In this document: positions 1-64,000 of the stretch, piece after piece
Position numbering within the stretch: position 1 is the stretch's first letter
How the letters are laid out: every line of letters begins with the position of its first letter
Assembly: GCA_951406725.2 (NCBI GenBank)
Contig: OX597822.1
Span: 88,846,001-88,910,000, forward strand
Reading direction: 5' to 3'
DNA length: 64,000 nt
From: Octopus vulgaris
Taxonomy: Eukaryota
Translations under genes and position numbers: made by a program
Notes under the pieces: model-generated
The model's input: the letters and a program-made list of their open reading frames with translations, nothing else
The model's database searches: none
Told to the model about the DNA's origin: nothing

Positions 1-358
1 CCATTCATTTTCTTTATTCAGCACCTTTCATAGTGGCGTCAATGAACCTCTCTCTTTGCAGCCTCATTTAGCGCAAGTGAACCATCATCCATGCGAACAC
101 ATTTCTCTCCTACAACATCATGATTCTCTCTCACGAAATACCTCAAGTCTTTGGTCCTCATGGTGCAGAACATTGGCAAATTTTTTTGATCTGCTTTCTC
201 TCTGGCTAAATAAACCTGCCTCCTAGCTTCCCTTCTGGCAGTCTGATACAATTCCCTGCTACCACCGTTCTTCCAGTCCTTCCAAGCCTGTTTCTTTTCT
301 CTAATAGCCCTGTCAACAATATTGTTCCACCACCATGTTATTTTGGGTCAAGAGGGGA
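1..358 (-). mobile_element. RTE-clade LINE fragment (linker between endonuclease and RT)
   Basis: ORF 39-251 (VVGEKCVRMDDGSLALNEAAKRE) matches the RTE copy at 52091 (MDDGSLAFNDAAKRE); TWWWN motif near 330. Confidence 0.8.
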
Positions 359-585
359 CGGATCTTTTCCTTTTGAACGGCAGTTTTCAACACAATTTCT
401 AGTTAACTAAACACTTTTAAACTTCGTATACTGGTAGAATGTGTCAAAATAAAACATTTTTTTTCTCTTGGCTTTCTTGAGAAAATTGTAATTTGTAAGT
501 TTGACGTAGTTTAATTTTTCGAATTTTAACCAATCAATTGCCTCTATTGAGCTAAAATCATTTGCTGCGTCTAAAACTGAGACAA

Positions 586-906
586 CATCCTGTCACTAAC
601 CCTAACCCTCACTCTCACCCTAACCCTAAATTTTAGCCTTTCGGGGTTTTTTTCTTAATTGTTAAATTAATTTAATTGTTACGCGTGTGTCTAAAATTAT
701 TCGTTTTGTTTTTGTTTTGAGTTTTTGCTTTCGTTTTAGCCTTTCATTTTTTTTTCTTAATTGTTAAATTAAAATTATTTTCCATTGCCTTCATTTTTTT
801 TTTCTTAATTGTTATCCTTAAATTAATTTAACAATTATGAAAAAAAACGATAGGCTAAAATTTAGGGTTATTGGTTAGGGTGAGGGTTAGGGTTAGTGAC
901 AGGATG
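586..906. repeat. Inverted repeat with telomere-like (CCCTAA)/(TTAGGG) units
   Basis: catcctgtcactaaccctaaccct...aaattttagcct...aattgttaaattaatt (586-672) is the reverse complement of 821-906. Confidence 0.8.
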
Positions 907-1249
907 CTCACTTTCAATTTAGACATTTTTCTTTTTTTCTGTTGGTGGAGATTTTATTTCCAACGATAATATTTTCCAATTTGAGAGAAGAAAAAAAACA
1001 GTTACAAAATTTTCAACTTCTTGTCTAATAACTTTTCAAAATATTTTCGTATCACCATTGGTCACCAATAACCTTTACTTCAACTGACCAATGAAACGAG
1101 ACCTTTTCCGAACGGTAATATTGACCTATTGACACGAGCACTGAATTTCTTTTAATTAGCACTAAATCAGGATGGTATCCAGCACTGCCTGTGATTTAAG
1201 TTTGTATGACAGGGTTTATAGATTTCGATATAATGATGACTTGGCATTA

Positions 1250-1665
1250 CAATTTTTCCGCCAACATAGAGTTGTTCCCGCATTTGTGAATTGCCCAACA
1301 TGTAATTCCCCTTGCGTTGTTCGAAATGGGACTAATATGTTTCGATGAATGAAGATGGTTCGTCGTTGGAGACAGGAAAACAGAATGCGGATTTTCAGTG
1401 TCTATCTTCAAGAACACCTTTTTGGAGCGAAGCCGTTTACCCCCGTGGAAAGTTCTTTTATTCATTAATTATTTCCTAACAGAAGATTGGTCATATAAAT
1501 CTGTTATGGAAAATTTAGATATAACGCTTGCTACGTCTGTTGATTGGCGATCTTTCTGTTGTGAAGTTTGCCTTCATTGGGTTGAAAATTGCCAAGCACA
1601 AATTGGAGGGCCAGGGATCGCAGTTGAAATTGATGAGGCAGTTTTGGTAAAATATAACCGAGGTA
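1250..1665 (+). mobile_element. Merlin/IS1016-like (ISXO2) transposase, N-terminal remnant
   Basis: ORF 1398-1685: SIFKNTF...VDWRSFCCEVC...IGGPGIAVEIDE...KYNRG, typical Merlin motifs including the first catalytic D; CPTC upstream. Confidence 0.85.
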
Positions 1666-1706
1666 GTTTTACGGCCCGGAATTAAACCGTGTTTCAAACA
1701 AATTTT

Positions 1707-3071
1707 GGTTAAACTAAAGCGTTAAACCCGGTAAAAAAAAACAAAAAAAATTGTGTAATAGGTGTAAAACAACTTCCTCTAAACGAATATAAAAAAAAAT
1801 GCGCGCACGCGAAAGGGAAGTGGGGTGGAGGCCTCGGAAAATTTACATCGGGAATTTCCGAAAGCGTCTGACCCGGACACAAAAATAAAAATAGTGTAAT
1901 AGGTGTAAAACAACTTGCCATAATCGATTATCAAGAACACACTCTCACACATGAATCATAAACTCCGTATTTTTGTACGTATTTCGCAAAAAAAAAAAGA
2001 AAGAAAGAAAGAAAGAGAAGAAATGTTGGATCTCCACCATGTGAATCAAAATGCGTGTCAGAAACATCTTGAAATACTACAAAAATTATCTTATGATAGT
2101 GTATACATACCTCTTTGAGTGGTCCATCGACAGTGATGATAAAGAAATGAGATGGGTTGCGTTTGGAGGAAAAAATTATCTCGGGCCAGGATAAAGACTT
2201 GCTGCTGCCAATAAGAATACGTGTATTTTCTTGGCAGCAGGTTTAATGCTTTCCATAAATAGGAATCTAGAGAGGTATTGCTTTAAGTAACAGGCACGAA
2301 TGCCTGGGCGAACAACTGATCTCTTAACTGACCCCCACAATCTCTCTATCGTCTGTGTGTGCACCGACGCGTTTGTAGGATCAATAAAATTTTCACTGTG
2401 GTTGATCCGAAAGTGGGTATAGCCGAGATTTCCCAGAGAAACAACTGACCTTAGGGGCCTGGACTTGAATAGAACTTGGTACCAACAATCACTGTCTTGT
2501 AAACAACTGTCCTTTGACAAAAGACTGACCTTTCATTGACCAGTGTTTACTCATCCCATCTTCTGGTGTGGAGGATTTCCCGCTCCTTTTGACAAGCCTA
2601 TGGACTTGGTACCAACAAGTTCTTATTTAATTTTTCTTTTTTTTTTGCGAAATACGTACAAAAATACGGAGTTTATGATTCATGTGTGAGTGTGTGTTCT
2701 TGATAATCGTTTAGAACAAGTAGTTTTACACCAATTACACTATTTTTTTCTTAGTTTAAAGGCCGTGGACTGAAGATGTGAAATTTCCGAGGCCTCTCCC
2801 CCACCCCCCTTTCGCGAGCGCGCATTTTTTTCATCATATTCGTTTAGAGCAAGTTTTTTTTACACCTATTACACTACTTTTTTTTTGTTTTTGTGCCCGG
2901 GTCAGCCCCTCAGACGCTTTCGGAAATTCCCGATGTGAATTTTCCGAGGCCTCTCCCCCACTCCCCTTTCGCGTGCGCGCATTTTTTTTTTTCGTTTAGA
3001 GAAAGTTGTTTTACACCTATTACACAATTTTTTTTTGTTTTTTTGACCGGGTTTAACGCTTTAGTTTAACC
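1707..3071 (-). mobile_element. Long-TIR (foldback) element, probably non-autonomous Merlin, carrying a transposase C-terminus
   Basis: TIRs 1707-~2000 and ~2635-3071 (GGTTAAACTAAAGCGTT...AACGCTTTAGTTTAACC). Internal minus ORF 2176-2520 has GYTHFRINHSENFIDP...HTQTIERLW, the Merlin C-terminal motif. No clean TSD. Confidence 0.8.
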
Positions 3072-3084
3072 GATTTTTATATTA

Positions 3085-3210
3085 ACCATTTCTTTCTTTA
3101 TTACCCATAGGGGACAAACAAGGACAGACAAAGGAGTTAAGTCGATTACATCGACTCAGTGCATAACTGGTACTTATTTAATCGACCCCGAAAAGGATAA
3201 AAGGCAAAGC
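3085..3210 (-). mobile_element. SINE 3' fragment with Meta-SINE-like central domain
   Basis: Minus strand reads ctttgccttttatccttttcggggtcgattaaataagtaccag. Confidence 0.55.
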
Positions 3211-3239
3211 ATAAAGTTTTGGGTTTTTTTTAGAGGCTA

Positions 3240-3379
3240 TTACGATATTTCCGGTACTTCAAGCGAAAGTTACATTATTTCCCTTCCACTCACTACTCGG
3301 TATGTATGGCTTTTTCTAAGAATTCTTTTTAGTGTTTATTTTTACTTAACTCCATCTTTTCTCCAAATGTATTGTTTAG
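3240..3379 (+). promoter_or_regulatory. Candidate ASTE1 promoter / 5'UTR exon
   Basis: Apparently non-repetitive segment with an ETS-like TTCCGG (~3249) ending in a perfect donor AG|GTAAGT at 3380. It could pair with the acceptor ttttctttcttttacag at 5556. Inferred. Confidence 0.4.
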
Positions 3380-3509
3380 GTAAGTTTTGTTTTTAGAAGA
3401 AATTTATAAAGGTTATCCAAGATTTACTTATTTAATTATATAAAACATTTTCATACGATAAGTGTATATAGATCGTTATAAAACGAATGTATTATTTCAC
3501 AAACTTTTT

Positions 3510-3615
3510 TGGCGAAAGTAAAGAATACACACACCCGGTGTTTAAAGTTAGGGGTTAGGGTTAGAGTTTTTGTTACGCCGAAAACGGTTGGTGTACGTAT
3601 TCTTTACCTCCGCCA
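3510..3615. mobile_element. Short MITE-like element with internal TTAGGG units
   Basis: TIR tggcgaaagtaaagaatacacacacc / ggtgtacgtattctttacctccgcca in T-rich flanks; a partial reverse copy occurs at ~25000-25052. Confidence 0.6.
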
Positions 3616-4691
3616 CTTTTTGTAAGAGTTAATTCTAAAGATACATCCACTGTCATTAATACTTGTTGTTTTATTGATCGTAGCATTATCATTTACCATT
3701 TATTGTATTAAAAGTGATGTTGCAATTATTTGTAACTGACTGTTTCAAGAATTTCGCCTCCACGTGCTTATAGTCGTCAAACAAACCTCTACCCGGTCGC
3801 GCGACTTGCTAAAAATAACAGCCAAATTTTCTCCAGAGAAACTGGCTATTTTTGGCGGAGTTTCGTATCAGCTTTCATTTTACAATAGTAAACTGAAAAG
3901 AGCCAAGGCATAACTACAGATTCCTGTTCCCGCCCGACTTTGGACGATCATAACTTTCAGAAAAATGGATATTTTTAAATGAAATTTCCTACGAATATGT
4001 GTTATATCATGTAGATTCCGAATATACAAAACTTTTGTGGAGGGGGAGTGTTTTAGGTGGGGAATTTCGGAAAATTCACCGGCGTCCACTTCAATTCGCC
4101 TTACCTTTCAAGAAAATCGATATTTTTTAGTGACATTTTCTACAAATATACCTCGGACTATGTAGATTGCGAGAACATAGGAACTTGGGGAGAAAACAAT
4201 TGAGGGTTACTTTTGAGGACCGCTCCCCACTGGGTGGGTGTTTCGGTACAAGTCGTCCATATTTGTTTCATTTTCTCAGTTTTGTGCATCCGTATTTAAC
4301 TAGGAAGTATTTAACTTCCTAGTTAAATACTAATCAGGTTGATTTATCTCAAATATATTCCTGACAATACAGATTAATTAGAAATGATTGCCTCTCTTCA
4401 CACCTCGTTTCTTTCTCCATTCTGTTTCATTGAAATACAAATTTACAACGTTCCTATGTTCCCTTCTAGATAGATTTGAGGAAAATAAAAGATATCCTCA
4501 GTTTTAGCACAGCTTTGATTTTTGAGTTTGGCATGAAGATGAACTCCAATCTTGAACTGGATATTTTTGTTTACTTTGCAACATGTCCAAATGGAAGTCT
4601 GTGTGAACCTTTCTCTTTTTAGTCATATTGTATCTTTTCAATTTATATTTTTACATTAATACATTCCACACTACTCTCTGTACTTATTTAT

Positions 4692-5290
4692 CATGGGTAA
4701 TATCAATGTGCATATACAAGAGAATGTAAGTAACTTGAGAGGAAAACTGAGTACACATAGCATCAGGTGTAGTGTACAAGAGAGTTTACTGCACTTGTAT
4801 GGCCATGTAATGCATATGAATGAAGACAGCTGCATCAACAGGTGCCAATTTCAAATTGTTGAAGGAACATGTAGAAGGGGTAGACCCAGGAAGACATGGG
4901 ACGAAGTGGTGAGAAAGGATCTACAGATGTTGAGACTCACATAGCTGATGACAGGGGGCCAAGGCTCCTGGTGGTTCGCTGTGCTTGAAACGACATGTCA
5001 AGCTAAGTAAAAGCACGGTTGTCTTTGCATACAGGCTGTTCCCTGCATTGCTCTCCAGCTGAGCATTCCTAACCTTTTGGGCTCATGAGTGCTGGTGTCA
5101 TGTAAAAAACATGTGCCAGTGCCATGGAAACACACCTGTGCTAGTGCTGCATTTAAAGCACCCAGTACAGTCTGTAAAGTAGCTGGTGTTAGGAAGGGCA
5201 TCCAGCCATAGAAACCATGCCAAAACAGACATGGAGCCTGAGCAGCCCTTCAGCTGGAAAGCAGACATTAAATGAAGATGATAATGTTGA
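4692..5290 (+). mobile_element. RTE LINE 3' fragment in the ASTE1 5'UTR intron
   Basis: ORF 4693-4944 (GHVMHM...RGRPRKTWDEVV) followed by RTE 3'UTR and a degenerate (GAT)n tail. Confidence 0.85.
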
Positions 5291-5297
5291 GGATTAA

Positions 5298-5509
5298 CCC
5301 TTTCATTACCAACCCGGCTCTGGCTCTGAGTACAAATGTCTTGTTTTCATATAAGTTTTGAATTAAAATCTTCCACCAAACCTTCGTCACAATTTATGTT
5401 CCTAATACTAGCTTAATGATAACTAAGTTATTTTACTAAATTCTTTGTTATATTTAAAGAAATTGAAAGAAATACAGAGCATCTCAAAATAAATACAGTA
5501 ATGAAAGGG
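5298..5509. mobile_element. piggyBac-type MITE
   Basis: TTAA|CCCTTTCATTAC...GTAATGAAAGGG|TTAA; the same family occurs inverted at 14147-14366. Confidence 0.85.
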
Positions 5510-5636
5510 TTAAATATTATGATTAATACTTATGCATAGTTTTCTTTCTTTTACAGATTTTACATTGTATGTGTTCCAGAGAAAACAAATGAAAGTGCTG
5601 AAAGACCAATATTTTTGACATCAGAATTGTAGTACA

Positions 5637-7754
5637 ATGGGTGTCACAGGACTTGCCTCCTTTGTTAAATCACAGCAATGTTTTGATAGCAAATATAGGT
5701 TGCATGATTGCAAGATAGTTATTGACGCTAACAATTTGTATCATTTTATTTATTATCATCATAAAGTACCTTACCGATGTGGTGGAGATTATCATTTATT
5801 CGTTGCTAAAATCAAAATGTATTTTAAGACCTTTGAAACTTGCAATATCTCACCTTATCTTGTATTTGATGGTGGTTATGAAACTGATAATCGAAAATTA
5901 AATACATGCCTCTCTAGAGCTCGTCAACGCATATATATGTCCCAGTCTCTGGCACGAGGAGGATCTGGAAGTGTTACACCAGCTCTGACTTCTCAAACGT
6001 TTCTCAATGTTATAAAAGATCTTGGCATTCCTTGTGTTGTCGGAGATTTTGAAGCAGACAGCCAAACCATGCTTTTGGCTAACCAATGGAATTGTCCAGT
6101 GCTTAGCAACGACAGTGATTTTTACATTTATGATGTAACTGGAGGATTTATAATGTTGGACAGTGTGGATTACAACCCCAAATCATTTAAAGAAGAAAGT
6201 TCTGGCAAAACGTACAAGTTTTTGGAATGTCAAATTTATTTCTGCAAAAATTTCACTGATTTGTTTCCTGGACTGAATAAAAGTTTACTGCCACTTTTTA
6301 GTACACTTTGTGGGAATGATTATGTTAGTTCCAAAGGAATATTTGATAAATTTTTTTGCAATATGAAGAAAGCTCCAGATAATTTTGGTCAGAATATTGC
6401 TCGTCGCAAGCAACATGCTATGTTTCTTTCACTTTTATATTGGCTCCATAATCAAAGTTCCATTGAAGAAGCTATTACAAATATTTTGAATTTTTTCAAA
6501 ATTGCAGAGCGGAAGAAATTGCAAACATTAATAAGTAAATCAGTTACTAGTTATATTAGTGTGGAATCTTGTTTTGATATGAAAGAATATTTTGAAACGG
6601 ACAAGTTAGTCTTTAAATCACCAGGTTTCAAAAAGTTTTGTCACAACTGTATTCTACCAGAATGGTTCATTCACAGATTAAAAAGATGTCAACTTTCTGT
6701 ATCATTTCTTAATGTAGTGCGCTTACGGCGAATCATTCTAATGAGTCAAATTGAACATATGAGTTATCCATCTGTCTACACGTGTTCCACTTATATCAGA
6801 CAAGTTATTTATGGTATTTTACTTCTTGATAATGTTGAAAAAGAATCAATTAATAAATTATCTATTGAAGAATATGACAGAGATGGCTGTAACTATAAAA
6901 AGAAAAAAATTGATCCAGTTTTTACCATTCCAAACTTTGGGCCTCTCCCATCACTGAGTGACATTTCATCAGCCACTCTTGATATTAAACGCCAAATTAT
7001 GTTGTTAACCTTAGGTTCAGACTTGGAGTTTTTAAAAGAATTTCCTGACGAGTTAAAAATAGTTGCTATTACCATTGTGTATTGGGTGAAGAATGCTAAC
7101 CCTCAAATTCATAAAGCTATGGTGACAGCTTTGGTTGTATGCAATATATATTTGTGGATAAAAATTTCAAAGGATAAAACAGAGACAAAGAAAGTATTTC
7201 TTCAAAGTTCTGCTGGAAATCAGAAAAGTATGTACAAACTTATTGAAGGTGCAAGTAATGAAATTTTAAATCAAATTAATAAAAATCTTATAAAATTCTG
7301 TGGAAACCCATCATATGATTGGAAAACTAAAATTAATACCCCTGTGGTACATAACTTCAATCAGTTTCAAGTTACATTGCGCTATGTCTTACATTTGAAT
7401 CAGCTGCTTCAAGAACCTTTCTATGCAACAAGTCCCTCTTTCATATTTTCTGGAACATTTCTTTGCAATTTATTTCTTGAAATTTGTGGCCGTGCAAACC
7501 CTCAGGAATTCTTATCAAATTTGTTGGTTCCTGGTAGTGAGTTTGAATCGCTTTTTATTTCTTGTGATAATGCATTTCATTTGATTTTGAAACCATGCTA
7601 TATTGCAGAACGGACTATGAAAAAAAAATCTCAGAAAAAGCGAAAGAAAAAATCTCAGAATATACATATGACTAAGCATGAAAACTCAGATTTATCTGAC
7701 AATAATTCTGTGGTGAATTTTGATACTGAAAACAGGTTTAATGTCCTTGCCTAA
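5637..7754 (+). CDS. ASTE1: Protein asteroid homolog 1 (XPG/FEN1-like PIN-domain nuclease), CDS in one exon
   Basis: 705-aa open ORF with MGVTGL, IDANNL, VFDGG, EAD, LSNDSDF and GNDY motifs and a basic C-terminal tail. Acceptor AG at 5555-5556; AATAAA at 7787. Confidence 0.92.
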   Translation: MGVTGLASFVKSQQCFDSKYRLHDCKIVIDANNLYHFIYYHHKVPYRCGGDYHLFVAKIKMYFKTFETCNISPYLVFDGGYETDNRKLNTCLSRARQRIYMSQSLARGGSGSVTPALTSQTFLNVIKDLGIPCVVGDFEADSQTMLLANQWNCPVLSNDSDFYIYDVTGGFIMLDSVDYNPKSFKEESSGKTYKFLECQIYFCKNFTDLFPGLNKSLLPLFSTLCGNDYVSSKGIFDKFFCNMKKAPDNFGQNIARRKQHAMFLSLLYWLHNQSSIEEAITNILNFFKIAERKKLQTLISKSVTSYISVESCFDMKEYFETDKLVFKSPGFKKFCHNCILPEWFIHRLKRCQLSVSFLNVVRLRRIILMSQIEHMSYPSVYTCSTYIRQVIYGILLLDNVEKESINKLSIEEYDRDGCNYKKKKIDPVFTIPNFGPLPSLSDISSATLDIKRQIMLLTLGSDLEFLKEFPDELKIVAITIVYWVKNANPQIHKAMVTALVVCNIYLWIKISKDKTETKKVFLQSSAGNQKSMYKLIEGASNEILNQINKNLIKFCGNPSYDWKTKINTPVVHNFNQFQVTLRYVLHLNQLLQEPFYATSPSFIFSGTFLCNLFLEICGRANPQEFLSNLLVPGSEFESLFISCDNAFHLILKPCYIAERTMKKKSQKKRKKKSQNIHMTKHENSDLSDNNSVVNFDTENRFNVLA

Positions 7755-8575
7755 AGCTTTATTTCAATTTTAAGAACTTCATATAAAATAAATTAACATT
7801 TTTATACTTCACTTTCTTTAATTCTATTTTCAATTTTTTTAAATTTGTTATTTTATTCTTGTTTCAATCATTACACTGTGGCCATGTTGGAAGACTATCG
7901 TGAAGTTTTTGTTGATCTTATCGACTCTGATACTTATCTTTTAAGCAATTGCTAACTTAGTTTTACTTGATATGAAGGGTTTTTAGGGGTGAGCCTGCAT
8001 TAGGTTATTCAGCAGTTTTATCTGGTGCAGGAAAGATGATGGTGGAATGGTGTAGTTAATAGCAGGCTTGAGTTGCAGACATTTCCACAAATTTGTCAGA
8101 TTGAGTTTTAATTTGGTGTACTTAAGAGAAGGAGAGATTCACTAATATTCTATGTCAAGAGGACAAGGGGATGTCCTGGTTTTTTCGTAGAGAGTTTCTA
8201 GCAACCATTTTTACAAAGCTAACCTGGTGCCAGGTTTTCCCATGATGGCAGTAATACATACATGAATGTTAAATTGTTAACTTATACCAGAAATTTCCAC
8301 ACCAGCGGTGACATAGATATATCTGTTTGATATAAAACAAGACAGTTTAATATTGATCCAAATAGTCTTTTGATGTTGTATCATATCCCTTTGACAATAT
8401 CAAAGTCCATCCATAGATTAGGTTTGCATATGTGAGTTGGAAAGGAGTATTCTGTGACTAATAACCAAGGATATACACTCTGACAGGTTGCATAACTCTA
8501 CTGTAACAGGTTATCAGAAGAGGGATTGCATGCATACAGCTAACAGTCATGCAGGTTATATTTTCATCAGGTTTC

Positions 8576-9050
8576 AAAATAAGAATATTGACAACCAGAG
8601 TAATCTACCTTCGATTAACAACTGGGATATGCCTTTCAGTTAGAAATAACCACAAAATACCTGATGCAGAAAAGGGACTGGAATGCTGCTAAACAATCTA
8701 GATGGGATAATCAATGCAGACTCTGTGGAATTAATGCTGAGGTGTCATCACATCATAAGCTATTGGAAAATATAGTATTATCAGCCTATAAGACAATATA
8801 GTGGCTAGAACATTGTTTAAGGAAATCTGTAGAAAGGATAATCTTGAGACAAATATGGGAAGCTACAGTGATGTGGAGCACATAACCACATAATATGAGA
8901 AAATAATGGTGGAATGTGTTTGTTATGACTTCAGTATAATGCAAGACCAAACGATGATCTCAAATGAGATAAGAAACCACGCGTAATATTTGAAATGTAG
9001 TTGTCAACATAAATGTTAATGGTTAGTACTACATCTGAACTGTAATTTTA
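8576..9050 (+). mobile_element. Degraded R4/Dong-like non-LTR retrotransposon C-terminus
   Basis: Translates to NQCRLCGINAEVSSHI (zinc-knuckle-like) in a broken frame. Confidence 0.45.
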
Positions 9051-9052
9051 GA

Positions 9053-9300
9053 CTATTGTGTCTGGGGAGAGTCATTTTCTTTTTGTGCCTTAAAACTATT
9101 TGAGTCAAAACTATTGAAAAGGTTGCAAGATGCAACGAAAATTTTAGGACAATAAAAATAAGAAAAACATGGAAATTTTACTGGTGAGTGTGTTACATAA
9201 TAAGGCACAAAAAGAAAATTACTCTCCCCAGACAATAGAATATGCTTCAACACACGAACTCGTTTAAAGAATCTTGCAAACCAAATCCAAAAACGAAATA
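9053..9300. mobile_element. MITE-like repeat family
   Basis: Inverted repeat tgtctggggagagtcattttctttttgtgcctta / taaggcacaaaaagaaaattactctccccagaca. Related copies at 32278-32455 and 48825-48878. Confidence 0.7.
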
Positions 9301-9856
9301 TAATTTTAGAGTTCTACCAATAATTATTAGAACACTTGGTTACATGATTAACTGCTTTCGTACCAATCTTGAGAAACAGGGATTCACAAAGAAAGAATAC
9401 ACTTAATCTCATGATAGCAGCTACCAGCTATTAAAGTTAATGTTAGAATATGTAAAACTTTTAAGAAGTTCAGTATATAATTAGAATTACATATGCATAT
9501 ACATCCATGCAAAACTTCCCTGTTGATAATGTCTAAATTCCAATGAAATACTGGAATCCCCTGTACTATGAGAGTAATGAATTATTGAAAAATTTGCTGT
9601 AATGTGAAATTAATTATACTTTTGGTTTCCATGTTATAAAGGGACAAGGAATTTTGACAGATGTTTTCAAAAGAATAAACAAAATTAAGCAACATAACCA
9701 CTTTTTATGTACAAAAATAATTTCTAAACATTAAAGAGAAATTTGTAGAGAATAAATAAGAATCATGATATGGTACAAACAGGGTACATTCTTACGACAA
9801 TAGATACAGTGTGAGGAATGGTGATAGTTGAATGAGAATGACTGGTGGACAAGGAA

Positions 9857-10243
9857 TGTGTTTAATTGGCAAAAGATGACTATCACCACACATAACAATA
9901 TCTGTTCCAACACATAATTTCACATGAAATCTTGCCAGAAGACCAAAGTACGTCATGTTAGGACACCTCTAGATACTTTTTCCACACCCAACGCCTGGTT
10001 TAAGCATATTCACATTGATATCGTCGGCCCTTTGCCACCAGCTCTTGACTTGTATCAAGTTTTTTTCCTGTTGGTCTGAAGCCATTCCTCTCAAAGATAT
10101 TTCATCACTTTCAGTCGTGAAGGCTCTTGTAGCTGGTTGGATTTTGCATTTTGGAACTCGCTTTCCATCACTACAGATCACAGTCAACAGTTTGAGTCAA
10201 ACCATTTTTCTGAGCATTCCACTTTATTTGGTACATGGCAGAT
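9857..10243 (+). repeat. Gypsy integrase fragment; near-identical direct duplicate of 12850-13236
   Basis: HIDIVGPLP, EAIPLKDI and TD(H)GQQFES motifs; about 4 substitutions in 387 bp between the copies by eye. Confidence 0.85.
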
Positions 10244-10335
10244 AGAGTTGCTTGAAACGATCGTACTGCATTACCTCTGGATATCCTTGTTGTTTATTTT
10301 GATTTTAATCACCTTATTTTGATATATATATATAA

Positions 10336-10678
10336 GGCGCATGGCTCAGTGGTTAGAGCGTCAAGCTTACGATCGTGAGGTTGTGAGCTCGAATCCCCAA
10401 CCGGGCTGCGTGTTGTGTTCTTGAGCAAGGCACTTTATTTCACGTTGCTCCAGTTCACTCAGCTGTAGAAATGAGTTGCGACGTCACTGGTGCCAAGCTG
10501 TATCGACCTTTGTCTTTCCCTTGGATAACACTGGTGGCGTGGAGAGGGGAGGCTAGAATGCATGGGCGACTGCTGGTCTTCCATAAAAAAAACAACCTTG
10601 CCCGGACTTGTGTCTAGGAGGGTAACTTTCTAGGTGCAATCCCATGGTCATTCATGACCGAAGGGGGTCTTTACCCTT

Positions 10679-10680
<2 letters not shown>
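10336..10680 (+). mobile_element. tRNA-derived SINE (family A)
   Basis: Box A tggctcagtggt, box B gagctcgaatcc, (TA)n flanks. Related copies at 13946-14480 and 17205-17440. Confidence 0.85.
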
Positions 10681-10710
<30 letters not shown>

Positions 10711-12222
10711 CACATATATATGTATATATATACACATATATATATCGAGGACTGAAATCTGACAAAGGATATCTGACACCTTGCTGTACTCAAGAAGATC
10801 TGTCAACCACAACAGAATATTTAGTATATTTAGGAGTTTGTTTGTTAAGGGTGGTCATAGAATGGCCATTGGTTTCGCACCTATAAAGCACGTAGCTGAA
10901 TAGGTGACTCGTCAGACTCAAATGGCCGGAGGCACATAACCTCTCTACAGCTGGAAGGAGGAAAACATCATGGTCAGTTAATTTTGTAAAAAACCAAAAA
11001 AAAAAAAAATTCTGCAATGAAAATTAATTGGCAAAGGCTTGGGTAAGCTGGAATTATCTCTCTGAGACCAGTATCTGTTATGTCTATGATGAGCCCGCTG
11101 CCAGATATAATTCTCTGTATTACCTCTACACCTCTATTATTCTTCACTGTCAGACGTTCTCTCTTCCTTACTCTCAATGTCATTAGAAAACATTTCATCT
11201 TGAACAAATTATACCCTAACATTTTAAAGTAAAGAAAGTATACTGAACTATATAATTCTAGATTACGCTATTCTTGAAACAAAGCAGGATGGATATGGCC
11301 AGGAAGGTTTTGATTAAAGGCCTACTCAATTAGTTGTCAATAACAGCAATGATAACACCAACATCTTATCAGAAATAGATGAACTCACTTGACAAATGCC
11401 AAGTGTCTCATTTACTTGCACAATGTTGATTCCCCAACTTTTGCCCAATACTTCCATTATTGTTCTTGTCTTTTCTTCATTGTTTTCTTTGTCGTTTCTG
11501 CTTCTCTATAATTACTGCTTTTGTTTTTCTACTCTTACGAAAATAAGGATAAGGTTGAAATGTCAACTTTTTGTTTTTCTATTATTGATAGTCATTATTT
11601 TTTTTTAGATATTTATTTAACTGAGTGTTAAGCAACTTTTTTGTGCACTAAATATCAAATCTATATTATTATATGGTTAATTTCACACACACACTTTCTA
11701 ACTAGAGAGGACACTTTATTCTAATTGTCCAAATCTGAATCAGGCAACTTGTCTGGCAGTAAATCATATTATTCTTTCACTAGCTGGAATATCTCACCTG
11801 CACATGCCACGACTACAGTTGATAGTAGTACTTTGCTAACTGAATTGGTTGATCCTGGCCATTGACAGTTGTGTGTCCATCCCCACAGCATCTAGAAATA
11901 TTTGCCATTGATTCAATAAGTTTATCTACCAAAATAGTTCACATCCACCATGCTGCATCCCATAATTTATTTCAATGTACCCTGGCTCAGCTGGTTACAT
12001 GCTATTTAACCTATAGCTGAGACTTTGACAGGTGTTACAAATCAGAGTAGACCTGGGAACAACAGTGGCTAAGGGATGGTTCTACACTCCTCAAAATCCT
12101 GGAAGTTCCGAAGCGGGGTTTCACTACTGGATGTAAAGTCATACCCAGAACTAATTGTAATGAAACTGAATAGATTGGTATTATGATCAGCCATTTGTCA
12201 AATCTTGATGCTTAAATTCTAG

Positions 12223-12600
12223 AGGCAAGGTTGTGTGATAAGAAGCTTGCTTCTCAACCACACGGTTCTGGGTTCAGTCCCACTGCATTGGCAAGTGTCT
12301 TTTACTATAGTCTCTGGCCAACCAAAGCCTTCTGAGTGGATTTGGTGGACAGAAACTGAAAGAAGCCTGTCATATGTATATGTGTGTATATATATATGTG
12401 TATGTGTGTATTTGCCCCAATCACCATTTGACAACTGGTGGTGGTGTGTTTACATCTTCATAACTTTGTGGTTTGGCAAAAAAGACCAGTAGAATAAGTT
12501 CTAGGCTTTAAAAAAATAAGTCCTAGGGTTGATTTCTTTGACTAAAACCCTTTAAGGCTGTGCCCCAGCATGCCCACAATTAAATGAAACAAGTAAAGGA
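12223..12600 (+). mobile_element. tRNA-derived SINE (family B)
   Basis: gggttcagtccc box B and gtggatttggt...gaaactgaaagaagcc body, shared with 16143-16472, 16794-17191 and 58556-58985. Confidence 0.85.
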
Positions 12601-12893
12601 TATTGTTATCCTTAGGGATGGTCATATTTTGCCAATTCAACACACACACTATAAATTTGCTCTTCACTTCAGCTTTATTATTATTATCATTTTAGTTTCT
12701 TTGTGTCAAATCTCTTTCATCACATATTCTGTGACCTCTTCAATGACTCTTTATCCCACGTATTTCCTCTTGTTCTGCTTATTCCATTTGGAAGAGTTTT
12801 GACAAAGAAACTAAATAAAAATAAAGCTGAAGTGAAGATAAATAGTGCGTGTGTTTAATTGGCAAAAGATGACTATCACCACACATAACAATA
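12601..12893. mobile_element. Palindromic MITE
   Basis: tattgttat...gtcatattttgccaatt...cttcacttcagctttatt is mirrored by aataaagctgaagtgaag...aattggcaaaagatgac...ataacaata. Confidence 0.65.
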
Positions 12894-12912
12894 TCTGTTC
12901 CAACACATAATT

Positions 12913-13320
12913 TCACATGAAATCTTGCCAGAAGACCAAAGTACGTCATGTTAGGACACCTCTAGATACTTTTTCCACACCCAATGCCTGGTTTAAGCAT
13001 ATTCACATTGATATCGTCGGCCCTTTGCCACCAGCTCTTGACTTGTATCAAGTTTTTTTCCTGTTGGTCTGAAGCCATTCCTCTCAAAGATATTTCATCA
13101 CTTTCAGTTGTGAAGGCTCTTGTAGCTGGTTGGATTTTGCATTTTGGAACTCGCTTTCCATCACTATAGATCACGGTCAACAGTTTGAGTCAAACCATTT
13201 TTCTGAGCATTCCACTTTATTTGGTACATGGCAGATTCGTATCACTGCATACCACCCTATGTCTAATGGGATGATTGAGTGTTTTCATCAGCAGCTGAAG
13301 GCTACTCTACACGTTTACAT
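12913..13320 (+). mobile_element. Gypsy LTR-retrotransposon integrase remnant
   Basis: ITAYHPMSNGMIECFHQQLK and HIDIVGPLP motifs. Confidence 0.85.
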
Positions 13321-13945
13321 GAGTTTCTGCTGCTCTTTGGACCAGCTGCTGATGACAAATACCAGCCAGTCACACACCTTTCTTCAACCAGTATCATCTG
13401 TCTTCATCGTTGCAGCAACAGACAGCAGACCCAGTGGAACTGAAGTCCTTTGAATGTCTGTTCCAGACTGTAGTATTTACATCATTCCCTTTGGCAATCT
13501 TCTGTTGTTATAATGAGAGGAATAATAGTTACTTTTTCAACTTATCCAAATCTTATCACTCTTCTTTCCACACCACATCATTATAAATGGTGACCTATGA
13601 ACATCTTCACGTTATACCCTCTTTAGTTTTTGGAATTCCCAGAAAAAAAAATCTTTGAAGAAATTATCTGGGCATTTGTAATCTGATAACAAGTCGGTGT
13701 CCAATAAAAATTTCGTCAGATGCCTTATATATTCTGTCCAATTTAAAGCTGGTTGAGTCAGAATTCTCACATTTTTCAATATATTCAAAGATGCTGAAGT
13801 TTGCGCAACTTATTACTTTGTATGGTATTGTGTCCTCATAGTTTTTAATGCAATTCAGAAAAAAAAAAATTCACTGATGTCAATGATCCTTGGGTGAGCT
13901 AGAGTCAATGTCTAAGCATTTAGATAGCCATGCTGTCTCATGAAG

Positions 13946-14480
13946 GTGCATGGCTTAGTGGTTTGGGTATTCAGCTCATGGTCGGCAGGTCATGAGTTTC
14001 CCAGTGGCACGTTGTGCTCTTGAGCAAGACACTTTATTTCTTGTTGTTATAGTTCACTCAGCAGGCAAACGAGTAGTAACTGTATTTCCAAGGATCGGCC
14101 TTGTCACATTCTGTATCATGCAGAATCTCACTGAGAACTACTTTAACCCTTTCGTTACTGTATTTATTTTGAGATGCTCTGTGTTTCTTTCAATTACTTT
14201 AAATATAACAAAGAATTTTGTAAAATAATTTAGTTATCATTCCGCTGGTTTTAGGAACATAAATTGTGACTAAGGTTTGGTGGAAGATTTTAATTCAAAA
14301 CTTATGGAAACAAGACATTTGTACTCAGAGCCAGAGCCAGTTTCAGCCAGGTTGGTAATGAAAGGGTTAAGGGTATGTGTGTAAGTGAAGTGCTCAGCCA
14401 CTCGCACGTTAATTTCATGAACAGGCTGTTCTGTTGATCAGATCAACTGGAACCCTTGTCATTGTAACCGACAGAGTGCT
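13946..14480 (+). mobile_element. tRNA-SINE interrupted by a piggyBac-type MITE (14147-14366)
   Basis: SINE head ggtgcatggcttagtggt; MITE flanked by TTAA at 14143 and 14367. Confidence 0.8.
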
Positions 14481-14912
14481 AGCTTCTTTTTAAATTCTTG
14501 ACAAAAGTTGAATAAGTTGTAATGAAAACAAAAAACGAGGTAGCTGCTTCCCACTCTTTATTCAACTAAATGATGCAGTTTTGTTTCACATAGTCTATTA
14601 ATGTACAGAAGAATATGATATCATGCAAGTTTCTTTATACTTTGGCTGCCAGACAACTTCCACTTGTAAGTATGGAAACCCATATGCATGTACACTAATT
14701 AACAGTAATAGTACAGTCTTCATGAAATTGTCATTATTCAGTGAACTCCATTTCTTCTTATGGTCTCTAAATTTAAACCTTTTTTGTAAAATATCCTTTT
14801 AAACATCTACATCTCTTTTAAATACTTCAAAATAGTACTGAATGCTTTTTCTTATCTGTTCTTCAAGTTACTGATCCACAGTGCTTTTATTTGTCTTTAT
14901 TTTTATTCAATA

Positions 14913-15318
14913 CTAGCACTATGACCCGGCAACGCCGGGTCATAGTGCTAGTGCATGCATATACAGCTGCGTGCGGGTCATAGTGCTAGTGCATGCATAT
15001 ACAGCTGCGTGCGTGCACACATACACGCGAGCACTGTCCAAATCCCCGACCAATCACATACAGCTAGCTGGCATTCAAGTTTCAAGTATCAAGTTTCGGG
15101 CATTTTGATTGAGTTTTGGATAGAAAATTCACAAAAAAGTCACTTCTATCGATTTTTTAATCACTTTGCGGGGTGACTGGGGAAATGTAAAGATGTGCAC
15201 AACCACCCTTGAACGGTTTTGAATGACCATAGAAAGTGTAAGCCCTCTAACTGAATAATTGTGGATTTGTATAAAGGACACACACACACACACATTTTGC
15301 CGTTTATATATAGAGAGA
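14913..15318 (-). mobile_element. Non-autonomous Helitron
   Basis: Minus strand starts TC(TC)TATATATAAAC and ends in a GC-rich hairpin plus CTAG at an A|T site. Second copy at 32507-32874. Confidence 0.8.
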
Positions 15319-16142
15319 TAACATGACCTTTCTATATTCCAAGGTATCTATGATTTTATACAGTTCTGAGATTAAGTCAGAAAATTATTCTGTTATAAGT
15401 GATGTATAGCTTTTAAAAAAAAGTTTGCAAACAAAACAGTACATACAGTCATTGCTACTTTAAGTAAGCCAACCAAGATCTCATCACATTCTGGCAATTT
15501 TTTTCAATCTTTTTTCACCATGTATACTTGAAAAACATCTGTTTTGCTACTTGAAAATCCTACTAGATTAGTTAAAAACATAAACAGTTCCTTTGCATTT
15601 TTTAATAAAACCGATATCTTGCATTGAATAATTTTGTATAAAATCTTTATCAACTGTTATGTGCCAGTTTGCGACGTCACTGGATTCTTTGTAATCACTA
15701 AATTGGTTCATGTTTCTACCTTGACTTTTCATGCTCTGCAATTAATCCCCTACATTCACCAATTGTGTCAAAAGTGTCAACTGTGGATTAAAAATTGCTA
15801 GAAAGAACTATCATCGTCTGTGTACTATGATTTGTTTCTGTCAGCTGTTGGTGTTGATAAACTTAGAATTGGAAAGTAGTTTAATAGCTTTTTGACCTTT
15901 AGAAATGTTGTCAGATCGCTTTTTCTTGAGTTTGTGGTTTTGCTATCCACTTAAGTACTTTTGTGAATCTCATTGTTATTTTCCTTGGGAATAACAAAGA
16001 GATAAAAATAGCAAAACAAAGCTAGATTATTCTAGGTGAATAAGAATGCACTGTGAAAGAGTTAATTAATCTTTATTAGTGCACACACTTGTTATGCTAA
16101 TTTGACTGACCAGTTCAGCTAAGTCCTTATCTTTATACACAC

Positions 16143-16472
16143 AGGCACAGGAGTGGCTGTATGGTAAGTAGCTTGCTTACCAACCACATGGTTCTGGGTT
16201 CAGTCCCACTGCATGGCATGTGTCTTCTATAGCCTTGGGCCGACCAAAGCCTTCTGAGTGGATTTGGTAGATGGAAACTGAAAAAAGCCTGTTGTATATA
16301 TACATGTGTGTGTGTGTATATTTGTGTAGCTGTGTTTGTCCCCCCACACACACACACACACGCACTATTGCTTGACAAACGATGCTGGTGTGTTTAAAAG
16401 AGACTGATAGTATAAGTACTAGGTGGTGCTCCAGCATAACCACAGTCAAATGACTGAAACAAATAAAAGAAT
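16143..16472 (+). mobile_element. tRNA-derived SINE (family B)
   Basis: ggcacaggagtggctgtatggtaagtagcttgc head. Confidence 0.85.
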
Positions 16473-16793
16473 ACCTATAATTTACTAATCAGTCAATGGA
16501 CAGAAGATGTTTTCTATGCTTATTATAAAGCACATTCTAAATAATTTTAAAATAATATAGTGTAATGTACGATGAATTAATAAAGTAATTAGTAGCAGCC
16601 CACCACACGTCACAATATCAACTTGATAATCACATAGCAAGGGCAATCAAATTCACATATTAAACATTTTTCTATAATAAAAACAAATAAAGATAGGAAC
16701 ACAATAAACACACTTTCCTCTGAGACCAGTGATTCCCAATCTTTTCTATTGCTCTGGCACATGGCTCAGTGGATATTATTGGGCTCACAATCA

Positions 16794-17191
16794 ATACTCT
16801 TTTACTCTTTTATTCTTTTGTTTCAGTCATTTGACTGTGGCCATGCTGGAGCACCGCCTTTCGTCGAGCAAATCGACCCCAGGTCTTATTCTATGTAAGC
16901 CTAGTACTTATTACATCGGTCTATTTTTGCCGAACTGCTAAGTTACAGGGACGTAAACACACCAGCATCGGTTGTCAGGCGATGTTGGGGGGACAAACAC
17001 ATACATACATATACATATATATATATACGACGGGCTTCTTTCAGTTTCCGTCTACCAAATCCACTCACAAAGCTTTGGTCGGCCTGAGGCTATAGTAGAA
17101 AACACTTGCCCAAGGTGCCATGCAGTGGGACTGAACCCGGAACCATGTGGTTGGTAAGCGAGCTACTTACCACACGGCCACTCCTGCGCCT
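16794..17191 (-). mobile_element. tRNA-derived SINE (family B)
   Basis: Reverse complement of the family B sequence; full length. Confidence 0.88.
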
Positions 17192-18233
17192 GTAATAGGT
17201 AACAAGTTTTATCTCATGTTGCTCCAGTTCACTCAACTGTAGAAATGAATTGCGACATCACTGTTGCTAAGCTGCATTAGCCTTTGCCTTTTCTTTGGAC
17301 ATCAGTGATATGGAGAGTGGTATATATGGGCAAAAACTGGTCTTCCATAAATAATCTTGCCTGGACTTGTGCTTTGGAGGGGAACTTTCTCGGTGCAATC
17401 CCATGGCCATTCATGACCGAAGTGGGGTTTTTACCCTTTCTTTTTACCTTCTATAATAGTTGAACTTTGATACTCCTCACAAAAGTAATATCACATTTGA
17501 AGATAAAAAGAAAGTTAATTTTCTAATAGCATTTTTAAAAATGATAAAATACAGAAGATGGGTGAACAAACAACTCAAAAAATAAGCTTCCACTTTAGTG
17601 CATAAAATGCAAATGTAAATTGTGTGATTAGCAAGAAAAGAAATGTAAATAATGCAATTAGTCACAATTGTGAAAATAAAATTCAAGAACCTCTTTGTGG
17701 TTGTTTCACATTAATGACTTCATTGAGAAGTGGAATTTTCTTGCTGATTGTGATCTGCTGGTTGGGCTGTGGATTCAGGCAATTCCTAAATTTTGTCTTG
17801 GCAAGAGAGGATTGAATTCAAATTCATACAAGTTGTCATAACAAATAGAATGAGGACACAGAGTGCTTTACCAAAAAGTCTTGGGAGCATATCCAGTGCT
17901 GAACATCAAAACTTCTTCAAAGCTTTGCTTTGAAATTGCAATTCAAGAGCTTGATATTTTTGCAAGTAAATAAGATCTTTCAGTTCATCATTATCTGAAA
18001 TTTTCTCCAGATTGTAGAAATATGGGTTCATAACCATTTATTCTGAAATTTCCAGGGTGTCAGCAGTAAAATAGTCATCAAACAGTTTTGACATCGTTTC
18101 CAAATGAGTGCCAATTGCTTCATACATTTTAGAGATGTGGATCCAACACCATTAATTGTCTCTTCATCCTACAGCACCAAACAGGTAGCTTTTCTTTGAA
18201 GCCATTTAACTTTTCTTGAGCCTTCAATATAGT

Positions 18234-19733
18234 TGTTGTGGTGATAGACATTAAAACACCTGTGCGATTAAAGAGTGGACTCACCGAACTCTTATAAAGA
18301 GTAACATGTCTCATGAAGAAAGAAAGAAGACATTGGAGTCTCGCATGCTGGTAGTTGGAAGTTATGTCTGTGAATATATTACTTTACCATCACTTTGTTA
18401 AAATCATATATCCGCAATCAAGGATATAAAAGTGGTGACAAGATATTCGAAGCTTGTACTGGATGGTCAAATTTTTTTGTGCTAAACCGAAGAAAAAATT
18501 CTTTGACGTGGAGGATTTACTGGCCTGCATGATTCTGTTACAATAATAGCTGCATCAGCAACCACAACAACAACAGCAACAGTTACTGGAATTCATGTTG
18601 AAGAAATCTGAAAGTTGTTCATGCTCGATTGGAGAGTTTGTTTGTAATCCAGAAGATATTACTTTCTCTGCATATTTGCAAAGATATGAAGAAATCTTCA
18701 AAGAAGAATGTAGCAATTGGACTAACGAGAAAAAAGTGTGACTACTTTTAGGCAAGTTATCCCCTGCCAAACATGAAATATATTGTAATTATATTCTGCC
18801 AAAGAAACCAGGTGAAATTTGTTTCGATAATGGTACACAATTTACTGCAAGTCAATTTTAGAAAGTTTGCATATATTCTCAATTGAACATATCACTACTC
18901 CATATCACCCAAGATCAAATGGACAAGCTGAACACTTTGTGGACATGTTCAAAAGGGCACTAAGGAAATCCAAAAATGACATAGTGGATGATTTTGCAAT
19001 GCAACAATTCCTAAAAGTTTACCATGTAATGCCAAACCCAAATACCCCTTCAGACATGTCATCTGCTGAACTTATGTTTGCAAGAAAAATTAGGTAAGTT
19101 TTTGACAAATTATTACCTGGAAGAAAAATAAAAACCAGGGAAAACACTAAAAATACGATCAAGTATTTAAAAAGTGGTGATAAGGTGTTTTTCAGAGTGT
19201 ACAGAAATGGAAAAGAAGGTTGGGAAGATGGCAGATTGGTAAAATTTTGTACATGGTGAAAGATTCGAAATGGGAACATAAAAGACACATAAATCAGCTG
19301 AAAAGAAGGTTTGCTGAAGAAAGAGTTACAAGGAAAGGAGTAACCATGGAAGTTCTCTACAATATTTTTGATTTGCTGACTCCACAAGGAATTGTCGAAT
19401 CAAGGCATACCAGTATAAGATAAAGGAAACATGTGGAATTGTTGGAGGTAGTTCTAAAATGAAAAAAATTTAAGCTTCTGAGGGAAGTAAGTCTCAAAAA
19501 GGGAGATGTGGTGTGCAAAAGAAAAAAAATTATTCACTTCCAACAGAAGTCAATCTCAAAAGGGGAGATGTTGTAGTGATAGACATTAACTCCTGTGTGA
19601 TCAAAAGGTGGACTCACTGAACTCTTATAAAGAGTAACATGTCATGTTGAGAAAATGAGAAAAAGAAGGCATTGGAGTCGTTGCTTTACCTCCACTTTGT
19701 TAAAATCATATATCTGCAATCAAGGATATAAAA
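18234..19733 (+). mobile_element. Internally deleted Gypsy (Mag-like) LTR retrotransposon
   Basis: LTRs 18234-18431 and 19569-19733; PBS-like gtggtgacaag; PPT aaaaggggaga; TSD atagt/atatt. gag (YCNYILPKKP) is fused to integrase (DNGTQF, YHPRSNGQAE). Confidence 0.9.
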
Positions 19734-19761
19734 ATATTTATCCCTTTTCCCTAAATACATT

Positions 19762-20304
19762 TTCATCTTTATCATGATGCTTTATCATCGCCAACTTATC
19801 TGCTAACATTATAGCATGATACTTAACACTTTCACCAGGGCTTTTTTTAGGAGGCATGGGGGCTAAAATTAAAGTTACAAATGAATGTAAATGAAAGAAT
19901 CTAAAAGATAAATAGATGTAAACAAATCTGAATTCAAAACAATCGCAGTAATCACGCTGCTGCCTAATGGTAGATATTAGAACTACCAGTTCAATACGAG
20001 CTCCGAAAGATAGATAAATAAAACAACACAACTGAACTAGGCTACACTACTTTATGGTGTGTATTTTAGCATTTACTGTATTTTACAATGATTTTATATG
20101 CTTTTATTCTTATTTGTTGTAACATGATTTTATGTGCCTTTAATGTTTCTTAGTGATTTTATGATTCCAATATTATAGATGGACTGACATAAGGTTGAGT
20201 AAAATGACTTAACTTAAGTTTTATTTTTCCATATATTATTTTTGAAAACCGATGTATCTTCGAGAATGACTTAAGTCATTGTGACTTAAGCCAAAGTATC
20301 CCTG
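19762..20304 (-). mobile_element. pogo/Tigger transposon 5' remnant
   Basis: TA|CAGGGATAC terminus; MPPKK...IMLADKLAMIKHHDK resembles the CENP-B/psq HTH N-terminus. Confidence 0.7.
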
Positions 20305-20945
20305 TATATAAAATTATACAAATAGTTAGCATCAATAATTATCTTGCAATCATGTAACCTATAATTGTTAACAAAACATTGCTGTGATTTAACAAAAGAG
20401 ACAAGTCCTGTGACACCCATTCTACTATAATTCTTATATAAAAAATATTGGTCATTCAGCACTTTCATTTGTTTTCTCTGACACACATACAATGTAAAAT
20501 CTGTAAAAGAAAGAAAACTATGCATAAGTATAAATCATAACATTTAATATTTAATAAATAAAGGAATGTAAATAAGTACAGACAGTAGTGTGGAATGCAT
20601 TAATGTAAAAATATAAATTGAAAAGATACAAAATGACTAAAAAGAGAAAAGTTCACACAGACTTCTATTTGCATATGTTGCAAAATAAACAAAAATATCC
20701 AATTCAAGATTGAAGTTCATTTTCATGCCAAACTCAAAATCAAAGCTGTGCTAAAACTGAGGATTTCTTTTATTTTCCTCAAATCTATCTAGAAGGGAAC
20801 ATAGGAACGTAGTAAATTTGTATTTCAATGAAACAGAATGGAGAAAGAAACGAGGTGTGAAGAGAGGCAATCATTTTTAATTAATCTGTATTGTCAGGAA
20901 TATATTTGAGATAAATCAACCTGATTAGTATTTAACAAGAAAGTT
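20305..20945 (-). pseudogene. ASTE1: Inverted partial ASTE1 duplicate (intron, acceptor and first ~38 codons)
   Basis: MGVTGLVSFVKSQQCFVNNYRLHDCKIIIDANYLYNFIY from ATG at 20420; the flank matches 4313-4690 plus 5510-5750 in reverse. Confidence 0.92.
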
Positions 20946-21828
20946 TTTCAATAATGTACAATTTGTTAAAGGCAGAAACCATGAGGAATTGTTAGAACCC
21001 CATTGGAATCAGTTGTTAAATGTTTCTAACAGAAACTGGCAAAAACAATTTGATTATAGGTTAAACAAGAAGGGAATAGATATAGAGCTGTCACATTAAT
21101 TTACAACCCAAATAGAATTGTGTATTCATATTATGATAAGACATGATTTTGTCAGAGGTTACCTGGATGCTATATAACTACCACTCTTTTTTTAATCTAG
21201 CTAACAAGAAGTTTAGCACAAGACTACAGAAAAAAACCTCATTGTGATGAATAAAAGATTAATTTCAACACTCAGAATAGAAGTATGATAGTAACTTATA
21301 AGTAATATGATCAGTGTAAGGCTTGAGTAAAAAATGTTATTTCAAATTTAGAGCTGAGTGTTTTTTCATCAAAAGAGGAAGCTCAGATATTGTGATGTCA
21401 TTTTGACCATGCTAAAGTTGTAATATAGAATATTACTAGCAGGACCCATGAATATTTCATGGAATTAATGATAAACCTATTGGGTTATTTCTGAAAACTT
21501 TATCCAAAATTGTGCCTAAAAACTAACCAATCAGAGCAAATGGTTAAAACATGATCTTTATAGCTAAGTGTTATCTGCTACATCCAAACAACAACTATAA
21601 ATAAAAGGGAGAGCAAATAGTTTGTCATTTATGCTTTTGTCAATCCATTCTGCTACAAATATTTCACATCAGGATACTGTTCCTTAACAATGTGACCTAC
21701 TTTTCAACATACATTAAGGAATGTTTGAGCTTGTCATCCTGGCCATACACACAAAAGAAGAAAAGAATTTATATTTTAAAAATTGAACTGTTAAATATAT
21801 ATATATATATATATATAATGTATATATA

Positions 21829-22672
21829 CTAGCTGTTGTACCCAGCGTTGCTCGGGTTTTCTGTGTTTAGGATAAGCCTATGCCATTGTAACTGTTGCTT
21901 GAGGAAATTTCTTTCTGAATCCTATGGATGAAATCATGTTCGAAGTACTTTAGAAGAGGTACCTGATAATTCCCAGGTTGATTGGAGTGTAGTTCAATTC
22001 CACACAAAATATCTATTTTTTTTGTCAACATCGATTTTTTGTCAACTCTACATTCCGCATTCAACTTATGGACATGAACTGTAATGACATGTAACATACC
22101 TTAAAAATTGATAGAATAGTCTCTGAAAAAAGCTGATACGTGCTTGTGCTCTTCTGATTCCTCTGGAATTAAATTAAAACCTTTACCGTATCCCCTACAA
22201 CAAAGCTTACCTAAATCTCGAATTTCATTAAAATTGGATGAAAAAAAAGTTACAGCCCCAAAAAATAAAATCCCTATGGGTATTTGGACACAAAAGGCCT
22301 ATTATTTTATAAAACCACTGCTCAGGTGCAATTATCAATTTTTTGTCAATGCCATATACTAACATCAACTCACTGCCACAAACCTTGCTCACTCATCAAT
22401 TTTCATCAAAATCGGACAAAACTGCAACAGCTGCAGGAAAAATAACATTGTTATGGGAATTTCCATTCAAATGCTTGATTGAGCTCACAAAAATTGATGC
22501 CAACTGAGCATTATTGAGTTTTCCAAAAATTCCAGCTTTATTCAAACTTTAAGGCATGTGATCTACCTATGTGCCAAAAATCATTAAAATCGGTTGGACA
22601 GCGTGGGAGGAATTAGAGTAACCCCAAATACACAGACAGACAGACAGCATTACACATTTATATATATATAGA
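21829..22672 (-). mobile_element. Non-autonomous Helitron (second family)
   Basis: Minus strand 5' TCTATATAT with (CTGT)n; 3' cccgagcaacgctggg hairpin plus CTAG. Confidence 0.7.
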
Positions 22673-22803
22673 TATAGATATATATATATATATATCAATA
22701 TTATAATGGGGAGGCCAGTTATAATATCAACTGCTCTACATCTTAGAGTGTGCTTCTTCTCCAGATTTATGTTTTTTTACAAATGATATGTATGTATAAC
22801 ATA

Positions 22804-25001
22804 ATCATCATCATTGTTTAACATCCATTTTCCATGCTAGCATAGGTTGGATGGTTCAACCGGAGTCTGGGAAGCCAGGAGGCTGCCCTAGGCTCCAGTC
22901 TGATCTGGCAGTGTTTCTACAGCAGGATGCACTTCCTAACACTAACCACACTGTGAATATAGTTGGTGCTTTTTACATGCCACCAGCACGGAAGCCAGTC
23001 AAGGTGGCGCTGACATCAGCCACATTCGGATGATGCTTTATAGGTGCCACCAGCACAGGTGTCACAACTACAATTTCCATTTGATTTTTATTTTGATGTT
23101 GATGTACTTGACTCAATAGGTCTCCTCAAGCACAGCAAGTTGTCCTACGATCCAAGGTACATTGGATGGGCTGGGGCTGCTATGTGAAGCTGGTGCAGGA
23201 AACAGCCATGAACTCACTTCATTTGTTGTTCGAAGGTCATGCTTGACCACCTCATCCCATGTCTTCCTGGGTCTACCTCTACCCTGGATTCCTTCAACTG
23301 TTTGGGAGTGGCACTTCTTCACACATCTCTCTTCATCTGTCCGTAGTACATGACCATACCAGCGCAGACGTCTCTCTTGCATGCCACATCCAATGCTTCT
23401 TATGTCCAGCATTTCTCTCAGGGCACTTACACGATGTCGTGTGTGTACACTGACATTACACATCCAGCGAATCATGCTAGCTTCATTTCTTTCAAGCCTA
23501 CGCATATCCTCCGCAGTCACAGTCCATGTTTCATTACCGTGAAACATGGCAGTTTGCACACATGCATCATACAATCTACCTTTCACTCTGAGTGAGAGGC
23601 CCTTTGTCACCAGTAGGGGTAGGAACTTTCTAAACTTTGCCCAGTCTATTCGTATTCTAGTGGTGACACTCTCTGAGCATCCACCTCCACTACTAACTTG
23701 GTTATCTAGGTAGTGGAAACTATCAACTACTTTTAGTTTCTTCCCTTGGAGTGTGATGGAATCTGTTTTCTGAGTATCAATGGTGTCTACTGCCCCTGTG
23801 CATCTGCTGCACACAAAATCTATCTTCTCAGTTAACTTTCCTTTGAAGTTGTTGCATCTCTTATGCATCCATAGCTTACACTGGGTACATCTTATGAAGT
23901 TTCTATCTACATCTTTTCTACAGGTCAAGCAGGGCCACCTGCCTGAGGGTGTGTGTGATGAGTTCACCTTCCTACTTACTAGAACTTCGGTCTTTGCTAC
24001 ATTGACTCTAAGGCCTTTTGATTCTAAACCTAGCTTCCACCCACCAAATTTTTTTGTCTAGTTCTGGTAGTGATTCTTCTATGAGGGACAGGTCATCAGC
24101 ATAGAGGAGCTCCCAGGGGCAGCCCGTCTTCAATTACTCTATTATTGCCTGGAGGACTATGATGAATAAAAGGGGACTGAGGGCTGAACCTTGTTGGACC
24201 CCTACTTCTACCAGGAATTCTTCACTATACTCATTGCCAAACCTAACCTTACTAATGGCCTCTCTGTATAGGGCCTGTACAGCCCTTGTTAACCATTTGT
24301 CAATCTCCAGTTTCCGCATCACCCACCAGATAAGGGATTGGGGGACCCTGTCAAAGGCTTTCTCTAAGTCCACAAAAGTTAAGTAGAGGGGTTTATCTTT
24401 AGCTAGGTATTTCTCCTGCAGTTGTCAAACCAGGAATATGGCATCAGTGGTGCTTCTACCCGGAACAAAACCAAACTGCATCTCATCTAAGCAGGCTCTC
24501 TCCCTAATGAGATGACTCTCTCCATGACCGTCATCACCTGATCCAGCAGTTTAATACCCCTGTAGTTATTTCTATCTAGAGCATCACCTTTACCCTTGTA
24601 GCAGTTGACTATGGTGCTGCTACGCCAGTCATTGGGTATGACACCATTATGAACTACCTGGTTTACAATGTGGGTGACTAGGCCATAGCCCACACCACCA
24701 GATGATTTAAGCATCTCAGCATTGATACCTGATGGGCTGGGGGCTTTTCCTGGCTTCATACCCTTAATTGCTTTATCTACTAGGGAGCTGTCTATTGGGA
24801 TAGCTGGTCCCTCAACTGGATCAACATTTGGAAGGCTCTCCTCCTCCCATTCATTCTCCACATTCAGCAGTCTTTCATAATGGCTTCTCCAAGCCTCTTT
24901 CTTTTCAGAAACATTGGTTGCTCTTAAATACAAAGACCCTCCCGGGTGAAGAATGTACCCCTCAGCATAGGCTAGTCATTAATGACTTTAGGCTTGAGGC
25001 T
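22804..25001 (-). mobile_element. RTE LINE with 5' inversion
   Basis: Broken ORF2 pieces (DLEKAFDRV, GVQQGSALSPLLF, LLYADD, PHD finger, RGRPRKTW) and (GAT)n tail at 22804. Segment ~24915-25001 is an endonuclease-end piece in the opposite orientation. Confidence 0.92.
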
Positions 25002-25319
25002 AACCCTAAACTCTAAGCCCTAAACACCAGGTGTGCATATTCTTTACTTTTTCCAATTTACTTTAATAATATAATTTTCTGTTAGTAAATGATTTTCTCT
25101 TACACAAACCCGCAACAATTTTGATTTTGAAGTATTTAAAAAATTATTTGGAAATTATAAAGAGAAATGAATGGCAGAATCAGTGTCCCTATTTTATCTC
25201 CACCCCACCAAAAATAAAAATAAAAAAAACAGTGGAAAGTTTGGTAAATTTACCCAAAGTTTTAGAACTAGGGGGAATATTAAAAAAAATTATTGGATAA
25301 TTTGCGCCCTTACTGCCAC

Positions 25320-26057
25320 TTTTTTTTTTCCAAAAATTTTTTCGAATTTCTATATTTTCAATATAAGAGATTAGGATGTTGCCTCAGAAACACGTTTTCA
25401 AAATTTTTATTTCCCTCTCCCCACACCATTTTTTAAATTTTAAACTTTTTTTGAATTTTTTTATTGTAGTCTACGTACAAAAATGCAGAGATTACGAATC
25501 TTTAAGAATTTTAAAAAATATTCTTTTTAAAGAAACACTCAAATCCCCTTCCCCAGCCTCCATTACCCATCACCTCCCCACTTTCAAAAAGCTAAAGACT
25601 CTGAATGTTTCACTTTTAGCTTTTTAGGAAGCAGGGAAGTTTTTCCAGAAACAATGGCGTTCACCTGTTGTTTTTAGCATATTGGGTTTTCTGATGGTGC
25701 TCTGATATTTTTTACGTCTGCTATTTCAGTAGGATTCTACAACGCATGAAACATCAGACGAAAACAAAACATTCTGAGTTAATAGTTCTTTGAAAGCGGG
25801 GAGGTGATGGGTGGGTGAGGTGGAGAAAGGGACAGTGAGTTTTTCTTAAAGTAAAATTAAAAGCAAAAAAAAAAAAAAAATTCCCTAGATTCGTAATCTG
25901 TATTTTTCTACGTGAATTTAAAAAAAAAAAACATTCGAAAAAGTTTTAAAAATCAATTTGGGTGGAGGAAATAAAAATTTTGAAAACGTGAATTTTGGTC
26001 AAAATCGTATTCTCCTATATCGAAAACAGACATTCCAAAAAATTTTTGAAAAAAAAA
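25320..26057. repeat. Degenerate ~300-bp-arm foldback element upstream of ABI
   Basis: 25320-25615 mirrors 25767-26057 (cacgttttcaaaatttttatttcc/ggaaataaaaattttgaaaacgtg; gattacgaatct/agattcgtaatc; acccatcacctcccc/ggggaggtgatgggt). Confidence 0.8.
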
Positions 26058-26099
26058 CCCCCTGGAAATGGATAGTGCACACACGTTCTTTACCTTCAC

Positions 26100-26235
26100 C
26101 GACGATAACTACGATGACAGTAATGATGATAATAACAATTATGCTGCTGCTGATGATGATAATGATGAAGATGATGAGGCTAACGATGACGATAACGACG
26201 CTAACAACTACTACTGCCAGTGATGACGACGATGG
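26100..26235. repeat. Imperfect (GAT/GAC/AAC)n trinucleotide tract
   Basis: Directly visible. Confidence 0.85.
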
Positions 26236-26443
26236 CATCTACGGTATTGCAATCACGCCTACCTCGACAGCTCTGATTTGCTGTATTAAAATATTTCTTT
26301 CATCACGAAAGTTAAAAATATATACAGACATAACATAAATATATTTTTCTATTGTTGTTATCCTTTTATAAAAGAGAAAGTAATTGGCGACGAGAGTTGA
26401 AGAGTTGGTGATTGCAGTGACAAGGGGGGGTAATGCAAGCTGA

Positions 26444-26674
<231 letters not shown>

Positions 26675-29600
26675 TGAAGAGCCCAACTTCCATAATTTGT
26701 TTCTTCGTTTCTGAAATGATTCTATTTATTTACACATTTAGTTTACAGAATAGTGTTTCTTAACTTGTAATTATTGTTCTGATAATTGAAAACTTTATTA
26801 AAATGATTCCAAATGGTAATAAATTACTATTTTAATCACTAGTGTATGACCCAATTCTGCCATTCTAGTTAGCAATCGCGAGTTCTTTACACCGCCTACA
26901 CTGGTTATTTCTTTATTTTTAATATTACTGTTAACAATACAGAAACAAATTCATTTATGTATGATTTACAATATTACATATGTGAGTTCCTTGTTTTAGA
27001 AAATTTATTTCGTAGCTTGAGATTTTTATGTGTGAGGAGTTTGCACTGTCTCCTCAGTTGTTCACTATTTTCAATTTAGGCGTAAACAATCAAAATGGGA
27101 CGGATGCTAGTTAAGTGTTTGACATTATTCATCATTCTTGTGTTCATAACTTTAGCTTTAATCTTCATATTAAGTTTCCCAATTTCCCAGTTAACAATAT
27201 TCCCACGTTTGTCATTGTCTTTTCATATAATTCTTTGCTCTTTTGTAATGTTAATATTTTATCCATTTCCATCCTGATATCACTGAAATCGTTTTAAATT
27301 TATATTTTTTGATTTTAATAGAACTATTTTCTTTTATGTTTTCCTATTTGCCCGCAAACAACCCATACCTAGAACTAACGGTAAAATCGCTTTAATGGTT
27401 TGTTTTCCCAAAATTTTATTGGTAAAAGCAATTTGTTTGAATTTATTAATTACCATTCACAGTTTATTATTTGTACCCTATCCAGAATTGTAAGCTGATA
27501 ATTTTAGCATATTCAAATTAGGATTTACTATATCTATCAGAGCAAAACACTTTCCGTTCGAATATTGTGCTTTAATTCTCCAATGAGTGTTTCCATATCC
27601 TGTGTGAAAATACCAAATATTTATTTTACATGTTTCTTTTTTACTGACCAAGCTCGACGCTAGATTTTCGAAACTTCCAAGAATTAGCGAATATGGTGTC
27701 AGCTTGTTATTCCTCAAAAATTGAAAATTATATTAGATTACTGCAACAAGTCATGTTAATTTGAGATAATGTTGAATTGTAATTATAATTGTCCTGTAAG
27801 TTGTTCATCCACCTACGTATGTCACCAGTTGCGTGTGATTATTGTCTACTGTTAACGTGAAAGCGAGTGAGGTTGGGGAATGATACAAACAATCTGATAT
27901 ATGTTGAGGTGTCTAATAAATCTTTTGTTTGCAGTGTAGTAGAGTAAGAGACAAAAGAAGCTCACTCTATTATTAGCCACACAAGGTGTTACAGATTGTC
28001 TGGTCACTTTGTAACCACGTGAAAGTGTTATGTAGTTGAAATTCTTGATTGTCATCATTTATTTGGCATTCAAATTGTTGAAATTGTCTTTCCTCTCAAC
28101 AGACGCGAATTTTGTTCGTAGCAAGTAGTTAGGGTTAGTTGTGCGGAGATGCATAAACATAAATACTGGGAAAGCTAGAAAAAATGTTCTAATTTTTATT
28201 CTTTGCAACCCCAAAAGCCAATCATTTCAACTTAGTGATTCCGTCAAACCATTGATGACTTGTATAAAGCCTCTACTATATATTTATATACAATGTTTTT
28301 GTTTAGATTATCGTAATGATAGTACCCCAGCCATATCTACCTTTATTACTAATGTACGTTCAATAGATCGATAAATGAGAAGTTGCAGATGTAATGGCTG
28401 AGTGATCAAATCACATTGCTCATCTCAGTAACTCCAGTTAAACATATATAGTACTATTATTAATTTTATATAGAATAAATGACAGTAGAAGCAGTTGAAA
28501 CACATGACATCAGCGATTCTTGAAAATGTACCAATTGGCAGGTTTATCCAACCCATGCAAACATGAAAAATTGAATCTAAAACTATAATATAATCTTGGT
28601 ATCCAGTCTCCATATTGATAAAATGTTGGTTAGGTTTGCAACACAGATTCCCTTCACACGTTTTGATCTATTATATTATTGCAAAAAGTTTTGACTTTAA
28701 TTCCTAATTTCTTACTGGATATCATTCACATGCACAGTGATGGTGATTTCCTGAATTAACATTGACTCATGAATCATAAAGTCCCCCCACACACACTTTC
28801 CTTTAAATGATATTAGTTCTATAGTGATGAATTTACATAATGGGATTGCATGTTTTGTTTAGCCTTAGATCTACTCTGATTTGACCTATAATCATCTCAT
28901 CTTTTTTTAGACCTAGTATATCTATAACTACACTATCCAAAGTGTCCTTCCTCATTTAAAATGATATTTGACTGGTCTTTATTATAGGCTGAGTGTACAT
29001 GTTATGCATGTAATCTTTGTTACTTGAGAACTGCTGGTGGCACACACACACAAAAAAACCCCACTCAGTATATGCTGTAAAGTGGTTGGCATAAGGGAGA
29101 GCATCGAGCTATAGAAACTATGCCAAAACATGTACAGTATCATGGTGCAGCCCTTGGACCCATCAGATCCTGTCAAACCATCCAACTTATGCCACCATGG
29201 AACATAGACATCAAATTATAGTAATAATTGTGTGATGATACTGCTGAATATAACTATAATCATACTTATAAGATCTGACAGCAGTAACTGGAAACCATTA
29301 TGTGTAGCTAAATTTAACTATGGATAAGGTTTTCCTATGTTTACAATAATTCTCTCGGAAGCAATAAGGAAAGTTAAAGGTCCATTGTAGATAACAGAAG
29401 CTAAACATATATTAATAATTATTTAATAAGGAGGTGAGAGGGGGTGGGGAATATTAGCTCAGTGACTAGCTGTGTAAACTGCTATGAGGGTAAAAGTAAT
29501 GCTCTGCAGATGAGTAATTCCAATTATAGAGGCTTTGGCTCACAAGTCATGTGAGAAATTGATTAGTAAAGTTAGAAGATAGGATTAGTTTGGATAAGAT

Positions 29601-29710
29601 GTAGTTTGGGTTGTTATTTAATCTGAAGTCAGTACTGGTTGAGTAGATCTGTGATGACACACATCTCTGTCATGACTATCCCATCTTTTTTCAATAGTGA
29701 TACTCCAAAT

Positions 29711-29960
29711 CAGTGGTTCTTTACCATTTTTTACCTATGGACCACTTTGATTCCTATTCTACTCTACTGGACCTCCATAGCCATTTGCTGTATATAAAAA
29801 AATTCTACAATATTTTTTTAGTTAAATATTATTAGGAATTGTATAAAAAATTGAGCTATTTTGTTTACTGTAGAAGTATAACCAATTTATTGCACATAAA
29901 TTTTAACAACAAAATCATATGTGGATTCCCAAGGGTCATATGGGCCTTGTAAACAATATT
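29711..29960. mobile_element. hAT-type MITE remnant
   Basis: CAGTGGTTCTTTACC terminus. Confidence 0.45.
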
Positions 29961-30004
29961 TTGGGTGGAAGTCTTTGCGACTGAGCAGCCTTATTCAAGA
30001 AGGG

Positions 30005-31570
30005 CCAAGGTTCAGTCCTCAGCCCCCTCCTATTTATCATAGTCCTCCAGGCAATAACAGAGGAATTCAAGACAGGATGCCCCTGGGAGCTCCTCTATGC
30101 TGATGACCTTGCTCTAATTTCTGAGTCACTATCAGAACTAGAGAAGTTTCAGGTGTGGAAGCAAGGATTAGAATCAAAGGGCCTTAGAGTCATCCTAGCT
30201 AAAACCAAAGTCCTAATAAGTAGGAAGGTAGTCAAAACCACAAACCCCTTCAGGTAGATGACTCTGCTTGATCTGTAGAAAAGGCGTAGGTAGAAACTCC
30301 ATAAGAAGTACCCAGTGTAAGCTATGGACACATAAGAGGTGCAGCAATATCAAAGGAAGGCTAATTAGGAAGATAGTTTTTATATGTAGTAGATGCTCAG
30401 GAGCAATAAACACTGAAAATGTACAGAGAACAACTTCTGCCACAATCCAGGGAGAAAAACTAGAAGTAGTTGATAGCTTCCGTTACCTAGGTGACCAAGT
30501 CAGTAGCAGGGAAGGGTGCGCTGAAAGTGTAACTGCTAGAATAAGAATAGCCTGGGCAAAGTTCAGAGAGTTCTTACCTCTTCTGGTAACAAAGAGCCTC
30601 TCGCTCAGAGTAAAAGGCAGACTGTATGATGCATATGTACAAACAGCCATGCTACATAGCAGTGAAACATGGGCCGTGACTGCTGAGGACATGCATAAGC
30701 TCGCAAGGAATGAAGCCAGTATGCTCCGATGGATGTGTAATGTCAGTGTACATACGCAACAGAGTGTAAATACTTTGAGAGAAAAGTTGGGCCTAAGAAG
30801 CATCAGTTGTGGTGTGCAAGAGAGATGATTGCGCTGGTATGGTCATGTGGCGAGAATGGATGAGGATAGCTGTGTGAAAATGTGCCACACCCTAGCAGCT
30901 GAGGAAACCTGTGGAAGAGGTAGACTCAGGAAAACCTGGGATGAGGTGGTGAAGCATGACGTTCGAACATTAGGCCTCACCAAGGCAATGACTAGAGACC
31001 AAGGCCTTTGGAAATATGCAGTGCATAAGACCTGGCAAGACAAGTGAGACCATAACCTGTGGCCTTTACCAGGGGTGTAGCCATCCCACTTACACGTACC
31101 TTTCCTTCTTTGGACACAAAACTCTGCTTGCGAAGACCTGTTGGGGCAAGTGAAATTGAACCAAATTTGATGACTGACACCTGTGTCAGTGGAGCGCTAA
31201 CAGCTCCATCCAAGCAGGATCAATGCCAGAGCAGCTGTCTGGTTTCTGTGCTGGTGGCACGTAAAAAGCACCATTTGAACATCATTGTTACCAGCACTGC
31301 CTTACTGGCACTTGTGCCAGTGCTGCTGGACTGACTCCTGTGCAGGTGGCACATAAAAAACACAATTTGAACGTGGCCATTGCCAGTGGCACGTAAAAGC
31401 ACCCACTACACTCTCGGAGTGGTTGGCATTAGGAAGGGCATCCAACTGTAGAAACTGCCAGATCAGATTGGAGCCTGGTGCAGCCATCTGGTTTGCCTGT
31501 CCTCAGTCAAATCGTCCAACCCATGCTAGCATGGAAAGTGGACGTTAAATGAGGATGATGATGATGATGA
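30005..31570 (+). mobile_element. 5'-truncated RTE LINE
   Basis: QGSVLSP, LLYADD, PHD-like Cys cluster, EVVDSFRYLG, 3'UTR and (GAT)n tail. Confidence 0.92.
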
Positions 31571-31714
31571 CTGCACGCTAGTTACTAGTTGGGGGTTGAA
31601 AAAGGTGTTTCAAGCATCACCTACCCAACAAGCTGATCAATTTACTGCATCTGATGACTTTCAGTTCAGTGGGAGCTACAGTTACAAAAAAGTAAATGTA
31701 AAAGCAAACCAGTA

Positions 31715-31774
31715 TAAGATATATCAAGAGATGTTAAGATACATCAAGAGATGTTAAGATACATCAAGAGATGT
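31715..31774. repeat. 3 x 20-bp tandem repeat
   Basis: taagatacatcaagagatgt repeated three times. Confidence 0.9.
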
Positions 31775-31859
31775 ACTATTGAAATGAGTCAACCTTGTTG
31801 GATCATAAAAAATTCAGCAGACTCTATCATTGTGCTGCTTTTGTTGTGGTAAAGCTTGA

Positions 31860-32240
31860 CTGATACAAGATAGATATTGCTGCTCTTTCTGAGATGTAAG
31901 TGGTTGGAGGAAGTTCAACTAATTGAATTAGATTGTAGCTACTGTTAGTTTTAGGTTGGCAAACCAAGAGATAAGAAGCAAAAGGGGAGCATTCATTTTG
32001 TGATCAGGAATATCCTCACTATCAGACTAGCTGCCATCCAATGTGACTGATAGTATTGTTAAATTCCACCTACCACTGTCTGGTGGTGTCATGTGACTTT
32101 CTTCTCTGTATATGCACCAACTCTTCATTCAATAGAAGAAACTTGTATCTCTTTCCTATGAGAATTTTAGAAATGACTTCTGTACTAACTGGTGACAAAA
32201 TCTACCTGTATGTTGACTTTAATGCCAGGTTGGGTTGTAA
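31860..32240 (+). mobile_element. Degraded RTE-type AP-endonuclease remnant
   Basis: YKIDIAALSE and VDFNARLG motifs. Confidence 0.55.
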
Positions 32241-32453
32241 CTGCATTTTGTGATTTTATATATATATATATATATATATTTCGTTTTTGGATTTGGTTTG
32301 CAAGATTCTTTATGTGAGTTCGTGTGTTGAAGCATATTCTGTTGTGTCTGGGGAGAGTCAGAGGAAAATATAAATAAGAAAAAATTGGAGATTTTACCGG
32401 TGAGTGTTATATTATAAGGCACAAAAAGAAAATGACTCTCCCCAGACACAACA

Positions 32454-32506
<53 letters not shown>

Positions 32507-32507
<1 letters not shown>

Positions 32508-32874
32508 TAGCACTATGACCCGGCGATGCCGGGTCATACTGCTGGTGCATGCATATACAGCTGCGTGCATGCGCACATACACGTGAGTACTGTCCAAATC
32601 TCCGACCAATCACATACAGCTAGCTGGCATTCAGTTGGCGTATCAAGTTTCGGGCATGTTGATTGGGTTTTGGATAGAAAATTCACAAAAAAAGTCACTT
32701 CTATTGATTTTTTAACCGCTTTGCGTGGTGACTGGGGAAATGTAAAGATGTGCACAACCACACTTGGACGGTTTTGAATGACCATAGAAAGGGCAAGCCC
32801 TCTAACTGAAAAATTGTGGATTTGTATAAAGGACACACACACACAGACATTTTGCCGTTTACATATATATTAGA
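32507..32874 (-). mobile_element. Non-autonomous Helitron (same family as 14913-15318)
   Basis: High identity to 14913-15318; CTAG/hairpin end. Confidence 0.8.
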
Positions 32875-33094
32875 TATCATCATCATCATCATCATTTAAC
32901 GAGCGTTTTCCATGCTAGCATGGGTTGAACGGTTTTGACTGAGGGATGGCAACCAGATGGCTGCACCAGGCTCCAGTCTTGATCTGGCAGAATTTCTACA
33001 GCTGAATGCCCTTCCTAACGCCAACCACTCCGAGAGTGTAGTGGGTGCTCTGGGAGTGGTTGGCGTTAGGAAGGGCATCCATATATATAGATAT

Positions 33095-33127
<33 letters not shown>

Positions 33128-33154
33128 TAGATATAGATATATTTAAATTGATGC

Positions 33155-33194
<40 letters not shown>

Positions 33195-33454
33195 TGATAT
33201 TATGTTTTATGTTTTCCAGTTTCAGCTCTTGAGCTGTGGCCATGGTATATATGTATAAATATATATAAATATATATGTATAAATATATATATATAAATTA
33301 GAAAAAAAACACCTTTTATCAATTCAAAATGAACAATTAAATTACACCATCTAGAAAATTACATAAATAGAAATATTAAATAGAAAATAACAATAATATA
33401 CCAATGATTACATAATGTGCAAAATAATAAATAAAACATATATATTTGGTAGAA

Positions 33455-33558
33455 TAACGACACGTGTTTCGTGGCTATATTTAAGAAATGATTATAGTAA
33501 AAAAATTGATAGTGGTAGTAAAATCACTTCTATATAAATATAGCCACTCATTAGGTTA
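33455..33558 (-). ncRNA. Type I hammerhead ribozyme motif, G5A-damaged
   Basis: Minus strand: taac-CTAATGA-gtggctatattta...taaatatagccac-GAAA-cacgtg-TC-gtta (13-bp stem II, palindromic stem III). Confidence 0.8.
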
Positions 33559-34174
33559 AAAATAAACTACAATTATAAAATAATTAATTAATAAATATAC
33601 TTAAATAATCTTTTAAATTATAGATATATTCTTTAAAATATATATATATAAGATACTAAATATACATTAAGTGAAAACTAAATACAATACTTAAATTATA
33701 CAATACTTTAAAATTAATTAATATACACAATGCTAGTACAAGCCATTATTATTGGAATCAAAATAAGAAATGATTCAAACATAGACACAATCCTTAAATA
33801 AACTAACTATATAATTAATATATATGTGTAGTTTCTATAGATTTAATATATCACTCAATAATATAGTTGACCAAAATATCAATTAATATAAAAACTAATT
33901 TACTTAAATTTAATCCTATTTAATAAATATAGCACCTAATTTATTACATAATATATTGTCTAACAAAATTAATTCTCAAATTAAATGTAATACGTTAGAT
34001 CCCTTTATAAAAATAATAATAAATCATTCTAAATAAATAGATATAATAATTAATAACTATCATAACTTATAACTATCAATATATATATAAAAATGATATA
34101 ATGGCGAAAATTAATTACTAATTAGTATAATTATACTAATGTGTCCTTCAAATTTAATTAAATTCTATGTTTTT

Positions 34175-34263
34175 ATGCAGCTGAAGATTGCTCTACATTT
34201 TAAATTGATGTAATGTTTGCATTGTTCAATTAAATGAAGTCACATGAAACAATCGTACTGCAT
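34175..34263 (+). ncRNA. Type I hammerhead ribozyme motif, stems II/III degraded
   Basis: atgcag-CTGAAGA-...-GAAA-caatcg-TA-ctgcat. A 3' half copy at ~10254-10271 keeps the palindrome GAAA-cgatcg-TA-ctgcat. Confidence 0.75.
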
Positions 34264-34293
34264 TACCTCTGGATATCCTTGTTGCTTATTTTG

Positions 34294-34347
<54 letters not shown>

Positions 34348-37300
34348 GCTGACTGGAGATTGAGACCCATTTTATTTATGATTGAATTTTATTTGTTCAA
34401 CTATGTTGGTTGTTGTTTATGTAATTATTTTTATACTTTACCTCTGACATAGACTACTTTTTCTAAAATTCTTCACTATTTACACATGTATATATATGTG
34501 TGTGTGTGCATGCATATGCACGCTTAAAGCGTATATGTGTGTGTGATTTAATTGCCAATCTTTATCTTCTCTGAGGTATTTTTGTAAGTCTAATTCCTCT
34601 GATTACACACTTTCTGTTTTAACAACTTTTAATCATATTTCATTGTTGCATGGTTATAATTCTTCATTCTTTCTTTGGTATTGCTGCGTTATTTACTGTC
34701 AGTGAAATTTGAGCTGTTAGGTAGCTGCATAGTGTGTTTGCTAAAGCAAGCACCCTGACGTATTTTACACCAACTTCTAAACAGCTTACAATTTACTGAT
34801 TGCAGTAACGTTACAAAGTGGCTGTAAGGAAAATGTAATACTCTTTGATTAGGTCCTCTCCAGCTCTTCTTTTCTATAATCTATGAACAAATATTTGTTG
34901 TAGAAGAATCGTTAATTGTTCTTAGCCTAAAATATACAATGTGCAGGCTTGGCTATATGGTTACAGAGTTTGCTTCACAACCACATGGTTTCAGGTTCAG
35001 TCTCTCTGCATAGTACCTTGATCAATTGTTTCCTACTTAAGCCTCTGGCCAATCAAAGACTTGAGTAGATCTGGTGGAGAGCAACTGAAAGGAAATTATT
35101 GTGTGTGTGTGTGTGTGTGTATGTATATGTGTGTGCATATATAACATATTCGTATAAATGTACGTTTGTGTGTGTGATGAGTATGTATGTGTCTTTTTTG
35201 TCTTGCTTGCCTTTGCCTGATAGTTGTAAATGTCTGTCACTGTCATACAAGTATTGTCATTAATCTCCAAATTCAGTGAAAATTTGTCTGACCATGGGGA
35301 TATATTCCTTTCTTGGAAAGAGGTTAAAGTTGTCTACAGGTAGAGCATCTTGCCAAAGAAAATCTTTCTCAATAAAACTCCATTTGATTCATGTAAGTAT
35401 AGAAGACAGGACATTGAAAAACTACAAGAAATATGGACAAAAATTGAATCTTGCACAGTAGCGATCTCAATAGAATCGACTTCCATGATGATATCTATAT
35501 TTTCTGATCCCTTATTTTTCTTTTTAACTAGCCAGTCTATTGAGCAGTGTTGATTTTTGTCTCCAGCTCATAAAGCAAAACTTCTAAAATAAATGGAGAA
35601 AAACTGAAGTGTTGCTATGGTATAATGGTTGGCTCACCCCATTATCTTTTCAGGTGTGGGTTCATCTCTCATTTGTTCAAGCAAATGTTTTCTTTTTTCA
35701 GCCACTATTCTACATGTTATTATTTATAGCTTTATCTACTCAGTTTTCCACCATAAAACAAACAGAAAAAAAGTAATTTACTGAAATTTCTTAGTAAATA
35801 TATTTTTAAGGACCCAGTACATCTAGCTATAAATAGGTATGTACCTTGCAGGTACTGGTATAGCCAACAAAGACATTATATAATTGATGTTATGCTTCAG
35901 TGTTGATTTCAAACCTTTCCATTGACTTGAGAAATAGGAAGAATATGAAGAATCACTCCAGTGTAATGTTCCTTGCTTCACCTCCAAGAGATGAAGTATT
36001 CAGTGATGTCCCCCACCTCTCTTCAGCAAAGCTAATTATTTATGCTATGTAGTTACGATTTTGATGGAACCATTTTTATACTTAGGAAATAACATTGTGA
36101 GAACTTATCAGGCATTGTTCCCACTTTACTCTTTGTTAGAGATATTTTAGTTAAAATGAATTGATGTAATTTTTTCATTCATGTTCACTGATGCATATAT
36201 CATATACACAAAGGTACACAAATTTTATTTGGAAATATATTTATTTCAAATCATTATCGTTAATGAAAATTAAACTAAAAACATTTTGTGATTGCTTGGC
36301 AAGCTGTAGGTATATTGTTCAGCTCTTCCAGTAGGTCTGTTTCAGTATTTACAATGTCTATCATTATTGTATGCTTTTATTATTTTCTATTTGGAGTTCA
36401 AATTCCACCAAGATTTATTTTATATTTCATCCCCCTGGATCAGTAAAATAACTTCAACTGATTTGTATCAGAGTACAAAAATCCTACTCATCATATTCAC
36501 ATAAAATATCTAAATTTTTATTGTAAAGCTATAATTATTATAATCTTCACCTTATTTATGGAAAAATGATGACCAGTTAATTTGCATTTTTTAATTAATT
36601 AATTGTCTGGGAGATAATTTTGGTGTTTTACAGTTATAGCTAAAGCGTTCTCTTTTGGAATTTTGTGATGAAATATTTCATATAAAGAAAATATGTTAAC
36701 TCTTTCGATACCAAATCACACAAGACTGGCATGGTTTTATCATGCTAACTTGTTATAAAATTGCTGGATATGATCTTCATGTTAGTACCACTAATTCTGA
36801 AGAAAGCATCTATTTTAAAAGCCTGATGATGTAAAGATGAGACATATTTCATTAGCTAGTTTAACACTTAGTTCATGGCTGCCTTTATCACAGTCCACTT
36901 TAACCCTTTAGTGTTCAGATTAATCTATCAAATGTAATGCTTATTTGTTCACATTATTTCGAATTATTCAGGTTCAAGAGGGGTGTCCACAATATTTGCT
37001 TATGATTTCACCTTTTTACATACAGATTTGAAATTTTGTCAGTTGGTGCTTATATACCAGTGGTATATAGTTATGTAATTTTAGCTAATCTTTCTGACTA
37101 AATTTGACTTTTATGGGTAGGTAAATTGAGGTGTAAAAGCAATAACATTATGGATAAACACTAAAATTGAAATTCTTAATGCTTCTTACCTGTTTGATTT
37201 GTTACTAAAAGTATCCCGGATGTCAACTGCCAACAATTTTGCCATTTTTCAAGATGGGAGGTATATGCGCGGTCGTGGATATGTACGTATGTTTGTGTAT

Positions 37301-40300
37301 GTGTGCTTGTATATAGAAATAAAAACAATACAATATAAATAATAAAGACAAAAAATTATAAAAATTAAGGTTGAAAGGTGATATGGAAGTTAATGCAATA
37401 TAAATGGTGCAGTTACAAGTAAAAATGAAAATGAAATAAGGTTGCTTGTTGCAGGAGGTGTAGAGGCAGTCAATTGGAGGAGGGGGTTGTGTTTAGTCCA
37501 TAGGGGATAGTTGTCCGTAGATTAAAGATATACCACTGTTCCAGGCAGAGTTGTGGATCCGTGGTGTAGAGCGAGGCCAAAGACAGATGTTAGAGGGGAA
37601 TGGTTGGCCAAATGGAAGTGGCAGGTGATGCTTAGATGTTCAGTGAACCGGTCAGCCAGTCAGCAGCCCATCTGACCTACATATAGTTTACCAAAGAGGT
37701 TGCATCTAATACAGTATATGAGGCTAGAAGTTCAAGAGAAGAAATTTGTTATGTGAAGAGTTTGCTGATATAACAGTGCGAGAAGTAGTGTTGGTGATGA
37801 AGGGGCAAGTGTTGCAGTGAGATCTGGAGCACGGGAAGGATCCATGTGGGGCTGGGGGGGGGGGGAGAAGAGAAGGTGCTACAGACCAGAAGATCACATA
37901 GTTTCTGGGTGCATTTAAAGGACAAGGGTGGGTTGGGAAAATGGTGCGGGTGGTGGGATTGAGCTTGAGACGATGGAAGGCCCATAGTATCCTCTGACGA
38001 AAGGGTAGAGTGGAGGGGTGGAAAAGGAGGGGAAAGGGGTGTGGTTAGGGGATTGGTGAGGGGAAGGAAAAAGGGTGGTGGTGTGATCGATTCGTCGAGC
38101 ACGGGCACAGGCATTTTGGACATGGGTTGAGGGGTACCCGCGATGCCTGAGCAGGCGGGCAAGGTATTGGGACTAGGTCTCAAAATCCTGGTCTCAGCTG
38201 CACAAGCGTCGGAGGCGGAGGAACTGGGAGTAGGGGATGGCCCGTTTGGTGTGGAAGATATGGCAGGAGGAGAAGTTGAGGTACAGCTGGGAATCTGTGG
38301 GTTTGAAGAAGGCAGAGGTGGTGAGAGTGTGGGAGGGGTGGTCAATAGTAAGAGAGATATCAAGGAAGTTAACAGAGGTATTAGAGATAGTAGAAGTGAA
38401 TTGGAGAGAAGGGTGGAAGTTAGAGAGGAAAGAGATGAAGTATCAGAGTTGTTCACGGGTGAGGGAGGTGGCACCTATACAGTCTTTGTAGCTCTGGGGT
38501 CGTCCCAGAGAATTGGGAGAATGCTTGGGTCTCAATGTGACCAACAAAGAGGTTGGCGAAATTGGGGCCCATTCTCGATCCCATCACGACCCCAGACACC
38601 TGTTGGTAGGTTTACCCGGCAAACGTAAAACAGTTGAGGGTGAGGACGAGCTCTGCCTGGTAGAGAAGGGTGGATGTGTGGGGTCAGGGCGACAGTCGAA
38701 GAATTGGAGGGCTAAGAGACTGTCGTGGGAAATCACCGTGTATAGGGATTTGATGTCCAAGGTGAAGAGGAGGTATGAGGGGCCGGGAGGGAAGGGAAAG
38801 GAATTGAAGAGGCAAAGGGCATGATTAGTGTCATGTATGTGGAATGGGAGGGCAGCAACTAAAGGGGACAGGATGCAGTCAAGGTATTTGGAAATGAGTT
38901 TGGTGGAACAATTACAGGCAGAAACGATAGGGCGGCCAGGGTTGTTGGGTTTATGTATTTTGGGAAGGAAATAGATGGTGGAGGTACAGGCTGTTCGGAA
39001 GATGAGGTTGGTGGCGGTGGGGAGGAGAGCAGAAGAGAAGATGAGGTCATGGATGGTGGAGGACACTTGCTGTTGGTGGGAGGAGGTGATAGGCAAGGGG
39101 ATTTTGAAGTTGGCTGAGCGCTTCCTGTATAGCTCCATGCGCCACACCACTACTGCTCCATCTTTGTCTGCCAGTTTGATGATGATGTCGTTGTGGCGAC
39201 AGAGGAGGTCACGAAGGGCAATTAATTCAGCAAGGGTGAGGTTGGCTCGGAGGGATCTTTTTTGAAAATGAATCGGTTTACCAACGCATTTCAGTAGTGC
39301 ACGAACAAATCTAGGTTACTGAATTAGCCAGGAGGCAGCATCCAGTTGGATGGGCGGCGCCCCAGCTCTGAAAAGCAATCTCAATTGTCGTGAAGTTGTG
39401 TAGACGTGTGGAAAAATGTACATATTTTGATGCGGCGCAGGAACTGGCTCATATCGGTGCAGGTCTCAAATTCGTCGCAGTGGGGTGTGAGAGGCGTGAA
39501 GCAGAGTTCCCTACTGAGGAGTGAGCGCTCAGCAGCGGAGAGGGGGAGGTTGCGTGGTATAGTAACAACAGTGCGAGGGAGCAGAATGGTGGGGTGGGTG
39601 GAGTCAGGAAGAGGGTGTTCTGAGGGGTGGGGAGGAGGGTTGGAATGGGTGGGGTAGGGGTGGGAAAGTCAGGATGGGGTGTGTGTGATGTGTAGGGTGC
39701 ACGGGGATGGGGCGTGGTGGATGCGGGATTGGGAGGGGTCGGGAGAGCTGAAGGGGAGGGTGTAGGGTGTGGGAGAGGAAAGAGGTGAAAGGTTGAGGAG
39801 GTGGTGGAGTTTTTTGCTTTTTGTGTGTGTGAGGAAATTGTGAAGTTGGTGGTTGAGATTAAGAATGAAGCGGAGAATGGGTTGGGTGGAAGGCAGAGGG
39901 AGGGGAGGAGGAGGTAAGCCTGGGGAAGTTGGTGGTCAAGAAAATGAAGGAGGAAGCAGGTGGAGGTCAGGCATGGTGAGAGGGTGTGAATGTCCGTGTA
40001 GGTGTAAATGGTGGCGACAAAAAGAGAAAAGTGAAAAGAGGACGAGAAAAAGTGGAAGAGTCACAGACAAATTTTTGATGATTTCCAATCACAATTAGAG
40101 TGGCGTACTTTGGATGAATGGTAACAGTAATCCGCAGGTGTAAAAATTCCAGGAATTGGTTATCTAAGTCAGTCAGAAGGCCAGGGTCCATGTGAGCGTG
40201 CGGTATATATAGTTAATCCAAACATGAACAAAGAGAAAACACAACAACGTGAGGATGTGTTACAAGTATAGTGTTGTTGGATGCTCAGGATTGGAAAGAA

Positions 40301-40309
40301 AGAATGAGG

Positions 40310-40345
40310 ATTTAACGTTTCGAGTGGAGCTCTTTGGTCAGAAAC
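40310..40345 (-). ncRNA. Degenerate minimal hammerhead in the Penelope pseudo-LTR
   Basis: gttt-CTGACCA-aa-gagctccactc-GAAA-cg-TT-aaat; G8 is lost. Confidence 0.55.
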
Positions 40346-40599
40346 ATAGAAAAAGGAAAGATCCAAGGAAAGAAAGATGGAGAAAGAAAATTGCCAATAA
40401 TACACACACAGTCACATATTGAAATGACCGGAAGGGAATGGGTGAAGAAAAAGTTCTTTTAAAGACAGGAGAGTGCAAGAGAAGGAGGTATGTGTGTGGT
40501 TGGGCTAGTATCCTTTAAGGTCATAGGAAGAATTTGTAGTAAGAATTTTGGCAGGAGTGGCTGCCTGTTTGTCTACATATACATGTTCCTAGGTGAATG

Positions 40600-41200
40600 G
40601 TCAGTAGAAGTTACTTGTAGTTTGAAGTATGTGTGTGTGTGCATCTATGTATATGTAGTGTGTTTTGTTTGCAATGTGTGTGTATGTGTGTGGAGAGTAA
40701 CTGCACTTTACTCTCTGTGTGTGTGCTTGTATGTGCGTATGTGTGTGTGTACTTGTATGTATAATTGTGCGTGTATGTATGTGGTGTGTGGGTTCATTTG
40801 CATGTGTGTGCGTGTGTATATACATGTGTGAGTATGTGTATTTTGTGTGTGCATGTGTGTGAACGAGGGTATAGGTGCGTTTTTTGCGCGTGTATGTATG
40901 TGCGTGTACATGTGAATCTGCATGTAGTTGTGTGCGCGTATGTGGGTGTATATACGTGGGATTGTGACTGTTAGGTATGTGTGCATGCGTGTATGCATAT
41001 ATTGTGTATGTATGTGTGTGTATGTGAATTTGTATGTGTCTGTGTGTGTAGGGGGTTGTGTGGGATAGGTATCTGTGCATTCTTGTATGTGTGTGTGCAC
41101 GTGGGTATATGTGTGTATATGTGTTTGTATATGTGCATGTATGTGTGTGTGGGAGGTATATGTGCATTCGTGGATATGTACGTATGTATGTGTGTGTATA
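40600..41200. repeat. Degenerate (GT/GTAT)n microsatellite within the Penelope UTR
   Basis: Directly visible. Confidence 0.85.
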
Positions 41201-42831
41201 TAGAAATAAAAACAATAATTTATAGAAACAATAAAATATAAAAATTAAGGTTGAAAGGAGATAAGGAAGTTAATGCAATATAAATGGCGCAATTACAGGT
41301 AAAAAGGAAAAATGAGATAAGGTTGCTTGTTGCAGGAGGTGTAGAAGCAGTCAATAGGACAGTTGTGTTTAGTCCGTAAGGGATAGTTGTTCATAGATTA
41401 AAGATATACCGCTGTTCCAGGCGGAGTCATGTGTGTGTGGATGGGGGTAGGGTGAGGCCAAAGACGGAGATGTTAGAGGGGGAATGGTTGGCCAAGCGAA
41501 AGTGACGGGCGACGGGTATGTTCGGACGTAGACAAACATCCCTTAGATGTTCGGTGACCTGGTCAGCCAGTTGGCGCGCGTTTGACCTACATATAGTTTA
41601 CCACAGAGGTTGCATTTAATACAGTATATGAGGTTAGAAGAAGTGCAAGAGAAGGAATTTGTTATGTGAAGAGCTTGCTGATTAGAACCAGTGAGAGAAG
41701 TAGTGTTAGTGATGAACGGGCAGGTGTTGCAGTGGGATCTGGAGCATGGGAAGGATCCGTGTGGGGCTGGGGGGGTGGAGAGGAGAAGGTGCTATGGACC
41801 AGAAGATCACGTAGGTTCCGGGTGCGTTTAAAGGACAACCCTCCCTCCCCAACCCCACACACATGCCGCCGCCTGGAACAGCAGTAAGAAATTTACTTCC
41901 CAGTCACATGGTTTTGGATTCATTCCCACTGCATGGCACCCTGGGCAAATGTCTTCTATAACCTTCACCAACCCAAGTCCTATGAAAGAAATTTTGTGGA
42001 TGAAAACTGAAAGAAGACTATGACTTTTTTTTTTGTATGTATGTTTGTGTCTTCATTACAGAAGTGGTGTTATTTGTTTTCACTCTTCTAAGGAAACGTG
42101 TTAAGCCATTTGGAAATTGCTTGGAAATGTGAAGGTTGGCAACAGCAAGAGCATTTGCCCATAGAAAATATGCCTCAAACTTTGTCTGACCTATGCAAGC
42201 ATGAAAAATTGGACATTATGATGATTATGATGAAATTTTATTGTTTCTAATTGAACTGTACTACTTTATCTCCACACAGTAATTTGTCAGCCATTTAACA
42301 TTAACAGGATATGTTATTCCACTTCTGAAATATTTCAAATGTGCCATTTCCAACCATCTCCAGTTCATTTCACATTCTTTTTTTTCTCTTGTAATCTGTC
42401 TTAGGATTCAGAACTTAATATTTATTTAACCCTTTTGATACCAGCCCATCTGAGACCATCCTTAAGTCTGTGATAAAAATCTTACTGTTTTAAAGTCATC
42501 TAAATTAAAACCATCTGTCAGAGTTTCATGTTAACCTATGTTCCAAATGTTAACTATGAAATGTCAGATATTTTACTAAATTCTTAATTATTTTCAGAAT
42601 TAATTGAAACAAAGATAGTGTATTTCAACAGAAATATTTTTTTAAAATGGGTTAACCCTTCAATTACAATTCTTTTATTCCAAAGTGCTACTTAATATTG
42701 CAGAAGTTATTTTTCTTAAAGTTCCTCTAAATATCTGTTTTAAAACTGTTTTAAATGTAAACAGACTTAAATTGTAATATTTGTCATTAAATCCATGGTA
42801 ATTATGATTTTAAAGTGTTTTAATGATATGA

Positions 42832-43101
<270 letters not shown>

Positions 43102-43789
43102 TAAACTGAGCTAAATCAAAACTTTCCATTGGAATTTCATTTAAAGTTACTGTTGTGAAGTTTTCATTAATTAAAACAAAAGTAGTGTATTTTATCAGAA
43201 ATATGGCTATGAAAAAAGGTCAATTATCATTATAAAAAAATAGGTCTCACACACTCTGACTTCATCAAGACTTCACATGCTTATGAAGGTGGATGGACAG
43301 CTATTTTCGAAAAGGCATACTTATCATCCTCCTAATTTTTAAATCCATTTTATGTACAATGTTGCTCTTGTAAACATTGGCTTATGTTTATAAGAACTAT
43401 TCACTCTCTACAACCACTATTCTTGCTTGCTCCAGTCTTCACAAATCTTTCATATTCAGTGCCTGTAGCTGAATGCCGTGCTGCATTTCACTTCACACAG
43501 TCTTCCATATATATAAAAATACTTTGTTGCCAATTGATATAAGACTTTTGATCTTCTTCCATACTCTATACTTTCACTGTAGCTAGTTAACTAACAACAA
43601 ACATATCTACAGAGCCTAATGTTGAGCTATCCCTAGTGGATCTGCAATTTTGTCTACATTAATCTTGTTAATAGCTTTACAACTTACAAATGCTAACCTC
43701 AAGAACACTGGCCCTATGTAAGTGGTGAGGTTGTTTTGAATCATGCATTACTAGTAGTACTTAGTTAACATTTTAATTTCTGTAATTAA

Positions 43790-44056
<267 letters not shown>

Positions 44057-47000
44057 TGAAAAAATGGGATATTTGCATAGGATTTATTATATGAATTTGA
44101 TTGTGTGTCTAAAACATTTGCTCCACAATTATGTGATTAATTGGGTTGATCAATTCTTCATGAATGGGAATTCAGTTGGCAGTGTGTGAAAGACTGTATT
44201 ACATGTGTGAGTCTCAGTGTTGCATATTAGTGAAAGACATAAACATTTAGAAAAATTGATAAACTGGTGCTTTCAAACAAACATTCCCTGTAATATTTTT
44301 TCCACTTGACTTTTTTTTTTACTCATTTCATTTTATATCAAAATTGGTAAATAATAGTATTTTGCATCTTTCTAATGAACCAGTTACAAGTTCAGGGCAT
44401 TTCTGATGGCAATAGTGACCAGGGAGTGTTTGTAACTGTATAGAACAAATATCTCAAGGGATTTCATTTATAAAGAACTATTTTCTCAGTTTCCCACCGA
44501 TATATATTGATAAAATACACACACACATAACAAGCATCTTCAGTGTTCTTAATAACCAAATTCCACTCAGATGGTGCAAGCTTTGCAGTGTGGTGAGGTT
44601 TGCTTCACAGCTACATAGTTTCAGGTTCAGTTCCACTGTAGGGCACTTTAGGCAAATGCCTTCTACTAAAGCTGTAGACCAACCAAAATTTTGCGAGTGG
44701 ATTTGGTAGAGAGGAACTCAAAAAGACCTCTGTGTGTGCATGCACACATACACACATTGTCATTTCAATTCTTGAAAATGACACGAAAGGTCTAGAAATA
44801 TTTGAATATAAATTTAGAACTTTACTGTTTCAATCATCTGTGAAAAAAATGAAAATATGAAGAATCTAAATCACAAAAAGATGTAACTTAAATGCAGTCA
44901 TGTTTTTAATGAAGCACACACAAACATATATATGTGTGTGTGTATGTATGCATGTATCTTTGCCCCCTTGTATTGACATTGCCTGATAGTCACAAATGTG
45001 TTCCATTGTCATACACGCTGTGTCATTCATTTCCAATATTTGGCTTAAACAATGTCTACGTATATATGTGTGTATATATTTATGTGTGTGTGTGTATTCC
45101 TATATATATGTATACATATCTAGACACATAGACATATATGTTCTATATATGTGTGTGTATTTGTGTGTGTCTGGGTTTGTACCCGCTTCCTTGTCAAGAA
45201 CCAGTGTTGCTGTGTTTGTGTCCCTGTAATTAACCATTTGGCAAACCACACTGATAGAATAATTACTAGGCTTACAAAGAATAAATCCTGGGGTCGATTT
45301 CTTCGACTAAAGGCAAACCTTCAGCATAGCCGCCTGACTGAAACAAGTGAAAGAATAAAATAGCTTTGCCTTTTTCTTAATCCGGAGCAATGCTGGGTAT
45401 CTTTGCTAGTATATATATATATATATATATATAATGTCATTATCATCGTTTAACGTCTACTTTCCATGCTGGCATGGGTTGGACGGTTTCACTGAGGACT
45501 GGTGAGCCAGAGGCTGCATCAAGTTTCTACAGCTGGATGCCCTTCCTAACACCAACCACTCTCAGAGTGTAGTGGGTGGTTTCTATGTGCCACTGGCACG
45601 GGTGCCAATCAGGCAGCTCTGGCAACAACCACACTCAAAAGATGTTTTTACGTGCTACCTGCACGGGAACCAGTCCGGCGGCACTGGCAATGACCATGCT
45701 CAAATGTTGTCTTTCATGTGCCGGTAAGGTGACGCTGGCAATGATCATGCCCGAATGGTGCTTTTCATGTGTCACCGGCATGTGAGCCAATCCGTGTCCC
45801 TGGCAGTGATACCACAGTTATGCTAGAAACAACAGGTAAAGGACAGAATTTCTGTGCAATTTTCCTTTGAAGTTTATATCTAAGATCAGGTTTTTAAATA
45901 TACTCATCACAAACACAAATTACAGAGTAGCAAAAGGCAATTTCAATTAGATTTGTACTGTAATTTTGCGTGTGCACATGGCAAGAAATAAGAATTTGTA
46001 CAGAAGTTTACCCTCGTGTGTGTGCATGGGTGTGCCAAAGAAAGTTCTTTTATGTCATTCTTTTGTTTGAAGCATGAAAGTTGTCAACCCGATCATTTGG
46101 GACCATAAGATTGTTCATGTGTTTCCATAAAAAAGTTTTTATTTCTTTATGCTTTGAAGAGAGAAGAATGTGAAAAGATGACTTTTTCATTGAAATGAGA
46201 ACAAAAAGAGGGGAGAAAATGAAAGTTTATGGACGTGTGTGTGAGAGAGAGATAGTGAGTAAAAGTGTGTGTTGTGTATTTTTTTTTTGCAGGTATGTGT
46301 AAGTGGTACTCACTCTCTCACTCACACACACACATTTTTATATACACATACATAAGTACATATACATACATTGTTTTTGTATGTGTGCATGCAAGAGAGA
46401 GAGAGTGACTGTATTTCCTCATAACATATAGAGAAATGGATGGCTTGTAATGAAATGTTTTTGTTTGTGACTTATTTTAATGCAATATTTATGTGTAGAT
46501 TTTCATAAATGCTTGTCTGAGTAGAATTCTACACATGCGTGAAACATTGGACAAAAGTAAAACATGAGAAGCAAATCAAAATATTGCTCAAAAATTATCT
46601 CAAAATTATGCAACCTAACTTTGTTGTCAAGGTTATTTTATTAGTAAAAAAGAGTAGATAGATGACAAACAGCTTTCTTTATTATAGTACAGATGTGACT
46701 AATTCGGAGAAACATTACTTTCAGTATTCACACATCGTCTTGTAATGCAACACTGTAATTTTGGTTCAAATTCAAAGTGTGAAACTATTTTCACTTTCTA
46801 ATGAAATTTGGACATTGTAAAGCAGTGTCTTTCAAATAACTATAGCTTGTTGTTGAGATAACACAGAGAATATGTAAATGAAAATAAAGTTTATTTGGTA
46901 GCTGAAAGATTACTGAATCTTTTGATACCACATACATCAAAATTGGCTACTCAGTTTCAAATGCATGAGGAACATACACAAACCATCTTTTAAATATGTG

Positions 47001-47921
47001 TGTGTGTGCACGCATATGCACACAAATATTATTATTAGCTTTGTAAATTGGTATTTGTCATTTGAAAATGAAAGAAATTTAAGTATTTGGTATGATTTCA
47101 TGTATTGAGTTTGGCTTTTCCAAATATGCATGCTATTGTGTTCACATTTTTATTCTTTGATTTAAATAGTTTTGTGTATGAGCCTACCAACTCTACCTCA
47201 ATGGCAATATAGTTTGTCATGTGATCTCAGATTAAATTGTCTATCTATATATTCATTCATTTTTAAACCTTTCATTTGTTCTAATCATTGGACTGCAGCC
47301 ATGCTGGGGCACTGCCTCGATGGGTTTAGTAAAACATATCAACCCCAGTATTTATTTAAAAAAAAATCCTAATACTTATTCCATCTTCCTCATTTTGAGG
47401 AACTGCTAAATATGGGGATATAAACAAACCAGCCCCGTTTGACAAATGGTGGAGGTGGGACTACACACATACACATATATACATGTGTATGTATGACAAA
47501 CTTCATAGTTTCTGTCTACCAAATTCACTCACAGGGCACACACTGGCCCTGGCCTGTAGTAGAAGTCTCTGTTGGAGTGTTTGCTAAAAATTGGTACATA
47601 TCAATTTGTATTTTTTTTAAACATTGTGTAAGTTTTGATATTTAAAAAATATTTTTAAGCAGACCTTTAAGCAATGCAAGTGAGATGTTAAGCACTATAT
47701 GTAAAGTGATGCCATTAAATAAATGTACATGATATTGTACATTAAATAAAGTACATGAAACAACTCTACATAAGTTGTTTAATAATCCTATTTTATTTCG
47801 GGAAATTTTTCCCTTATCAAAAATAGGATAGAAAATAATCTAAGAGTTGTGAGAGAAAGTGTTCTTAGCAGGCATTTTATGCAATTTTCTCAATTTTTCT
47901 ATTTTTTTGTTTCTTTTGCAG

Positions 47922-48372
47922 GTGCAGACTTTGAATCCACGGTCAGGTCGTAGTGCTTCTATGAGCAGTGGGACTTCCACTCAAGCCCCTACATCCAAAC
48001 CACCAACCCCACCAACAGTCCGTGCATGTGGTACGCTAGGTCGGTCACAGGGTGCTTCCCACTACCGTACTCCAGCCCCGCCGGTGGCGCCTCCGTCTGT
48101 GCCCTCCCATTATGCTCCCAACTATGCTATGCAAGGTGGTGGGGGAGGTGGAGGCCGTGGAAGTGGTGGAGGCCGTGGCGGAAGAGATGGGAGTGGGTAT
48201 GCAGCCACATCTGCTGTCATGAGTGGTGGTCAGGGTCAAACGGCTCCACCTGTGGGTATGACACGGCCAATGCCAACTCCCCAAACAGCAAGTGGTGGTC
48301 ACACCCCTTCTTCTCCCAACATGGCACAAGGAATTCACATACCCCCTCAAATGCTGCCTCAGGGAGCAATAG
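47922..48372 (+). CDS. ABI: ABI coding exon 4 (Pro/Gly-rich)
   Basis: ttttgcag|VQTLNP...KPPTPP...GTLGR...YRTPAPPVAPPSVPSHY...GAI g|gtagga; 451 nt, ends in phase 1. Confidence 0.9.
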
Positions 48373-48989
48373 GTAGGAATTTATGTTTTCTTAAGCAATT
48401 TTTTTAATCTTGCAATTATTTTAGCTTAATATTCATTCTGATGCATTATGAAAGTTTAGCAATGTTATGAGAATATTCTTCACTAAATTTATTTTTTGTT
48501 CAACCAAAAAAACAAAAAAAAATTTCTCTGTCAGTAGTGTTGTCTGTCTCTTACATATTAATCAAATATATTTCAGCCAGAGATTGACCCAAGCCATGTT
48601 TAATTCTGATAGGATCTGTTAAATCATTTTAAAGTCAAGTTTTGTGGTATCATGTTCCATTCAAGTAAGGAGTTGTTGCTTATAATGATTATATCTATTA
48701 ACCCTATCACTATATATAACATTTAGGAATCTCACTTTTAATTTCATTACTTTTTTTAAATCAGAGTTCAGTACTTAGGTATTTGTTGGAGTTTAATTTA
48801 TACCTTTTATAATAGTAACGAGTGTGTTAAATAATAAGGCACTAAAAGAGAACGACTCTCCCCAGACACAACAGAATAGTAATAATGTTGAGCAAAAAAT
48901 CAGCCTTTTTGTTTCTTTGTTTATTTATTCCCATAAAATCATTTTATATTAAATCATTTTAGTGTGGTTGTTAGTTTTATCTCTTCCAG

Positions 48990-49016
48990 CTGATCTCGCA
49001 TCTTGCAGGCTGTTAG
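48990..49016 (+). CDS. ABI: Candidate 27-nt ABI microexon (ADLASCRLL)
   Basis: ttttatctcttccag acceptor; phase 1-1 and stop-free; weak donor g|gttgcatg. Confidence 0.35.
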   Translation: MISHLAGC

Positions 49017-50287
49017 GTTGCATGTGTTGACAGTAAGCACACAAAGATTCATTTGAGTTTCAAAATATTTTAACACTGCACTATATTTACATATGTACAT
49101 TCATTAAATCAATATTGTGATAGGGCATATGAATCATTGCATATAATGAATATTGTTAAGTGACTCTACTAGTTAAGGCCTGTGAATAAGAAAAGTAAGA
49201 GAGATAAGAAATGACTGTCCCATACAAATCCTGATGTAGCTCTCTGATTAAATTGAATTTGCCAGGAGATGATGAGAGACTATTGTATGGGGCGGGGGAG
49301 CAATATAGATCTGGTGTAGCTCTTAGGAAGTATGCAAGTTTTCCCACCAAATTGATTCTAAAACCTTCTTGGTCAACAGTTATTTGAAGGTGAGAAAATT
49401 CAACTTAGAGCAAAGTTACACCAGCCATAAATAAGTTACCCAGTGCTGATTGGCCAAACCACATTCACACAGGCATTAATAACTTTTATGGTGACTCATC
49501 TTTGTATGAAACATATATTAGGTAATGACTCTTGACTTGGAAAATCTGAAAACTATAGTTCAAATCTCAGGTTCTCACAATTGTTATGTATCAAGGTGGA
49601 TGAATGTTGAATATAATCTGAGGTCATCATCAAATATTTTCCCATGCCTTGGTTATAGAACAGACTTTCATCTTTATCTTTCATCATTTCATTTGTGAAA
49701 TCATTGATCAATTTTCATACCTGATTGTGTGCAGATGTGATCTAAAGTAGTAGAGCATTGTGGGTTTCACTTGAGCTTTGTTTAGAGTTACTTGCTGTGT
49801 TTAGTGTAACATTTATGTTGTAGAGAAGAAAAAAATGAAGAAATTAGATTTTATTATGATAACCTTTCTACTAGAAGATATTTCTTCTAACAGTGACAAT
49901 TTTGCTTCGTTAGATTTAATACTTTTTAACATTTTGAAAATTTCATTTCAAAAGGTTATTACCTACATGAAAAGTTTCTGTCTATTAAATGTCGGTACAA
50001 CCAATCCCAGTTGACTATTATTAGTTTGTAGAAAACTCAAATAATTACAAATATTATTTTTATTTGTAAATTTTGTAGGAGTTTTTTGTCATTGTTGTAA
50101 AACTTTTTTTCGTTTTTTGTTGTAAAGCTTGTGTTCATTTTATTTGCATGATTTATATATATATATATATACACAGAATTGTTTATTTTATGTTATATGT
50201 TGTTTCTCTCTCAACTTGCCTCCCATTTTGTTATTTCTTCAAATTTAGCACTGTCTTTTGATGCGATATTTGTATTTTTCTCCACAG

Positions 50288-50338
50288 ACCTGCCACCACC
50301 ACCACCACCAAATTTAGAAGATGACGTAGTATTTGAAG
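50288..50338 (+). CDS. ABI: Candidate 51-nt ABI poly-proline exon (DLPPPPPPNLEDDVVFE)
   Basis: tttttctccacag acceptor; phase 1 matches exon 4; ABI-like polyPro/acidic peptide; weak donor gtctta. Confidence 0.6.
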
Positions 50339-51499
50339 GTCTTAAATTAATCTCCTTACCCTCTGCCCTTTTCTTTTTTCTCTTCCCATTTGCAGCTTTT
50401 CCTAACTGAAAAGTCCTTCCAAACCTCCCTATTCTTTTACCTTTTTTTTAAAAAAATTTTCTTAGGTCATGTCTTCTATGTACATTTTGTCCTCTTGCAG
50501 CTCTTAGTATATAAAATCAACCTCCATCCTTTCTATTTTAAAATCCTGTTCTGTACTTTCCAATCTCGATTGCCATTTTCTATGGAGTGGTTTAGATAGA
50601 GTTCTTTAACCTTTTACCATTTAAACCAGCCATATCTGACCTCTCATACCTACCCTACAATGTCATTGTGAACACAAATGATCACATCATTGAAATCTTA
50701 AAATCTAAAAACTACAAGATAATGCATGATTAATTCAAAGCAATGTGAATAAATAATTGCATTTGACAGAATAATCTGAATGTTACAGGGTTAAAGAAAC
50801 AAGGTACTTCAAAGTTGTTTAAATATTTTGCTACAGAAACTGGAGATTTATCTTTGAGCAAGTTTATTTTGGTTTATCTGACAAAATACACCCACTGTTT
50901 CTATATGATGTCTTGTCCATTAGTCTGTATAAGAGGAATTTGGCAAGACATTCTATATATTACTAAAGGATCATAGCTGACCCAAGAGTCACTTAACCAC
51001 AAACTGTTGATTATTTATCATGAAGGTATCTGCATCTTAATTGACTACTCTTCCTCTTCATTTATTGCTGCCGCCTCTTCTCTTTTTCTGCTCAAGGCTT
51101 ATTTTCAGTTTATGAAGCTATGATCTAAATCAGGGGTCCCTAACCTATGTTTCACTGGCTACATGTCTACATATTTTTTGTTAGTTTCACTTAAATCATT
51201 AAAAACAAATTTTTAAATAATCACTGCATCAAGAAATTTCTAGGCTTGAGCTAATTAACACTCATTTTAATTTGCATCTGTTACTGCATGGTTTTTCCAT
51301 TGTTCTTTATATATGAAGATTATTTTATACAGTGGATAAAAAAACTTTTCTATATTTACTTGAAAGACACATGGAATGAATATGGATGTATTCATCATCA
51401 TCATCATCATCAATTACTCTTATGAAAGTGTAATTATAAATATTAAAAAAAAACATGTTTAGTAACCTAAGGAATATTAGAATATATATATTCTAATAT

Positions 51500-54278
51500 G
51501 CTGACTATATTCTCATCAGGAAATGGGGAAAATGGCTACTTGTAAATGCCAAAACTTTCCCAGGTGAAGAATGCACCCCACAACATAGGTTAGTAGTTAG
51601 TGACTTCAGGATCAGAACTAAATGGCTGCCCAGGAGCCGACCAGCATGGAAAAGAACCTGGAAGCTTAAGGATTCTCTGAATGGACAGACATATTACTTG
51701 AAGCTTTTGACAAAAAAGAGGAGGTTATAGCATCACATAATGTAGAGAACAACTGGAGGTTCCTACAGGACAACCTGTTGAGGGCTACTGACCAGATCTG
51801 TGGCTGGTGCAAAGTCCTTTCTCAACCTAAGGTAACGTGGTGGAACAATGTAGTTGGCAAGGCCATTTGGGAAAAGAAACAGGCATGGAAGGACTGGAAG
51901 TGTGGTGGTAGCAGGGAACTAGCAGATCGCCGGATGGGAAGCTAGGAGGCAGGTTTACTTAACCAGAGGAGAAGCAGATGAGAAAAATTTACCAATGTTC
52001 TGTGTCATAAGGACCAGAGACTTGAAGTGTTTTGTATTGCAAGACCGAGTGCGATAGAGAATTGTGATGTCATAGGAGAGAAGTGTTGGCATGGATGATG
52101 GCTCACTTGCATTTAATGATGCTGCAAAGAGAGAGACTTGGAGATGCCACTATGAAAGGTTGCTAAATGAAGAGAATGAACGGGAGAAAGAGAATCTGCC
52201 AAATGTTAACCCAACAGAGGGACCAGCTATTCAAATTGACAGTACCTTGGTAGATAAAGCAATTAAGGGTATGAAGACAGGGAAAGCTCCCAGCCCATCA
52301 GGAATCACTGTTGAGATGCTTAAAATACCTGGCAGTGTAGGCTATAGTCTAGTCAACCAGGTGATATATGGAGTCTTACCCAATGACTGGTGTAGTAGCA
52401 CAATAGTCAACTGCTACAAAGGTGAAAGTGACACATTAGATAGTGATAATTACGGAGGTATCAAATTGTTGGATCAGGAGATGAAAACCACGAAGAGGGT
52501 CATAGCCCAACTAATTAGGGAGGGAGTTAGTTTAGATGAGATGCAGTTTGGGTTTGTGCCAGAGAGAACCACTACTGATGCTATATTTCTAGTTAAGACA
52601 GTTGCAGGAGTAATTTCTAGCCAATGATGAACCTCAGTACTTGGCTTTCATTGACATGGAGAAAGCCTTTGACAGGGTTCCCCAATCCCTTATCTGGTAG
52701 TCAATTCAGAAACTAGGGGTAGGTGAGTGGTTGGTGAGAGCTGTACAAGCCATGTACAGGGATGCTGTCAGTAAGGTGAGGGTTGGCAACGAGTATAGCA
52801 AAGAATTCCGAGTAGAAGTAGGAGTTCACCAAGGATCAGTCCTCAGCGCCCACTCATTCATCATAGTTCTCCAGGTAATAACAGAGCAATTCAAGACAGG
52901 CTGCCCCTGGGCACTCCTCTATGCTTATGACCTTACTCTAATAGATGAGTCACTATCAGAACTAGAGAAGTTTCAGGTGTGGAAGCAGGGTCTAGAATTG
53001 AAGGGCCTTAGCATCAGTCTAACAAAAACCCAAGTCCTAGTAAGTAGGAAAGCAGAAGAATCATAAATCCCTTCAGAGAGATGGTCCTGCTCGATTTGTA
53101 GAAAAGGTGTAGGTAGAAACTCCATAAGATGTACTCTGTGTAAGCTATGGACACATAAAAGGTGCAGCAATATCAAAGGTAGGTTAACTGGTAAGATAGT
53201 TTTTGTGAGTGGTAGATGCACAGGGGCAATAAACACCAAACATGTACAGAAAACAGATTCCATCACATGCCACGGGTAAAAACTAGAAGTAGTTGATAGC
53301 CTCCATAACCTAGGTGACCAAGTCAGTAGTGAGGTGGATGCTCTGAGAACATAGCTGCTAAAATAAGAATAGACTGGGCAAAGTTCAGAGAGCTCCTCTC
53401 TCTGCTGGTAACAAAGGGCCTCTCACTCAGAATGAAAGGTAGGCTGTATGATGCATGTGTGCACACAGCCATGCTGCATGGCATTGAAACATGGGCTGTG
53501 ACTGCTGAGGACATGTGCAGGCTTGAAAGAAATTAAGCTAGTATGCTCTGCTGGATGTGTAATGTCAGTGTGCATACACGACAGAGTGTAAGCACCTTGA
53601 GGGAAAAGTTGGACATAAGAAACTTCAAGAGAGACTACTGCACTGACATGTGTTGCATATGGAGGACAGCTCTGTGAAGAAGTGTCACACCCTAACTGTG
53701 GAGGGAGCCTGTAAAAGACCTAGGATGAGGTGGTGAAGCATGACCTTTGAATGCTGGGCCTCATAGCGGCAACAACAAGCAACTGAGACTTTTGGAGATA
53801 TGCTGTACTTGAGAAGACCTAGCAAGCCAAGTGAGATCATAGCTGTGGCCAATGCCAATGTCGCATAACTGGCCTATTTAAAAGTATCCATTCAATCACC
53901 AGGCAATATATTGTGTTTGAGAAGACCTGTTGAGCCAAGTGAAATCATAGTTGTGGCCGATTCCAGTGCTACCTGACTGGTACATAAAAAGCTCCATTCG
54001 AGCGTGACTGGTGCCTGTGTCACTGGACTTGAACCCGTGCCGGTGGCACATAAAAAGCACCATTCAAGCATGGTCAATGCCAGTGCCCCTTGACTGGCCT
54101 CAGCTGAGGGATCTTTGTCTTGCATATTACTTGGTGACCTCACCAGTGCTGGGGTTGCATGAAGGGCATCCAGCTGTAGAAATCAAAGCAGACAAAAGAA
54201 CTTAGCACAATCTTGTGCCTAGTCAGCTCCTGTCAAACCATCCAATCTGTCCCAGCGTAAACGTTAAATGATGATGAT
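51500..54278 (+). mobile_element. RTE LINE, longest copy (endonuclease end to tail)
   Basis: DYILIRK, QHRLVVSDF, QFGFVP, GVHQGSVLS, PHD cluster, 3'UTR and (GAT)n tail; multiple stops. Confidence 0.92.
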
Positions 54279-55114
54279 TTGTGTGTGTGAATATGTGATT
54301 AGCAACAGAAGCAATCTTTGCAACAAATATTAATTAGCACATCCAAACTAACTTGAATGTGTTGATTATAATGCCTAGGAATGTGTTTCTAGATGACAAA
54401 TGTGAAAAAAAATCATCACAGATATTGGTTGACAATATTTCATCAGCACCAGCAGATGATACTTTTGTATCAAATAACTTCACCATATTATGGTCATCAC
54501 ATGCAGATTTCTCAGGACATTTACTGCAATCCTAGGCATTATAAACAACACATCCAAGTTAATTTAGATGGGCTAATTTCTAACACACACACACACACAA
54601 GTGCATGTGAATTTGTGGATGCCAGTGTTTGTTAATCTTTATAGGACTTAGAGGAGGAAGAAGAGTAGCTGTTAGTCTTTTCAGGATGTCTGTGATTGGC
54701 GTGAAATTAACATCAAACAGGCACCTGACCCCAGCGCTTGCTATAGTGTAAACTCCAGTAAATGTTATGGCTAAATCAGTTGATAGTTTAGCTCAACTAT
54801 GTAATCAATAGATTTTGTGCCAAAGATTGTTCCTAAGAGAATATGCGACTGAGATGTAGTCTTTGTGGTGGTAGCTTGGATCTTCCTTCTCCATTCTTGC
54901 ATCAACAGTTTCTTTGGTTATCTTTGGAACAGAAGCTATCCATTTTGTGATTGAGTGTATTAAGTTTTGTAACCAAATTTCTATTGAAATGCGTGCCTTT
55001 GTTTCAATTAATTTTGGAAATAATGAAGAATTTTGTAAAATAACTTTAAGTTGATGTTTGGAACATAAATTAATGTGAAATTTTGATGGAAGGTTTTAAT
55101 TCAGATAACTTTAA

Positions 55115-56080
55115 AACACACACACATATATATATATATATATACATACACACACACACGTATGTATATACGTATGTATGTATGTATATACGTACGTATG
55201 TATGTATGTACGTATGTATGTATATACGTATGTATGTATGTATGTATATACGTATGTATGTATGTATATACGTATGTATGTATGTATATACGTATGTATG
55301 TATGTATATACGTATGTATGTATGTATATACGTATGTATGTATGTATATACGTATGTATGTATGTATATACGTATGTATGTATGTATATACGTATGTATG
55401 TATGTATATACGTATGTATGTATGTATATACGTATGTATGTATGTATATACGTATGTATGTATGTATATACGTATGTATGTATGTATATACGTATGTATG
55501 TATATACGTATGTATGTATGTATATACGTATATATGTATGTATATACGTATATATGTATGTATATACGTATATATGTATATGTATATACGTATATATGTA
55601 TATGTATATACGTATATATGTGTATATGTATATACGTATGTATGTATATATATATATGTATGTATGTATATATATATATGTATGTATATATATATATGTA
55701 TGTATATATATATGTATGTATATACGTATGTATGTATATACGTATGTATGTATATACGTATGTATGTATATACGTATGTATGTATATACGTATGTATGTA
55801 TATACGTATGTATGTATATATATATATGTATATATATATGTATGTATATACGTATGTATGTATATACGTATGTATGTATATATATATGTATGTATATACG
55901 TATGTATGTATATACGTATGTATGTATATACGTATGTATGTATATACGTATGTATGTATATACGTATGTATGTATATATATATATATGTATGTATATATG
56001 TATGTATATACATATGTATGTATATATGTATGTATATACGTATGTATGTATATATATATACGTATATATGTATGTATATG
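55115..56080. repeat. Compound microsatellite (TATG)n/TATACG with 20-bp and 16-bp higher-order units
   Basis: Directly visible. Confidence 0.95.
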
Positions 56081-56972
56081 TTTTGTAGATCAACTGGAGT
56101 GCAATAATAGCATTAAATTAACATCTGTTGTACATCAATAATGTCTTGTTTTTAGAAAATGTTGCCTGTGCTACTGAAAAGTTTTGTGATCCCTGATCTA
56201 AGCAAGCACTGCAATGCTTGAGAGTCAAACTGAGGCTTGTTTGCTATATCCTCCATTTTTAACATTATTATTATTACTATTTTATTGGTGCTTTGTTTTA
56301 TACAAATTGTTCCAGATTTCATCTAGAGACCTCAAGTTAGAAATTTGACTGTTTATGATGTCATTTGTTATTCTTCTAATTATTATTATTAAGGCAGTAA
56401 AACCATTATTATAGTTAAATATCATGTATGCTTCTTCTGCTCCTGGCATTGTAACCTGTAGTTCATAAGAATTAAACCTTGTCAGTGAGGTAAATCTAAA
56501 GGGGTTTTGTTTTCTATCTTTCAGTTAGAAGTTCAGCATTGAAATAATTAATTCATGATGTTACAGAAACAACTCCTACAACAACCATATATACCTGTTT
56601 AGCTACATAACATACCACTCTTTATTTAATTTCTGTTTTCCTATCAGTATAGTGGACATTTTTCTTGTATACTGAGAAAGGCCACACAGCTTTCAACTGC
56701 TCTCTATTCATTACATATTACTCTTTCATATCTTAGAAGGACACATCTATTTAGCAGTTCCCTTCTATAGACAAAGCAGAAATTACTTTGTACCTTTTCC
56801 TTCTTCATTCTGTTTCCACACCTTTCCTTCCAGTTCTATCTCCTAATTACTATTTTTATATATATATATATATCATGGAATGCCATGATAGATCGTTAGC
56901 TCCTACACGCATTTTTTTCTCTCCTTGTTTCTCTCCTTTTTTTTTTTCTCTCCTTGTTTTTTTTTCTGTGTA

Positions 56973-57010
56973 TCTTTCTGTCTAAGAGCGTAGGCTCAAA
57001 ACGTAAAAGA
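56973..57010 (+). ncRNA. Degenerate minimal hammerhead motif
   Basis: tcttt-CTGTCTA-a-gagcgtaggctc-AAAA-cg-TA-aaaga: stems intact, core residues mutated. Confidence 0.5.
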
Positions 57011-57106
57011 CTTGTTCTATTTCTATTCCTGAGCGCCATACTAATACATTTGTTTGTTTGTACTCCACCTGCCTTCGTTTTTTGTTTATTTTCGTAAACC
57101 TTCCCG

Positions 57107-57144
<38 letters not shown>

Positions 57145-57260
57145 CTTATAAATAAGGGCAAAAGAAAATTATTTCTATGTCAATATGCTGAAAACAGACT
57201 TTTCAATCATCAATTTCCACATATTATTATACCCACTACTGAAATACATTTTTTAAAAAG

Positions 57261-57336
57261 TTCGTTATTGCTATATTGAATCAATTTCGGAATTAATCTC
57301 ATAATAGATTTTTTCCTCTTCAGTAGAAAATACGAA
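57261..57336 (-). ncRNA. Type I hammerhead ribozyme, intact core
   Basis: Minus strand: ttcgtattttcta-CTGAAGA-ggaaaaaatct-attatg-agattaattcc-GAAA-ttgattcaa-TA-tagcaataacgaa. Confidence 0.8.
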
Positions 57337-57450
57337 TAGAAATAAATTAAATACTTATATATATTTTAATTTAGAGATAGTAGACCCCTACATCTCACCA
57401 AATAAAAAGAATTTTTATTTTTATTTTAAATGCCTACTGTTTTATTACTT

Positions 57451-57545
57451 GGCAACACGTGTTTCATGAGGTACATCCTCGGGTTCCTAAACCACTCCGT
57501 GTTTCCCTGGAACCCCTCTCAAGATACTACCCCAATCATCAGGCC
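57451..57545 (-). ncRNA. Type I hammerhead ribozyme, intact core, long stem II
   Basis: Minus strand: ggc-CTGATGA-ttggggta...tacctcat-GAAA-cacgtg-TT-gcc. Confidence 0.75.
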
Positions 57546-57727
57546 CTTATATAACTTCATCAACGTTCAATACAATAAACTATATTTTAATTTTTTAAAA
57601 CCCTTAAGTATGTTTAAATTAGGTATGTTTGAATTAGTTTCACTGGACTCTACAGTACAAGCCATAATTCAGATAAAAATTCAAATAAAGATTAAAAGTT
57701 ACACGAATAAAGTAAGGAATAACAAAA

Positions 57728-57761
<34 letters not shown>

Positions 57762-58144
57762 TTCTACAGCTTGATGCCCTTCCTAACGCCAACCACTCCG
57801 AGAGTGTAGTGGGTGCTTTTACGTGCCACTGGCACGAGGGCCAGTTTCATGGTAAATATATAAAATGGTGCTTTTTATGTGCCACCTGCACAGGAGCCAG
57901 TCCAGCAGCATTGGCGACGACCTCACTCGAATGTTTCACGTGCCACCAGCACAAGTGCTAGGAAGGCGAAGCAGTAATGATCACGCTCGAATGGCGTGTT
58001 TAACATGCCATCGGCATGAATGCCAGCTTGTTACCAGCATCACAGCTGCAATTTCCATTGATGTTGATCGATTTCGTTTCTCACTTGCCTCAACAGGTCT
58101 TCACAAGTAGAGTTTTGTGTCCCCAGAAGGAAAGGTATGCATGC

Positions 58145-58193
<49 letters not shown>

Positions 58194-58555
58194 TATATGC
58201 ATATATATATATACACATATATGCATATATATATACACTTATATATATACATATATACAAATATATATATAAATATATATATACACATATGCATATATAT
58301 ATATACACATATATGCATACATATATACACATATATATACATACATATATATACATACACATATATATATACATATATATACATACATACACATATATAC
58401 ATATATATATACATACATACATACACATATATACATATATATACATACATACACATATATATACATATATATATATACACATATATATATACACACGCAC
58501 ATATATATACACACACATATATACATACATATATATGCACATATACATATATATA

Positions 58556-58774
58556 CTCTTACTCTTTACTCTTTTACTTGTTTCAGTCATTTGACTGCAG
58601 CCATGCTGGAGCACCGCCTTTAGTCGAGCAAATCGACCCCGAGACTTATTCTTTGTAAGCCCAGTACTTATTCTATCGGTCTCTTTTTGCCGAACCGCTA
58701 AGTGACGGGGACGTAAACACACCAGCATCGGTTGTCAAGCAATGCTAGGTGGACAAACACACACACAAACATAT

Positions 58775-58810
<36 letters not shown>

Positions 58811-58985
58811 ATACATATATACGACAGGCTTCTTTCAGTTTCCGTCTACCAAATCCACTCACAAGGCATTGGTCGGCCCGAGGCTATAGCAGAAGGCACT
58901 TGCCCAAGATGCCACGCAGTGGGACTGAACCCGGAACCATGAAGTTGGTAAGCTAGCTACTTACCACACAGCCACTCCTGCACCT
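58556..58985 (-). mobile_element. tRNA-derived SINE (family B)
   Basis: Closely similar to 16794-17191. Confidence 0.88.
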
Positions 58986-58991
58986 ATATAC

Positions 58992-59026
<35 letters not shown>

Positions 59027-59080
59027 TATATAAATATATGAAAGAATGGAGTTGAACGACGAATTAACAAAATTCCTTTA

Positions 59081-59163
59081 TTTTCGACATATGTTTCGAA
59101 GGCTGCATATTCCTAATTGCGAAGGAATAAGGAGTATATTATGCCGCTTTCTCATCAGGAAAA
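59081..59163 (-). ncRNA. Type I hammerhead ribozyme, intact core (left arm of palindrome A)
   Basis: ttttc-CTGATGA-gaaagcggcata...tatgcagccttc-GAAA-catatg-TC-gaaaa; GUC cleavage triplet. Confidence 0.85.
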
Positions 59164-59281
59164 GCAAGGAACTTATGTCAACATCAAGATGCACAAAAAA
59201 CTTTTAGATGACTGCTCATACGGAGCCCATAGTGAAAAAAAAAGTTTTTTGTGCATCTTGATGTTGACATAAGTTCCTTGC

Positions 59282-59364
59282 TTTTCCTGATAAGAAAGCG
59301 GCATAATATACTCCTTATTCCTTCGCAATTAGGAATATGCAGCCTTCGAAACATATGTCGAAAA
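59282..59364 (+). ncRNA. Hammerhead motif with G8A substitution (right arm of palindrome A)
   Basis: Same as the left arm but the core reads CTGATAA (A at 59292). Confidence 0.8.
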
Positions 59365-59569
59365 TAAAGGAATTTCGTTAATTCGTCGTTCAACTCCATT
59401 CTTTTATATATTTATATTTTTTTAAAAAAACATACAAATTTCCACACGAAAGCACGTAACTTCAAACGTGTCTTCTCTGATGTGAATTTGCTACCCAGGT
59501 ATCGGTTAACCGAATTATCCATAACAAGATAATTCATTCAACTACTCAAATATTCATATATATATACAT

Positions 59570-59617
<48 letters not shown>

Positions 59618-59681
59618 ACACACACACACACATATATATATACATACACATACACACACACACATATATATATATATACAT

Positions 59682-59716
<35 letters not shown>

Positions 59717-59734
59717 CATACACCCACACATAAC

Positions 59735-59799
<65 letters not shown>

Positions 59800-59869
59800 G
59801 ATAAAACGGTAAGATAACAAAAGAAAGAAAGAGACCTCAATATTATGTAAATAGAGGAAATTTATCTAT

Positions 59870-60178
59870 ACAATTATATGTTACATTACTCAATAGTCAA
59901 GATAAAACTCTGAGTTTCAGATGCCGAAGTGGGAATCCACGACATCTCTTCGGTTATCTGGCTATTTGAAAACACTATATCTGGATGCATATCACATAGA
60001 TTATTCTATGAAAAATACACCGATCCCATCAAAGGAATTTTACTCTAAGAAACTTCTACAGAAAAGATATAGCGTTTTCAAATAGCCAAATAACCAAAGA
60101 GATGTCGTGGATTCCCACTTCGGCATCTGAAACTCAAGAGTTTTATCTTGACTATCGAGTAATGTAACATATAATTGT
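59870..60178. repeat. Palindrome B (~113-bp arms) with a hammerhead-like motif in each arm
   Basis: 59870-59982 vs 60065-60178. Minus strand 59900-59959 reads agataa-CCGAAGA-gatgtcg...cggcatc-t-GAAA-ctcagag-TT-ttatct. Confidence 0.9.
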
Positions 60179-60512
60179 GTGTATATATATATATATGTAT
60201 AAATATCTATATATACTTGTATATGTGGGTACAGGTCATCAAAAAGATGTAAACAAATGAGAATGAGAACATAAACATAGAAAATTAACATTCTTTCGAA
60301 CAATGAAAGAAACAAATAGAGGAACAAGACAGGCAACATAAAGGTCATTCCCTTCATCAGGTGTTCCCTGTTTTATCTACTTTATCTACTCTGTGTTATA
60401 TGATCGAATGCCACACGTCCATTTCCAAGTATGCTTCATCTTAATACATCTACATATATGTGTAGACATATATACATCTGTGTGTGTGTGTGTGTGTGTA
60501 TATGTGTATATA

Positions 60513-60557
<45 letters not shown>

Positions 60558-60635
60558 ATAATACAGTGATTGTTTTTTATCAGGAACAAAATGTTTTATA
60601 GGACTGCTATAGAAGTGCTCAATTGAATGAGACAA

Positions 60636-61074
60636 ATATATCAACCTAAGGTTACAGAACAGACAAATGCAAGGTCATCCACGTAACATTTCATATCTCG
60701 AACATTTAATCATAGAATATACATTTATGACATCACGGAAGATGAAACATAACTCATCTGTACAAGCATATAAGAAAGTGCGAGAAAAATGTGTGAATAC
60801 AGTTCATCACGGTTAATGTTCATACTTTAGCGATTAAGAAATATATATGTTGTAATGTTTTTTAAAAAAATATATATTTCTTAATCGCTAAAGTATGAAC
60901 ATTAACCGTGATGAACTGTATTCACACATTTTTCTCGCACTTTCTTATATGCTTGTACAGATGAGTTATGTTTCATCTTCCATGATGTCATAAATGTATA
61001 TTCTATGATTAAATGTTCGAGATATGAAATGTTACGTGGATGACCTTGCATTTGTTTGTTCTGTAACCTTAGGT

Positions 61075-61082
<8 letters not shown>
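60636..61082. repeat. Near-perfect palindrome C (213-bp arms, 21-bp loop)
   Basis: 60636-60848 vs 60870-61082; 2 mismatches by eye. Confidence 0.95.
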
Positions 61083-61110
<28 letters not shown>

Positions 61111-61159
61111 TCATCATCGTTTAACGTCCGTTTTCCGCGCTAGCACAGGTTGGACGGTT

Positions 61160-61546
61160 CTATATGTATATGGAAATATACATGTATATTTATATATATA
61201 TATATATATACACACATCTCTATATGTATATGGAAATATACATGTATATTTATATATATATATATATACACACATCTCTATATGTATATGGAAATATACA
61301 TGTATATTTATATATATATATACACACATCTCTATATGTATATGGAAATATACATGTATATTTATATATATATATACACACATCTCTATATGTATATGGA
61401 AATATACATGTATATTTATATATATATATACACACATCTCTATATGTATATGGAAATATACATGTATATTTTTGTATATATATATATATATACACACATC
61501 TCTATATGTATATGGAAATATACATGTATATTTATATATATTTTTG

Positions 61547-61581
<35 letters not shown>

Positions 61582-61932
61582 CTCTATATGTATATGGAAA
61601 TATACATGTATATTTATATATATTTTTGTATATATATATATATATATACACACACATCTCTATATGTATATGGAAATATACATGTATATTTATATATATT
61701 TTTGTATATATATATATATATATACACACACATCTCTATATGTATATGGAAATATACATGTATATTTATATATATTTTTGTATATATATATATATATATA
61801 TACACACATCTCTATATGTATATGGAAATATACATGTATATTTATATATATTTTTGTATATATATATATATATATATACACACATCTCTATATGTATATG
61901 GAAATATACATGTATATTTATATATATTTTTG

Positions 61933-61965
<33 letters not shown>

Positions 61966-62146
61966 CTCTATATGTATATGGAAATATATATGTATATTTA
62001 TATATATTTTTGTATATATATATATATATACACACATCTCTATATGTATATGGAAATATACATGTATATTTATATATATTTTTGTATATATATATATATA
62101 TACACACACATCTCTATATGTATATGGAAATATACATGTATATTTA

Positions 62147-62196
<50 letters not shown>

Positions 62197-62243
62197 CTCT
62201 ATATGTATATGGAAATATACATGTATATTTATATATATTTTTG

Positions 62244-62275
<32 letters not shown>

Positions 62276-62406
62276 TCTATATGTATATGGAAATATACAT
62301 GTATATTTATATATATTTTTGTATATATATATATATATATATATATATAACACACACATCTCTATATGTATATGGAAATATACATGTATATTTATATATA
62401 TTTTTG

Positions 62407-62439
<33 letters not shown>

Positions 62440-62624
62440 CTCTATATGTATATGGAAATATACATGTATATTTATATATATTTTTGTATATATATATATA
62501 TATACACACATCTCTATATGTATATGGAAATATACATGTATATTTATATATATTTTTGTATATATATATATATATATACACACATCTCTATATGTATATG
62601 GAAATATACATGTATATTTATATA

Positions 62625-62665
<41 letters not shown>

Positions 62666-62750
62666 CTCTATATGTATATGGAAATATACATGTATATTTA
62701 TATATATTTTTGTATACATGTATATATATATATATATATACATATACACA
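61160..62750. repeat. Minisatellite, ~22 units of ~54-85 bp
   Basis: Constant core cacatctctatatgtatatggaaatatacatgtatattt plus variable (TA)n. Confidence 0.95.
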
Positions 62751-63810
62751 CACACAATCTCCTATGACTGTGTTTTGTACTTTTGTCAGTCTTTTTTTAT
62801 GTGATCTATATTGCCATGTTCCTCAAATTGTCTCTATCGTTTGGGCTATTAAAAGCAAAACATCCCACTTTTTCATTATCCCTCCTCCTATCCTTTGCAT
62901 CAGATCTTTTCATTCTATTATCCTTTTCAATAGTCTTTAAATGTTCTGTTATACTGAACCCCAGTTTTCTTGCTCCATTGGTTCACTATCAAAACTTGTT
63001 TTTTTGTGATGCATCTTGATCTACTTTCTATAATCTTTAGCATGGATGCACGAACATCACACAACTTTTTTCTTCTCTTCTCCATTTCTATATTACTGTT
63101 ATGATTATTTCCAATTTCAAGAATTATTTATTACAAAAATGAAAGAATATTTCTTTTTTCGTTTGTTTGTATTTTCAATTGCAGGTTTTATTTTTAAATT
63201 AATCGTCATCATCATCACCAAAATGTCCATCTTTCCATGCTTGTATGTGTCAAATAGAATTCATTGAAGCAGGTTTCCTATGACCAGATAACTTGTTGCT
63301 TATTGATTTGTATGCAGTGGGTATTTTTACAGTTGGACTCCTGATTGTGGTGTATAGATGATGTTATATTTCTTATCAAACAAAGCTATTATCATCAGAA
63401 CTTCAGCTGTGATTATCCCATCTTATTTTCCGCTACAATGTATCCAGGACTATATTATTCAATGTGTTCTTTTGTAAGATACTATAGTGTGATTTGGGTG
63501 AGATGTGGGTGCTCTGCATAGCAGGTTGAGTGACCATACAGTTACTCTCTGGTCTGTGCAGTAATCATTTACAGCTGAGAGAGAGAGAGCAAAATAAGAA
63601 GTATAAGGTCTTGTCTAACACTGTACAGTTTGGTGATGCCTGGAATATGATTAAAGCTACCTAACTCATAGGTACACATACAAACAAGTACTTTGGTTCT
63701 GTGATTGCTCATTTACTGTAACATTTTGTATTAGTGAATTGGGTTTCTTTTTTGCTACTAAGTAGATTGTCAGAATCTTCAGTGTCAACCAGAATACCTT
63801 GTGAAATTTA

Positions 63811-63986
63811 CAAAGGATGCTAAAAAGTTCCTGGTATTGCAAAAAGCCTGGTTAGAGGCCTAACCTTCCAAATTCTTTTACAGGGCGTAGAAAAACTGAA
63901 GGACTGCTGCAATAAGTGTGTGAATCTGAGAGGGAAGTATGTTGAATAAAATCTTCCAAAGCCAGGAACTTTTCAGAACTCCTTTG
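63811..63986 (+). mobile_element. Internally deleted mariner element
   Basis: TA|CAAAGGATGCTAAAAAGTTCCTGG...CCAGGAACTTTTCAGAACTCCTTTG|TA; retains the mariner C-terminus FFYRGVEKL...KCVNLRGKYVE*. Confidence 0.8.
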
Positions 63987-64000
63987 TAATTATAGTTCTT

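What the first reader, a model, noticed from the sequence alone, without database searches (positions are those of the whole stretch)
59028..59417. Palindromic element presenting a hammerhead on each strand
Seen: 178-bp arms, each with a full hammerhead including an extended stem I (ttcctt/aaggaa). On either strand the antisense arm is transcribed first, so it could pair with and mask the ribozyme. Inference: an inverted pseudo-LTR insertion, or a self-masking ribozyme switch.
Basis: partly seen in the sequence, partly recalled or inferred. Interest (0 to 1): 0.7.

Follow-up and report, generated by a model that had tools for sequence, protein, structure and literature searches.

The report
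Two-armed Hydra-type Penelope retroelement stump
This mirror-image stretch is one of hundreds of truncated insertions of a known kind of jumping gene, likely made by copying the ribozyme-bearing end of its RNA onto both sides of a cut; one of its two ribozymes carries a core mutation, so it is an ordinary footprint rather than a switch.

Summary
The palindrome is real (178-bp arms, 3 mismatches, 34-nt spacer). It is a truncated, two-armed (inverted pseudo-LTR) insertion of a Hydra-type Penelope-like element (PLE). A 32-mer of it occurs 703 times in the genome, and long copies encode reverse transcriptase plus GIY-YIG endonuclease with Hydra motifs. The + arm hammerhead has a private G8-to-A core change, and the unit runs on to 59560 as an unpaired tail of about 140 nt. 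The hairpin beats the ribozyme fold by about 125 kcal/mol, so this is permanent masking, not a switch. A fold-back artefact is excluded by anatomy; independent reads were uninformative. In 84 sampled loci, 53 are two-armed, and all 53 pair one tail-less end with one tailed end (one tailed-tailed pair was seen outside that sample). This favours twin priming from two RNA start sites. Inner ends cluster about 150 nt upstream of the ribozyme cut, not at it. The architecture is published, and this scan already noted it in many other genomes. Small new points: a Hydra-type family with a long tail and no CxCX5C linker that still lands in (TA)n.

The parts
59028..59238 (-). Arm A: truncated copy of the element's pLTR; outer end at site A (no tail), inner end at the family's 5'-end hot spot
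   Evidence: 98% identical to a natural long copy, reference positions -200..+10 (L008); hot spot
59070..59174 (-). Type I hammerhead with intact core CUGAUGA/GAAA, 2-bp stem III with self-complementary ACAUAUGU, long stem II, extended stem I; predicted cut after 59086
   Evidence: motif scan, constrained fold; activity untested
59206..59239 (.). 34-nt 'spacer': the inner part of arm A that arm B lacks, plus the junction in a run of 9 A (4+4 templated, 1 extra)
   Evidence: sequence, family alignment; junction found once in the genome
59240..59560 (+). Arm B: second truncated pLTR copy carrying the tail; outer end at site B
   Evidence: 97% identical to reference -167..+144; the end extends a few bases further by comparison with full-length copies
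59271..59375 (+). Second hammerhead, core CUGAUAA (G8 to A at 59292), likely inactive
   Evidence: loss of activity inferred from the C3-G8 pair (G8C data in PMC11167929)
59418..59560 (+). Unpaired tail of about 140 nt; in partial tandems this is the 5' leader that precedes the ORF's ATG
   Evidence: L087, L090, L093, L100, L101, L105, L108 show ribozyme, tail, then ATG
58985..59027 (.). Left (TA)n/(CA)n microsatellite target
   Evidence: 27 nt shared with the right flank, a possible target duplication that cannot be told from plain repeat
59561..59800 (.). Right (TA)n/(CA)n microsatellite target

Best explanation
This is a truncated, two-armed insertion of a Hydra-type Penelope-like retroelement in a (TA)n/(CA)n microsatellite, likely made by twin priming on the element's RNA. 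Shown: both arms are copies of the element's hammerhead-bearing end; long family members carry an RT + GIY-YIG ORF; two-armed copies join one tail-less arm (site A) to one tailed arm (site B, about 135-140 nt further on) at variable inner junctions. Inferred: the element's protein nicks both strands of the microsatellite. One 3' end primes cDNA at A and the other at B, both AU-rich and able to pair with (TA)n. Both cDNAs run through the uncut hammerhead and stop early, often at a likely RNA 5' end about 150 nt upstream of the cut, and their 3' ends are joined, often through 1-7 nt of overlap. The two hammerheads are passengers. Any read-through RNA is predicted to fold into a 178-bp hairpin that blocks both, and the + copy has since decayed.
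For: 703 exact hits of a 32-mer. GIY-YIG Pfam match E 3e-4, 21.4 bits, just under the 22.6 cut-off. RT motifs and DKT, RW, CxxC and CxH in long copies, which match the Hydra definition. 53 of 84 loci two-armed, 53 of 53 A+B; single-armed loci 15 A, 15 B, 1 other; p about 1e-16 against independent choice. Arm A reaches further 5' in 30 of 53, arm B in 19, equal in 4, against simple fold-back. Junction overlap of at least 1 nt in 36 of 53 (BLAST-based). 31 of 105 inner ends between -300 and -20 fall in a 20-nt window. No pile-up at the ribozyme cut: 4 hits against 8 and 1 at control offsets. B ends followed by (TA)4+ in 39 of 50, A ends by a microsatellite in 41 of 64. A PLE protein cuts and extends both strands, starts at two RNA sites and does not need ribozyme cleavage in vitro (PMC11167929).
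Against: No independent read or contig bridges this junction. Pfam and PDB searches did not recognise the RT by profile; the RT call rests on motifs and 34-48% identity to unnamed relatives. The Hydra CxCX5C linker is absent. One B+B pair exists (L011/L166), one A+B call (L137) has a third piece that could be read as A+A, and several B partners are only 23-50 nt. Twin priming is inferred from genome scars only. PMC3846280 proposes self-priming on an antisense template instead.
Confidence: 0.9

Rival explanations
1. Same element, but the mirror arm arises by fold-back or self-priming: one cDNA (or an antisense RNA) folds back and is copied toward its start.
For: Proposed for head-to-head Penelope repeats in PMC3846280. 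Arm B reaches further 5' in 19 of 53 pairs. Short overlaps at junctions fit template switching.
Against: Only arm B has the tail, so the copied arm A should be nested inside B. Arm A reaches further 5' in 30 of 53 pairs and at this locus.
Confidence: 0.06
2. A selected self-masking ribozyme switch in a host or element transcript.
For: The antisense arm precedes the ribozyme on each strand and is predicted to mask it. The - strand core is intact.
Against: Energy gap of 125-130 kcal/mol. Private G8A and two more private changes in arm B. Junction unique; arm lengths vary from locus to locus. Metazoan PLE hammerheads with weak stem III cleave poorly as monomers (PMC4209133). No transcript evidence was obtained.
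Confidence: 0.02
3. Read fold-back or assembly artefact.
For: No public contig or read bridged the junction in the runs laid.
Against: The mirror stops at the family's site A. Each arm holds family sequence the other lacks (34 nt inside, about 140 nt outside), so neither can be a copy of the other. The arms differ at 3 sites. The same geometry recurs at 53 loci with other junctions. Those runs may come from other individuals, and palindromes assemble poorly.
Confidence: 0.02

Closest known systems
Hydra clade of C-terminal EN+ Penelope-like elements (Craig et al. 2021, PMC8557442)
   Same: Single RT + C-terminal GIY-YIG ORF, RW(K)-like motif, DKT, CxxC and CxH around E/N, hammerhead near the 3' end, (TA)n targets; Penelope-13_HM has an inverted truncated copy with a hammerhead on both strands.
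   Different: CxCX5C linker replaced by about 150 aa of Asn-rich sequence; about 500 nt longer than most listed Hydra elements; hammerhead with a stem II region of about 54 nt rather than the short stems in File S2. By eye it is not the listed Hydra-1_Obim, which has a different hammerhead and N-terminus.
Inverted-pLTR insertion unit with optional tail (Pen2a_Av, PMC3846280; Fig. 2 of PMC8557442)
   Same: Truncated inverted copy joined head to head; tail at one end only; N-rich inserts between RT and EN are also reported there.
   Different: Tail is about 135-140 nt rather than 30-40; here both arms are truncated to the pLTR; target duplication cannot be resolved in the microsatellite.
PAc (Poseidon, Anolis) in vitro mechanism (PMC11167929)
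   Same: Two RT start sites bounding the tail, both strands cut and extended, AT-rich targets, uncut RNA used.
   Different: PAc starts in an AC-rich stem-loop inside the ORF, 7 nt range quoted, with no homology to the target. Here both sites lie upstream of the ATG and end in ATAT that matches (TA)n.
Non-LTR retrozymes (bioRxiv 10.64898/2026.07.22.740005)
   Same: Non-coding, type I hammerhead, PLE-derived.
   Different: Retrozymes are direct tandem repeats; this is inverted and rebuilt at each insertion.

Membership tests
EN+ Penelope-like element | One ORF with RT and GIY-YIG endonuclease | tested here: met
   741- and 833-aa frames in L075 and L077 with QFD, MGS, YRDD, FLDV and Y..G motifs; GIY-YIG Pfam E 3e-4, below the curated cut-off; RT not recognised by Pfam
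EN+ Penelope-like element | Partial tandems that form pLTRs upstream of the ORF | tested here: met
   7 of 25 ORF-start loci show ribozyme-pLTR, tail, then ATG; L076 holds a 1.4-kb direct repeat
EN+ Penelope-like element | Inverted truncated copy with a tail at one end | tested here: met
   53 of 84 loci; long copies L031, L075 and L082
EN+ Penelope-like element | Hammerhead in the pLTR | tested here: met
   motif and constrained fold; no Rfam hit
Hydra clade | RWK-type motif and DKG changed to DKT | tested here: met
   RIRWLAFF and DKTRN; the motif is RWL, not RWK
Hydra clade | CxxC and CxH beside conserved E and N of the endonuclease | tested here: met
   CGVCNSE...LIN...RCMH
Hydra clade | CxCX5C linker | tested here: not met
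   0 of 20 translated stretches (12 distinct copies) have it; unnamed relatives P0001, P0004, P0006 and P0007 do
Hydra clade | (TA)n insertion bias | tested here: met
   39 of 50 B ends
Hydra clade | RT phylogeny within the Hydra clade | not tested
   Named Hydra sequences were seen only in a supplement and compared by eye; hence 'Hydra-type', not a filed member
Active type I hammerhead | Intact CUGANGA/GAAA/UH core | tested here: met
   - arm only
Active type I hammerhead | Intact core in the + arm | tested here: not met
   G8A at 59292
Active type I hammerhead | Self-cleavage | not testable with these tools
   no assay; no excess of copies beginning at the cut
Non-LTR retrozyme | Direct tandem units each with a hammerhead | tested here: not met
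   arms are inverted

The most novel reading that the evidence does not exclude
The family records a strictly asymmetric insertion machine. One uncut RNA folds a leader domain closed by a helix that hides the ATG (predicted in 7 of 8 tandem copies) and presents sites A and B as single-stranded AU stretches in the same multi-branch loop. A protein dimer primes once at each site, which gives the 53-of-53 A+B rule. (TA)n targeting persists without the CxCX5C linker, so it would come from primer-RNA pairing or from the endonuclease, not from the linker as proposed.
Probability: 0.3. Interest if true: 0.55.

Novelty: new member of a known kind. Interest (0 to 1): 0.26.

Why it matters
The locus itself is an ordinary decaying insertion. 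The family is a tidy natural data set for the open question of how PLEs build inverted ends and one-sided tails: its long tail makes the two start sites easy to tell apart, and the near-strict A+B pairing constrains models. Loss of the linker with retained (TA)n targeting bears on the proposed role of that linker.

Tried and rejected
Rfam: no hammerhead hit; the hairpin hits to miRNA models are all below gathering scores and reflect the palindrome. Reads: raw run X24 (about 3% read) laid 3 reads, none on the element; contigs of X1, X2, X3, X4 and X10 covered family sequence, but no listed piece bridged the junction (most pieces not shown). This is uninformative, since the runs may be other individuals. 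No RNA run held more than a small share on record as RNA, so expression was not tested. Pfam and PDB did not name the RT. A tight pattern for tail-to-ORF read-through found only 1 copy because that copy has a private deletion; replaced by a DNA search. The unconstrained fold of one arm is not the hammerhead (-24.6 against -20.6 kcal/mol), and the two-molecule co-fold did not give a clean double hammerhead. The leader helix shows only one-sided (G-U) changes, no double compensations, in 8 related copies, so it is a prediction. The lack of inner ends at the cut is biased because the sampling pattern spans the cut; some searches were run to replace it. A target-site duplication could not be resolved. 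MITE and retrozyme readings rejected: junctions and arm lengths are locus-specific.

Full report
Observation. The arms 59028-59205 and 59240-59417 align over 178 bp with 3 mismatches around a 34-nt spacer. A type I hammerhead layout lies in each arm, with stem I, core, a long stem II and a 2-bp stem III whose sequence ACAUAUGU is self-complementary. Only the - strand core is intact. The + strand core reads CTGATAA, G8 to A at 59292. All three arm mismatches are departures of the + arm from the family: at those sites the fetched loci show the - arm letter in 172 of 173, 145 of 148 and 102 of 102 pattern matches (some loci were fetched twice). G8C abolishes cleavage in a PLE hammerhead (PMC11167929); that G8A does the same is my inference from the C3-G8 pair. 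Rfam does not detect either ribozyme.

It is a repeat. A DNA search gave 1367 first-look candidates, of which 40 were scored, all 99-100% identical. A 32-mer occurs 703 times, the reversed control 0 times. The element does not end at 59417: the right arm runs on as family sequence to about 59560, and the spacer is the inner part of the left arm. The genome is a 2.8-Gb, microsatellite-rich animal assembly. That it looks like an octopus is my recall from its SINEs and was not tested.

The parent. Copies that extend upstream reach a GIY-YIG domain (Pfam E 3e-4, just under the cut-off) and an RT with QFD, MGS, YRDD and FLDV motifs in single frames of 741 and 833 aa. Seven of 25 ORF-start loci are partial tandems in which ribozyme and tail lead to the ATG, so the tail is the next unit's 5' leader. 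The protein has RW, DKT, CxxC and CxH as defined for the Hydra clade. It lacks the CxCX5C linker in 12 of 12 distinct copies, which carry about 150 aa of Asn-rich sequence instead. By eye it differs from the listed Hydra-1_Obim. No tree with named Hydra sequences was built, so I call it Hydra-type.

Geometry. I fetched all 84 loci behind the first 100 of the 703 hits (C1 and part of C2). 53 are two-armed, tail-out. All 53 pair an arm ending at site A with one ending at site B, whereas single-armed loci split 15 A, 15 B, 1 other (p about 1e-16 against independent choice). Caveats: L137 has a third piece that could be read as A+A, and some B partners are 23-50 nt. Among the 30 best-hit loci, 16 are two-armed by my reading, 15 A+B and one B+B (L011, confirmed as L166). 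Arm A reaches further 5' in 30 pairs, arm B in 19, equal in 4. Fold-back of one cDNA would need B always to reach further, so two separately primed cDNAs fit better. Junctions overlap by at least 1 nt in 36 of 53, are flush to 3 nt apart in 8, and hold longer inserts in 9 (BLAST end points, so approximate). Of 105 inner ends between -300 and -20, 31 fall within -205..-186, 8 of them exactly at -201, the A of TCATT, an initiator-like word (consensus recalled). This locus's left arm ends at -200. Genome-wide there is no excess of copies starting at the ribozyme cut: 4 hits against 8 and 1 at control offsets. This fits uncut RNA as the template, as in vitro for PAc.

Switch or artefact. The full hairpin folds at -299 and -302 kcal/mol, against -173 and -172 with the downstream ribozyme forced, so masking would be effectively permanent. 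With a mutated core, a junction unique in the genome and variable arm lengths, nothing points to selection. A fold-back artefact cannot give two arms that each hold family sequence the other lacks. Public reads and contigs neither confirmed nor contradicted the junction.

Leader helix. The 25 nt just before site A are complementary to the ATG region. A helix closing a domain of about 250 nt is in the best fold of 7 of 8 tandem copies. It has pairing probability 0.99 or more in the 6 copies where it could be scored, and fold z-scores run from -1.5 to -6.0 against 30 shuffles. Only one-sided changes were seen, so it remains a prediction. Sites A and B lie in unpaired AU-rich parts of that domain.

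Literature. PMC8557442: passages, section 11, supplement parts 1, 2 and 52 and searched rows; the figures were not seen. PMC11167929: parts 1-2 of 4. PMC4209133 and PMC3846280: passages. The retrozyme preprint: part 1 of 5; its supplements were not requested. [quoted passage not shown] Searches turned up no counted A+B rule or twin-priming account for PLEs; the one hit was a review seen as a listing only, and subscription papers are not covered. The scan's own notes hold 191 similar findings in at least 29 genomes; none resembled this sequence.

Verdict. A real but ordinary PLE footprint from a Hydra-type family that I did not find in the lists I read, with modest value as mechanistic evidence.

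Noticed in passing
window 59800-60178: A second two-armed insertion of another Hydra-like family (1022 first-look candidates). The tail of about 58 nt is on the left arm. The family-wide hammerhead core reads CCGAAGA (16 of 19 matches), with U4 changed to C. Partner arms mostly stop at one site, with one tailed-tailed pair; RT frames lie in L169 and L171.
   Followed up: partly
window 60556-61082: A third palindrome (216-bp arms, 15-nt spacer) between (TA)n runs, with about 80 nt extra on the left arm only. No intact hammerhead core was found by the scan; a CAGATGA word may be a decayed one.
   Followed up: no
L075:4512-6734, L077: CxCX5C linker replaced by about 150 aa of Asn-rich sequence while (TA)n targeting persists.
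   Followed up: partly
L087, L090, L096, L100, L101, L105, L108 (HHR to ATG): Predicted long-range helix that pairs the sequence 3' of the ribozyme with the ATG region.
   Followed up: partly
window 59445-59460 vs L087: The window's subfamily lacks about 19 nt between two short direct repeats in the tail that full-length tandems retain.
   Followed up: no
window 58557-58980: A SINE-like dispersed repeat abuts the left microsatellite; inverted copies also lie at 16141-17193.
   Followed up: no
window 5619-7751 (+): A 711-aa stop-free frame in one exon whose start resembles XPG/PIN-like nuclease (Asteroid-type) proteins; the label is recalled and was not searched.
   Followed up: no
window 38587-39315 (-): RT fragment with an IYFLPKIHK..PGRPIVS motif, resembling another PLE clade (recalled), next to a strongly G-skewed stretch at 38000-42000.
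   Followed up: no
window 12599-12895, 54332-54578, 586-906: Older, diverged inverted repeats; the last has TAACCC telomere-like units in its arms.
   Followed up: no
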